From Macrostomum lignano (taxonomy: Eukaryota), in the NCBI GenBank assembly GCA_002269645.1, contig NIVC01000085.1, positions 992,001-1,056,000 of the forward strand: 64,000 nt of DNA, written 5' to 3'. A program made the position numbers and the translations under genes. Shown here in pieces: positions 1 to 64,000 of this stretch; the first letter of the stretch is position 1, and the number at the start of each line of letters is the position of its first letter. Under the pieces are notes generated by a model. That model did not search any database. It was not told the DNA's origin and saw only the letters and a program-made list of their open reading frames with translations.

Positions 1-260
1 ATCGGCCTTCGGAGCGCTTCAGAGTAAATGCATTTCTAATCTGCTTGTCGCATTTATTGCTCTCCGGTTGCCTTGGAAACGAATTTTTTCTCTCCATTTT
101 GTTTAAATCTCTGCTTGCCTTGATTAGAGATTGGCTGTGCGAATAAAATTCAATTTAGAGACAGAAGATGGTGATGGAAAGGTGCAGAGCCGTTTCGTTG
201 TGCAGATGAGGAGCTGCACAAGTTTCACAACGTTCGCAAGCGAGTGCACTAGATGCCAAG

Positions 261-1849
261 ATGCGCCCGATTCCCTCGACCGACGAGAATCTGAAAAAGC
301 GGGTTGAGCAAACTATGAAGCTCCCCCTCTTCAGACCCGTCCCTCCGGGCGTTGAACCACACATGGGCCACCCCCTGGAGGCCCCTTTCTCTGTCACGGA
401 CACCCTCTGGCAGCTGGACCACCTAAAAGTGGACAGTGCTCCGGGCCTGGACAAAGTTCCGAACTGCGTCCTTAAGCATGGCCTAGAGCCCATTGCGGTT
501 ACCCGCATCACCAAACTTTTCAATGATTGCTATCGCACGGGGATCTTCCCATTGCAGTGGAAAAAAGCAGTGGTGACGATGATTCCCAAACTGGACAAAC
601 CTCCTGAATCCCCAGGTTCCTATCGGCCCATCAGCCTAACTTCCTGCCTCGGAAAGGTATTCGAGAAGCTATTGGTGAGGAGGCTGATGAAACATCTTGA
701 GGGCCAGGGTATCCTCGGTGCGGATCAGTGTGCATACCGGAAGGTACATTCAACCTACTACAATCTTGTCCGCCTCGTGCAAGACGTCCAGGTGGGCAAG
801 GCTAAACTCTAAAGATTGTTGGCCATACTCCTTGATGTTCAAGCGGCGTTCGACTCGGTATGGTATGAATTCCTGCGGTTTAGAATGCATGAATTCGACA
901 CGCCGGATGCCCTCGTCAGGATTTGCTCTGACTATCTAGCAGACAGGCAAATGCAGGTGAAGGTAAACGGGGCGCTCAGCCAGCCGTACGAGCTGCAGGC
1001 GGGTGTTCCCCAAGGTGGCATCTTCCTGTTCCTGCTCTTTATCAGCACCATGCCTCGGCCGCAACAGCCAAACCTTAAACGCAGCCAATTCGCCGACGAT
1101 ATGGCCATCTGGGCCTCGGCGGACACTTTTGCTGGCCTCAAGACGCTCCTGCAACCCTACCTCGACCGAGTGTGGAACTGGTGTGGGGGCAGGGGATTAA
1201 GATCAATGCCAGCAAGAGTCAGGTGATCGCATTCAATTATAAGCCAACTAGTAGGCTCGACCTTCGCCCCAAGCTGAAACTTGGTGGCACGAGCCTTGAA
1301 TACCAGGACGAAGTCCGGATCCTTGATGTGAACCTGGACTACAGGCTGACCCTAAACTCACATATTGAAAGAGTAGTCAGCCACGGCCGAGCGCTTGCTC
1401 TGTCAATTAACCGCATTGCTAAGCTGACCCGACTGAGTAGCACTACCCTAAAAATGCTTTATAGAGCTTATGTTGAGAGTGCGCTGACATACGGTGCCCC
1501 GGTCCTGAACAACATAGTACCCAGCAACCTCAACAAGCTCCAGAAAATCCAAAATTTAGCTCTTAGGATCTGCTTCGGTGCCCCTAGTTACACCCAAGTG
1601 TACTACCTGCATGAGCTGGTGGCCATGCCCATGATGGCGGACAGGATCCGAGCCCTGGGTGTAGGCTGGCTCTCCAAAATAAAGGCTGCTGGGCACCACG
1701 ACTTCCATATTGAGCCGAAGCTCCCTAGAGCTGCCCGTAATCGCCCCCCCCCAGTTCTGAACCTGCTTTGGGACAGCCTAAAGAGGAGGCACTCCAACAG
1801 ACAAACAGCTGCAAATTCGGCGGCCCGTGCGGCCCATAACCCGCCCTAA
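261..1849 (+). mobile_element. Decayed, 5'-truncated non-LTR retrotransposon (I/Jockey-like) ORF2 reverse transcriptase fragment
   Basis: RT motifs in order across three ORF pieces: SAPGLD, YRPISLTSCLGKVFEKLL, LLDVQAAFDSVW, AGVPQG, QFADD, INASKSQ, LQKIQNLALRICFGAPSYT. Lesions: in-frame TAA at 810-812, damaged QG motif region, frameshift near 1200. Confidence 0.92.
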
Positions 1850-1889
1850 ATTTCAAAAACCTGAAATCATTGCTTCTCTTCTTCACATC

Positions 1890-2868
1890 CATCTGCACCT
1901 AAACATGTATCTGATTCTATGGCTGTGCTGCATCCAACTCAACCTCCATCTGCACCTGCACCTGTATCTAACTACGAGTATATGGTTGGGCTGCTTCCAA
2001 CTCAGCCTCCATCTGCACCTGCACCTGCACCTGTATCTGATTCTATGGCTGGGCTGCATCCAACTCAACCTCCATCTGCACCTGCACCTGTATCTGACTC
2101 AATGGCTGGGCTGCATCCAACTCAACCTCCATCTGCACCTGCACCTGTATCTGACTCTATGGCTGGGCTGCATCCAACTCAACCTCCATCTGCATCTGCA
2201 CCTGTATCTAACTCTATGGCTGGGCTGCATCCAACTCAACCTCCATCTGCACCTGCACCTGTATCTGACTCTATGGCTGGGCTGCTTCCAACTCAACCTC
2301 CATCTGCACCTGCACCTGTATCTGACTCTATGGCTGGGCTGCATCCAACTCAACCTCCATCTGCACCTGCACCTGTATCTGACTCTATGGCTGGGCTGCA
2401 TCCAACTCAGCCTCCATCTGCACCTGCACCTGTATCTGACTCTATGGCTGGGCTGCATCCAACTCAACCTCCATCTGCACCTGCACCTGTATCTGACTCT
2501 ATGGCTGGGCTGCATCCAACTCAGCCTCCATCTGCACCTGCACCTGTATCTGACTCTATGGCTGGGCTGCATCCAACTCAACCTCCATCTGCACCTGCAC
2601 CTGTATCTGACTCTATGGCTGGGCTGCATCCAACTCAACCTCCATCTGCACCTGCACCTGTATCTGACTCTATGGCTGGGCTGCATCCAACTCAACCTCC
2701 ATCTGCACCTGCACCTGTATCTGACTCTATGGCTGGGCTGCATCCAACTCAACCTCCATCTGCACCTGCACCTGTATCTAACTCTATGGCTGGGCTGCAT
2801 CCAACTCAACCTCCATCTGCACCTGCACCTGTATCTGACTCTATGGTTGGGCTGCATTCAACTCAGCC
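1890..2868. repeat. 57-bp minisatellite, ~17 copies
   Basis: Unit CTGTATCTGACTCTATGGCTGGGCTGCATCCAACTCAACCTCCATCTGCACCTGCAC; it produces the 19-aa repeats in ORFs 1827..2933 and 1919..2944. Confidence 0.95.
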
Positions 2869-3089
2869 AATGCGAAAGCCTCTCCCCCCCCCTGAACTCC
2901 GCTACTCTCGACAGGGCAGTGCGGACCCCCTAACAACAGGCTAGTTCAGTGCTTTCCGGTTACACTTCATCAGAGGCTGCATCATCCCCACTCTAAACAG
3001 TGCGAGTGAGTTATGTTGTCAAGGAGAGGCATTTAGGTACAGTAGATCGCTTTAACAGACACAGAAAAAATAATCTACTAAGGTTTAAT

Positions 3090-3430
3090 CAGTTGCGACG
3101 CGTTTCTATCAACTCAGATCAGTCTCACGCGATGTGAAGTTAAAGTTTTATTGGAAACACGGGTTATAAACGAAGTGGATTACGTAATGGGTGAATTAAA
3201 ACAGTTGTACTAAAAGTTTTCAAGTACATTAGAACAGTATCAATTAAACAAACAATTGTCAGCAAAGTCAACGATACAAATCGGAATGCGAGAGTGCAGG
3301 TGCACCCCCTCTCTAAAATACTCGGAGTAAATGACGGCCCACAACTATGCACACTTTGAGTGCTGAGCTTTGGATTGAACTTCTTAATGTACATGGCTTC
3401 CACAATGTTCAGTTTGTGCTCAGAACTGCG
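3090..3430 (-). mobile_element. Penelope-like element 3' remnant (GIY-YIG endonuclease C-terminus plus degenerate hammerhead tail)
   Basis: Minus frame reads KLNIVEAMYIKKFNPKLSTQ, matching the typical PLE endonuclease end (xxExxxIKxxxPxLNxQ). It is followed ~270 nt downstream by GAAACGCGTCGCA (3106..3094). Confidence 0.6.
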
Positions 3431-3694
3431 TTTGTCTTAAGCGTCTTAAATGTCTTACATGTCTTAACGTCTTAAATGGTTAAGAGGCATTTAGAGAATC
3501 CTATGAAAGAAGGAGCGGTCTGCTCCGCGTACTTTTTGACCAAAGCTCAATTTCGATCTACAAATCGAAACCTACAATTGTTTCGTGATCACGGCTCAAA
3601 TTCACCAGAGACCGATGGGACTGAACACAATAGAGAGAATCAAGATAATCGGTATGCTCGTAGTCAGCGAAACCGCAGTAGACTCGGCCAGGAG

Positions 3695-3845
3695 AAACGA
3701 GGAGAGGACTGGATAAGAGAGGAGAGAAGAGGAGAGGAGAGAAGAGGAAACGAGAGGAGAGGAGAGGAGAGAAGAGGAAACGAGAGGAGAGGAGAGGAGA
3801 GGAGAGGAGAGGAGAGGAGAGAAGAGGAGAGAAGAGGAAAGGAGA
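3695..3845. repeat. (GAGAG)n purine-rich repeat
   Basis: Direct reading of the sequence. Confidence 0.9.
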
Positions 3846-4744
3846 GTAATTCCGTCCTATCAGCCTCCAGCCTCCTACTGATGCAGAAGATTTGTGGCGA
3901 AATCGGATGGGGCAAAAGGAAGGAAGAGGGGGAAGGGGCTTCGCGTCCCGCTCCCCTGGTGGCCCCTTGGCTGATGATCGGCTCCAGCAAATTGCAATAA
4001 CTTGGGGGATCTGCAGCAGCTTCCTTGTATCCGGGATGGCTGGCTGAAGTTCGCACTGGATTGTTCACTCAGAAACTGAATGCCGGATGAGACTGCATTG
4101 GCGTTTGTTTAACGCTGCGAATGTCTTCGATTCTACTGACAGTAGCAGACAATGCAAACTGATTTTCTATCCATGTTTTATTGTTTGGGCAGAACATGAT
4201 TTTATAAAACTAGTACGAGCTAACAGTAGCGAGTTGAAAACATACTGAGTGCAGCGCTAAACATTTGAGTCAATGAAATTTGAATAGCAATAAGAGAGTT
4301 CAGGAGAGAGGAGAGGGAGACACTGGGAGCGTTCGTCAGTCACTGATTGTTCAGGAGGGTTTTCCAGGTTCATGCCGACAACTGCTACCTTTACATTTGG
4401 CTTGAATATTTCATTAAACAGCATTGGCAATTGGGTATTGAAGTCCGCAGAACAAAATCGCAGAGAAAAGCCCGCATCAAAGCAGACAAGCAGTTTGAAC
4501 GGAAAAGCAACTTAGCATGCAGTACAAATTGAATTGCAGCACATATGTGTAAAACTGCAGTTCATAGCAGGAGTTGAGATGTAAAGGTGATTCCAGGTGT
4601 TTTCAGGCGAAATCCAGAGAAGCCTCAACAATTAAGCATGCATCAGAATAAACAGTTTGAACAACTCCAAAGTAAATTGTGTCATTATCGAACACCGAAC
4701 CAGACAGTCACTCTGACTCAGCCTTCCTGTTCCGACTTTAAGAC

Positions 4745-6189
4745 TCAATTTTGAGGACTCTGGCGGGCTTCATCAAGTCTCTTCAGCTTCTGCCTGACCC
4801 AACCGATCTTCTCCTCGTCCTGTGTCTCCATGGCGACGCGTCTCTCTTTCCCGATCATCTCCATCTGCTGCAGGCTGAGCTTCACGTGCTCATGGAAGTC
4901 GCTATAGTGAGCCAGAGTGAGCAGCTCCTCCAAGTCCGGGTCTCCAAGCAGCTCTTCAATCCAAAGACCGAATGCGATTGCAGGTGCGCGATTGCGGAGC
5001 AGCTCAGCTTGGAGACTCCAGCTCAGGCAGCGGAAGTTCACGTACAGGTGGGAGGAGAGAGGCTGCGACAGTCTGGCAGTGAACAGAGTCTGTGTGAACT
5101 CGGGAAGGAATGGAAAGCGAGGCGGAGAGTCGCAGGGGAGGCAGAACCTCCACGCCCAGTCTGAGTCTGATGGCAATTCAGTAGACCTAAATTGATCTGT
5201 TTCAATATTCTGTGGCTTCAACCCTGAATCAACCTGATACTCAACCTGATGTCTCTGCAGCTCCATCGCGAGTCTTTCAGCCTCCTCAGATTCTCCGAAC
5301 TTCAAATGCGCCATGGCGGTCATGCACAGGGCGGCGCACTTGCACCACTGCAGATGATGCAGGAGACTGAGCTGCCTCATCAGGGTGTCTCTGTCGCTCG
5401 ATTCCGACTGCAGCTCGCTCACACACTGGTGCACCACACTGTAAACGTCTGCAAACTTGTAGTACATTTTTGGAGAATACATTCCTTTCCTGATCTCCGT
5501 GACAGCAGGCGGCGCTGTCAGAGGCAGCAGAGTGAACGGGTGAAAGTAGAACTTCTCTGACTGCAGAGGTCTCACGAGTCTCCTCAGCTGCTCGGCCACT
5601 CCGCCGACGTCGCTTCTCAGCTCACAAAGTCGGTCTCGAACCCTCGCCTTTGTGTTGTCGAAGTCGCCGCCGATTCCAGCGTTCTTGAAGTAGAGCGGAG
5701 CGTCGGGCATGAAGAAGTGCGGCATGCACTCATCGGGCGAGCTGCTCGAGTCGATGAAGCTCAGCATCCTGTCGAGAGACTCCTTAAGCAGAGCGATCAG
5801 ATTGTGGGGCTGCCAAGCGTCAGTTTCAGGATCTGTGCCATGCTTCTCCAGCATAAAGAAGAGCAGAGTCTTTGCATGGTAGGTCTTGAGTCCAGGTGTG
5901 TCCAGAGTGAGCGGCAAGTGTCTCTTGAAGATGAACTTGATGAGTGTAAACAGCTGGCCCTGGACTGTGCTCAGCCGTCTCATGATGTATTTTTCTTGGA
6001 AGCTGAAGCTCACTCTGAGCTCGTTGGTCGAGCTCGGTCTGGTCGCCCGAACGAGGTGAACATCAGCACCGAATGGAAGCAGTTTTCTAATTCTGTCCTC
6101 ACAGAAACTGCTGCAGCACTGGATCGCATGGCACGTGTCCTGTGCAGGCCGCACACCGCACGCCGTGGCTGTCACTGCAGGTTGGCTGC
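4745..6189 (-). CDS. Ankyrin-cGLR (Mab-21/cGAS-like) gene, exon 5 (terminal): Mab-21 core and helical C-terminal tail
   Basis: Acceptor ctctgcag|GC at 6190/6189, phase 1 matching exon 4. Mab-21 motifs QDTCHAI, VHLVRA, LRVSFSFQEKYIM, LKTYHAKTLLFFM, CMPHFFMPDAPLY. Stop TGA at 4747-4745. Confidence 0.88.
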
Positions 6190-6760
6190 CTGCAGAGCGC
6201 AGTGAGCGGAAAATGGCTTTGTGGGGAGTGAAAAACATGGGTTGGTTTGAAACTGCAGTTTTTCGCTTGGCTGGTTGGGAATTTCAAGTTATATCATTAA
6301 GAAAAAAATATGAAAATTATTTAAGATATCGTTCGATTGAGGCCGTGTCATTTGATTGTCGACAAGTTATTATCAGGACTCAGTGCCCCGCAGCAAGGCA
6401 CCAATCAGGCAGTCAGGGCGGCTTCGGTTTATTTTGTTTGAAATTTTTCCAAGTGAGAGCAGCAGCACCTCAGCAGAGCCATGCTGCCTACCGTGGGTCA
6501 CCCAAGCACCGCTGCACCCACTCTGCTGCAATCAAAGCAGTGAATTCAAAACCCAATGGCCCGCCTCAGCCAGTCGGCATCAGAGTTTTCTTTTCAATTT
6601 CGCCTGTCGCTTGTTTCAGCACCCAAGCCGACATTCGCAGTCACGGAAGCTGCTGAAGGCCGGGCGCCACTCGGTTGCGAATTTAAAATTGAGCAAAGTT
6701 AATGGGCTTCCAGTTGCATGCGGATCTCAGCATTCTGATGATGAACCCAGCCTCACTCAC

Positions 6761-7125
6761 CTGCTCCCGCTGTCACCTGTGCGTGGCCCTCCATGACCTG
6801 CAGCCGAGTGGCGGCTCTGCATGAGTCTTTCTTTGTTTTGCAGCCACCTTCCAGATGGAAGTTTTGCTCAGCAACCAGCACAGTCCAGTCAATGTCCGAG
6901 TCTGCAGCTGTCCTGCCGTTCACTTGCACCAGACTGTTGGCCCAGCCCTCTGCGTAGCTGCCCGTCATCTGCCTGCGATCCTGTGTGAGGACTCGAGCGA
7001 CTACTTGCAGCCAGTCAGCCAGACTCTGCTGACACTTTGCTCTCTGCTCGGTGAATCCCGCATCGCTGAGCAGTCGATGAAGCTCCTCGCTCAGGCGCCT
7101 GTCTTGCTGGGAGTCGTCTGAGAGC
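6761..7125 (-). CDS. Ankyrin-cGLR gene, exon 4: nucleotidyltransferase catalytic motif
   Basis: Acceptor cattccag|G at 7126/7125; donor GCAG|gtgagt at 6761/6760; 365 nt, phase 2 to phase 1. Encodes TGSYAEGWANSLVQVNGRTAADSDIDWTVLV (GS...DxD). Confidence 0.85.
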
Positions 7126-7355
7126 CTGGAATGATGCGAGATGCGTGTGGGTGACTTGTTCAGAGTTGGATGGACAAAACAAGCAGGAGAGGTGAGAGTG
7201 CAGCTGCTGCAGCACTCAGACTGGCATCTCAAGCAGGAGAGCTGAGAGTCCAACCCAATCTCAACTCTCCTGAGTTTCGCTGCAATTTCTGCCCCAAGCT
7301 GCCAGCCTGTCGGAAGGCGCAATGCGGCAGTGAAAGCTGAACCGGTCAGACTCAC

Positions 7356-7409
7356 CGATGGAGGCCAAAATCCAAGCGGTGAGCGGCTGCCTGCCGGGCC
7401 TCTGGGCTT
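7356..7409 (-). CDS. Ankyrin-cGLR gene, exon 3 (54-nt linker exon)
   Basis: Acceptor cattgcag|A and donor CATCG|gtgagt; symmetrical phase 2-2; reads (G)SPEARQAAAHRLDFGLH(R) and keeps the ankyrin and NTase frames continuous. Confidence 0.65.
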
Positions 7410-7619
7410 CTGCAATGCGGGAAGGAAAGACAAGGTTTTCAGCAGTTGAGTCTGAGATTCTGATGCGGCACAAATCACTTCATTGAGTCGGAAACTCCAA
7501 TTTTTTTCACGCGTAGAGCCGAGGAGGCACAGCTTCATCAAAATACCGGCGCTTTTTCAGTTAAGAAATTCAAATAGCGGAGAGAAGGGCGGGCAGAAGC
7601 AGATGACCGACAGAAAGCA

Positions 7620-8006
7620 GGCAATGAGCCAGAGAGAGCCGTTCGCTCCTGGCAATGAGCCAGAGAGAGCCGTTTGCCCCTGGCAATGAGCCAGAGAGAG
7701 CCGTTCGCCCCTGGCAATGAGCCAGAGAGAGCCGTTCTCCCCTGGCAATGAGCCAGAGAGAGCCGTTCGCCCCTGGCAATGAGCCAGAGAGAGCCGTTCG
7801 CCCCTGGCAATGAGCCAGAGAGAGCCGTTCGCCCCTGGCAATGAGCCAGAGAGAGCCGTTCGCCCCTGGCAATGAGCCAGAGAGAGCCGTTCTCCCTGGC
7901 AATGAGTCAGAGAGAGCCGTTCGCCCCTGGCAATGAGCCAGAGAGAGCCGTTCGCCCCTCGCAATGAGCCAGAGAGAGCCGTTCGCCCCTGGCAATGAGC
8001 CAGAGA
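7620..8006. repeat. 31-bp minisatellite, ~12 copies, in intron 2 of the ankyrin-cGLR gene
   Basis: Unit GGCAATGAGCCAGAGAGAGCCGTTCGCCCCT. Confidence 0.95.
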
Positions 8007-8396
8007 AGCCACAAATTTAGCGCGGAACGGCCGGAAGGAGAAGCAAAAGACGGCAATGCAGACTCGTGAAAAATATCTTACAGCCCTGACTGCCCGGTAT
8101 AAAAAAGTGCAAATCGCGAGTATGCTCGCTAATGGAAACGATTGGACAATAAAGTGAAAAACTGGAAACTGTGATTATTTTGTTTTTTACTCAAGCATTA
8201 CATGCAAACAAAATATTTTTTCACATGAGCCCGCTTCACTCCTTCATTTTTTGCCGTTCCGCGCTGTGGGTCACTAAAATTATCGCTTGTCTCATCCGAA
8301 AATGTAAAATTCAAAAAATCTTTCTGTGTCTTTTCTGTCTTCTGCGGTAGAGAAGCACTCTTAACAGATAATAGTAAGACAAAACTCAATACCACC

Positions 8397-8434
8397 TGCG
8401 ACGCGTTTCGGCTAAAACTAGCCATCTTCAGGCA
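8397..8434 (-). ncRNA. Minimal type I hammerhead ribozyme motif (left-arm copy; sense in the cGLR pre-mRNA)
   Basis: Reverse complement reads UGC-CUGAAGA-U-GGCUA-GUUU-UAGCC-GAAA-CGCG-UC^GCA. Confidence 0.7.
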
Positions 8435-8976
8435 CTATCGAACAGAATTTATTTCAACCTATTAAATACTGTGTAGACGACAAAATCACGTATTGAAAAG
8501 ATATAAAAGGACTAAAGGATCAATGTACAGTATAGCAATGTTCATAATATTTTTTGTGGAATGACAGGACAGAGAAAAAGAGAGAGAGAGAGAGAGAGAG
8601 AGAATGAGGCGTATGCGCCCCAAATGTACTCTAGCTTAAAACACCAATAGCTGTTCACTCGCACCTCCTCCAGATAGTTGGACATTGTTGGACATAGTTG
8701 GATAGTTGAGACAAACCCACTCTCAATGTCCAACTATCTGGAGGAGGTGCGAGTGAACAGCTATTGGTGTTTTAAGCTAGAGTACATTTGGGGCGCATAC
8801 GCCTCATTCTCTCTCTCTCTCTCTCTCTCTCTTTTTCTCTGTCCTGTCATTCCACAAAAAATATTATGAACATTGCTATACTGTACATTGATCCTTTAGT
8901 CCTTTTATATCTTTTCAATACGTGATTTTGTCGTCTACACAGTATTTAATAGGTTGAAATAAATTCTGTTCGATAG

Positions 8977-9014
8977 TGCCTGAAGATGGCTAGTTTTAGC
9001 CGAAACGCGTCGCA
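8977..9014 (+). ncRNA. Minimal type I hammerhead ribozyme motif (right-arm copy)
   Basis: CTGAAGA core at 8980-8986; stem II GGCTA/TAGCC with GTTT loop; GAAA at 9002-9005; palindromic CGCG in place of stem III; GUC triplet; 3-bp stem I TGC/GCA. Confidence 0.7.
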
Positions 9015-9241
9015 AATAATATTGAGTTTTGTCTTACTATTTTCTGTCTTCTCTTTCTCTTCCTTTCTTTCTTCTTAAATTTTTCCCTTGTCCCCATGTT
9101 CGCCTCTTCTCCAAAAACCAAGCAGGCTTACATTTTATAACTGAAAAATTCTAACAAGATTTTTCTGATAAAGTTGCAGAAATGTTTCACTAAAGCACGA
9201 TGCAGTACTGAAAGGATTCGCGCAATTCTCGCCTCACTCAC

Positions 9242-9798
9242 CCCGCTCGACTGGCATCCAGCAGCCGCAGCACCTGCCGCTGCTCAAATCGCTCTGCCAC
9301 CTGCGCACACGTGAGACCCTGACCGTCTCGATGACTCGCATCCGCTCCTCTGTCCATCAGAGCCTTGACTGCTCGCACGTGACCGGCTTCGCACGCTCGT
9401 GACAGAGCAGTCCGACCCTGACTGTCTTCAGCACGCACTGACGCACCGAGATCGATGAGTTTCTCAATGAGCTCGTGATGACCTGCATCAGCTGCCAGCA
9501 TGAGAGCAGTGGCTCCAGTGCTGTCTGGCAGATCGACATGCTGTGTGCTGACTCGCTCATCATTGATCAGTGTGGCAGCAAGAGCGACGTGTCTTTGAGA
9601 TATGGAGAGACGGAGCAGCTGTGTGATGTGAGCTGGCTGCATTCGAGAGAGGGTGTCGGTGAGAGCAGAGTTCCTGCCTTCGATGGCCATTGCTGCAGTG
9701 AAGCTGAGGATGGTGCTTGATTGGAAGAGCCAGTCGGGCTCGAGGCCGAAGGAGGCAACGGCATAATCTTGAAGACGAGAGCAAGCCGCGACTGCGCA
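9242..9798 (-). CDS. Ankyrin-cGLR gene, exon 2: 3-4 ankyrin repeats
   Basis: Repeats DSTGATALMLAADAGHHELIEKLIDLGA, DSQGRTALSRACEAGHVRAVKALMDRGAD, DGQGLTCAQVA. Acceptor tgtatttccag|TGC at 9799/9798. Donor GCGGG|gtgagt at 9242/9241 overlaps the apparent TGA stop of ORF 9238..9987. Confidence 0.8.
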
Positions 9799-9860
9799 CT
9801 GGAAATACAGATTCGCTTTCTGATCCGGACTGATTTCTGATCCGGCAGATGAGCTTTCAC

Positions 9861-9914
9861 CGCCGGGATGCTGCCGCTGCTGACGGCCCGATGGCTGCTG
9901 AGTTTTTGGCCCAT
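9861..9914 (-). CDS. Ankyrin-cGLR gene, putative coding exon 1 (MGQKLSSHRAVSSGSIPA)
   Basis: ATG at 9914. A 62-nt GT-AG intron (9860-9799, phase 0) puts it in the ankyrin frame. The ORF-track start at 9987 is a GTG inside a polypyrimidine tract. Confidence 0.55.
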
Positions 9915-10204
9915 TGTGCGGCTGCCGTGTCAAAGAGCGGTCCAAGACTTCAGAGAGGGAGAAAGAGGCGAGTGAAAAAGTGGACACAGAGCAAGAGCGG
10001 AGGGAGGAAGAGAGCGAGGGAGAGGGGAAGAAAGTAGCAGGTAGTGAGATGAGTAGGAATAAAGAGGGGATTAAGGTAGAGAGTTGGTTTGACTGCTCTA
10101 CCTTTAATCCTGCTGGAGAAAGGGGGAAGAAGAGGAGGTGGCTTTGCTCCTTTTAATTTTTGAAACGAATTTATAAAAATATATGTGAACCCTACCAATG
10201 ATCC

Positions 10205-10570
10205 TTGGCTGCTGTCAGAGTGGCAGATGTGAGTCACGGCTGCTGTCAGAGTGGCAGATGTCAGTCCCGGCTGCTTTCAGAGTGGCAGATGTCAGTCACG
10301 GCTGCTGTCAGAGTGGCAGATGTCAGTCACGGCTGCTGTCAGAGTGGCAGATGTCAGTCACGGCTGCTGTCAGAGTGGCAGATGTCAGTCACGGCTGCTA
10401 TCAGAGTTGCAGATGTCAGTCACGGCTGCTGTCAGAGTGGCAGATGTCAGTCACGGCTGCTGTCAGAGTGGCAGATGTCAGTCACGGCTGTCAGAGTGGA
10501 AGATGTCAGTCACGGCTGCTGTCAGAGTGGCAGATGTCAGTCACGGCTGCTGTCAGAGTGGCAGATGTTT
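10205..10570. repeat. 31-bp minisatellite, ~12 copies
   Basis: Unit GTCACGGCTGCTGTCAGAGTGGCAGATGTCA. Confidence 0.95.
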
Positions 10571-11462
10571 CAAAGGTTTGTGCAGCCGGTTGCCAGAAAG
10601 ATTTTACCGCCTCATCTCTCAGCTGCCCTTCCTTTTGCAGCCTCTGGCGAGGCCGACCACCCCCGGCCTGAGCAGCCGAAAATTCTCTCCCGAGCATGAG
10701 CGCTGAGTCCGCCGCCTTCGCCTCTGTGCACCCAGCATGGCAACGGAGAGGCTGCGGCTGCAGCGGCCACCCCAAGCTGTACTTGATGAGGCTGAGCTGA
10801 CCCATTGTGCCTCAGTGCAGTGTGAGATCTTTAAATGCATTTAATGGCCCACTGAGCGGTGCAAAATACTGCTCAGTGCCGCAGTGCATCGGTTTGAGGA
10901 GGCGGTCAAATGTACAGAAAATGCATTGTTAAACTTGGTCAGTTTTCTCTCTCACTCTGCACTCTGGCCTTCTTAACTGCAGCTGTTGCAGAGCATCGGT
11001 AACATAGCAACAGGGCTCTGGCTCTCTGCCGTCTTTCCTATGCTTTCACTGTCCATCTAGTGCGCAGCTCAGGCAGTTGAGAGTCTGCTGGGTTGAGTTT
11101 GGCGAGTGCATTTAGCAGCAATAATTGACATTCCTTTGCTTTTCTACAGAAGCCTCTCATCAGTGCCGCTGCTTCTGTTTCATTTTTTAAGCAGTTGGCA
11201 ACTGGCCCATTGGCAGGACTTGGCTTGCAATTGGGCAAGCAGAAACTTGCAGTGACGATTGGATTAATTGAAAATCGAATAAATTATTAATCTATAAATT
11301 TTTATTCATATTTGCCAGGTAGCGCAGTCCCTATGAACAGCATTCAGTGAACGATCAATGAAGAATCAATGAACAGTCTTTGTTGAAGTCTTGGGCCACT
11401 AAGCCATTGGGACCCGTCAGTGTAAGGAACTCTATCGTATCTTCCTGGTAATCCGGGTAGGG

Positions 11463-11770
11463 TACAGTCAGCATTCCTACAGTCAGCATCCCTACAGTCA
11501 GCATCCCTACAGTCAGCATCCCTACAGTCAGCATCCCTACAGTCAGCATCCCTACAGTCACCATCCCTACAGTCACCATCCCTACAGTCACCATCCCTAC
11601 AGTCACCATCCCTACAGTCACCATCCCTACAGTCACCATCCCTACAGTCACCATCCCTACAGTCACCATCCCTACAGTCACCATCCCTACAGTCAGCATC
11701 CCTACAGTCACCATCCCTACAGTCACCATCCCTACAGTCACCATCCCTACAGTCACCATCCCTACAGTCA
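11463..11770. repeat. 15-bp minisatellite, ~20 copies
   Basis: Unit CCTACAGTCA(C/G)CATC. Confidence 0.95.
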
Positions 11771-11844
11771 AAAAAAGTCTTTTCGGCACACTGAAGATTT
11801 CTGACTGTTTAAGTGCACTGCACCTGCACAGGGGATTGTGGTAG

Positions 11845-12047
11845 GGGTGCCCGGCAAGAGACAGGGGCACCGGGCATGAGACAGGGGTGCCCGGCAAGAG
11901 ACAGGGGTGCCAGGCAAGAGACAGGGGTGCCAGGCAAGAGACAGGGGTGCCAGGCAAGAGACAGGGGTGCCAGGCAAGAGACAGGGGTGCCAGGCAAGAG
12001 ACAGGGGTGCCCGGCAAGAGACAGAGGTGCCCGGCAAGAGACAGAGG
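11845..12047. repeat. 20-bp minisatellite, ~10 copies
   Basis: Unit GGCAAGAGACAGGGGTGCC(A/C). Confidence 0.93.
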
Positions 12048-12807
12048 GCGCTCCCAGTCGGATCAGTTGAATTGCAATTTAATTTGAGCGAACAGGGACA
12101 GAGCAGCGCCTGAGGCAAAATTGAAAGCACTAAAAATGCGCTCGCAGTCTCCAACCTTCATCTGGAACAGACTCACTCAGCTCAGCACTCGCAGTGCGAT
12201 AGTCTGGCGTGATAAAAGCCGCCAAGATACAACTTCTCGCGTTCATTATCACCCCATACTGGCCTCTCGAACCACCCGAACCCCCCCCCCCCTCCTGTAA
12301 CCCGTGTCTCAGACAATAAACAATCTAGAATACAGCTCCATCAAGCTCACTTACTCAAAACAGACTGAGCACAGCACTGCTGGTTGCCCCCGGCAACCGC
12401 AAAGCTTAGGCAGAGCTCGGCTTTAAACGGCAGGGAGGCTGGCAGAGCGGTTGGTGTGCTGGGCTGAGAATAGCGAGCGAGCAGAGATAATTGCTGCTTG
12501 AGTTTGAGCTGGCCTCTCTAACGACCCGCTCCCTACGGCTCAAGACTGCATTATTCTATGATAAATAAGCAATTGCTATCAACAATTGTTAGCAGGAATG
12601 CAAAATGCAGTGCATTGCTGCGGCAGAGAGCTGGACAGAACAGAGATGGGCTGCCAGAGCTCGGCTGCACTTTAATAATAAGCAACTGATGAAGCCCGAG
12701 ACTGCAATTGAGAGGCTGAGCAGCTCAGCCGAAACGCGTCTGCTTGCCAAAATATGCCTGTGCCGAGGCTCGATTCCATGCAATTGGACTGAGGCGGTTC
12801 TCAATCA

Positions 12808-13776
<969 letters not shown>

Positions 13777-14439
13777 TCATCAACAAGGACCAGAAACATG
13801 GCATATTTAGTAGCCGCACAGACACAATATGAGCATAGAAAAATATGCATCACCTTGGAACAACAAGAGAAGCGTGAGGGCTCATAATCGGGCTTCAGTG
13901 TGACAAGATGTCGCACTAGACAGCTACAGGATTCGCAAAAAGAAACAATGAAAATGCACCTAACCCAAGGGTATGTCGCACTGATCGTGCCGTCCCAGAA
14001 AGACAGCAAGCAGAAAAATTTATCATTATTGAGAAATATCATTTGAAAATTGGCTTTGAACTCGCAGCTATAAATTAATTCCAGAACAAGAGAACTCTTA
14101 AGGAAACAAACCAGCACCATAAATCCACAGAAAATTGGAAAAGACCAACTGCAGAAGTGCATGTACATAAGCTAGCAAAAGAAGAAGTATTTGACCATCT
14201 TGGCAAAGTTGCGCGTTCAGTAAACAATAGAAATAGGAACGTGAGCATTCTCGAAATAAAATTAGCGACATGCTTTGCCTCGCGTCAGGCATCATCCGGG
14301 CTCATAAGGAATCAGAAACGGTTGATAAATTTATTTTTATCTAAATTTTGACGAAGCAGAGGGTCGATACAAGTCGCAATAAAGTACGCTAAATTAGCAG
14401 TCAATGGGCATCGCGCAGTGCTGCAGAGCGCACCGTGCA

Positions 14440-14570
14440 GCAACGAAGAGAGAGAGGGAGAGAGTGGGAGAGAAAGGGAGGGAGAGGGAGAGAGGAAAGA
14501 GAGGGAGAGAGAGGAAGAGAGGGAGAGAGGGGAAGAGAGAGGGAGGGAAAGGGAGAAGGAGAGAGGGCAG
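14440..14570. repeat. GA-rich low-complexity tract
   Basis: Direct reading of the sequence. Confidence 0.8.
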
Positions 14571-14804
14571 AGAGTTTGTGCACACCTACATTAGAATGCT
14601 CTAAGGAGGGCACTGGCACCATGATTGGAAAGTTGCTTATTTTGGATTGATTTTCGGATTTTATGCAAGGACTTCAAGCACCTTTAGTCTGTATTCAGTT
14701 GAGCACTTGTGAATTGTAGAAAAAAGCTTCTTCAATTGTACAAGGGTAGGGTCATTTCATGTGTGTAGGTGATACTCCGGTCACCAGAGAATTGATAATG
14801 GTAC

Positions 14805-15690
14805 ACCTCTAATTAGAGACCCCTTTATCCAGGTAATAAACCTCTAATTAGAGACCCCATTATCCAGGTAATAAATCTCTAATTAGAGACCCCATTATCC
14901 AGGTAATAAATCTCTAATTAGAGCCCCCATTATCCAGGTAATAAACCTCTAATTAGAGCCCCCATTATCCAGGTAATAAACCTCTAATTTGAGACCCAAT
15001 TATCCAGATAATAAATCTCTAATTAGAAATCCCATTATCTAGGTAATAAATCTCTAATTAGAGACCCCATTATCCAGGTAATAAATCTCTAATTAGAAAT
15101 CGTATTATCCAGGTAATAAATTTCTAGTTAGAGACCCCATTATCCAAGTAATAAACCTCTAATTAGAGACCCCATTATCCAGGTAATAAATCTCTAGTTA
15201 GAGACCCCATTATCCAGGTAATAAATCTATAATTAGAGACCCCATTATCCAGGTAATAAATCTATAATTAGAGACCCATTTCCAGGTAATAAATCTATAA
15301 TTAGAGACCCCGTTATCCAGGTAATAAATCTATAATTAGAGACCCCATTATCCAGGTAATAAATCTATAATTAGAGACCCCATTATCCAGGTAATAAATC
15401 TATAATTAGAGACCCCATTATCCAGGTAATAAATCTATAATTAGAGACCCCATTATCCAGGTAATAAATCTATAATTAGAGACCCCGTTATCCAGGTAAT
15501 AAATCTATAATTAGAGACCCCATTATCCAGGTAATAAATCTATAATTAGAGACCCCATTATCCAGGTAATAAATCTATAATTAGAGACTTCATTATCCGG
15601 GTAGTAAATCTCGATTAGGGACTCCATTATTCAGGGTATTAATCTCTAATTAGAGAACCCACTATCCAGGTAATAAACCTCTAATTAGAA
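14805..15690. repeat. 35-bp AT-rich minisatellite, ~25 copies
   Basis: Unit TAATTAGAGACCCCATTATCCAGGTAATAAATCTA. Confidence 0.95.
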
Positions 15691-16099
15691 ATCTCTAATC
15701 TTTATCTCGCAAGCAACTCAGCCCTAAGCAAATATGAATATGAACTCCAGTTCAAAAAGAAGCAATCATGAGAACAAATTGAAGTATTTCACAAATCCTT
15801 CTTACAACTGATGCAGCCAAGTTTCATGTGTATATTTTTTAATTTTAAAACGCCTCACATTTGATGACCGAGATAAGGGATCAAATGAAATTTTCATAAT
15901 TCAATTTTTCCTAAAAAGTTCAAACATCCAAACTAAACAACAGACTTGCATAGCAACAGAAACCCAGGTGCGACGCGTGAGAACAGGACAGGAAAAACAT
16001 TTGGAAAGTGAAAAGCATTGGCTCTGCGGTAGGCATAACTCTTCTTTCCGAATTCAACTGGGTTCGGAGCCAGCCTTCTTCAGTACTTAATCTCTCGGC

Positions 16100-16490
16100 T
16101 TTTCATTCCTTACCTCCCTTCGTTCCTTCCCTCCCTTCATTCCCTTCACATCCCTTCATTCCTTCCCTTCCTTCATTCCTTCCCTCCCTTCATTCCCTTC
16201 ACATCCCTTCATTCCTTCCCTTCCTTCATTCCCTTCCCTCCCTTCATTCCCTTCACATCCCTTCATTCCTTCCCTCCCTTCATTCCCTTCACATCCCTTC
16301 ATTCCTTCCCTTCCTTCATTCCTTCCCTCCCTTCATTCCCTTCACATCCCTTCATTCCTTCCCTCCCTTCATTCCTTCCCTCCCTTCATTCCTTCCCTCC
16401 CTTCATTCCTTCCCATCCTTTCATTCCTATCCATCCCTTCATTCATTCCTTCCCATCCCTTCATTCCTTCCCATCCCTTCATTTCTTCTT
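16100..16490. repeat. CT-rich degenerate tandem repeat
   Basis: CCTTCATTCCTTCCCTC-like units. Confidence 0.88.
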
Positions 16491-17152
16491 TCTTTTCAAA
16501 CCTCTCTAACGCGCCAGAAAAAATAATTTTAGCTGCTACGCCAGACAATGGGCAGCGGGATCACAGTGCAGGTGAATTATTTGTACTAAACAGCTCTGAA
16601 TCGCAAAAGATACTTTACCAATTACACTTCATTCAATGTTTAAGAGTATTATTAAAGAATTGCAAAAAACGGCTGTCATATTGTAAACTGCCTACTACAC
16701 CGATACTAAAGTTTTATAGTAGTAGGGATGGAAATATTTCAAAGGCCAAAAGAGATGCAAAATCCAAATTTAGTGCAATCCGTGCAATGAGCATAGGACT
16801 GCGGGAATGGCAGACCAACAGTTTGCATTTATTGAAGCGATAATATTCCAAAATTTGACACCAATGTGTGCAACTTTTGGATGTGTGATGTTGTTAGTAA
16901 ATGTGATAATAGAAAGTACAGATTGAAATGACTGGAAGGTTGTGCACATACTACAAATTAGAAACAGTATTAGTAGTAATAGCAGGACATTGAATTCTAA
17001 AACCAGTCTATAAAAAGCATTTCATTTTTTATACAATAGAAACCTTTAAATGGCCGATATCTGGGCAGAATTTAGAGGCAAAAATTCACCAACTTTAATT
17101 TTGTGTTAAAGTGGAATTCTTAAACTTGCAAAGAAGGAACTGTTGCAGAAAT

Positions 17153-17770
17153 AGAGTGACAGTTGGAACGAGAGTGACAAGTAGATAGGGTGAAAAGTAG
17201 ATGGAGAGTGATAAGTAAAGGGAGAGTGACAAGGAGAGGGAGAGTGACAAGTAGTGGAAGAGTGACAAGGAGAGGGAGAGTGACAAGTAGTGGAAGAGTG
17301 ACAAGGAGAGGGAGAGTGACAAGTAGTGGAAGAGTGACAAGTAGAGTAAAAGTGACAAGGAGAGGGAGAGTGACAAGTAGAGGGGGAGTGACAAGTATAG
17401 GGGGAGTGACAAGTAGAGGGAGAGTGGCAAGTAGAGGGAGAGTGACAAGTAGAGGGGGAGTGACAAGTATAGGGGGAGTGACAAGTAGAGGGGGAGTGAC
17501 AAGTAGAGGGGAAGTGACAAGTAGAGGGGGAGTGACAAGTAGAGGGGAAGTGACAAGTAGAGGGGAAGTGACAAGAAGAGGGGGAGTGACAAGTAGAGGG
17601 GGAGTGAAAAGGAGAGGGAGAGTGACAAGGAGGGGGAGAGTGACAAGGAGAGGGAGAGTGAAAAGGAGAGGGAGGGTGACAAGTAGAGGGAGAGTGACAA
17701 GTAGAAGGGTATTGAAAAGTACGAAAGTGAGGGTAGTGCAGGGAGAGTGACAAGCAGGAGTGACAAGCAG
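17153..17770. repeat. 18-bp minisatellite just downstream of the GAS2-like stop codon
   Basis: Unit GAGTGACAAGTAGAGGG(A/G). Confidence 0.92.
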
Positions 17771-17883
17771 AGACCGAGAAGCTCTCTAACCATCACATCC
17801 ATGGCAGACAATCAAGGCAGAGAATCACAGACTCTGTATTGCCATGTCGCAGAACCGCAGGCTCAAACAAATCTCCTAAAATT

Positions 17884-18456
17884 TCATTTCTTAGAAAGCC
17901 GGCTGGAAGAAGCGGCCGGTCGCTGCTGCTGCGGCTGCCTTCGAGTTGTCAGCGGCGACGCCGAAGGAGACGAAACTGGCGACGGCGCCCGGCGGGGCTG
18001 CAGGGAATTCCGTCGGTGAGCGTCGATCGCTGACATCGGCGACTTCTGCTGGAGGGGCGGCTGCTGTCGCTTCTGCTGCTGCTGCGCGGAAGAGGCTTTC
18101 TTCGGCGCCGGCTGGCTTGGGCGAACAAATTTCTCGTCTTTTTTCTGACCGTCTGCTTCCGGGGCTTTGCTGGTAATTGAAGCTGGAGCTGCTGTTGATG
18201 AAGCTGGAGCTGCTGTTGATGAAGCTGGAGCTGCTGTTGATGAAGCTGGAGCTGCTGTTGATGAAGCTGGAGCTGCTGTCTTGTCTTCTGTTTGCTTTTG
18301 CTGTTGCTGGCGGCGATGGCGCTCTTCCTGGTGGTTGATGGGGACCCCGGAGCGGCTGCTGTTGCCTGCCGAGCGGCAGGGGTCATGCTTCATCAGCAGG
18401 TGCTCGAGGGAGTCCCAGCCTCCGCCTACTCGAACCATCACGTGATTGCGCAGTAC
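17884..18456 (-). CDS. GAS2L: GAS2-like (CH+GAR) gene, terminal exon: second half of GAR domain and low-complexity tail
   Basis: Acceptor ccccatag|GTA, phase 0; [28 protein letters not shown] is the GAR-domain signature. Confidence 0.92.
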
Positions 18457-18467
18457 CTATGGGGTAG

Positions 18468-18908
<441 letters not shown>

Positions 18909-18921
18909 CCAGCCAGCTCAC

Positions 18922-19029
18922 CCTAACAAAGATGAGCATCTGGGCATCTCCAAACAGGTATTTTCCTTCGTCCAGCCGTTTCATCGGGAAGGTCTGCTCG
19001 CAGGTGCACTCGTTGATCAGCTCGCGAAC
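18922..19029 (-). CDS. GAS2L: GAS2-like gene, internal exon: first half of GAR domain
   Basis: cggcag|GTT...AGG|gtgagc, 108 nt, phase 0-0; [36 protein letters not shown]. Confidence 0.92.
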
Positions 19030-19119
19030 CTGCCGGTTGTTTGAGGCAGAAAATTGTTAAATAGTGTAGGCCTATTGAAACCTTCTCTAGTCTCTGGGTG
19101 AGCCCCATAGTATCAAGGT

Positions 19120-20467
19120 CAGCACCATAGTATCTGGGTCGGCACCATAGTATCTGGGTCAGCACCATAGTATCTGGGTCGGCATCAAAGTATTTGGGTC
19201 AGCACTATAATAGCCTGGGTCAGCACAATAATAGCCTGGGTCAGCACCATAATAGCCTGGGTCAGCACCATAATAGCCTGGGTCAGCACCATAATAGCCT
19301 GGGTCAGCACCGTAATAGCCTGGGTCAGCACAATAATAGCCTGGGTCAGCACCATAATAGCCTGGGTCAGCACCATAATAGCCTGGGTCAGCACCATAAT
19401 AGCCTGGGTCAGCACCGTAATAGCCTGGGTCAGCACCATAATAGCCTGGGTCAGCACAATAATAGCCTGGGTCAGCACCATAATAGCCTGGGTCAGCACC
19501 ATAATAGCCTGGGTCAGCACCATAATAGCCTGGGTCAGCACCGTAATAGCCTGGGTCAGCACCATAATAGCCTGGGTCAGCACCAAAATAGCCTGGGTCA
19601 GCACCGTAATAGCCTGGGTCAGCACCATAATATCTGAGTCAGCACCATAATATCTGGGTCAGCACCATAATATCTGGGTCAGCACCATAATATCTGAGTC
19701 AGAATCATAGTATCTGGGTCAGCACCGTAATAGCCTGGGTCAGCACCATAATAGCCTGGGTCAGCACCATAGTATCTGGGTCAGCACCATAATAGCCTGG
19801 GTCGGCACCATAGTATCTGCGTCAGCACCATAATAGCCTGGGTCAGCACCATAGTATCTGGGTCAGCACCATAATAGCCTGGGTCAGCACCATAGTATCT
19901 GGGTCAGCACCATAGTATCTGGGTCGGCACCATAGTATCTGGGTCAGCACCATAGTATCTGGGTCGGCACCATAGTATCTGGGTCAGCACCATAGTATCT
20001 GGGTCAGCACCATAGTATCTGGGTCAGCACCATAATAGCCTGGGTCAGCACCATAGTATCTGGGTCGGCACCATAGTATCTGGGTCGGCACCATAGTATC
20101 TGGGTCAGCACCATAGTATCTGGGTCAGCACCATAGTATCTGGGTCAGCACCATAGTATCTGGGTCAGCACCATAGTATCTGGGTCGGCACCATAGTATC
20201 TGGGTCGGCACCATAGTATCTGGGTCAGCACCATAGTATCTGGGTCAGCACCATAGTATCTGGGTCGGCACCATAGTATCTGGGTCGGCACCATAGTATC
20301 TGGGTCGGCACCATAGTATCTGGGTCGGCACCATAGTATCTGGGTCAGCACCATAGTATCTGGGTCGGCACCATAGTATCTGGGTCGGCACCATAGTATC
20401 TGGGTCGGCACCATAGTATCTGGGTCGGCACCATAGTATCTGGGTCAGCACCATAATAGCCTGGGTC
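19120..20467. repeat. Mixed 21-bp/20-bp minisatellite
   Basis: Units GGGTCAGCACCATAATAGCCT (21 bp) and GGGTC(A/G)GCACCATAGTATCT (20 bp). Confidence 0.95.
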
Positions 20468-20949
20468 AACAGCAAATTGATAGCTGGATAAGGGAGGGAC
20501 ACAGAATAACTCAAACCCATGTGGTATCCTATAAAAATACGAAAGCAATGGGTGACTGTCAATTTGACAATTACCGTAGGTGTATTATCAAAGTACACCC
20601 TGTACCAAAAATCAAGCGCATAAATATTAGGAAAAGTTGGCGGTACCTACACCGAAAAAAACACTGCTTGCTACATTGACATAATTTTTTATACTTTTAT
20701 ACTACTCACCATTTTGTGTCTGGCACGCTGTACAACAGGGTTATGAGCGATCAAAATATTTAATTTTTTTCTTATATTATAAATTAGGACTTTATAACAT
20801 TAACTTCATTTTCTGTTTTCGTAAGGGTTGGTGGGTTAAGATTTTAAATGGTTAAAGAGAGTCAGAGGACGTCTGTCCGAGGATCAGAGGTGTCTGAGGG
20901 TCAGAGGTGTGCGAGTGTCAGGTGTCTGAGGGTCAAAGAGGGTCAGAGG

Positions 20950-21560
20950 GTCATAGGAGGCCAGAGAGTCATAAGAGACCAGAGTTCATAGGAGGCCAGA
21001 GTTCATAGAGGGCCAGAGGTCATAGAGGGCCAGAAATCATAGAGGGCAAGAGGTAAAAAAGGGCCAGAGATCATAGAGGGCCAGAGGTCATAGAGGGCCA
21101 GAGTTCATAGAGGGCCAGAGTTCATAGAGGGCCAGAGTTCATAGAGGGCCAGAGGTCATAGAGAACCAGAGATCATAGAGGGCCAGAGTTCATAGAGGGC
21201 CAGAGGTCATAGAGAACCAGAGATCATAGAGGGCCAGAGGTCATAGAGGGCCAGAGATCATAGAGGGCCAGAGGTCATAAAGGGCCAGAGATCATAGAGG
21301 GCCAGAGGTCATAAAGGGCGAGAGATCATAGAGGGCCAGAGGTCATAGGAGGCCAGAGGTCATAGAGTGCCAGAGGTCATAGAGAACCAGAGGTCATAGA
21401 GGGCCAGAGGTCATAGAGGGCCAGAGGTCATAGAGGGCCAGAGATCATAGAGGGCCAGAGATCATAGAGGGCCAGAGATCATAGAGGGCCAGAGGTCATA
21501 GAGGGCCAGAGATCATAGAGGGCCAGAGATCATAGAGGGCCAGAGTCCTTGAGGGCCAGA
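20950..21560. repeat. 17-bp minisatellite
   Basis: Unit CATAGAGGGCCAGAG(G/A/T)T. Confidence 0.92.
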
Positions 21561-21737
21561 TGTCGTAGAGGGTCATCCAGAGAATTCGAGAGAGTCGCAA
21601 AGAACCTATCTAATAGCAAACTGAACCGAATGAAAGCAAACAAGTAATCTCAAAGTCGGGTCCGACCTCAATCAAAAACCGGAGCCACCCAACAGAATTC
21701 AAATCCAGAAAAACAACGGTGACAGACTCGAACCTAC

Positions 21738-22727
21738 CAGCTCATCCAGCGATTTCAGGTCGCACTGCCATCGGGTGGGTTTTTTACGCTTGAATGCCGG
21801 CAGGGCGGTAGCGGCTGCAGGGGCCTCAGTACCGCGTCTTGAGCTCGATGAGCTCTGCTGCTTGGAAGCTGGCCTTGCCGATGATGAAGCATTCGGCTTA
21901 GCAGCAGAGACTGCCGGGCTGGCAGCTGAGGCCAGGCCAGAGTCGTTGCTGGTGCAGCTGCTGCTGCTGCTGCTGCTGCAGCTCAGCTCCTGCTCATCGA
22001 TCTCGCGCTCGAATCTCACAAGCTCCGGCACTTCAACACCGAACGTGGCGCCAGCTCTCGCCACTTCGAGCAGGCAGAGAATCACGTGACGCGTGTTCTT
22101 CCGATTGGCCAGATCCTCGGTCTCGAACAGCAGACAGTCGGGCAGGCCCAGACTGCGGCACCAGCTGATGAAGTTGGCGATGTTGTCTCTGGCCTGGAAG
22201 GTGCCCGCCTTGGCTTCAAGACGGTAGCGAGGCGCTGATGGTGGCAGCCGCAGGAGTTTCTGGCGTTGCTGCTGCTGGGCCTGCTGGCTGGAGAAGTACT
22301 CCTCGGCTGCCAGCTGCAGCTGACCAGCATGGATGCACAGCAGAGCTCCGTTGGCCAGTTCGTCAAAGAAAGACTCCACAGTGATGTCGCGATCGTAGAG
22401 GAAGTTGAGCCAGTCGGCGAGGTCCTCGGTCATGGCGTACAGGTAATCGTGACGGCTGCGGTACTGTTGAAGCCCGCCGCCGCCGCCGCGACCGAGGCCG
22501 CTGTCACCTGTTGAGGTGGTCGACGAAACTGAAGGCCGCCTGGCAGAGGCGGCAGACGAGGAGTTCATCTCGCCAAGCTGCAGTTGGCTGGACGCGGTGG
22601 CTGCTGCCGCGGTTAGCGTAGCAGTTCGCAGGAGAGTTGTCGATTGATTGGCTGCGCCGCCTGCCGGTGAGGATGACTGCGACTGACGTTCGCCTCGCTC
22701 GCGCAGGGAGAAGCGACGGTGAAGGGA
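21738..22727 (-). CDS. GAS2L: GAS2-like gene, calponin-homology (CH) domain exon
   Basis: YLYAMTEDLADWLNFLY...ELANGALLC...FQARDNIANFISWCRSLGLPDCLLFETEDL...VILCLLEVAR. Donor CTG|gtaggt at 21738, phase 0. In-frame ATG at 22568; the frame stays open upstream past an acceptor ctcccgcag|TCC at 22727. Confidence 0.9.
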
Positions 22728-24204
22728 CTGCGGGAGATTTGTTAATTCGTCAACATGCTGGTTAGTTTGCGGTGACGCGGTGAGTTAGTAAACCCCTTTC
22801 TGTAGACAATGCGACTTCAAAATTAAGTGGAATGTTTAACGCTGGCAATTTTTATTGAATAATATGACTTTTGGCTACTTATGTAAGTAGCATATATAAT
22901 AAAAAAGTGTGTCAAAATTCAGGATGGCAAATTGAAATTTTATACATGTGAAAGGGACGCTTTCAAAGGGCCTAAATTTTACACCTAAAACCACCACTCT
23001 TCACAACGCCTACAACCACCGCACTTCACGCCTAAAACTGAATGTGAAGGAGCGTGCAGATATTTTAGCGTTGTGAAATTTAGGTCATATGAAGCACCCC
23101 GTGTAAGTCTTGAAATTCCCAATAATCCCAATGATTTTGTACAACTATTGATACTTCAAATGATATTTGAATTATAGACACTGTGGAACTTAATTTAAAG
23201 GGCACCCAGCTTAACATCCGGAATTCTAAGTTCAGAATGCGAAAAAAGAATTATAGTTGATGTTTCGCGACGCACGCTATGGCACAAATATTCCAGCTAG
23301 AGTTCAAGTGAGGTCAGGCAAGTTCTAACAAACCACTCGCTCAGCGATTTGGCCTCCGGCAGTGAAGGGAACTCAAGTAAAGCAGGACGCTGAGCTGCCG
23401 TCGCTCTGTCTAATGATTCTGAAATCGTTATAGAAAAAGAAGGAAAACCACAGAAAAGTGACGAGGCACCTCTCAATCACAATTCTCGTCAATGCTGTGC
23501 CTCGGAGAGACGTGAGCCTGGAACACGAGATGAATGTCCATCTCAAGTTCCGCTCAGCTCGCTTCGCTCTCCTCTGAGTTCCTCCTAGTAAAGGAATTCC
23601 AGGCCAACAAAACAATTTTGCCCCGTTTCGATCTCGGCAGCTCGATTTTCTCTTGCTTGAGCTTGGTATTTGAGTCGGACTCTCGGAGGGAAAGCAGATA
23701 TTATTGGAGAGAAGAAGACTCGAGCTGCTGCATTTCGCAAGACTCGCATACAATTTACTCAGTCTCCGAGCCTCTGCTTGCGTGCAGATTCTGGAATTCT
23801 GAAATCCGCATGACGACTCTCCAATTCCAATTAGGGCCAGTCGTGTTTGCCGCTAATTACTCCGGAGTGCCTTTGAGTTCAGGACATTTGTGCCCCGAAG
23901 CGCTCGAGGTCACGAGCGCGACTCCAAGAGAGGGTGTTAGTTTAGGGACAAGTGCTCAAAGGATTTCAGGTCACAGAAATTAGAAAAAAAGTTTGGTTTT
24001 TCTTTTTCTAATGAACGAATTAAGGATAAATGAGGTAGTTGGTCCACGGTGCTGGGCAAGTTAACCAGCGTCATGTTGAGTGTCGTGCGGACTTGGAAAG
24101 ATCCTTCTGAACCGAAATCGGACTTCTAATAGAACTTCTTCAGGAAAGAATTATGTTGTGGTGTAAACAACCGCTCCCACCATTACACGTTCTTTCAAAG
24201 CTCG

Positions 24205-24355
24205 GTGGCAACTTTCTCGGTTGGCAACTTTCTCGGCTGACAACTTTCTCGGCTGACAACTTTCTCGGCTGGCAACTTTCTTGGCTGACAACTTTCTCGG
24301 CTGGCAACTTCCTTGGCTGACAACTTTCTCGGCTGGCAACTTTCTTGGCTGGCAA
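24205..24355. repeat. 16-bp minisatellite
   Basis: Unit GGCTG(A/G)CAACTTTCTC. Confidence 0.9.
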
Positions 24356-25254
24356 AGTTCATAGACCCAGGTTCAAACCACAACAAAATATTCAAACAAT
24401 CTGAGAGTTTCACAAAACTTTTCATAATGTTTACATGTAATTTGGTGAAGTTTCGGAAAAAAACGTACGCACAGTCACACATTCAGCCAACCATGGTTTA
24501 ACCTAGCTAGTCAAATTATTCTAAGTACGCTACTGTGGAAGTTCAGTGGAGGATCACTAAAAAAGGTCCGTTATTGAGAGCTGCGAAGCTGCATCCATAG
24601 TATGTGGCGCATAACTTACGCTGGAGGCCGAAGGGATAAAAATCCTGCAACCTGGATGAGTCACCAGCAAGTCTCTGTTGGATTCGTAAATTTACCGATC
24701 AATTGCAACATTTTCAAACCAAACGGTGCTTTTTAACAAAACAAACTGCCTCACGCTGATAGGTGCAAGAAGGTGAAAACAGACGAGTGGGTTCTGTTAG
24801 CAACTTTATACAGACACAGTCTCAAGTTTGAAAGGAAGTCGGCTAACACTTAAACTGGATCAGACCAGCAATTCGGAATCTTTGATGTTGAACCAACTAC
24901 ATTAGTGATTGACCAAATTTGACTCAGAGAAAACCAGCTTAACTTCCTGTCTCAACTGGACTTGACATGACATGGCGTCAAAAAACCTATTTTCATTCAG
25001 GAAAACTGCATGCGGGAACTTGGACAGGCACTGATAGATCATGTGACCTCATCGCCGACAAAACGTCACTGTAGCTAATGGACGACAATTTCCCTTATCA
25101 AGCCCAGGCCATTCATCACACTAAGTGAAAAACGGTCTGTCTGTCTTACACTGCACGAAAATTGATATCTTGCCAATGTCAAAATTGTATTTCAGCACAG
25201 CGCGAATGGAAGAGGCAGCAATAGCTAATTTTAATACGAGTGTTACTGACGACT

Positions 25255-25830
25255 GCCCTCTCTCTCACTCCCTCTGCCCTCTCTCATTTCCTCTGCCCTC
25301 TCTCTCACTCCCTCTGCCCTCTCTCATTTCCTCTGCCCTCTCTCATTTCCTCTGCCCTCTCTCATTCCCTCTGCCCTCTCTCTCACTCCCTCTGCCCTCT
25401 CTCATTTCCTCTGCCCTCTCTCATTTCCTCTGCCCTCTCTCATTCCCTCTGCCCTCTCTCTCACTCCCTCTGCCCTCTCTCATTTCCTCTGCCCTCTCTC
25501 ATTTCCTCTGCCCTCTCTCATTCCCTCTGCCCTCTCTCTCACTCCCTCTGCCCTCTCTCATTCCCTCTGCCCTCTCTCATTTCCTCTGCCCTCTCTCATT
25601 TCCTCTGCCCTCTCTCATTCCCTCTGCCCTCTCTCTCACTCCCTCTGCCCTCTCTCATTCCCTCTGCCCTCTCTCATTTCCTCTGCCCTCTCTCATTTCC
25701 TCTGCCCTCTCTCATTCCCTCTGCCCTCTCTCTCACTCCCTCTGCCCTCTCTCATTCCCTCTGCCCTCTCTCATTCCCTCTGTTGCCCTCTCTCATTTCC
25801 TCTGCCCTCTCTCTCACTCCCTCTGCTCTC
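25255..25830. repeat. CT-rich 19/21-bp minisatellite
   Basis: Units CTCTGCCCTCTCTCATT(T/C)C and CTCTGCCCTCTCTCTCACTCC. Confidence 0.92.
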
Positions 25831-27519
25831 CCTCTCACTCCTTCTCACTTAATCTACCCTCCCTCTCACGACTCACTCCCTATGCCCTACCTCTCAACCC
25901 GCTCCTCTCATTCTTTCTATACTTTGCAGCAATAACTTCACTTAACAAAATCCCAAATACTTGAAATTTTATTCAACTTCGCAAACCGCCAACCCGCCTC
26001 TAAAGTGTCTGCAGTCTTGCTGCAATGTTCTTAATTAATATAATATTCGTGTAGGCGAGTCACTAAGCGGAAAACAGGCACACAGAGCAATAGGGTGCAT
26101 TGGCAGGCAGTAAAACGGAGATTTTAACCCCAGGGGCTGATAGTATTACGAGCTATACTTCGTATTCTTCTAAAATGTTCGACTTTGGAGCTCCTGGGGA
26201 GGGAATATTGAAGATATGGGGATATATATAGTATATACGAGTATTTTTGCTAACTGGGAAATAGGGATCCCGCAATGAATCACCTTTCATCATCAACATT
26301 ATTATCATCGAATGCTGCTATATGACCTGTACGCCCTGGAGCCTGTAGGGTTATAAGCTATATATATGCCTCACATGGGGTAAGTCAGATTCACAAGACC
26401 TTGCTGCATGACTACAGAAGGCAGGTAGTGTTTGAGAGTCCAGAGGTTCAGGCCCAGGGTGTATTAGCCTATTAAACTATGTTTAAATCAGATCGATATT
26501 AAATACCAAATTGAATTCATGTACATTAAGTTTGTACAGTTATTTAGGCATAAGCCATGCACACACAGTATTTATATTAATATCTATTATAGCCTTGCTG
26601 GTAAAACAGTGTTTATCCTAGCAAGATAGCAGACCCCAGCTGTAAGCTGTAAACATACACAGCCTGGCAAACATCATCGGCTATGCATGGTAGATCTGCA
26701 TTTTTCTGCGCTTCAATTTGGCTATAAACTTACAGCGGTCGCATTTGCACAGTGAGAAACTCGGCTTGGACGGATATATGGAGATAGTGATGATTTATGG
26801 TGACTGAGATCTAGATCCCAGAGAAAGCCATGGGATAAGAGGGTGAGATAAAGTGTAAGATAACAAAAACTACAAGATGGCTTACCTAGAAGTTCTTAGA
26901 TAGAAGTTACAGAATTTATAATCACTCGAACTTCGAGTGTTATAGACAATTAACTACGAATTATAAGAGACCACTTTGAAAATTCCGAATTAATTAATTT
27001 GCTTAGCTTTCCAGACATTTAATTTTGTACCTTTTATATAGGAAACTTTTTAGTTGGCCAGCACTTGGGGGGGGGGGGTTGAGACGCTCATCAGAAAGTT
27101 TTTCAAACCGAGATAAAAATCAATTGATAACGGGCGTCGCGTCAATTTCCATAAGTTTTTTTCTAAGCCATGGCTAACACCCACCTACGCATGGGGCGGT
27201 GAAGCGAGCCCTTCAAAATGACAGCTTTATTGGTGAGATAATGAGATCAGTATAGGCAGTTACAAAATTTTGAAAAAAAGAACACTCTGGTCTGGGCATA
27301 AAAATTTTACCAAGTTTGGACAAGTATGAGAAGTGACACATTGCGATAATTTACTAGTATAAAGCCATCGTCGCCTTGCCCTTATCACAGATAATTGATC
27401 AGGACTTACTATTTTTAAACAGACGACGAGTTCCAGTGTGTCACTTTTGGGTAATAAAATTTGTTGCAAAACTGCAGGTACTAGTTAAAGCAATTAGTAT
27501 TGAAGGGAGGTGGGGATGA

Positions 27520-27870
27520 GGGAGATGAGGGGAAAAAGCGGAGAGGGAGATAAGGGAGATGAGGGAGAGAGCGGAGGGAGATAAGGGAGATGAGGGAGAG
27601 AGCGGAGGGAGATAAGGGAGATGAGGGAGAGAGCGGAGGGAGATAAGGAGGGTGATGAGGGAGAGAGCGGAGAGGGAGAGCGGAGAGGGAGATGGAGATG
27701 ACGGAGAGAGCAGAGAGGAAAATGAGTATTGAGTGAGATGAGGGAGAGAGCGGAGAGGAAGATGAGGGAGAGAGCGGAGAGGAAGATGAGGGAGAGAGCG
27801 GAGAGGGAGATGAGGCAGAGAGCGGAGAGGGAGATGAGATGAGAGCGGAGAGGGAGATGAGGGGAGAAGG
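27520..27870. repeat. GA-rich degenerate tandem repeat
   Basis: GATGAGGGAGAGAGCGGAG-like units. Confidence 0.88.
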
Positions 27871-28819
27871 GGTTGAAAAGAAGCCCAATACGTGTTGTCT
27901 TTGCAGCACAACGCTACGTAATTGAAGCAAAGTTATTTGCAAAAGCCGAGAAGTCGAGAACAGAATGGAAGCGGAGACAGAAACCGGGAAACAACTTAAA
28001 AGCCAGTTTCTCTCACAGCAATATTAGTAGCAACTTTACAATGCGATTGGTAAAGGAGCAGATTTTGCAAAAACCCAAGCCGTTAACTACGAAGTTGCAG
28101 CATTAATTGATAATATTGAGCTCCTCCTCAGGTTCCTGTGCCTACCACAGCTTCTGTTCATAATTTGGCTATATCTTTTTGCAAAGAGATAGTAAGAATA
28201 AGAATAGACTAAGAATTAAATAGCGCAGACTGCACGCGTGCCTGTGTGCTAACCGAGTATGTTTTTCTGCTTCTAAAAGAAAGAAAGACTGTATATGGCC
28301 CCATGGAGTTTGTTGCTTGACGAAATTATTATTTTAGGATTGGAGTTTATTGCAGATTGCGTACCTACCTACCTATGTTGATGAAAAAGCATTATATTTA
28401 AACCACCGATATGTAGCGAAAACAACTATTTTAATGAGGAAAAGTAACGCTTTCTAAGAAACAGATTCGTCTTGTAATTTTAAAGCTTACCATTCTGAAA
28501 AGCAAAATTTTGAAAGCTGAACCAGTTGAATGTCTGTTTAACTATTAGTTAGATGTGGTCAAAGTTGCTAACATAAACTCAGACAGACAGCATCGAACTC
28601 TTATTAAGTTTTATTTAATACAATTCGAAATTCTCTCGGTCTCATTTCATTTTTAGCTTGCTGCGTAGATTCTTAACTGGCCAGGAAGTGGAAAAGTAAA
28701 TTATTTATATGCCTCAAAAAAGTTCTAATAAGACTAAAATATTGGAAGATATTCATTCGTGCTATTATTAAAATAGAATTCAAAAGAATAACAAAAAATA
28801 TTGAATTTGTTTTACTCAC

Positions 28820-28987
28820 CTGCGTCCCAGTTGGTATTGCCGAATTGCGTCGCATTGAAGTCATGGAGTTGAACAGGAAATTGGCGTACAGCCTGTGATA
28901 GTAGGATGCAGATGAGGCGCTGGGAGAAGCTGGAGACTGGGCTAAACAATAGGCCTGCGAGTTTACGGCTTCTGTTCGGTTGTGCAT
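28820..28987 (-). CDS. Candidate upstream coding exon, possibly the first exon of the GAS2-like gene
   Basis: ATG at 28987 (MHNRTEAVNSQ...IPTGTQ) ends at a strong donor CAG|gtgagt in phase 0, compatible with the phase-0 acceptor at 22727. No homology evidence. Confidence 0.4.
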
Positions 28988-31129
28988 GCTGTAGAAGCGA
29001 TTAAATTGCTGCTTTTGGCTGCTTTCGGCGACTGTTGTTGGTGCGATTGCTGCTGCTGCTGCTGTGCAACAAAGTCTAATTGCTTCTGTAAGAAAGCAAC
29101 CGGCGATTGCATCTTTAGAATTTCTGCTGGGCCAGCTGCTTTTTAAAGAGTTGCTTTGCTCTCTTTTGAAGACAGACACGGGATTTTTCTATTCTTTTGA
29201 TGGAGCCAAAGAAGGATTTCGATTTTTTTCTGGGCTTCAAAAGCCCCACTTCTTTGTCTGTGACTGCGACTGCGGCACTTTAGTGGGCCACTTCTCAAGC
29301 AGCAATCAAGCTCTTTAGGATCAAGAAATACAAAATCTGACTGAACAGAACAGAACCCAATCAGTGTAAGTGTTTCACGTTTCTCGTGAGTGAGCCTCCT
29401 CTGCGCTTCTTTTTCAATCCAGAGTGTAGAAAACAGTTAAGACAGTTCAATTTGAACAAGTCAATGAGAGAATCTTCTTTGTATTTTAAGTCTGAACTGC
29501 AGGGGGTTTGTTGGGGGTGGTGGTTGTGCTGGCTTGCCTTGTGCTTGTGGCCCGCGGTTGGTTATGAGAGGATGGACTGGGGCTAGGGGAGGGGCTGGAC
29601 TGGCATATGGCATCGTACATTAAGAGTTATACTACGACCTATAATATAATAGTATAGTATGGACTATATATAGTAAAACTTTGCGACCATTAAAAAGCGT
29701 CGGGGGCAAGAACACCACCAATCTCGTGCAACCCCCCCCCCAATTTAGCGGGGGGGGGGGCTTCCATATAGTTCAGTTTAAACTTTATCACAAACACCCA
29801 CCCCTCCTTCACCCATCCCCTTTCCTTGGGCTTGAAGCCCACCAATTTAATGATCAGAGGAAAAGCGGGGCTGGTCTCAGAACATTCTATCATGGCAATC
29901 GAATATCGGGGGGGGGGGGTGGGTCCACTGGAGGGGATGAAGAATTAATTTGATTTAATATGAAATGTACGGTTTTGTAATTAAAATCAACTTTCCAATT
30001 AGACATCCCTTAACTTAGCCAGAATTTACAGTATGTACAGTGCACAGCAAACATGACACACGGTACGGAACAGGTATTATTAGCAATTTAGCGTGAACAT
30101 TATCATAAGTAATAAATTAGCTTATCAAATTATTTGATGCGATGTACTGTCTACGCTACTGAAAGTAGGAAAAATGGCAGGTGATGATACTTCATAAATT
30201 ATATGCAAATGCAATATTTACACCGATGTACTGAATAGGCACTTTGATTCCAATTCCATCTAAAGTTCAAATTAAAAAACCTCTGGATAATCGCAAAAAT
30301 GAAGATATAAAAGAATTCCTTCTTCAAAAGTTGAAGCAAAATTCAAGCAGATGCAACTTACATTTATAACAATCGTCCGAATAATCCAAATTCCGAAGCC
30401 AATTTTTGAGCTCTCGAACTGCAGAAATCGAATTCAAATTGAAACGCCTCAACTCAAAACTCTGTGACTGATTCAAAAGTCTGCGGTTCCATGCAGTCAG
30501 GTCTAACTGTCTCGATTTTGCATAATTCATATAGACATGCCGTCAGCCCACGTGTATAGCAGATTTTTACGCGCGAATCAAAATCAATGAATGAATTGAA
30601 TTGGAGTCTATATACCAAACTGGCCTCGCCAACGGACTTGGATGAGTCATGCAAGCGCCGTGGGGTCACTTCAAATGCGCTCAAGCAACTGTTCTGTTGG
30701 GAAAGCAATTTTTTTATTTCTTCTCTTACTCTTCAGACTGTGCTGGGATCTTCCGGGGTGCAGGAGTCATGGGATCTGCTGCAGTGTCTGCACGCTATTG
30801 CATGTTGCCAGTAACAATATTCCCTAGAGTATAGTTACCTTCCCTGCTCTCCAACTCTTCATAAGTAATTTCGCTCCACAAAAGTTGTTGCGCAACATGC
30901 AGGGGGCAACTGTTGAAACACTGGGATAGTCCCCGCGTGAGCACTGCAACGAGTTTGGCCGCCTCGCCTTTCGAGAAACCCTTGCACACGCAGAAGAAAC
31001 AAAGATTTCAGGAGTGATAAATTGGATTTCAAATGCCATAAAAGCGATGAAGTGAGTTTCAGAGGTTAAAAAAAGAGTTACGAACGACTGAGGGAGTTTT
31101 CTCTGCGACAAGGTGAATTCCATGAGCGA

Positions 31130-31525
31130 AAAGATGAGTTTTATGAGCAACAAGATATGGGTTTTATAAGCGATAAGATGGGTTTTATGAGCGATAAGAT
31201 GAGTTTTATGAGCGAAAAAATATGGGTTTTATAAGCGTAAGATGGGTTTTAGAAGCGATAAGATGGGTTTTATAAGCGATAAGATGAGTTTTATATGCGA
31301 TAAGATGGGTTTTATGAGCTACAAGATGGGTTTTATGAGCTGCAATATGGGTTTTATGAGCTACAAGATGGGTTTTATGAGCTGCAATATGGGTTTTATG
31401 AGCTACAAGATGGGCTTCGACAAGATGGGTTTTATGAGCGACAATTTGGGTTTCAGGAGCGACAAGGTGGGTTTCAGGAGCGACAAGGTGGGTTTCAGGA
31501 GCGACATGATGGGTTTCAGGAGCGC
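31130..31525. repeat. ~21-bp degenerate minisatellite
   Basis: Unit GATAAGATGGGTTTTATGAGC and variants. Confidence 0.88.
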
Positions 31526-32054
31526 TTTTAAATCATAAACCTTGAACCTCTACCTGTAACGACAGTGGTTGTGTGACTGCAAAAGAAACTCAATGAGTTT
31601 CTCCCCCAATGGGAATTCAATAAACTGACAGAGATCAAAAGTTGGTTTCTGTTTTGAATGCGCCGTATTCCCCTGCAGAAGCGATGACTCATTGAGCAAA
31701 TGTCCGTATTATTCCAACGTGAAGTCAATAATGGTCTACTGACTATGTCTGCTGCCAGTAGTCTATGGGGGGGTGGTGGTTAACAGGCCCTTCGGATTTT
31801 AAACTGTGTGAGTCATAACCGCTAAGAAAGTTCATTGTCTATACTGAGTTCTGAAGAAGTTGCGCCTGCTATAGCCTTTTTTGAGCACTTGCACACTCAG
31901 AATTAAAGTCTTTCGTCTCCCTTGAATTAGTTGTATTCAATAATATTCGACCATATTCACTGAGTCTTGAACTGTTGGAATTTAAGTCTGGAAGCTAAGG
32001 GGAGTTAAAATGAAGGCTGATTTTTAGATTTAAGATCAATTAAATCTCTTAAGG

Positions 32055-33090
32055 GATGAGGGATCTATTTGGCATTAGGGATCTATTTGGTAATAGGGAT
32101 CTATTTGGTATTAGGGATCTATTTGGCATTAGGGATCTATTTGGCATTAGGGATCTGTTTGGAATTAGGGATCTGTTTGGCATTAGGGATCTATTTGGCA
32201 TTAGGGATCTATTTGGCATTAGGGATCTATTTGGCATTAGGGATCTGTTTGGAATTAGGGATCTATTTGGCATTAGGGATCTATTTGGCATTAGGGATCT
32301 ATTTGGAATTAGGGATCTATTTGGGATTAAGGATCTGTTTGGAATTAGGGATCTATTTGGCATTAGGGATCTATTTGGCATTAGGGATCTATTTGGCATT
32401 AGGGATCTATTTGGGATTAGGGATCTGTTTGCGATTGGGGATCTACATGTATTTGGGATTAAGGGTCAATTTATCGTTAGGGATCTATTTGAGATTAGGG
32501 ATCTATTTGGGATTAGGGATCTATTTGGGATTAGGGATCTGTTTGGGATTAGGGATCTATTTGGGATTAGAGATTTGTTTGGGATTAGGGATCTATTTGC
32601 GATTATGGATCTACATGTATTTGGGATTAAGGATCTATTTAGGATTAGGGATCTACATGTATTTGGGATTATGGATTTATTTGGGATTAGGGATCTATTT
32701 AGTATTAGGGATCGGGGAATATGTATTTGGGATTATGGATCTACATGTATTTGGGATTATGGATCTACATGTATTTGGGATTATGGATCTACATGTATTT
32801 GGGATTATGGATCTACATCTATTTGGGATTATGGATATGTTTAGAATTTGGGATTATGGATCTACATCTATTTGGGATTATGGATCTACATCTATTTGGG
32901 ATTATGGATCTACATGTATTTAGGATTATGGATCTACATCTATTTGGGATTATGGATATGTTTAGAATTTGGGATTATGGATGTATGTTTTGGGATTTGG
33001 GATCTATTTGGGATTATGGATGTGTGGGATCGGGGATCTATTTGGGATTAGGAATTTTTGGGATCTGGGATCTATCTGGGATTAGGGATT
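32055..33090. repeat. 18-bp minisatellite grading into a ~22-bp variant
   Basis: TTAGGGATCTATTTGG(C/G)A, then GGATTATGGATCTACATGTATTTG-type units. Confidence 0.92.
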
Positions 33091-36000
33091 TATTCAGAAG
33101 GATTTAAAAACTATTCTAGAACTTTTTGGAGTTCAAGATTCGAGATCTATTCGGTATTCTGGATGTTCTTGGAATTTGGGACTCGTAATCTACTCAAGAT
33201 TCTGAATCTACTCAGGGTTCGGGATCAATAGAGGAATCTTGATTTATTCAGACCTTTCCAGCTACAGCACAAAAGTGGGATCTAGTAGAATGATCCCTAG
33301 TCAGGATGAGGAACCTATTCAAGTGTTTAAAGGTTATTTTTAGAAATAAGCCAACGAATGGAAGACATAACGGTCTTAATGCAATTCAAAGCTAAATTAC
33401 ATTATCATAATTTCGGTGATGCTAAACCGCAATAAATAATCGCGAGTGTAATATTTAAGAATTAGAGCAAGCCTATCGGAGTCCGGCCATGACGTTGCAA
33501 CCAGAGTGACTAGATATAGTAATCAGGAGAGGGATTGCCAAGCTCTAAAAACTGCGGTTTAAGTGTTCAGCAAGAGGGTCCAGATTTACAATACAAGGAA
33601 TCGAAAAAGCTGATAAAATCCTCGGAATGAAGAAAAAAATCAATTCAATATTCGCTATGCTTACTATCTAGTAGTATTTAGCGATTCGGTGCATTCGAAC
33701 TGTGTTGGAGAGGAGAAATGACGCAAAAATCGATTTTATTAAAGAATGTCAAACGGACAAGAGTTTTGGGCTCGAGAAAAAATTGGAAATGTCACGCTGG
33801 GTCTTCCAGTGCTGACAACTTGCACAAGTTATTAGTGTTTAAAATTGGCAGTTATCATGATTAACAATAATATGTATAATTTTAGAATCTAAAGTTCGAC
33901 AAGAGTGCAATGGGTTAAGATTTGAGAGGGGATTGATCAGTTTGTCATGGATGCAACGCGTTGAGGAGCGGTAAAGTGTGTCGTGTCGACAGTGGACCAC
34001 TATAATATGATGAATCACTCATAGTTTAAATGACAAATTTACTCAAAATTTAATACTGAGATCAATCAATGGGTTGCCCAAGTAACGCAAAAAGTCTTAG
34101 AAATGAATTAAACTTCTTTGAGTAGTTTTGAATCTGCTACAGTTTAATAACGACAACTAGGCGTGACAACACACACTTTTGGTAGATCTGCTAACGCGGT
34201 TCTTGACAACAATCAGATTTGAAGAAAATGTTGTATTGAAAAATCATGCTCTTATTGAAAGTTGATTTATTGGAACTATACTTAATTTAGAAACCCACCT
34301 TACAGAGAGGACTTGTTCTACGAGTAGAAGAAGATTCTACAAGTAGAAGAAGACTTAGAGCAAAGTGATTGGGGCTGGGAAAATTAAGAATGAGGATAAA
34401 TACGTCCAGAGGTCTCTTGTAAAAATACCTAAATACAAACGAGGGGGGTAAAAATGTGCTTCGCAAAGCGGCTGCAACCTCGCGTGACTACTGATTAGTA
34501 GGATAAATAGAGAGAGCTATGCCGGAAAAGCGGACTTATAACAAAAATACTCGCAAAACAGAAGGAACTTGGAGGTTTGAGTATATGTTAGCAAGCGGTA
34601 GCATTTGTATCGTATTGAAGCAACTTATAATTGCATGAAGTGCTGCAAATTGGTACTTCTCTTTGCCAAGGGCTGATGTGTCTTTGTTTCAGTTTCGTAG
34701 TCAAGGCATAACAAGAGGCTTAAACAGTGGGAAAGAAAATACACAAAAGGTAAAACAAAAAAGCGGGAATCGTAGAGAAAAAATGAGTGATAGTCCGGCA
34801 GTTTGAGATTAAAAGGTCAACATCTTGAGTTCCGAATATGCAGCGCAAACTATTTTGTTATAAAGAGCAAGCGATACTAAGTAATGTTGGTCCACCTGAC
34901 AAATGTTCCGCATCATAAATAATTCTATTTCTAAAACAATCCAAGTCATTATTGATCATTTTTTGACAGAAAATGGTCAGATTTAAGTGGCGAAGTCAGG
35001 TAAAAAACGAGTCAGTTTGCATTGGTAAACGCTAGCAAGTCGACCTCGGGGCGACGGTGTTAAAAGAGTTTTCATTCAGTACTTTTTGCAGCGTCTGACT
35101 TCGGCTTCAAAATCTGTTGATCTGCAATGAAAATCGATGCAAAGTGACAGTAAAAGCTTGCAAGTAATGATTTCAGGTTGCTTTTAGCCTATATTTTAGT
35201 TAACTTTCAAAGAACTCTTCTTTAAATTAGCAACGATCATCACAACGAACAGACCAAGTCAGTGCATAGGTCTGTGTTAAACACGAAATTCTTTCCGCTT
35301 TGAGCAACAGCTAAATTAGAAAGCAAGCAAATAATTAGTCATAACAGACGCGTTCAAGGACACTGCGCTGGATCTAAACTGTACAACAAACTTTATCTTG
35401 AAAGTGTGAACAAATTTAAACAAAACCTTTCTTTGCTTTAGAATTCCTAATTGGATACAGTCTAGCTTGTGTTCCTACAATTGTTCCTGTTGGGAACTTA
35501 ACCAGTATTGGCACGAGAAGTAAATGCAACGACACTTGAAAAGAAAATGTCATATTAAAAATGCTAAAACACTTTTTTGTTCTAAAATACGATTAAGCAG
35601 CCTTACAAAAACGTCCCACAAAACGTGAATAACGAATTCGAACATATGAAAGACGAGAATCTGATGTTAGTTTCAAGTGCTAACAATTAAAATTTGTTCG
35701 AAGATATTTTTGCGTTCAAAGATGAACTGCTGTCTTGTCAATATCTTGAATGAGCTTTTAAGACGTGGTCCGTGAGAAGAGAGCGGGTCCTGGATGTCTT
35801 GAGTATCTTAGTCAACGATACACCCGTATTATCAATTAGGACAGAGAGTGACTGTCACATTTATTTGGACAAACAACGAGCAGAAAAAAATGATGAAAGA
35901 TAAGATTTCATATTTTTACCAGGGGGGTCTGCAGGCTCGCAGTCGCTCACTGCGAGTTTGCTGCTCTCTCCAACAATTGATTGCTCAATGGAAAATAAAT

Positions 36001-36664
36001 AATACTAATTGGTAGCACCGTGGAGGCTGCAGTGATTGGTGTACTTCTCAGGCCTGCATTAGGTGGTATTGTGCGTTTAGGAAACGTTGATCAAGCTTAT
36101 GGTTGCCAATCTCAACATGAGCTGGGCAATCTTGTTCAGTTGTTTGGGCCTGCAGAATCGCATAAAAATTACCCTGCAGCACCATACGAGTCGTAAAACC
36201 CTAAAAATCCTCAGCAAAGTGAAATCCGAGAAACTAAAAAAGCCGCATTTGTCCTACTGCTAGATGCACAGGGCTAGATGTAGTTTTATGGACTTCACAT
36301 GCTTAAATAATAAATTGGATCGCAAGGTAGAGTGAAGGTAATAAGATCCACGATAAACTATAAGAGTTATAAATTAGGAATTAGGAATGGCTGCAAAACA
36401 AAAATTATTATTCTTGAGCTTTTGCACTGCAAGCGGGCATTTAAACTTTTTGGAAATGAACGCTTAACTTCTAAATAAATCTGGACAAAAGTTACCAAAA
36501 ATGGATTTGGACTACAATAGATAAAGCAAATATATTTACCCACTTTCCAAACATAGTTACTAGCTAATGCTTTTAAGTCAGATAGAATGCCCTCCAAGGA
36601 TTTAGCGTTAACCCGATTCACGTAAATCAACTTACGCGTCGAGAAGTGCAACTGAGTCCGTTCG

Positions 36665-37083
36665 TCAGTAGGGCCGGCCCTCGCCTTTAGGCCGTTTCAG
36701 CTGCACTTTGAGCCGCTTCATGCCAATCTGAAAGCCGTTCATGGCTTGAATGGCAGCCGCCGCGGCTGCCGAGTTGTCGAAGCTCACAAAGCCGAAGCAC
36801 TTGCTCTGGTTGGTGGCGCGGTCGACGTACACCTTGGCGGAGATCACCGTGCCGAATGGAGCAAACATCTGGGCGAGCTCGCAGTCGCCGAACTCCTGCG
36901 GCAGATGGTAGATGAACAGGTTGCAGCCATCAGGCCCAGTCAGGATGAACTCCTTGGAGCCATCCTTGTGCTGCACAGGCATCGACATGGCCTGTTGCGT
37001 TAGCGACATGAAAGGAGCGGCTGCGTAGGCGGCAGCAGCGGCTGCGGCTGGATAAGTGGCCGTTGGGTCGGCTGGATACGCAG
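36665..37083 (-). CDS. CELF: CELF3-6/Bruno-like RNA-binding protein, exon 7 (RRM3)
   Basis: Acceptor acctgcag|CT, phase 1; [55 protein letters not shown]...[19 protein letters not shown]; TGA at 36667-36665. Confidence 0.95.
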
Positions 37084-38068
37084 CTGCAGGTTGTTTGGCA
37101 GGAGGTGGGAGACTGAGCATTCATCTGGGACATTTTTTGCTGTATAGAGCTTCGTTAAGGTACTTTGCTGATTGCTGCCCCCCCTCCTGACAGATTATCT
37201 AGAGGCCAAGAAATGCGAAATCCGAGATGCAAGTACTCAAACGTACACGTGCCAGCCACTCATAAGCCGTCATTGCTGAGTAAAGGACTTATATGAATTC
37301 TCATATAGCTGGCTACGAGAAAAGTCGTCAGCAAGATGAAATAATTTAGCTAAGCGAAAACGAAATAAACGGCATATCGAGTTTAATATGACCGGATTTA
37401 ATAACAGCAGCCTCGCGCCAGCTCGGCCAGGAAGGAAGGGGGATCTGGAAATCAATCAGAGCTTCGTCTAAGCGAAGAAGATTAGCAGTTGAGAGACCCT
37501 AGCGGAAGCCGAGCCAGCTGGGACCGCAAGTCCCCAAGGGATCTGTTGGATATGCTCCCCGGGTTTCAATGTCGATAAATTGCATTCGGTTAATGCTTGC
37601 CAATCCGAACTGTTCATATTGCAGCCGAGTTATGAAATGCATAAACAGTATTACTTTCACCGGGGGGGGTTAATAAAAGTAGATCCGGGTTCACTTTCCA
37701 ATACTTTTCTGTTCGAACTCAAAAAGGCTATGTACGGTTAGTCATGACGTTTGGCCAGAATTACCCCTTCAGGTAGAAAAAAGGACCTCTAGAACTTATT
37801 CCTAACTGAAACGGCTGTAAAACTGCTGAGTATTCTCTAAAATCTTTCTTGCTGGAGTTGTTTGATTACTTTTGTGGCACTAAAGAAAAATAAACGTCTT
37901 CTAGAAGCTCACCTATTCCAGAGTAAGGATGCACAGTCGAATACATTTGATGTAGCGGATCGGTTCCTGGAGAAATTTTTCAAGTTTTGGTCGAATGTCC
38001 GTTACGGCTAGTTTTAAAAAATCATGGGCATCAATTCAAACGCAGGCAGAGGACAGCGCAGCGCTTAC

Positions 38069-38464
38069 CGGCTCCATTGATGTACTGAGCCGGCATGCCG
38101 CTCGTGGCCGCGTACAGAGCTGCAGCCGTGTCAGCAGAGGCAGCAGCCGCAGCAGCGGCAGCCGCGGCGGCTCCATTCACAGCCGCTGCCGCAGCCGCAG
38201 CCGAAGACAGAGGCTGTTGCTGCTGCAGGCCGCCAGCACCTGAGCTCACCGGACTCAGCACCGTAGCCTGCGCGGCCGAAGTCAGCGAGGTGTGACCTCC
38301 GCCGCATCCACTGCCCGGATTCGCAACGGTGGAGTTCAGCGCTGGTGTGAGACCCCCAAGCCGCCCGTCTGGGGGCCGGTGGCGCTTTGAAGTTGGATGG
38401 CCAGAGCGGCGACGGGGTTGATGTAGCCGGAGGACTGCTGGATGATTGGGGTTTGATAACATCG
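38069..38464 (-). CDS. CELF: CELF gene, exon 6 (Ala/Gln-rich divergent linker), with an apparent 1-nt frameshift
   Basis: Phase-0 acceptor atgcag|CGA at 38464 (alternatives a little downstream); QQSSGYINPVAALAIQLQ; donor GCCG|gtaagc at 38069, phase 1. Length 396 nt is one base short of the required 3n+1. Confidence 0.7.
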
Positions 38465-38889
38465 CTGCATATGCAGGTGTTTTGGTTACTATAAATGTAG
38501 CGGGTTTCACACTGCTGCCCAGATTTATATTGTCACAAAGCGTGTTCTCTACTAAACCTTTACGATTGATCTCAGTTTCGCTATCCTGAGATCACGTCGT
38601 TTATCATCCTCTTATATCTTCAAGGTTTATTTGTTGCGGAGAAGCATAGGGACAAACCGCATATCTTTAGCAGCTTGGGTCATCTTAGAGATCCTTCTCG
38701 TGAGAATTCAGCTCGTAAATCTCAAGTAATTTCGATGCCAATTTCACTGCGGAGTTGATGCGGCCACGCGCGGAATCAAACCTGAGACACAGACTCATCA
38801 CAGCCTTGTTCCTCATCACCTTATCCTACCTACGAGAGAGCCTTTCCATTTTTTAATGTGCCTATTTCAATTCATCTAACTGCACGCAC

Positions 38890-39045
38890 CTGAGGAAAGG
38901 GTGTGGCCACCGGGTTGAGCTGTCCGGCCACGCCCGCCAGTCCGGGCGAGATGAGGCCCAGCGGCCCCACCATCTGCTGCAGCTTGCGCAGCTGACGCTC
39001 GTTCTCGTTGTCGGCGAATTTCACCACAATGGAGCTGCTGGCACC
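38890..39045 (-). CDS. CELF: CELF gene, exon 5 (end of RRM2, start of linker)
   Basis: gccag|GGT...CAG|gtgcgt, 156 nt; [25 protein letters not shown]. Confidence 0.93.
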
Positions 39046-39254
39046 CTGGCGTGAGGGGCGGTGGTGGGTGCGGATTAGCGTGCGAGTATCGCGGGAGCTT
39101 TGTATTAACTACGCTCGTAAAATGCTGTAGGACACACGTAATAATAATATAATAATTAATTACACCTGTCCCAATTTTGCTAGGTGTGCAACTTGAAGGC
39201 TGCGTACGGCTGTTTAGTCCAGAATGTGGGGGTTCCACACACACCCTCAATTAT

Positions 39255-39411
39255 CCAGCTAATGCTGGCACCCATTTTACAGCTGGGTGAACTGAAACAA
39301 TGCAGAGTTAAGTGTCTTGTTTGAGGAAAAAATTGTTTCAGTGGGATCGGGAATCGAACCCCTGACCTTCAAGTCAAGATTCCAACGCTCTAATCACTAG
39401 GCTACAACTCC
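39255..39411 (-). mobile_element. tRNA-derived SINE with CORE-like central domain, copy 1
   Basis: Minus strand: A-box-like TAGCCTAGTGATTAGAGCG, B-box GGTTCGATTCC, then CAAGACACTTAACTCT...CACCCAGCTGTAAAATGGGTGCC, resembling the MIR/CORE consensus. A second copy lies at 47.55-47.70 kb. Confidence 0.75.
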
Positions 39412-40502
39412 TAGGACGCAAGAGAACCTCTGATCAGACGGATCGTTTAAGAAGAGAAGAATAAAATTTATGAACGCAATGTCTGAGTCAAAGAAAAATT
39501 CTTCTACGATAAGAGGCTTTGAATCTTTTAAAGCAGTTTTGATTTCAAAGAGATATCATATTACGTATCGATATCGATTTATATGATCATGGCTTTTATG
39601 AAATTTCAGAAATTGAAACATCGCATACGCAAATGTATCAGATTTACAGAACGCAGCGATATGACCGCTTCACCAGCTTTAAGCCGCATCAGCCTCAAAA
39701 TCTGATCCTCAAAATCTGATCACTTTCCCCTTGCCTGGATTGAAACTGAGGGTGAGTGAGTGGAAACAGAGAGCAGAGAGCTCTGATGAGATGCGCCCGA
39801 GATTTATTCCCGATTTTGATTTTCAACTTTGGATCTCCATCAGCGGCCTCTGATCTCCTCTCCTCTCTCTCTCTCTCTCTCTCTCAATCAGTAGCTGAGC
39901 CATCAGCATGAGCAGCTGTGACAGCTGCACAATGGAAGGGTTGGCCGGGACGGCTTCCTGATTCTCTAAAAGCCAACAACGGCTTCTGTCGCAGCTGCGC
40001 CCCCCCCCCTCTACCCCGATCTTCGCTCCCCACTCTCGCCGCTCTTCCCTATCCGATAGCGTGGACGCTTCCTGCTTAAAATATGAGCCTTTTTTCAAAT
40101 TAAAAATACCATATCGTCAAAATCAGCTAGCGAGTATCGTTACTGCTAGGAGGCTATCGAGCTATCGACGCACCCCGCTGAGTGCTTGGGGCTGGACTCG
40201 TACTCAACGTACTTTGTTATCCATCAGATATTTGCTTGCATATCTAGACCACCGCGCATCCACTGCTACTGCAGCGGAGCGCAAGAAGAGGGGAAGAAAA
40301 CTGAGAAGATCGGGGCAGTTGGGAGCAAAGATGGAAAGAAAGCCGGGTAAACAGAGAGAAGAGACTGAGGTTTCAGTTCAGTGAAGGTAGGAGGCGATAC
40401 TTCTCGTTTGAGTCCACAGCTGTACTTCGCCTAGTAAAAGGACTCATATCGATCAGCAGATGCTAAAAGAAATGTTTGGAAAGCCGGTTTAAGCGAACTC
40501 AC

Positions 40503-40711
40503 TGGCATGGTCTGGCTGCCGTGCAGATTGTTGATAGCACTCTGCGCCTCCAGGTGGTTGCCGTACTTGACGAACGCGCAGCCCTTGCTGGCCCCGTTCT
40601 GGTCCCGCAGAATGGTGCACTCCTCGATCTGACCGTACGGCTCGAATAGTCGCCGGACATCCTCCTCACTTTGCTGCTTGGACAGCATGCCAACGAATAG
40701 TTTGCGATCGT
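40503..40711 (-). CDS. CELF: CELF gene, exon 4 (RRM2)
   Basis: gcacag|AC...CCA|gtgagt; [50 protein letters not shown]...LHGSQTMP. Confidence 0.95.
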
Positions 40712-42057
40712 CTGTGCAAGGACAACGGTTTGCGCAGTTTTTTTATAGTATGCGTTTGTAGATTCCAAGCATATTTGATAGCGGCTTCATGTGACAGGTA
40801 AAAGTTTAAACTTCAAGGTACAGGTCCGAAGGACTTATCACTATTCTATTTTCTTATTGCTATTAATTCTCTGCATAATTTTCAGTAGTTGCAGTACTGC
40901 AGGTGCATTATACAATTTACACAAAATTCGTGCAATATTAGACGCGTTTTCATAGTTTTCATCAAACATTAATGGGGCCGGGGTATCTGCAGTTGTGTGG
41001 GGCTTTTACTAGCCTAGTGTATTGAGGTGCGGCTGTTGAGATGCGCGCACATATTTTGAAAGCTATTGGAGTTGTTTAAAATTGCCTTGTTCAATAACGA
41101 TCTACTCACTCTAGTTGTCATCTCTGTCCATTTGCCTCAATCTGCTTTTAAAAGGTATAATTTCTTTAAAAGCTACATCCATTATTTTTTCCTTGAGTCT
41201 AAAAACCTTTTTGGCTTCAAAGCCTGTAAAAGGTGGGCTAATTAATTCTCAGCTTGCTCGATTTTCTTCAGCAGAAGTCCCAGAAGACGAAGCGGTGACA
41301 GGTGGTCTCGACAAGAGTCGAGACTCCGTCGCAGCCATATGACTCAGAGCGAATTAGCGAGGAGAAAGCCACTCTGGGGATGCAGAAGCCATGTGACTCG
41401 CAGCTGAGACAGACTCGATAATACCAACTCGAACCCTTGCAGAAGTGGAGCCGAAGAAACGAGTGACTCACAATTCTGTCCAGACGCCTCAAAAAGAAAA
41501 TGCGACACGTCAGCGCGTGACACCCCGAGGTCGGACCGGGGCGGGTGGCTCTGCAGAGTCCGCTCTGGTTGCGTAACCCGAGCGGGGATGAATGGGAAAA
41601 AGGAAGGGCCCCCTTCCCTCGCTGCAAGGGATATTTAGGTGGGAAGAGCGGAGAGGCAGGAACTACAAGTCCCAGTTGGATAAAATAATAGACTTCGAGC
41701 TGCATAGACAAAGAAATTGAGTCCAGAGAGCATTAATTACTCATTTATCTTTATTCGCATCGGGTTTAATCAGCAGGTAAAGACGGAATAAGCTATCACG
41801 CGCATTAGGGGCACGGCCTGGGCGCGTTTTGTAGTGAAAATCCGGCTCTTTGCACTCACTGGCTCAACTCATGCGCTTTGATTCCGGGAAGGAAGATAGA
41901 AGGGGCCGGAGATCAAAGCCCTTTGAAGCAGCTGCTCCGTATAAGAAGAAATGGAAAAAAACAAAGATAATGGAAAGTAGAAAATCACAGGCCTTCTACC
42001 TGTGCCTATAAGGTGGGCTTGAATAAAAACTGCACAGACTTTACTCTTCGAACTCAC

Positions 42058-42283
42058 CTTCGTGTCCTGGCAAATTTGCTAGCTGGTACTGGATCAATTT
42101 CACCTTGTCCAAATTGCAGTGCAAGCTCTGCGAGCCATCAAACAGCTTGCCATTGGGCGGATGCTGCTGCTGCTGAGGCTGCTGCTGCTGCTGCGGAACC
42201 TGCTGAGCCTGGCATAGACCTCCAAAGTCAATCGCCTTGGGCATCACCTGAGCCATGCTCATGGCGTGCTCCGCAATCATCAT
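42058..42283 (-). CDS. CELF: Candidate alternative first exon of the CELF gene (Q-rich, would give an RRM1-less isoform)
   Basis: ATG at 42283; 226 nt ending at a consensus donor GAAG|gtgagt in phase 1, matching the phase-1 acceptor of exon 4. Confidence 0.55.
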
Positions 42284-45200
42284 CTGCTCTCTCTCTTACT
42301 CTCTCTTACTCTTTCGATTGCAAGAACAAAACTTATTGATAAACGGCCTCTGTTATTGACCTTGTTCGACCTGGCTCTCTTGTTTAGCTCTCTCCTGTTT
42401 TGAGACTGATTGAAAAACGAGCGTTTTTTTCGGCAGGCTGGCTCTCTTACTCTGCCGTATATATCTGTTTCAACGCTTCGCTGACTTTTCTCGATTTTGC
42501 TGCTCAAGGTTTTGCGCTGAATTGTTGCCACAGTTCCTGGTTGGCCAGTGTGGGAAATTTTCCTAAAGCTGGGATCAGGAGGCAATCTTTCTCTCTCTCT
42601 TTCTCTCTGCTGCAAACAAAGAGAGAGGTGAGGTGTGACTAAGCCTCACTGCTTCTTTCGCTTTCTTTTCCTTTTTACGGAAATTTCTCTATTCGAAATT
42701 TATTAGCCAGCGAAATAGCTGCAGGGCAATCGGTGCTTGACGAATTCGGGGTCAACTGGTGTGAGCGAGTCGAGACGCTCCCGGCCCTGTTCGAGTTTGT
42801 GTCCTTTTGCTGGCCAGCTATCCACCACGCAGCAGGGCAGGCAGTCTTCCTTTGTATCCAAGAAAAAATGCTGCTCCCGAGTCAGCTAGGCTTTGTCTCG
42901 CTTGCTCGGCTATTTACAGACCGAGTGAGCGGCGGCAACCCCAGTTAAAGGCCGAGGGGGTTTGTGGGGTGGGCGAATCCGTGTGGGGAGTCTGCGCTGC
43001 TCAGCATTGCTTATATCTTGGCTGGTGAGCAGAGAGAGGATGTGGAGGCTGCGGGCAGAGATGAGGGGGCTGTGGGGCAGAGGGGAGACAGGGGGAGGCC
43101 AGTGAGCGCGAACGACCTCCCCCGAATCAATAGAAGTTCCCCAGATCCCTTACTATGAATAAGCCTGGGTGCGCCAGCCTCTCCATCTTCTATGCCATGG
43201 GGCCGGGGATTGTGGGGACTGGCTGAGCACCTATCGCGAGCTTTTCCCTGCTCCTCTGTCCCCATCTCCCCCCTCCTGGCTTGTGTGCACGAGGGTTTGG
43301 GACGGATCTGAATGCTGGATTGAGCACTGCTCAAGCCACTCCGTCTCTGCCCGACCCCACCCTCGACAGCGAGAGATTCGCCAGGCTTTCTCGCTAACAG
43401 CGGTAGGGAAGAGAAGAAGAAAGCCAGACTTCGCTTCCATCACTGTCCATTCTCCCTATTTTGAGACGATAATGTCCCCCCCATGCCTGCATCAACCTTT
43501 TACTTGCACGGCCAACCTCGAACCGGAGCTGCCCCGTGTTGCTTCTCTTCGTTTTTCTGCCTCCCATGCAACTCTCGTCTGCAATTTCTTATCTTGCTGC
43601 TCATATTCGTCTCGAGTCGCTCAGCCTCCCCGGAGCTCCTTCATCTTAGCTTTTTACTTTTGAGCTCATCTCTGACCACGATGAGTCCACTGTCTCGTGA
43701 TGCAAAGCCAGAAAACTTTTTTGAATAAAACATAGCTTCTAATTAGAGTTTCATTAATTTCAAACAAAGCTTAGCATGAGCTGGTATCACGATCCCCTTT
43801 TAACCAAGCGAGGCTCAAAATTTTGCCCCCTGGTTCTTTCGGCTTTTACAGCACCGACACCGAGGATTCGAGCTCGTTGCAGATGGAGTTTTTCAAACTT
43901 CTCCGACTAGCTCGTGGCTCGCAGCAGCGGCTGAGAGAGTCTATCCAAGCCTGTTCCGCTACTTCTTTGATGCCTTCTGCTTTTTCTCCGAGCAGGCGAC
44001 ACATACGAATTAGGAGCCGAGAGCGACTCATAGGAAGAGAAGAAAATGCGGGCAGGAAACTAGGGAAGACAGCAGATATTCTCTTTGCAGATGGGCACTA
44101 ATCCACTCTTCTGCCCATCCGCCGTCTGTCTCCCCTTCCGACCCTCTCCGTGCCCCCCCCCCTCTAATTCCATCGGGCTAAGACTCTCTGCCGCCTATAT
44201 AGTCCTGCCCGCCATCTCATTAGCCTTTCATTGCAGGAATCCGTTGAATTGGCTTTTCCACTCGTATAAGCAGCGTCCGCATCAAATTTCGTTCAGCCTC
44301 TCTCTCAGCGCCCCCGTGAGGAACAGAATCCTGCCTCCGTTCTAGAGTTGTTAGTTTGCTTACCACCCGCGTCACACGACGAGACTAGGACGCGATTGAG
44401 GCACAGATTCTTTATGAGAGAAGGTCTTAAGAACAACTGCAGGCTATGGGGGAGGGGATTGGAAAGAAGGGGCTTACTTATATTTTAGGAACGAATTCTG
44501 GACTTAAGGCTTCACAGCCAAGCCGGGTCTTTTATGACCCGCGTCCCGGAGATCGCAGTCTCTCTAATGCCGCGCTGCCAGAGCCCACCCTCCTCCTCCC
44601 CTTATGGTATTGCAATTGCAGAAGGGAGCGCAGGGCCTATATTGGCTAGGGGATGACAGGGGGGCGTACGTGCGCTGCCGCAGCCTGCCGAGGATAAGGA
44701 AGCGCTCAGGAAAAAAAGGAGAAAAGAACGAGGGGAAAGGAAGGTTTTTAAGCACTAAGATGTTGTGGGGAAGGAAGCAATGCCTATATATGGGTCCTGC
44801 AGGGAAGAGAAGGAGCCGTGTGGGAGAAATCGGCAAGATAAATCACGGGGCACGAAGGCAGCTTTTGCCCTTCGCGTCTCGCCCGTTTCTCATTTCAGAG
44901 AAAGGGTTTGAAACGTTCGTGGAATAGGAGAAGATTGAGAGCGGACAGTGCAGAAAACAAGGGACGAGGCCTGGGACTGACAGCTTGAATTCGAGCCGAG
45001 CTCGAGTCCAGGGGCTCGGTTCATTTCCGTTCCAGCTGTCAAGACAGGAAGCAGAAAGCGCACACTTTTAGTTCATTCAAATGTCCTAAATTGTCGTTAA
45101 TATTTCCGTTCGTGTTGATACACATTCAGCTGTTGCAGCTTCTCATTCCTACTCGCAGTAGTCTATCAGGGACAGTGCAGGAATTTCCTATCATCTGGAA

Positions 45201-47547
45201 TTACTTTCTGGCGTTGGCCCCGTGTTGACTAGAAAGAAGAAATGGATATGAAAGAGGACTTGACGAAATGAGGGGGCAAAAATGACTGAAGCAATACGAA
45301 CAGGAAGCCACGGGAGTCCTTTCTGATCGCGTTTCTGCTTTGGGGACTCAAGCAGTGGGTCCAGTGCGCCAGAGAGAGAGAGAGAGAGAGAGCGGCCAGA
45401 GTCCGCCCGCCAGCAGCCCCTGAAGCAGAAGTGTGGCAAATGGGATTTGCGCTTCACACGGCCCAAAGATGAACAAGGCGGATGGAGCAGTCGCCTCACC
45501 TCTCCCCCCTCATCTCTCTCTCACTCTCTCTCTCCTCATCTCCTGCTCTTCTCTCTTTCGCCTTTTCGAGTTTCTCGCCTACATCAAGAGAGAGAGAGAA
45601 TGAGACGTCTTTCGCAGTGCTCCGAGCCGCCGTCTCCCTTGTGCGCCTGTCCTCTTCTCGATCTCATGTCTGTCTCGCTTGCATATGCAATTTAGCTGCA
45701 TCAAATTATAGCCCGCAGCTGCGCCGCCTCATGCGGCCTCCACGTCTTGGTCCGGGCAGCTTTTCTCCGCCTTCTCTCATCAAACCTTTCCTGGCTTATT
45801 CCTTTTCCATTTGGGAACTCCAGTGTCACCCTGTGTGCGTGTCATTTCCACCCCAGACACCCTATCGGACTGGAAGCAGGTCCAACTGCCGCTATTCCAC
45901 TTGTTTCCATTGACTTTTTCAGCTTTGTGAAGATTTTCAATGGTGACTATTGTAGATACAATCTGTAGTTTATATTTATTCATGTACGAGTACAGCTCAA
46001 ATGTACAGCTCAAGGGTAAAAACGGAGGACACTTGCGCGTTCTGAGTTTTTTATTTTGAACCTGTTGCCTGATCTCAAAGGGAAACAATACGATCTGCTC
46101 TGAATAGAAGCGCAGACGTCCATCATTTGTCTGAACTCTCACTCTCTTCGTCTCTACTTTCTCTCCCAATGCCACTCCAACACTGACTGTATCGCTGTAG
46201 CCTCCTCGCGTGCAAGGCGTGATCAAAATGCGTCTCAAAAATACGCGCAGAATGTAGAATAGACAGTGCCAATGACAAGCCTTTTCAGAGCTCTATAATT
46301 TCAACTGAACATGCCGGATGCACACAGATCGGAGACAGCAGACTTGCGGCGCAGCTGCACTAGAACTCAACAACAACCCCCCCGTCCTGCTCAACCGACG
46401 CCTCCCCCCTCACTCTTCTTCATCGGGCATTCCGGCGCGCGATGAACTAGTTAGGCGACTTAAAGAAAGACAGGCGGGCAGATAGAGAGCTAAGAGAGGG
46501 ACAGAAGGTGCCACGGATTAGTGAGCTGGGCTGGGGTGTCAATTATTTACAGGCCAAGGGAGGCGGTAGCTCGACTACAATTCCGTATTCGAATAAAGAG
46601 ATGGGCAGCCAACACATAGGCGTAAGTTTGAGCTCGCATCTGAGTCCGGAGGGTTATTCTCGGGATGGCAACTGCAGTCCTGCCTCAGATCCCCTGGGGA
46701 TGTTGCAGCTGCAGCCCTGACCCGCTTTCGTCAGCTTTTCACCAACTAGCCGAATGCCAGAGCAATGCTGCTTTTATTTTTATTCGATACTCGATTCTCT
46801 GTCGCATTCTCGTAGCAATCAACTTTGCACACTTGGTCAATTCTCATATCGTCTACTAGATTCAGTTTCTCTCTATTCTGATAGGAATGCATATGAGTAT
46901 TTCATATTTACGAGTGTTAAAGCTATAATTTATAAGTTTACCAATATCAAGTTAGGAAAAGATGCATTCGCTAATAAAAAGCAAGAAAAATCATACGGCA
47001 TTTTCTATTCAAATGCTTGGTCAGTGTCAACTGTCAAACAGTCTTTTCTAAAACACCTACTGGTTTTGAATGATCAAAGAAAATCAAAAGGTTCAGGAAA
47101 ACTGAAAGCTTTTAATCCTTATAAAGCATTTTTAGACTGTCACCTAGAAGACCCAGCATCCATCTGCAAATCCTATAGGGTTTTCCGCATATTAAAGGTC
47201 ACTTTAAATCAAAATAATCATTAGCAGGAAAGCTGGGGGAAACCTGTCGCAACGCCTTCAGGTGACATAGTCCAGTTCTGCCCATTCCGTCGACTCCTGA
47301 GCTTCTCCTGAAGCACGGGCTCATGTACATGCTCATACAGGGTGTACAAGCAACCCTCAATTTCTGATTGTCAGACATGTACAGTCTGTGACTTGGGGGT
47401 TGGCTCTGATTCATGTGAATCGCACGACACCTTTCCGGTCAATTATTTTTTAGCACAAGCTACTGGCTAATGTGCCATGGCTAATCTGCTAACCTGCGCC
47501 TCTAACGCCTCCTTAGTCATCGTTAATTACAGCAATAATAATTAATG

Positions 47548-47695
47548 ATGGCACCCATTCTACTGCTGGGTGAACTGAAGCAATTCAGAGTTAAGAGTCT
47601 TGCTCAATGACACAAATTGTTCCAGTGGGATCGGGAATCGAACACCCGACCTTTCGGTCGTGAGCCCGACGCTCTAACCATTAGTCTACTCTACA
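47548..47695 (-). mobile_element. tRNA-derived SINE with CORE-like domain, copy 2
   Basis: Aligns by eye with the 39.25-39.41 kb copy (GTTCGATTCCCGATCCCACTG...AGTTCACCCAGC...ATGGGTGCCA). Confidence 0.75.
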
Positions 47696-48300
47696 ACCAA
47701 TGACAGTTAATCTTCCACAAGCCCTGATAGTCCTGCAGTTTCGTTCCCAACCACCTTTCAAAACAAGCAAACAGAGAGCAAAAGCCAGAACTTTTGGATG
47801 GGTTCGAAGTGCCACTAAGCTGGAGTGCCGACTGCATTTCAGAGAATTTAGAATCGAAAATTCTGAGTCCTTCAGTTTTTCTCTTGAAATCGAGGATATT
47901 TTTTTCTAATTTCAAGGACAATGAAACACACAATAGCTAATATGAAGCGAGAGAGTGCTTTTGTACCTAAAATGACTTTTTTGTTTTTTTGCGTCTTTAG
48001 CAAAGCAACGCGGGTGCTTGGTCGATGAGAGACTATTTCTCAAAATCATTTTCATGATAATTTAAGCATAGCCTAAAACTAATCACACAGAATCTCCCCT
48101 CCAATGTCTTTGTATCAGTAAGCCACTAACCTGCGCTTTGAAAGAAGCTATTTTATAACTGTTATAACTGTTAAGAATATACGAGCCATATAGAATATAC
48201 CGATAATATACCGATAATTTGTTGGTGGGAGGGCCTTCTACTTGAGTTTCCCATGCTTAGAAGCCGCTATATTACAAACAAAACCGAAGCCAAAACTCAC

Positions 48301-48349
48301 CAGAACGAGGCTCGCTATCGGCCGGCTTCACCTGCAGGGGGCGGGCCAT
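48301..48349 (-). CDS. CELF: CELF gene, exon 3 (49 nt, end of RRM1)
   Basis: atttcag|ATG...TCTG|gtgagt; MARPLQVKPADSEPRS; absent from the ORF track. Confidence 0.93.
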
Positions 48350-50576
48350 CTGAAATCGGGGATTTCAGTTTTTTTTTACAATTCGTTTAGCATTCTACAA
48401 CACAATCGTGCACGACAAAACATCAAAGAAGATTTTGACAATCGCCACTAGGGTTGAGCACTTTCTTTATCCGTGCAGCAAACTGAAAACTGTCTCTCAC
48501 ACTGGCTAACAACATGCTGCCGTTACCGCCACCGCCGACGCTGCTGCCTCCAACACCTGCGCTGCCGCCGCCGCCGAGGTAGCAGGAGCCCCTGGCAGCT
48601 GGCGAGAGCAGCAGGCTGTAGGCCGACTCCAACTGCAAGTCCGTCTTGCTGCCGCTCTGCTTTCAATGCTGCTACTAAAAGAGCTTCGATCTCCCGACTC
48701 GTCGTCGACAGCAACAACGAAAATCTGGATGCCTCTCCGAGTTTAGCTTGGCTCTGTTGCTCTTCCCTCAGAAAGTCTGGCGCGCGACTCAAGCAAGCAG
48801 ACCCTGCCACCCAGAATCCTTTTGTCACCCCGGCTGACAGGGTGGGGGCAAAGGGAATGATGGAGAATGACGGGCCGGATTGGCGAGGGGGCTGCCAACA
48901 AAGCGAGCTGCTATGAGCTGGGAAAGAGACGCGGAGCGGATGAACGGTGAGTCTGGATACTGCTGGCGGCGCTGCAGGAGGGCGGTTGGCTGTGGGGATT
49001 CTGGGCAGACGATTGGGTGCTGGGACGAGGATAAGGGGTTGATGGAATTGAGACGCTGTGAGCAGTGCAACAGGCCTCAGCGGTATCCAAGAAGGCAGGG
49101 GTTGAGGCGGCTTGTGTGTGCCCTCGAGGTAGAATTTGAGTCGGCAGCTTTGGGGTAGCGACCTGATACGGGGCCGGATCTTTTTAGCTTCTTGTGCGAG
49201 AAATAAGAGGGGCATGAGGCAGGGCACGGCAAACTGCGGGGGTGAGGGGCGGGAAGAGGAAGAGGCAGCGACTCAAAATTCTGTGGCGTTGAACAGAGAA
49301 AGTAGAGAGAGGCAGTGAGGAGAAGAGAGAGAGCAGCTGCCGTTGCTTTTTTCCTTTTTACTTTTTTGGTCCACACCCAACCGAGCATCAGGTCTGAGAC
49401 GTGCTGCATTTATCCCAAAGCTCCCGGGCTGTGGGCTGGCCCGTATCCTTTTCCTCTTAATGCCCCGAGAGCTCCTCCCGGCCCCCAGCCCTCCATCCGT
49501 TCATTGCCCCTCGGGTGGCTTCTTCCTCGCACTCAGCAAGCGAGGCTTTGAGAGCGCGGCTAAGAAGAGGGCCTCCCTGCCAATGCTTTTTGTTCAGGGA
49601 CAGCTGCTTACTGAGAATATTGTAGCAATAAAGCAGCAGGCTCTCATCACTCCCTGTTGCAGCCAGTCGCTCATTTACCTTCGATATTGCCTCTCCACGC
49701 AGCCCCCTCGCTTGTTTTCCCCTCTCCATCATCCATCCTTTTTAATTCTGCAACCCCGTCGCTCAGATTGATAGCAGCTGCGCACCTGCTCTCACATCCT
49801 GCTCTATCTTGATAGTGCAATATGCAGTTTTCTAATATTTCACAAGCATGAATGAATTTCCAGTGAGAATCCCAGTTTCCCTCTATCTAGCCTCTGCCGG
49901 AGAACAGACTCTTGCTGGGAGACGGACGTTCGGACGTTTCCAGCGCGTATTTTGCTGACCTCGGAGCAAATCGCAGAAAAAGAAGGCAAACAACCCGTGG
50001 CTGTTGCTGGCGATAAGATCTGCCCCCCCCCCACACAGAGAGAGAGAGAGAGGATACAGATATAAAGATGAAGGAATAACGGAACTAGTGTGAGAACCGC
50101 GTCAGGCCAAGATACGGAGAAACAGCTTGGCCATTGGGGAATTACATGCATGCTGGCGGGAAATGTGCCGGTGCGAGATCAGGCTGCCCAAGGCCCAAGC
50201 TTAACTCCGACTGGCAGCTGTGGGGATCGCGGAAGGTGGTTCAGCAGCAGCGGCTTATCTCCCCTCTCGGTCCTGCCCTCCTCATCCTCCTCTCCTCCTC
50301 CTCCGTGAGCCGCACCTGTATACACACGAGCCTGTTCTCCTCCATCCCTGTCTCGTGTTCTCAAGCTCTGAGTCAGCCCTGCATGTCTAGCAAGGTAATA
50401 TCAAGCACGTGAGGAATAATTTCTTTCATTTCCCCCCCTTCTTCCTGTTGCTATGGGGCTTAAGGGGAATCGACGGAGTACTGCATCGTAGCTGCGGGCT
50501 CGCTGGTAACAGGTTTTCCTGTCACTGCTTTTATCAACTGCTTGTCACCTGCTTTAATCACTACTGCTGCTGTCCC

Positions 50577-51232
<656 letters not shown>

Positions 51233-52009
51233 GAGAGCAGTAGTGTGAAAAGAACAGCGAGATTCCGTCAGCAAAGAAACCATTTTTTCAGCCACAGTCG
51301 GCACGGATTTGAAATTTCACGCCAGCTCGGGACCAGCCGGAGCCCCAGTGCGATCTCCATTTTCATTTTCTCGCTCGGCTCGGCGTGGGCAATCCGATTA
51401 CCGGCTGAGGGGGGCGTCCGAGGCCCCCCAGAGGGCCGGCCGCGCGGGGCTATTCGAGTAATTTCATTTTTTTGTTCAACTTCTCTGCCCCATTCAAGCC
51501 GACAACGGCACCTTCCCTGGTTGCCATCCGAGCTCATTTTGCATATTCTACTTCTTTTTTTGCGCCTCTCAGCCATTCTCCTGGGGAGTTTTCACGGCCT
51601 ACATGTAATTTTTTTCATGATACAATGATCTGCCGAATAGTGGCGAACTTTTCTGTTGTATAGTTTTGTTTAAATTAGAACAGAATTTCCACGTAGTTTT
51701 ACTGCTAGTAGTGCAGTTGGATAACAAGCGCTGCGATAGAAAACCACCCGCTTGCTACAAAGGCGTTCTTGCGCTTCTTTATTTTGCTTTTTTGAGTGCC
51801 AATTTAAGTGCATCAAGTGCCATTTGTCAATAAGCTGAAGCTTGCAGTCTGCCGTAACGTTCCAGTATCGCTTCGTTCTTTGTAGATAAAATCGCTTTTG
51901 AACAATAATTACCCACCTACGCAATTTGATTCAATGCCCAAATATAGAAGTCAAAACCGCAGTCACGAAATCGGCTGTCAAAAATTGACTCTTGATTCTG
52001 CCTACATCC

Positions 52010-52735
52010 TCTGCCCCCCCCCCTAAATCCGCCCCTAAATCCGTCCGCCTATATCCGTCCCACAAATATATCTCTAAATCCGCCCATAAATCCGCCCTTA
52101 ACTCCATCCTCTGAGCCCTAATTCTGCCCCTTAATCCATCCCTAAATCCGCCCTTAAATTGTCCCTAAATCCACCCTTAAATCCATCAAAAAAAATCCGC
52201 CCTTAAATCTATCTCTAAACCCGCCCCTAAATCTGCCTTTAAATCCATCCTCTGCCCCCCAAATCCGCCTCTACATCCGCCCCTAAATTTATCCTTAAAT
52301 CTGCTCTTAAACTATTCTCTGCCCCCAAAATCCATCCCACTATATCCGTCCCCTAAATATATCTCTAAATCCGCCCTTAAATTCATCCCTAAATCTGCCC
52401 TTAAATCTGCCCTTAAATCCATCCTCTCTCCCCTAAATCCGCCTCTACATCCGCCTTTAAATTCATCTCTAAATCTGCCCTTAAATCCATACCTTAATCC
52501 GCCCCTAAATCCGCCCTTAAATTGTCCCTAAATCCACCCTTAAATCCATCAAAATATCCGCCCTTAAATTCATCTCTAAATCCATCCCTAAATCTGCCTT
52601 TAAATCCATCCTCTGCCCCCTAAATCCGCCTCTGCATCCGCCCCTAAATCCGCCCTTAATCAATCCCTAAATCCGCCCCTTAATCTGCCCCTAAATCAGC
52701 CCTAAATCCAGCCCTGAATCCATTCTTAAAACACG
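52010..52735. repeat. Diverged 12-bp satellite
   Basis: Unit CCGCCCCTAAAT and variants. Confidence 0.88.
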
Positions 52736-52766
52736 CCCCAAATCGCCAGAAACAGCCGCTGCTCAC

Positions 52767-52849
52767 CCCGGGCAGGGTTCGCTTCTCATGCAGGCCGCCC
52801 TGGCACCTGATGGCGGACTCTCTCTGCAGGTAGGTGAGGAAGGCACAGC
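52767..52849 (-). CDS. CELF: CELF gene, exon 2 (RRM1, RNP1)
   Basis: ccattgcag|GC...GGG|gtgagc, 83 nt; [28 protein letters not shown]; absent from the ORF track. Confidence 0.93.
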
Positions 52850-53384
52850 CTGCAATGGAGAAAAATAAACGAGACTTCAGACGCCTTCAATTGGATCTTC
52901 AGCAACTTGCTGAAACAGGGTAAAAAGCAGAAAAATTTCAAAGCAGAAACGCTATTTTGAATTTCCAGAGTCCCCCCGCACCGATCAATTGTTTTGCTTT
53001 TCCGAGACGTTTTTTTTCCTGAGACTGCAGGTGCATTGTTGCGCTACGGCCTGGCTTGAAAGCGAAGTAGTTTTTTCATAGAAAAATACCCGATCCGCTG
53101 GGGACTGCAGAGAGGATACACAAAGGGCCAAGGGAAATCGAAGAACAGCCTCTGAGGCTGACAAAGCAAATGAGAGAGGCAAGTGCTTTGCTTTCATTAT
53201 TTCTACTAATAGAAACCAATTGAAGCGTTGAAGCTCTAAATGGTGGGAGTGGGGCGAAATTCTGCTACTGACTGCACTGCCGCTTGCTGCCTCTGCTCCT
53301 GGAACAGACGATTTAACAACCGTAATGCAAGTCTTGTTTGAACTGCTCACTCTAAATCTCTGTGCCACTCTCTCCCTCATCTCT

Positions 53385-54560
53385 TCACTCTCTCCATCTC
53401 ACCCATCCATCTCACTCTCCCTCTCACTCAATCTCACGCTCCTTCTCACTCCATCTCACTCTCCCTCTCACTCCATCTCACTCTCCCTCTCACTCAATCT
53501 CACGCTCCTTCTCGCTCCATCTCACTCTCCCTCCCGCTCTATCTCACTCTCCCTCTCGCTCCATCTCACTCTCCCTCTCACTCAATCTCACGCTCCCTCT
53601 CATTCCATCTCACTCTCCCTCTTGCTCCATCTCACTCTCACTCTCCCTCTCACTCCATCTCACTCTCCCTCTCACTCCCTCTCACTCTCCCTCTCGCTCC
53701 ATCTAACTCTCCCTCTCGCTCAATCTCACTCTCCCTCTCACTCCATCTCACTCTCCCTCTCACTCCATCTCACTCTCCCTCTCACTCTATCTCATTCTCC
53801 CTCTCACTCCATCTCACTCTCCCTCTCACTCAATCTCACGCTCCTTCTCGCTCCATCTCACTCTCCCTCCCGCTCTATCTCACTCTCCCTCTCGCTCCAT
53901 CTCACTCTCCCTCTCACTCAATCTCACGCTCCCTCTCATTCCATCTCACTCTCCCTCTTGCTCCATCTCACTCTCACTCTCCCTCTCACTCCATCTCACT
54001 CTCCCTCTCACTCCCTCTCACTCTCCCTCTCGCTCCATCTCACTCTCCCTCTCGCTCCATCTCACTCTCCCTCTCACTCTATCTCACTCTCCCTCTCACT
54101 CCATCTCACTCTCCCTCTCACTCTATCTCATTCTCCCTCTCACTCCATCTCACTCTCCCTCTCACTCCATCTCACTCTCCCTCTCACTCCATCTCACTCT
54201 CCCTCTCACTCCATCTCACTCTCCCTCTCACTCCATCTCACTCTCCCTCTCACTCCATCTCACTCTCCCTCTCACTCCATCTCACTCTCCTTCTCACTCA
54301 ATCTCACGCTCCTTCTCGCTCCATCTCACTCTCCCTCTCACTCTATCTCACTCTCCCTCTCACTCCATCTCACTCTCCCTCTCGCTCCATCTCATTCTCC
54401 CTCTCACTCCATCTCACTCTCCCTCTCACTCCCTCTCACTCTTCCTCTCGCTCCATCTCACTCTCCCTCTCACTCCATCTCACTCTCCCTCTCACTCCAT
54501 CTCACTCTCCCTCTCACTCCATCTCACTCTCCCTCTCGCTCCATCTCACGCTCCCTCTCA
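53385..54560. repeat. 22-bp CT-rich minisatellite with an internal ~336-bp block duplication
   Basis: Unit CTCACTCTCCCTCTCACTCCAT; the same run of variants starts at 53495 and 53831. Confidence 0.92.
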
Positions 54561-55195
54561 CTCAAATGAAATGGCGCCCCACTCAAATGAAATGGCGCCC
54601 CACTCAAATGAAATGGCGCCCCACTCAAATGAAATGGCGCCCCACTCAGATGAAATGGCGCCCACTCAAATGAAATGGCGCCCCACTCAAATGAAATGGC
54701 GCCCCACTCAGATGAAATGGCGCCCACTCAAATGAAATGGTGCCCCACTCAAATGAAACGGCGCCCCACTCAAATGAAATGGCGCCCCACTCAAATGAAA
54801 TGGCGCCCCACTCAAATGAAATGGCGCCCCACTCAGATGAAATGGCGCCCACTCAAATGAAATGGTGCCCCACTCAAATGAAACGGCGCCCCACTCAGAT
54901 GAAACGGCGCCCCACTCAAATGAAATGGCGCCCCACTCAAATGAAATGGCGCCCCACTCAAATGAAATGGCGCCCCACTCAAATGAAATGGCGCCCCACT
55001 CAAATGAAATGGCGCCCCACTCAGATGAAATGGCGCCCACTCAAATGAAATGGTGCCCCACTCAAATGAAACGGCGCCCCACTCAGATGAAACGGCGCCC
55101 CACTCAAATGAAATGGCGCCCCACTCAAATGAAATGGCGCCCCACTCAAATGAAATGGCGCCCCACTCAAATGAAATGGCGCCCCACTCAGATGA
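54560..55195. repeat. 21-bp minisatellite with higher-order variant blocks
   Basis: Unit CACTCAAATGAAATGGCGCCC. Confidence 0.95.
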
Positions 55196-55794
55196 AAGAC
55201 CCTGGCTTCGCTCGGATATTTTGCCCCTTAATCTCCATGTTTTCATTGTCTGTGGATTTATTTTGCATCTTTAAACCCAGCTTTATTGGGCAATTCCCCA
55301 TCTCCCTCTCCTCCTTCTCTACTCAGGGGCGGCAGCTGCAGAGCGGCAGTCCGCTACACCTCCTTCGCTGCTCCCGAACAAAAATCTATTTTTCAGCGCC
55401 AGATTTTTTTCAAAAGGGGAAATTTCATTTCCTGAACCGCTGGGAGAAGGCTCGACTCGACCTTCGAGGCCTCGAGATCCCAGCGGCACGAAATGGGACG
55501 AGGAGACAGATGAAGCAGATTAAGACTGATGAAGCTGCTAGCGGCGGCAGGATTCTGGGCCCGATGCCAGCTCTCTTCATCCTTTACTCTTCCTTCCCGT
55601 ATTTTCCCAATTTTTCCCAGTGCCTCCCCTGTCGGGAGCGGGGTATACATTTTAATTAATATTCAATTGGCGCTCAGCCCCAGTGTGATCAGGGTTTTCA
55701 TCAAGCCTGGGAGAGACGCTAGGATGCAGCCTTCCTTTTTTGGTTATTTTAGTTGGCTTGCAGATTTTCTCCTATCTGATTTGAGCACTCGCTA

Positions 55795-55915
55795 ATGAGC
55801 TGGCAAATGAGCTGAAAAATGAGCTGTCAAATGAGCTGTTAAATGAGCTATTGAATGAGCTGTCAAATGAGCTGGCAAATGAGCTGGCAAATGAGCTGGC
55901 AAATGAGCTGGCAAA
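55795..55915. repeat. 12-bp minisatellite
   Basis: Unit AAATGAGCTGGC. Confidence 0.88.
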
Positions 55916-56059
55916 TTATGGGTCTGAATAACGATTTAATCCAACCACGACAGAGCAGTTAACAAACTCTAAATTGAGCATCTAGTTCTAGTTCTCAAAT
56001 AATTTGGTTTAAATAAAACCATAGGTTAAAATACCTGTTTGAAGACACCGGTAAAAATT

Positions 56060-56525
56060 CCCGGTTCAAAACACACAGGCGAAAATACCCGATTCAAAAC
56101 ACACAGGTGAAAATACCCGGTTCAAAACACACAGGCGAAAATACCCGATTCAAAACACACAGGTGAAAATACCCGGTTCAATATACACAGGTGAAAATAC
56201 CCGGTTCAATATACACAGGTGAAAATACCCGGTTCAAAACACACAGGCGAAAATACCCGATTCAAAACACACAGGTGAAAATACCCGGTTCAAAACACAC
56301 AGGTGAAAATACACGGTTCAAAACACACAGGTGAAAATACCCGGTTCAAAACACACAGGTGAAAATACCCGGTTCAAAACACACAGGCGAAAATACCCGA
56401 TTCAAAATACACTGTACACAGGTGAAAATACCCGGTTCAATATACACAGGTGAAAATACCCGGTTCAAAACACACAGGCGAAAATACCCGGTTCAAAACA
56501 CACAGGTGAAAATACCCGGTTCAAA
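56060..56525. repeat. 28-bp minisatellite
   Basis: Unit AAAACACACAGGTGAAAATACCCGGTTC. Confidence 0.93.
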
Positions 56526-57539
56526 ACGAGAGATCGCCAAACAGAGCTTAATAAACAAGATGGCAGATTTAATCAATAATTTTCAGACACGTCTCAACAA
56601 ACCAGAGCCGGGGCAGTCGCAGGAATGCTAATGAAGCACCTGTTGCCGCTTGCTGTGAGGATTTGCGACTGCTAACAATCACAAGCAGGCTTTAATCCCA
56701 TCTCACCCGCTGACAGCCCAGCCATCTGTGCTGGGAATTGCAAACGAGTTCATTTATTCTCTGCCATAAATATATTTAAGTCACGGAAAATATTCGGCAT
56801 GACCCGATGAGCCTCTTGTTTAGGGATTTCTCCCTTATTTCCAGGTGATAAAAGACGCACGAGAGACAGGGGAGACGCAGTTCGTGTCCCGGATTGAATT
56901 TGGCCACTTGCTCTTCTGTCTCCATCCTGCCGAGTAGGAAACGTGTGAAATACTCACTGTCAGCCCTAAGAAAAAAAAAGTTTTTAAGCTACGATTTTCC
57001 AGCCTCAGCAATATCTCCCTGGGCTAGCTGCTCCGCTCAGCCTGAGCTGTCCTCAGCAGCTCCCAGTGAGAAGATGCATTAGGGACCCCCCCTGTGACCC
57101 CCATTGGCAAATATTTGCCCTGCCCCATCTTCCACTTTAGTCTGGGAAAAAGAAAAACTCCTCTGACTTCGTTTTGGCTGCTGGTGAAACTGCGGAAGGC
57201 TCTCAGTCATATTCTGTCCGCCCCATCAGTGCTGCTCAGAGCTTCTGCGGCTTCAGGGGCCGTCTGCCGGCCAGTTCTCACAGCTGCCTCTGCAAGATTA
57301 TCTGGCAAATCAACCTTTAGTTGAAAGCGATAAGAAATCCGCCAGGATGCCAGGTGAATTTCGACAGCTGCTGAAATTTAGCACTGCACAGCTCTGAGGC
57401 AGCTGGGGCTTCCGGCATCTCAACAGCTGCGGAGTCCGGGGATGCTCTTGAACTCGGATTTACAGCCCTCTGGTCTGCTCAAAACACCTGCTAGTGATAA
57501 CTTGTACCTTAGCACCATTGTCGCGGTTCCTATCCGTCC

Positions 57540-57566
57540 CCTCTCTCCCCTCTCCCCTCTAACCTC

Positions 57567-57611
<45 letters not shown>

Positions 57612-58140
57612 TCTATCCTTTCGCCTCGCTCCAACTCTCCCCTCTCCCCTCTTACCTTTCCCCTCTCCCCTCTCCCCTCTCCCCTCTTACCTTTCCCCTC
57701 TCCCCTCTCTCCTCTCCCCTCTTACCTTTCCCCTCTCCCCTCTCTCCTCTCCCCTCTTACCTTTCCCCTCTCCCCTCTCTCCTCTCCCTCTCCCCTCTTA
57801 CCTTTCCCCTCTCCCCTCTCTCCTCTCCCCTCTCTCCTCTCTCCTCTCCCCTCTCCCCTCTTACCTTTTCCCTCTCCCCTCTCCCCTCTCCCCTCTTACC
57901 TTTCCACTCTCCCCTCTCCCCTCTTACCTTTCCCCTCTCCTCTCTCCTCTCCCCTCTACCTTTCCCCTCTCATCTCTCCCCTCTCCCCTCTCCCCTCTTA
58001 CCTTTCCCCTCTCCCCTCTTACCTTTCCCCTCTCCCCTCTTACCTTTCCCCTCTCCCCTCTTACCTTTCCCCTCTCCCCTCTTACCTTTCCCTCTCCCTC
58101 TCCCCTCTCCCCTCTCCCCTCTCCCCTCTCCCCCTCTCTC
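57540..58140. repeat. CT-rich degenerate repeat
   Basis: CCCTCTCCCCTCTTACCTTT-like units. Confidence 0.88.
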
Positions 58141-58673
58141 TCCTTCCTCTCGCCTCGCTCCAACTCTTCCTCTCTACCCACTCGCAGCCTCTTTTTTACC
58201 TCCTCTTCAACTCTAGTAATTTTGACTATGTCCTCATCGCATTCACCAATATTTTGCCAATTCACTAAATTAATTTCATAAGAAAAAAGCATCTTTGACA
58301 TTCTAAGAAAACCCCAGCTAATTATTTTAATTAACAAATTTTCTCTAATCACGCTAAAACGCGCAGTAATCATTCTTTCATTGTCAGATGCTTACATTGT
58401 CAGATGGAACAAAGAATTTTTTATTACTCAAGATTGAATTGCGAGAATTCTAGCTGGGAGCCTTGTTTCAGTATCTGTGATGGCAGATTTAATTGAATTT
58501 TTTCACTTTTCTCGATTAGGAAAACTGCCACGCCCAGAGCAGGGAATTTGATGAAAGCTTAAATTAATGAATTGTAACTGCATGTCATAACCACGATACA
58601 AGACATTGCAGCTCAAGCATAACGGCCTTGTTCCATTTAATTTTTTGCTTGCAGCAACAAAGCAATTAGGTGA

Positions 58674-59304
58674 ATCCTAGATCCCAGATCCTAGATCCCA
58701 GATCCTAGATCCCAGATCCTAGATCCCAGATCCTAGATCCCAGATCCTAGATCCCAGATCCTAGATCCCAGATCCTAGATCCCAGATCCTAGATCCCAGA
58801 TCCTAGATCCCAGATCCTAGATCCCAGATCCTAGATCCCAGATCCTAGATCCCAGATCCTAGATCCCAGATCCTAGATCCCAGATCCTAGATCCCAGATC
58901 CTAGATCCCAGATCCTAGATCCCAGATCCTAGATCCCAGATCCTAGATCCCAGATCCTAGATCCCAGATCCTAGATCCCAGATCCTAGATCCCAGATCCT
59001 AGATCCCAGATCCTAGATCCCAGATCCTAGATCCCAGATCCTAGATCCCAGATCCTAGATCCCAGATCCTAGATCCCAGATCCTAGATCCCAGATCCTAG
59101 ATCCCAGATCCTAGATCCCAGATCCTAGATCCCAGATCCTAGATCCCAGATCCTAGATCCCAGATCCTAGATCCCAGATCCTAGATCCCAGATCCTAGAT
59201 CCCAGATCCTAGATCCCAGATCCTAGATCCCAGATCCTAGATCCCAGATCCTAGATCCCAGATCCTAGATCCCAGATCCTAGATCCCAGATCCTAGATCC
59301 CAGA
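58674..59304. repeat. Perfect 14-bp dimeric repeat, ~45 copies
   Basis: (ATCCTAG-ATCCCAG)n, with no variant seen. Confidence 0.97.
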
Positions 59305-59571
59305 TTTTAGACTGGTAATATCTCCTTATCTTTTTCGTTGATTAATACGAGTAAGTAAAGAAGTTGGTTTGCCAGATTTCAGTGCTCTCTCTAGCTGCTT
59401 TTGTAGCAGCCAGCGGCTTTAATTTTTATAGAAAAGCTCATTTCCTGTTTTTTTACTGGGTCTCCTTTTATAAAAAATTATTAGGCCAAAAATGAGGCTG
59501 GTAAGATGCGTACGCACCTGTAGGTTTGGGTATGCATTCAACTAATACGGGGTCACCCACGAATGTACGTC

Positions 59572-60310
<739 letters not shown>

Positions 60311-61374
60311 CACAGACATCAGGACTGTAGGTGTAATATACTCGTACAGGACCGAGAATTAGAGATATCTAGGATGAAGGAGGAGAGAATCTGAGATGAA
60401 GGAAGACTCTGGGAGAAGACAGGACAGAATAGAACACCGGAAGGAATCTGAGATGCAAGCAGAGACAATGAAGGCCGCAAGCAGGACTCAGTAAAACCAG
60501 GAAGTCATTGCTAGACACGGCAGAGGTATTAATTTTACAATGAGATTAAAGCAGGCTCCCCCAAGGTGACTCGGATGGCAATTTCTGCTTGGCAAAGCTG
60601 AAACGAGAAGCAGAATTTGTTTGAATCCTTTTGAAACCCAAGCCAGCCAGGATCCCCTCTGCCTTAAAAAAGCCGCCAGCCCACTTTATCCAGTGCGCAG
60701 CGTCAGGTGCCCAAAACGAGCATCGGAGAAGACAGAAATACATCATCAGGCGAGGCTCATTGCGCTGAATTTCAGCTTCTGACGGCTGACTCGCCTGCCT
60801 GACTCGGTCGGGGCCGGTTCCGGGGGAACTGATTGAGACCCGATCTGCAGGCAGGTGAAAGCTGAGCAGCATTCTGCTTTCTGCTCAGCACTGCCCTCCC
60901 CTTTCCAGCCTCCCAAGGCGCATTAATTTTAATTTCCTACTGAAAAGCTCGCGTCTCGGCTGCTGCAGTCTTCATTTTCCACTCTGCCTGTCGTTTTGTT
61001 CTCGCTGGTCTTTCTGGTTCAAAGGGTCAATAATAATAATAATAATAGTAGTAATAATCATATTAATTGCAGGAGGACAGTTGGAACCATGGCGCAACAT
61101 CTCCGGCGAAATCCTCCAACAACCAACGCTCATTCTGCTGATCCTCACGGCTCTGAATCACAAGAAAAACCTCAACTTAATCTGGCCTCTCACGGGATCA
61201 GGGGTCGTGTGGAGCAAGAGTCGGGCGCCTTTACCGCCAAAGCTGCTCTGCCAAAGGCTTCTGATGAATGTTTTGTTGCTATGTGAGTTTGTTTTCTTTT
61301 TTCTTGGGTTCTGCTTCGTGCTTATAATTTCAGCCCTATTTCAGCTATTTTCTCCACCTTTTCTTCCCTCTCTT

Positions 61375-61685
61375 CTCAACTCACTCCTCTCTCCTCCCTC
61401 TTCTCTCCTCCCTACTCTCAGTTTCTCCTCTCCTCTCTCCTCCCCACTCTCCTCTCTCCTTTCCTCTCTGCTCCCCTCTCTCCCCTCTCTTCTCAACTCT
61501 CTTATCAACTCTCTCCTCTCTCCTCTCCTTTCTCCTCCCCTCTCTCCTCCTCTCTCTTCTCCCCTCTCTCCCCTCTCTTTTCAACTCTCTCCTCTCTCCT
61601 CTCCTTTCTCCTCTCCTCTCCCCTCCCCTCTCTTCTCCCCTCTCTTCTCTCTTTTTCTCTCTCTCCTCTCCCCTCCTCTCCTCCC
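61375..61685. repeat. CT-rich low-complexity tract
   Basis: Direct reading of the sequence. Confidence 0.85.
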
Positions 61686-62269
61686 CTTTATCAATCTTAT
61701 CCCTCAACAATTGGAACAAAACATTCCGTTTCTGAAGTCAAGACGGCACACCGAGTTCTAAGCCAGTTTCACCTGTAGTTCACTTTTTTTATGTCTATAT
61801 CAAATCGCATTTTTCAAAAATTATTCCACTCACATCAACCTGCCAAGTTGCATTACGGGCGATGCATTGACAAAAATGATTTGGAATTTATTCACCAACA
61901 CAGATAGATAAAGAAAGTAGACAGGGAGGCTGAGAATGGCAGTGAGGGATGGCCTCATCCGCTGAGCTCACCGCGCCCCTCTCCCCGTGACCGTCCTGTA
62001 GGCAGCCGCAGCGGAAGTCACCCGTCAGAGGCTTTAAGAGAGGAACTGCGGGGAGAGGATCTGCCCGAGCTCATCCACCCAGCTCCCTGGCCGGCTGGGT
62101 GAGTCCAGTCTGTGTGTGTTTGTGTGCTTCTACTGTCATCGGGGCCGGCTGGGTTGCCTCTTCTTTGAACTCTCTGATATTTTATTACCTTTTGCTGCCA
62201 CCTTTGCTTGTTTGAAGCAAAGAAAATTGAATTCGGCTTGAAGTGAAACACTGGCTGGTCTGTGTAACA

Positions 62270-62790
62270 GGTGACACACTAGACAAACAGGTGTCTAACA
62301 GGTGAGACTTCTGTCTAACAGGTGAGACTCCTGTCTAACAGGTGAGACTTCAGTCTAACAGGTGAGACTCCTGTCTAACAGGTGAGACTCCTGTCTAACA
62401 GGTGAGACTTCTGTCTAACAGGTAAGACTCCTGTCTAACAGCTGACACCCTAGTCTAACAGGTTAGACTTCTGTCTAACAGTTGAGACTTCTATTTAACA
62501 GGTGAGACTTCTGTCTAACAGGTGAGACTTCTGTCTAACAGGTGAGACTTCAATCTTACAAGTGGGACTTCTGTCTAACAGGTGAGACTTCAATCTTACA
62601 AGTGGGACTTCTGTCTAACAGGTGAGACTTCAATCTTACAGGTGAGACTTCTGTCTAACAGGTGAGACTTCTGTCTAACAGTTGAGACTTCTGTCTAACA
62701 GGTGAGACTTCTATCTAACAGGTGAGACTTCTGTCTAACAGGTGAGACTCCTGTCTAACAGGTAACACACTAATTTAACAGGTGATACAC
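62270..62790. repeat. 20-bp minisatellite
   Basis: Unit TAACAGGTGAGACTTCTGTC. Confidence 0.93.
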
Positions 62791-63095
62791 TACACTGTAT
62801 TCAGCTTTAAACAACCAGTTTAAGTAACATTTTGAAAGAGAAAGCATGACAAAGCGCTCAGCCCTCCGGATTAGGTGCTGCAAAAACAGCTCATGTTTTC
62901 CACACCTATAAAAGCCTATGAGTAAAAAAACGTTGCTTTTTCAAATTCACAAAAGCATGCTGGCATCAAATTCGATGCACTTTGAGTACTTAGGCATAAT
63001 CTCTATGTCTAGCATGCATTCATGAGAACACTGATACAGAGAAACAAAAATAGATACTGGTTTACGATTTCGAATTAAGAACTTCGACAACTCAC

Positions 63096-63306
63096 CTTTG
63101 TGAACGCCAGTGAACTTGTCCTTGAGCACGGTCAGCTCCAGGATCGCGCCGAACTCCTCAAACAGCGGTCGCAGATCGTCCTCCTCCATGGACCGGGGGA
63201 TCTGGCCGACGAACAGCTTGATGCGTTCCCCCGACTTGCCGCCTCCCGTGGCGGCGGAGGCCACCGCGAGTTCCTGTCCGTTCGATGTGCTCACCCCGCT
63301 TACCAT
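63096..63306 (-). CDS. CELF: CELF gene, exon 1 (start of RRM1)
   Basis: GCCATGG start at 63306 (the ORF-track start at 63402 is GTG); [44 protein letters not shown]; donor AAAG|gtgagt, phase 1. Confidence 0.92.
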
Positions 63307-64000
63307 GGCTGGATGTCGGTGAGTCAGTCGGAATCCGGGTGCGATATCGGCAGGTGCAACGAGGTACTGCTGCTGCTGGTGCAGTGCTGGATAAGCTTCC
63401 ACTTGTGCCGGCCAACTGAATTGCGCCCAACCCGACTGAGCAATGACTGCTGATTGGCGATGGAGCTGAATTTTCGAAAGGATTTTATTAAACCGGTTTG
63501 CTAAGCGAGTACTTGACCGACCAGCTGGTTGTAGCGAGGCTTAGCCTGGAGCGATAGGCTTAAGGCCGCCTTGAAACAACAGTTTATTGTCGTCTGAGAC
63601 GCCACCGGGTGAGCTCTCAGAACTGATCTGTCCTGATTGGATGCTGAGGTTCTCGGCAAGCGAATGGAAAGGATGAGGAGCTGAGGAGAGGCCTCTGATT
63701 ATGATCATCCCACTCCAAGCCCACCGCCTCACCGCCCCATCAGCAGCAGGTTTTTCTCCGATTTGCGTGTCAGTCGTTAGTCAATACAAACCAATCTGAC
63801 AGTGTTTCAATGTTAAATTAATTCGCTAATCTGAACCTTGGATGGCCGTCACCACGAAGGTCTCTCGTATCTTTTTTGCCATTCTTTTATCCATAAAGAC
63901 GTCTTATTAAATCTTTAATATCTCAAAAATCTTTCACAATATCTCTGACAGTTTGTCACTCTTCAGGTTGACGAGAAAAGGAAACGGATATGTTAATTCA

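What the first reader, a model, noticed from the sequence alone, without database searches (positions are those of the whole stretch)
8371..9040. A 317-bp near-perfect dsRNA hairpin inside an intron of the putative nucleic-acid-sensor gene
Seen: arms 8371-8687 and 8724-9040 are reverse complements (coordinate sums equal 17411, no net indel, same AG microsatellite length) around a 36-nt spacer with short GATAGTTGGACA-like slippage duplications. It lies in the intron between the ankyrin exon and the NTase exons. Established: some cGLRs (e.g. Drosophila cGLR1) are activated by long dsRNA; long hairpins are ADAR and Dicer substrates; Penelope-like elements can carry inverted pseudo-LTRs. Inference: the pre-mRNA or excised intron supplies a self-made dsRNA that could prime, auto-regulate or silence the receptor gene (endo-siRNA), or change splicing of the 54-nt exon. 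It may equally be a recent neutral insertion.
Basis: partly seen in the sequence, partly recalled or inferred. Interest (0 to 1): 0.72.

Follow-up and report, generated by a model that had tools for sequence, protein, structure and literature searches.

The report
Inverted Penelope-like retroelement insertion in intron
The long hairpin is real, but it is best explained as a young head-to-head double insertion of a Penelope-like retrotransposon end, with a small hammerhead-ribozyme motif in each arm, sitting in an intron of a flatworm cGAS-like gene; it is an ordinary mobile-element footprint and nothing shows it regulates the gene.

Summary
The inverted repeat exists as described. The arms are 8364-8687 and 8724-9047 (324 nt, 319/324 complementary) with a 36-nt centre. 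The window is Macrostomum lignano. The repeat lies in intron 1 (9241-7410, minus strand) of BOX15_Mlig000394g2, an ankyrin plus cGAS-fold gene.

Each arm carries a minimal type-I hammerhead motif near its outer end, reading outward. The motifs have the published hallmarks of Penelope-like-element (PLE) ribozymes. An ATG sits at the start of stem II, with the cut site 26 nt after it, as in the Anolis Poseidon element.

The insert has a perfect 13-bp target-site duplication in a CT-rich tract. It also has a one-sided 20-26-nt "tail". This is the known signature of PLE insertion with both target strands cleaved and extended.

None of the ten paralogous loci fetched, the ~250 kb of other M. lignano DNA sampled, carries the arm sequence.

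The insertion is therefore recent and probably neutral. In the pre-mRNA it would fold into about 320 bp of dsRNA, which Dicer or ADAR could process. The arms share no sequence with the gene's exons. Transcription, small RNAs and any effect on the protein could not be tested.

It is a new member of a known kind, of low to moderate interest.

The parts
8364..8687 (.). Left arm of the inverted repeat as detected (324 nt).
8724..9047 (.). Right arm of the inverted repeat as detected. Its last 8 nt overlap the right target-site duplication.
8331..8343 (+). Left copy of the 13-bp target-site duplication, TTTTCTGTCTTCT.
   Evidence: exact 13-mer on both sides, 0 of 5000 shuffles. Joining the flanks gives one continuous CT-rich tract.
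9040..9052 (+). Right copy of the 13-bp target-site duplication.
8344..8723 (-). Left retroelement copy, with its sense on the minus strand (the same sense as the host gene), about 380 nt. It includes the 3' tail at its outer end. Its 5' end is most simply the 36-nt 'spacer', because the 10-nt repeat CAACTATGTC continues through it.
   Evidence: inference for the spacer assignment
8344..8369 (-). One-sided 3' extension ('tail'), ATCTGTTAAGAGTGCTTCTCTACCGC in sense. It is present only on the left copy: 20 nt lie outside the repeat, and 26 nt if the outermost 6-7 nt of the repeat are microhomology with the target.
   Evidence: The PLE tail is described in PMC8557442, PMC3846280 and PMC11167929.
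8724..9041 (+). Right retroelement copy, sense on the plus strand, without a tail. Its 3' junction shows 7/8 microhomology between element (TTATCTGT) and target (TTTTCTGT).
8971..9024 (+). Minimal type-I hammerhead motif of the right copy. The core is CUGAAGA (8980-8986), followed by an unpaired U (8987). Helix II is GGCUA/UAGCC with loop GUUU (8988-9001). Then come GAAA (9002-9005), the palindromic loop 3 CGCG, and U16.1-C17. The predicted cut is between 9011 and 9012. Helix I is 3 bp plus 5 bp around an internal loop.
   Evidence: Hallmarks are from PMC4209133. The Rfam hammerhead models do not score it.
8387..8440 (-). Minimal hammerhead motif of the left copy, with its core at 8431-8400 and a predicted cut between 8400 and 8399. 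It is in the sense of the host pre-mRNA.
8986..9041 (+). ORF stub MASFSRNASQIILSFVLL... It starts at A9-U-G10.1 of the hammerhead and stays open to the end of the copy.
   Evidence: The Poseidon element of Anolis has the same layout (PMC11167929).
8344..8425 (-). ORF stub MASFSRNASQVVLSFVLLLSVKSASLP, 27 codons, open through the tail.
7410..9241 (-). Intron 1 of the host gene BOX15_Mlig000394g2 (1832 nt, GTGAGT...CAG). It also holds a 31-bp minisatellite at 7620-8010.

Best explanation
The hairpin is the footprint of one recent retrotransposition of a Penelope-like element (PLE), or of a short non-autonomous derivative of a PLE pseudo-LTR, into a CT-rich tract of intron 1.

Inferred mechanism. 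The element's endonuclease made staggered cuts 13 bp apart on the two DNA strands. Both 3' ends then primed reverse transcription of element RNA. One primed at an outer start site, which gave the left copy with its 26-nt tail. The other primed at an inner start site that shares 7/8 microhomology with the target, which gave the right copy. Both cDNAs ran about 320-380 nt to nearly the same 5' point and were joined head to head by template jumping. The result is two copies whose 3' ends face outward. Each copy carries the PLE pLTR/ORF junction: a minimal hammerhead ribozyme with the ORF start codon at the beginning of stem II.

Shown: the anatomy, meaning the repeat, the target-site duplication, the tail, the two outward-facing hammerhead motifs and the ATG register. 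Also shown: no arm sequence in any of the ten paralogous loci fetched.

Inferred: the order of events, the RNA template and the PLE enzyme.

Functionally the insertion is most likely neutral or mildly harmful. When the host gene is transcribed, the intron would fold into about 320 bp of dsRNA. In the sense transcript the four clustered differences are G-U wobbles. Such dsRNA is a plausible Dicer or ADAR substrate. That would be a by-product of the insertion and not a device of the gene.
For: (1) The repeat is real and unique in the window.

(2) A perfect 13-bp direct repeat flanks the insert. It was matched in 0 of 5000 shuffles. Joining the flanks gives a seamless CT-rich tract.

(3) A hammerhead descriptor hits exactly two places in 228 kb searched on both strands: one per arm, mirror-symmetric and reading outward. 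The strict form gave 0 hits in 40 shuffles. The relaxed form gave a mean of 0.17 hits per whole shuffled data set.

(4) The motif has features that Cervera and De la Pena list as independent hallmarks of PLE min-HHRs (PMC4209133). [quoted passage not shown] They also describe a short helix I in flatworm PLEs. They report 'dual min-HHRs ~100-700 bp apart on opposite strands' in Schistosoma.

(5) The ATG sits at the start of stem II, with the cut site 26 nt downstream. This is the same layout as the biochemically studied Poseidon PLE (PMC11167929). The ORF is open to the end of both copies and through the tail. This is comparable to Adineta Pen2a, where the pLTR holds 12 codons, or 22 with the tail (PMC3846280).

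(6) Known PLE insertion traits match. These are an adjacent inverted 5'-truncated copy, a one-sided 30-40-bp tail and a microsatellite target bias (PMC8557442), and short TSDs of 8-10 bp in Adineta (PMC3846280). The PLE protein cleaves and extends both strands, and the tail equals the interval between two RT start sites (PMC11167929).

(7) None of the ten paralogous loci fetched has the arm sequence. In four of the six closest, the interval matching intron 1 is only about 120-230 bp.
Against: No reverse transcriptase or GIY-YIG ORF is attached; the longest ORF in the insert is 63 aa.

No second copy of the arm and no other hammerhead motif was found in about 310 kb of M. lignano DNA. No autonomous PLE with this pLTR could be found, because the genome itself cannot be searched with these tools.

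Rfam's hammerhead covariance models do not score the motif even at E <= 10.

I wrote the descriptor after seeing the motif.

The tail (20-26 nt) is shorter than the published 30-40 bp, and the 13-bp TSD is longer than the 8-10 bp seen in rotifer PLEs.

The near-equal length of the two copies needs an extra assumption, namely a short template RNA or a common 5' end.
Confidence: 0.77

Rival explanations
1. The intronic hairpin is a functional self-made dsRNA that primes, auto-regulates or silences the cGAS-like receptor encoded by the same gene, or that controls splicing of the 54-nt exon.
For: The hairpin is in intron 1 in the transcribed sense and folds very stably. The host protein has a cGAS-like fold with GS and DxD motifs. 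Some cGLRs sense dsRNA (PMC8410604, listed). In the sense transcript the four arm differences are G-U wobbles, so pairing is kept.
Against: The arms are retroelement sequence with its own insertion scars. None of the ten paralogous loci fetched carries the arm sequence, so the trait is not conserved in the family. The arms have no similarity to any exon, so siRNAs would not hit the mRNA. An intron is nuclear and short-lived, whereas known cGLR sensing is cytosolic; this point rests on my own knowledge. The sequence match to the Mab-21 family is weak: only Mab-21_C scores, at 29 bits, and there is no PDB sequence hit to cGAS. The G-U rather than C-A outcome is a 50:50 chance for a single event.
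Confidence: 0.03
2. The origin is the same (a PLE insertion), but the hairpin has been co-opted as a trans-silencer. Host-gene transcription would make a hairpin RNA that Dicer cuts into endo-siRNAs against the PLE family, as Mu killer does for MuDR in maize or hpRNA loci do in Drosophila.
For: It is a long near-perfect hairpin inside a transcribed intron. Flatworms have Dicer-1/2 and Argonautes, M. lignano also has RdRPs, and TE-derived endo-siRNAs are reported in Schistosoma (PMC5594548). Inverted PLE structures in Adineta show small-RNA profiles that switch polarity (PMC3846280).
Against: No expression or small-RNA data could be consulted. No other family copies, which would be the targets, were found in about 310 kb. 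Any transcribed inverted TE pair would do this without having been selected for it.
Confidence: 0.1
3. The hairpin is not a retroelement. It would be either a local fold-back duplication made by replication template switching or break repair, or a cut-and-paste foldback/MITE DNA transposon.
For: The arms are of equal length. Short slippage repeats lie at the turn-around. No coding capacity is present. No second copy was found.
Against: A 20-nt non-repeated segment lies between the left target-site duplication and the repeat. No TSD abuts the repeat ends, which is not how terminal-inverted-repeat transposons look. A 13-bp TSD is outside the usual 2-10 bp of DNA transposon superfamilies; this rests on my own knowledge. 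A local duplication would not create a TSD or place a complete hammerhead core with PLE hallmarks in the copied segment. The 3' end of the spacer has no microhomology with the point where copying would restart.
Confidence: 0.07
4. The hairpin is an assembly or library artefact, such as a palindromic long-read chimera.
For: The source assembly, GCA_002269645.1, is to my knowledge built from PacBio long reads; missed-adapter reads are palindromic. PLE inverted structures are known to trouble assemblies (PMC8557442).
Against: Unique sequence continues on both sides of the hairpin. The centre does not match the SMRTbell adapter (score 10-11; shuffled mean 6.7, maximum 12). The arms differ by a clustered substitution. 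The structure has a TSD, a tail and outward-facing ribozyme motifs, which an artefact would not produce. No comparable tight palindrome occurs in about 250 kb of the same assembly.
Confidence: 0.03

Closest known systems
Penelope-like element insertions with inverted 5'-truncated copies and a one-sided 'tail' (Penelope/Poseidon, Adineta Pen2a, Naiad; PMC3846280, PMC8557442, PMC11167929)
   Same: Head-to-head inverted copies with their 3' ends outward. A short extension on one end only. A short target-site duplication. Insertion into low-complexity DNA. A hammerhead at the pLTR/ORF junction with the ATG at stem II and the cut about 26 nt downstream.
   Different: There is no RT/GIY-YIG ORF between or beside the copies, so both copies are only about 320-380 nt. 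The tail is 20-26 nt and not 30-40. The TSD is 13 bp. No related autonomous element has been identified in M. lignano.
Minimal hammerhead ribozymes of metazoan PLEs (Cervera and De la Pena 2014, PMC4209133), including the 'dual min-HHRs on opposite strands' of Schistosoma mansoni
   Same: The full conserved core is present (C3-A9, G12-A14, A15.1-U16.1, C17). [quoted passage not shown] The two motifs lie about 580 nt apart on opposite strands.
   Different: Helix II is 5 bp, whereas the trematode families have 7-8 bp. Activity is untested. The Rfam hammerhead models do not detect it.
Non-LTR retrozymes and Sm-alpha-type hammerhead-bearing short retroposons (PMC7229834; bioRxiv 10.64898/2026.07.22.740005)
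   Same: A short (about 350-nt) non-coding unit with a type-I hammerhead, probably mobilised by PLE machinery and derived from a pLTR.
   Different: Retrozymes occur as direct tandem arrays that yield circular RNAs. This locus is a single inverted pair with a TSD.
Hairpin-RNA (hpRNA) endo-siRNA loci of Drosophila, and Mu killer of maize
   Same: A long transcribed inverted repeat that would fold into perfect dsRNA.
   Different: hpRNA arms are homologous to their target genes. Here the arms match no exon of the host gene. Small RNAs were not examined.

Membership tests
Penelope-like element (PLE) insertion | Telomerase-like RT plus GIY-YIG endonuclease ORF in the element, or demonstrable homology to one that has it | tested here: not met
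   The longest ORF in the insert is 63 aa with no domain. A search with arm-encoded peptides, including the MASFSRNASQ stub, found nothing. A heavily 5'-truncated or non-autonomous copy would not carry the ORF, so this lowers proof of membership but does not affect the mechanism.
Penelope-like element (PLE) insertion | Hammerhead motif in the pseudo-LTR, with the ORF start at stem II | tested here: met
   The motif is at 8980-9011 (+) and 8431-8400 (-). The ATG is at 8986 and the cut falls 26 nt after its A, compared with PMC11167929.
Penelope-like element (PLE) insertion | Adjacent inverted 5'-truncated copy, head to head | tested here: met
   The two copies have outward-reading hammerheads and ORF stubs. 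The trait is described in PMC8557442.
Penelope-like element (PLE) insertion | Optional 30-40-bp 'tail' at one end only | tested here: met
   A 20-26-nt extension is present on the left copy only. It is shorter than the published range.
Penelope-like element (PLE) insertion | Short target-site duplication | tested here: met
   A 13-bp perfect direct repeat, matched in 0 of 5000 shuffles.
Penelope-like element (PLE) insertion | Repeated family in the genome | tested here: inconclusive
   No other copy was found in the window plus ten loci, about 310 kb. Exact 24-mers from the arm are absent from the metagenome, viral and prokaryote collections. The M. lignano genome itself could not be searched.
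Hammerhead ribozyme (type I, minimal) | Conserved catalytic core C3 U4 G5 A6 N7 G8 A9 / G12 A13 A14 / A15.1-U16.1 / H17 | tested here: met
   All positions are present in both arms.
Hammerhead ribozyme (type I, minimal) | Score above the Rfam gathering threshold for a hammerhead family | tested here: not met
   No hammerhead family was listed even at E <= 10 on 121 nt. PLE min-HHRs were likewise found only with a relaxed descriptor (PMC4209133).
Hammerhead ribozyme (type I, minimal) | Self-cleavage | not testable with these tools
   This needs in vitro transcription of monomer and tandem constructs.
Foldback / MITE DNA transposon | Terminal inverted repeats that reach the element ends, directly flanked by a TSD of fixed length | tested here: not met
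   20 nt of unrepeated sequence separate the left TSD from the repeat. The bases abutting the repeat ends do not match each other.
hpRNA / endo-siRNA locus | Arms homologous to a target gene, and production of 21-23-nt small RNAs | tested here: not met
   The arms match no exon and nothing else in the window or loci apart from the AG microsatellite. Small RNAs are not testable here.
microRNA precursor (mir-2012, mir-1294, MIR408) | Score above the family gathering threshold | tested here: not met
   Scores were 51.4, 46 and 30 bits against thresholds of 90, 90 and 64. Several unrelated families hit the same perfect stem.
cGAS-like receptor (host gene) | cGAS/Mab21 nucleotidyltransferase fold with GS and [DE]x[DE] motifs | tested here: met
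   The AF2 model has pLDDT 78.7. Foldseek matches cGAS 4k9b_A at E = 4e-6, TM(target) 0.51, over 385 columns. The motifs GSYAEGW...DSDIDW are present. Pfam detects only Mab-21_C at 29 bits, and there is no PDB sequence hit.
cGAS-like receptor (host gene) | Nucleic-acid-dependent synthesis of a cyclic dinucleotide | not testable with these tools
   A biochemical assay is needed.

The most novel reading that the evidence does not exclude
The insertion may have put a roughly 320-bp perfect dsRNA into the primary transcript of a cGAS-like gene. That RNA, or small RNAs cut from it, might then act on the pathway. It could serve as a self-ligand that sets the tone of the encoded sensor, or as a host-driven trans-silencer of the Penelope-like family. 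Either would be a case of a retroelement hairpin being wired into an innate-immunity gene.
Probability: 0.04. Interest if true: 0.75.

Novelty: new member of a known kind. Interest (0 to 1): 0.25.

Why it matters
The analysis turns a striking structure into an explained one. It is a textbook-like example of the unusual Penelope-type insertion signature: both strands primed, a one-sided tail, and a hammerhead at the ORF start. The host is a flatworm model genome, and the papers I could search describe no such element in this species.

It is useful for repeat annotation of M. lignano. It is also a natural, datable instance of the two-start-site mechanism recently shown in vitro.

For the host gene it is a marker of a young, paralogue-specific intron expansion. 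It would bear on immunity only if the intronic dsRNA proved to be processed and to have an effect.

Tried and rejected
- tRNA or SINE origin: ARAGORN found nothing in 8000-9400.
- Coding element: no ORF in the insert exceeds 63 aa.
- microRNA: the Rfam matches are generic perfect-stem hits below threshold.
- Rfam hammerhead models: no hit. I then used a hand-written descriptor with shuffle controls.
- Other copies via proteins: a chimeric query made of arm translations found nothing.
- Other copies via DNA: exact 24-mers gave 0 hits in two metagenome scans, one viral scan and one prokaryote-genome scan.
- Empty site from paralogues: ten paralogous loci were fetched. Their intron 1 shares no interior sequence with this one, so they show absence but not a precise empty site.
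- SMRTbell adapter at the centre: not significant.
- Conventional TIR plus TSD reading (TA, 8-bp and others): the flanks do not match.
- A PLE or transposase in the 573-nt-arm inverted repeat of L002: no ORF there.
- Literature on PLEs or cGLRs in Macrostomum: nothing specific.
Full report
**Observation.** The inverted repeat is real. The repeat finder gives arms 8364-8687 and 8724-9047 (324 nt) separated by 36 nt. A base-by-base check shows 5 mismatches and no indel. One mismatch is at 8369/9042. The other four are clustered at 8392, 8393, 8395 and 8396. Both arms contain an (AG)16.5 run, and a 10-nt repeat straddles the left arm's inner end and the spacer. It is the only inverted repeat of at least 60 nt within 5 kb in the window. 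Two other inverted repeats turned up in six other loci of the same genome, but both have kilobase-sized spacers. As RNA in the sense of the host gene it folds at -611 kcal/mol, against -174 +/- 7 for shuffles.

**Context.** The 497-aa exon at 4745-6238 (minus strand) is 100% identical to the Macrostomum lignano protein BOX15_Mlig000394g2 (P0001). The locus is contig NIVC01000085.1 of GCA_002269645.1. Mapping P0001 back to the window gives four minus-strand exons:
- exon 1 at 9690-9242, which holds the ankyrin repeats
- exon 2 at 7409-7356 (54 nt)
- exon 3 at 7125-~6759
- exon 4 at ~6196-4748

The intron 1 and intron 2 junctions checked are GTGAGT...AG. The hairpin therefore lies in intron 1 (9241-7410), 194 nt from the donor.

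**Host protein.** By sequence it shows only ankyrin repeats and a weak Mab-21_C match of 29 bits. It has no sequence hit to cGAS in the PDB. An AlphaFold model (pLDDT 78.7) does match cGAS structures: 4k9b_A at E = 4e-6 and TM(target) 0.51. The GS...DxD nucleotidyltransferase motif is present in most paralogues. "cGAS-like" is fair at the level of fold. Whether it senses nucleic acid is unknown.

**What the arms are.** They have no ORF above 63 aa, no tRNA and no Rfam family at threshold. The microRNA hits are generic responses to a perfect stem and fall far below their gathering scores.

Reading the outer part of each arm outward shows a complete hammerhead core. In the right copy (+ strand) it reads as follows:
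- CUGAAGA at 8980-8986
- an unpaired U at 8987
- helix II GGCUA-GUUU-UAGCC at 8988-9001
- GAAA at 9002-9005
- loop 3 CGCG, then U and C, with the predicted cut between 9011 and 9012

The left copy carries the mirror image on the minus strand (8431-8400).

A descriptor scan of the window plus six loci (228 kb, both strands) found exactly these two sites. The strict form gave no hit in 40 shuffles. A relaxed form, requiring only the core, a helix II of at least 4 bp and UH, averaged 0.17 hits per whole shuffled data set. A slightly different descriptor, which allows the U3-A8 core variant but requires a palindromic loop 3, found no hit in any of the ten other loci.

The motif also shows features that Cervera and De la Pena list as emergent hallmarks of PLE minimal hammerheads. 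These were not imposed by their search. [quoted passage not shown] They also describe a short helix I in flatworm PLEs. They further report pairs of such motifs 100-700 bp apart on opposite strands in Schistosoma (PMC4209133).

The unpaired U makes an AUG (8986-8988) at the start of stem II. The cut site is 26 nt after its A. [quoted passage not shown] The reading frame stays open to the end of both copies and through the extra 26 nt of the left one, as MASFSRNASQVVLSFVLLLSVKSASLP. This resembles Adineta Pen2a, where the pLTR holds the first 12 codons and 22 with the tail (PMC3846280).

Against this, Rfam's hammerhead models do not score the motif. I also wrote the descriptor after seeing the motif.

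**Insertion scars.** A perfect 13-mer, TTTTCTGTCTTCT, lies at 8331-8343 and at 9040-9052. It was matched in 0 of 5000 shuffles. Among window pairs at the same spacing, matches of at least 13 nt occurred in 35 of 1265, a fraction I attribute (unchecked) to the window's many tandem arrays. Removing 8344-9052 leaves one continuous CT-rich tract.

Between the left 13-mer and the repeat lie 20 nt that have no partner on the right. In the element's sense, the left copy ends ...CTTACTATTATCTGTTAAGAGTGCTTCTCTACCGC. The right copy ends ...CTTACTATT and then runs into target sequence TTCTGT. That gives 7/8 microhomology between element and target at this junction.

This is the published PLE signature, which comprises:
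- strong 5' truncation
- an inverted truncated copy adjacent to the other copy
- a bias for microsatellite targets (PMC8557442)
- TSDs of 8-10 bp in rotifers (PMC3846280)

There is also a biochemical basis. The PLE protein cleaves and extends both DNA strands, and it starts reverse transcription at two internal RNA sites whose interval equals the tail (PMC11167929).

The 36-nt "spacer" is most simply a further 36 nt of the left copy, because the 10-nt repeat CAACTATGTC continues through it. On that reading the two cDNAs ended within 36 nt of each other and were joined end to end. This last point, and the idea that the template was a short RNA with a defined 5' end, are inference.

**Distribution.** None of the ten paralogous loci (86-30% protein identity) contains the arm. 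Only the AG microsatellite matches. In L003-L006, four of the six closest, the interval between the ankyrin exon and the next homologous block is about 120-230 bp; it is about 1.5 kb in L007 and was not recovered in L002, against 1.8 kb here. The interior of intron 1 has no counterpart in the six closest loci, so they show absence but do not give a base-exact empty site.

No other copy of the element exists in about 310 kb of M. lignano DNA. This bounds the family only loosely, at fewer than several thousand copies. Exact 24-mers are absent from the metagenome, viral and prokaryote collections. A protein-level search with arm translations found nothing.

The identical TSDs and the near-identical arms indicate a young insertion that postdates divergence of the paralogues.

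**Artefact.** A palindromic long-read chimera is unlikely for four reasons:
- Unique sequence continues on both sides.
- The centre is not the SMRTbell adapter.
- The arms differ by a clustered change.
- A chimera would not produce a TSD, a tail or outward-facing ribozyme motifs.

Raw reads would settle the question.

**Function.** Nothing indicates selection for a role in the host gene. The arms share no sequence with the exons, so siRNAs from them could not target the mRNA. The feature is specific to this paralogue. The left copy's hammerhead is in the sense of the pre-mRNA, but it would be locked in the long duplex, and PLE minimal hammerheads need a second copy to act (PMC4209133).

Flatworms have Dicer-1/2 and Argonautes, M. 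lignano has RdRPs, and planarians have ADARs (PMC5594548; PMC8797187). Inverted PLE structures give small RNAs in rotifers (PMC3846280). Whether this intron is processed that way cannot be tested here.

**Verdict.** The regulatory or priming hypothesis is unsupported. The best explanation, at confidence about 0.77, is a recent head-to-head PLE-type retro-insertion carrying two minimal hammerhead motifs. It is a new member of a known kind, with interest about 0.25.

Noticed in passing
window 8392-8396 vs 9015-9019: The only internal differences between the arms are four clustered changes. In the element's sense they read A to G: CAA ATA ATA (Q I I) in the right copy and CAG GTG GTA (Q V V) in the left. 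They fall in the internal loop of hammerhead helix I, just after the cut site. A single event is implied. Possible causes are two slightly different template RNAs, or A-to-I hyper-editing of one template before reverse transcription. The cause is unexplained.
   Followed up: partly
window 1-1850 (+), 1888-2865: A frameshifted non-LTR (LINE-type) reverse-transcriptase fragment (RVT_1 at 29.8 bits; YRPISL and FADD motifs) is followed by a 57-bp minisatellite of about 17 units.
   Followed up: partly
window, whole length: The density of minisatellites is extreme, with dozens of arrays of period 4-141 bp. They include a 31-bp array inside intron 1 (7620-8010) and a different 31-bp array upstream of the gene (10207-10568). 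The upstream array is also present upstream of the paralogues in L004 and L005.
   Followed up: no
L002 34175-37589; L004 10079-13667 and 22085-23681; L007 333-2670 and 10874-16167: The ankyrin/Mab-21 gene family is locally duplicated in tandem at several paralogous loci. In L004 and L007 a 50-bp unit matching window 7180-7252 (intron 2) is expanded into an array.
   Followed up: no
L002 15392-18159; L003 1149-3993: Two other inverted repeats have long spacers: 573-nt arms 1.6 kb apart, and 121-nt arms 2.6 kb apart. The L002 one has no ORF of at least 90 aa. They may be non-autonomous DNA transposons.
   Followed up: partly
window 21699-22568 (-): An exon encodes a calponin-homology domain. 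The neighbouring annotated gene in L001 has CH plus GAS2 domains.
   Followed up: no
window 8655-8756 (+): The tip of the hairpin scores 51 bits against Rfam mir-2012 (gathering score 90), including a UGGACAUUGUUG stretch shared with the consensus. I judge it a by-product of the perfect stem.
   Followed up: yes
protein P0014 (JGI metagenome contig, 3.2 kb): A Mab-21_C protein 52% identical to the host gene's last exon comes from an environmental metagenome. This suggests that macrostomid-like DNA is present in that sample.
   Followed up: no
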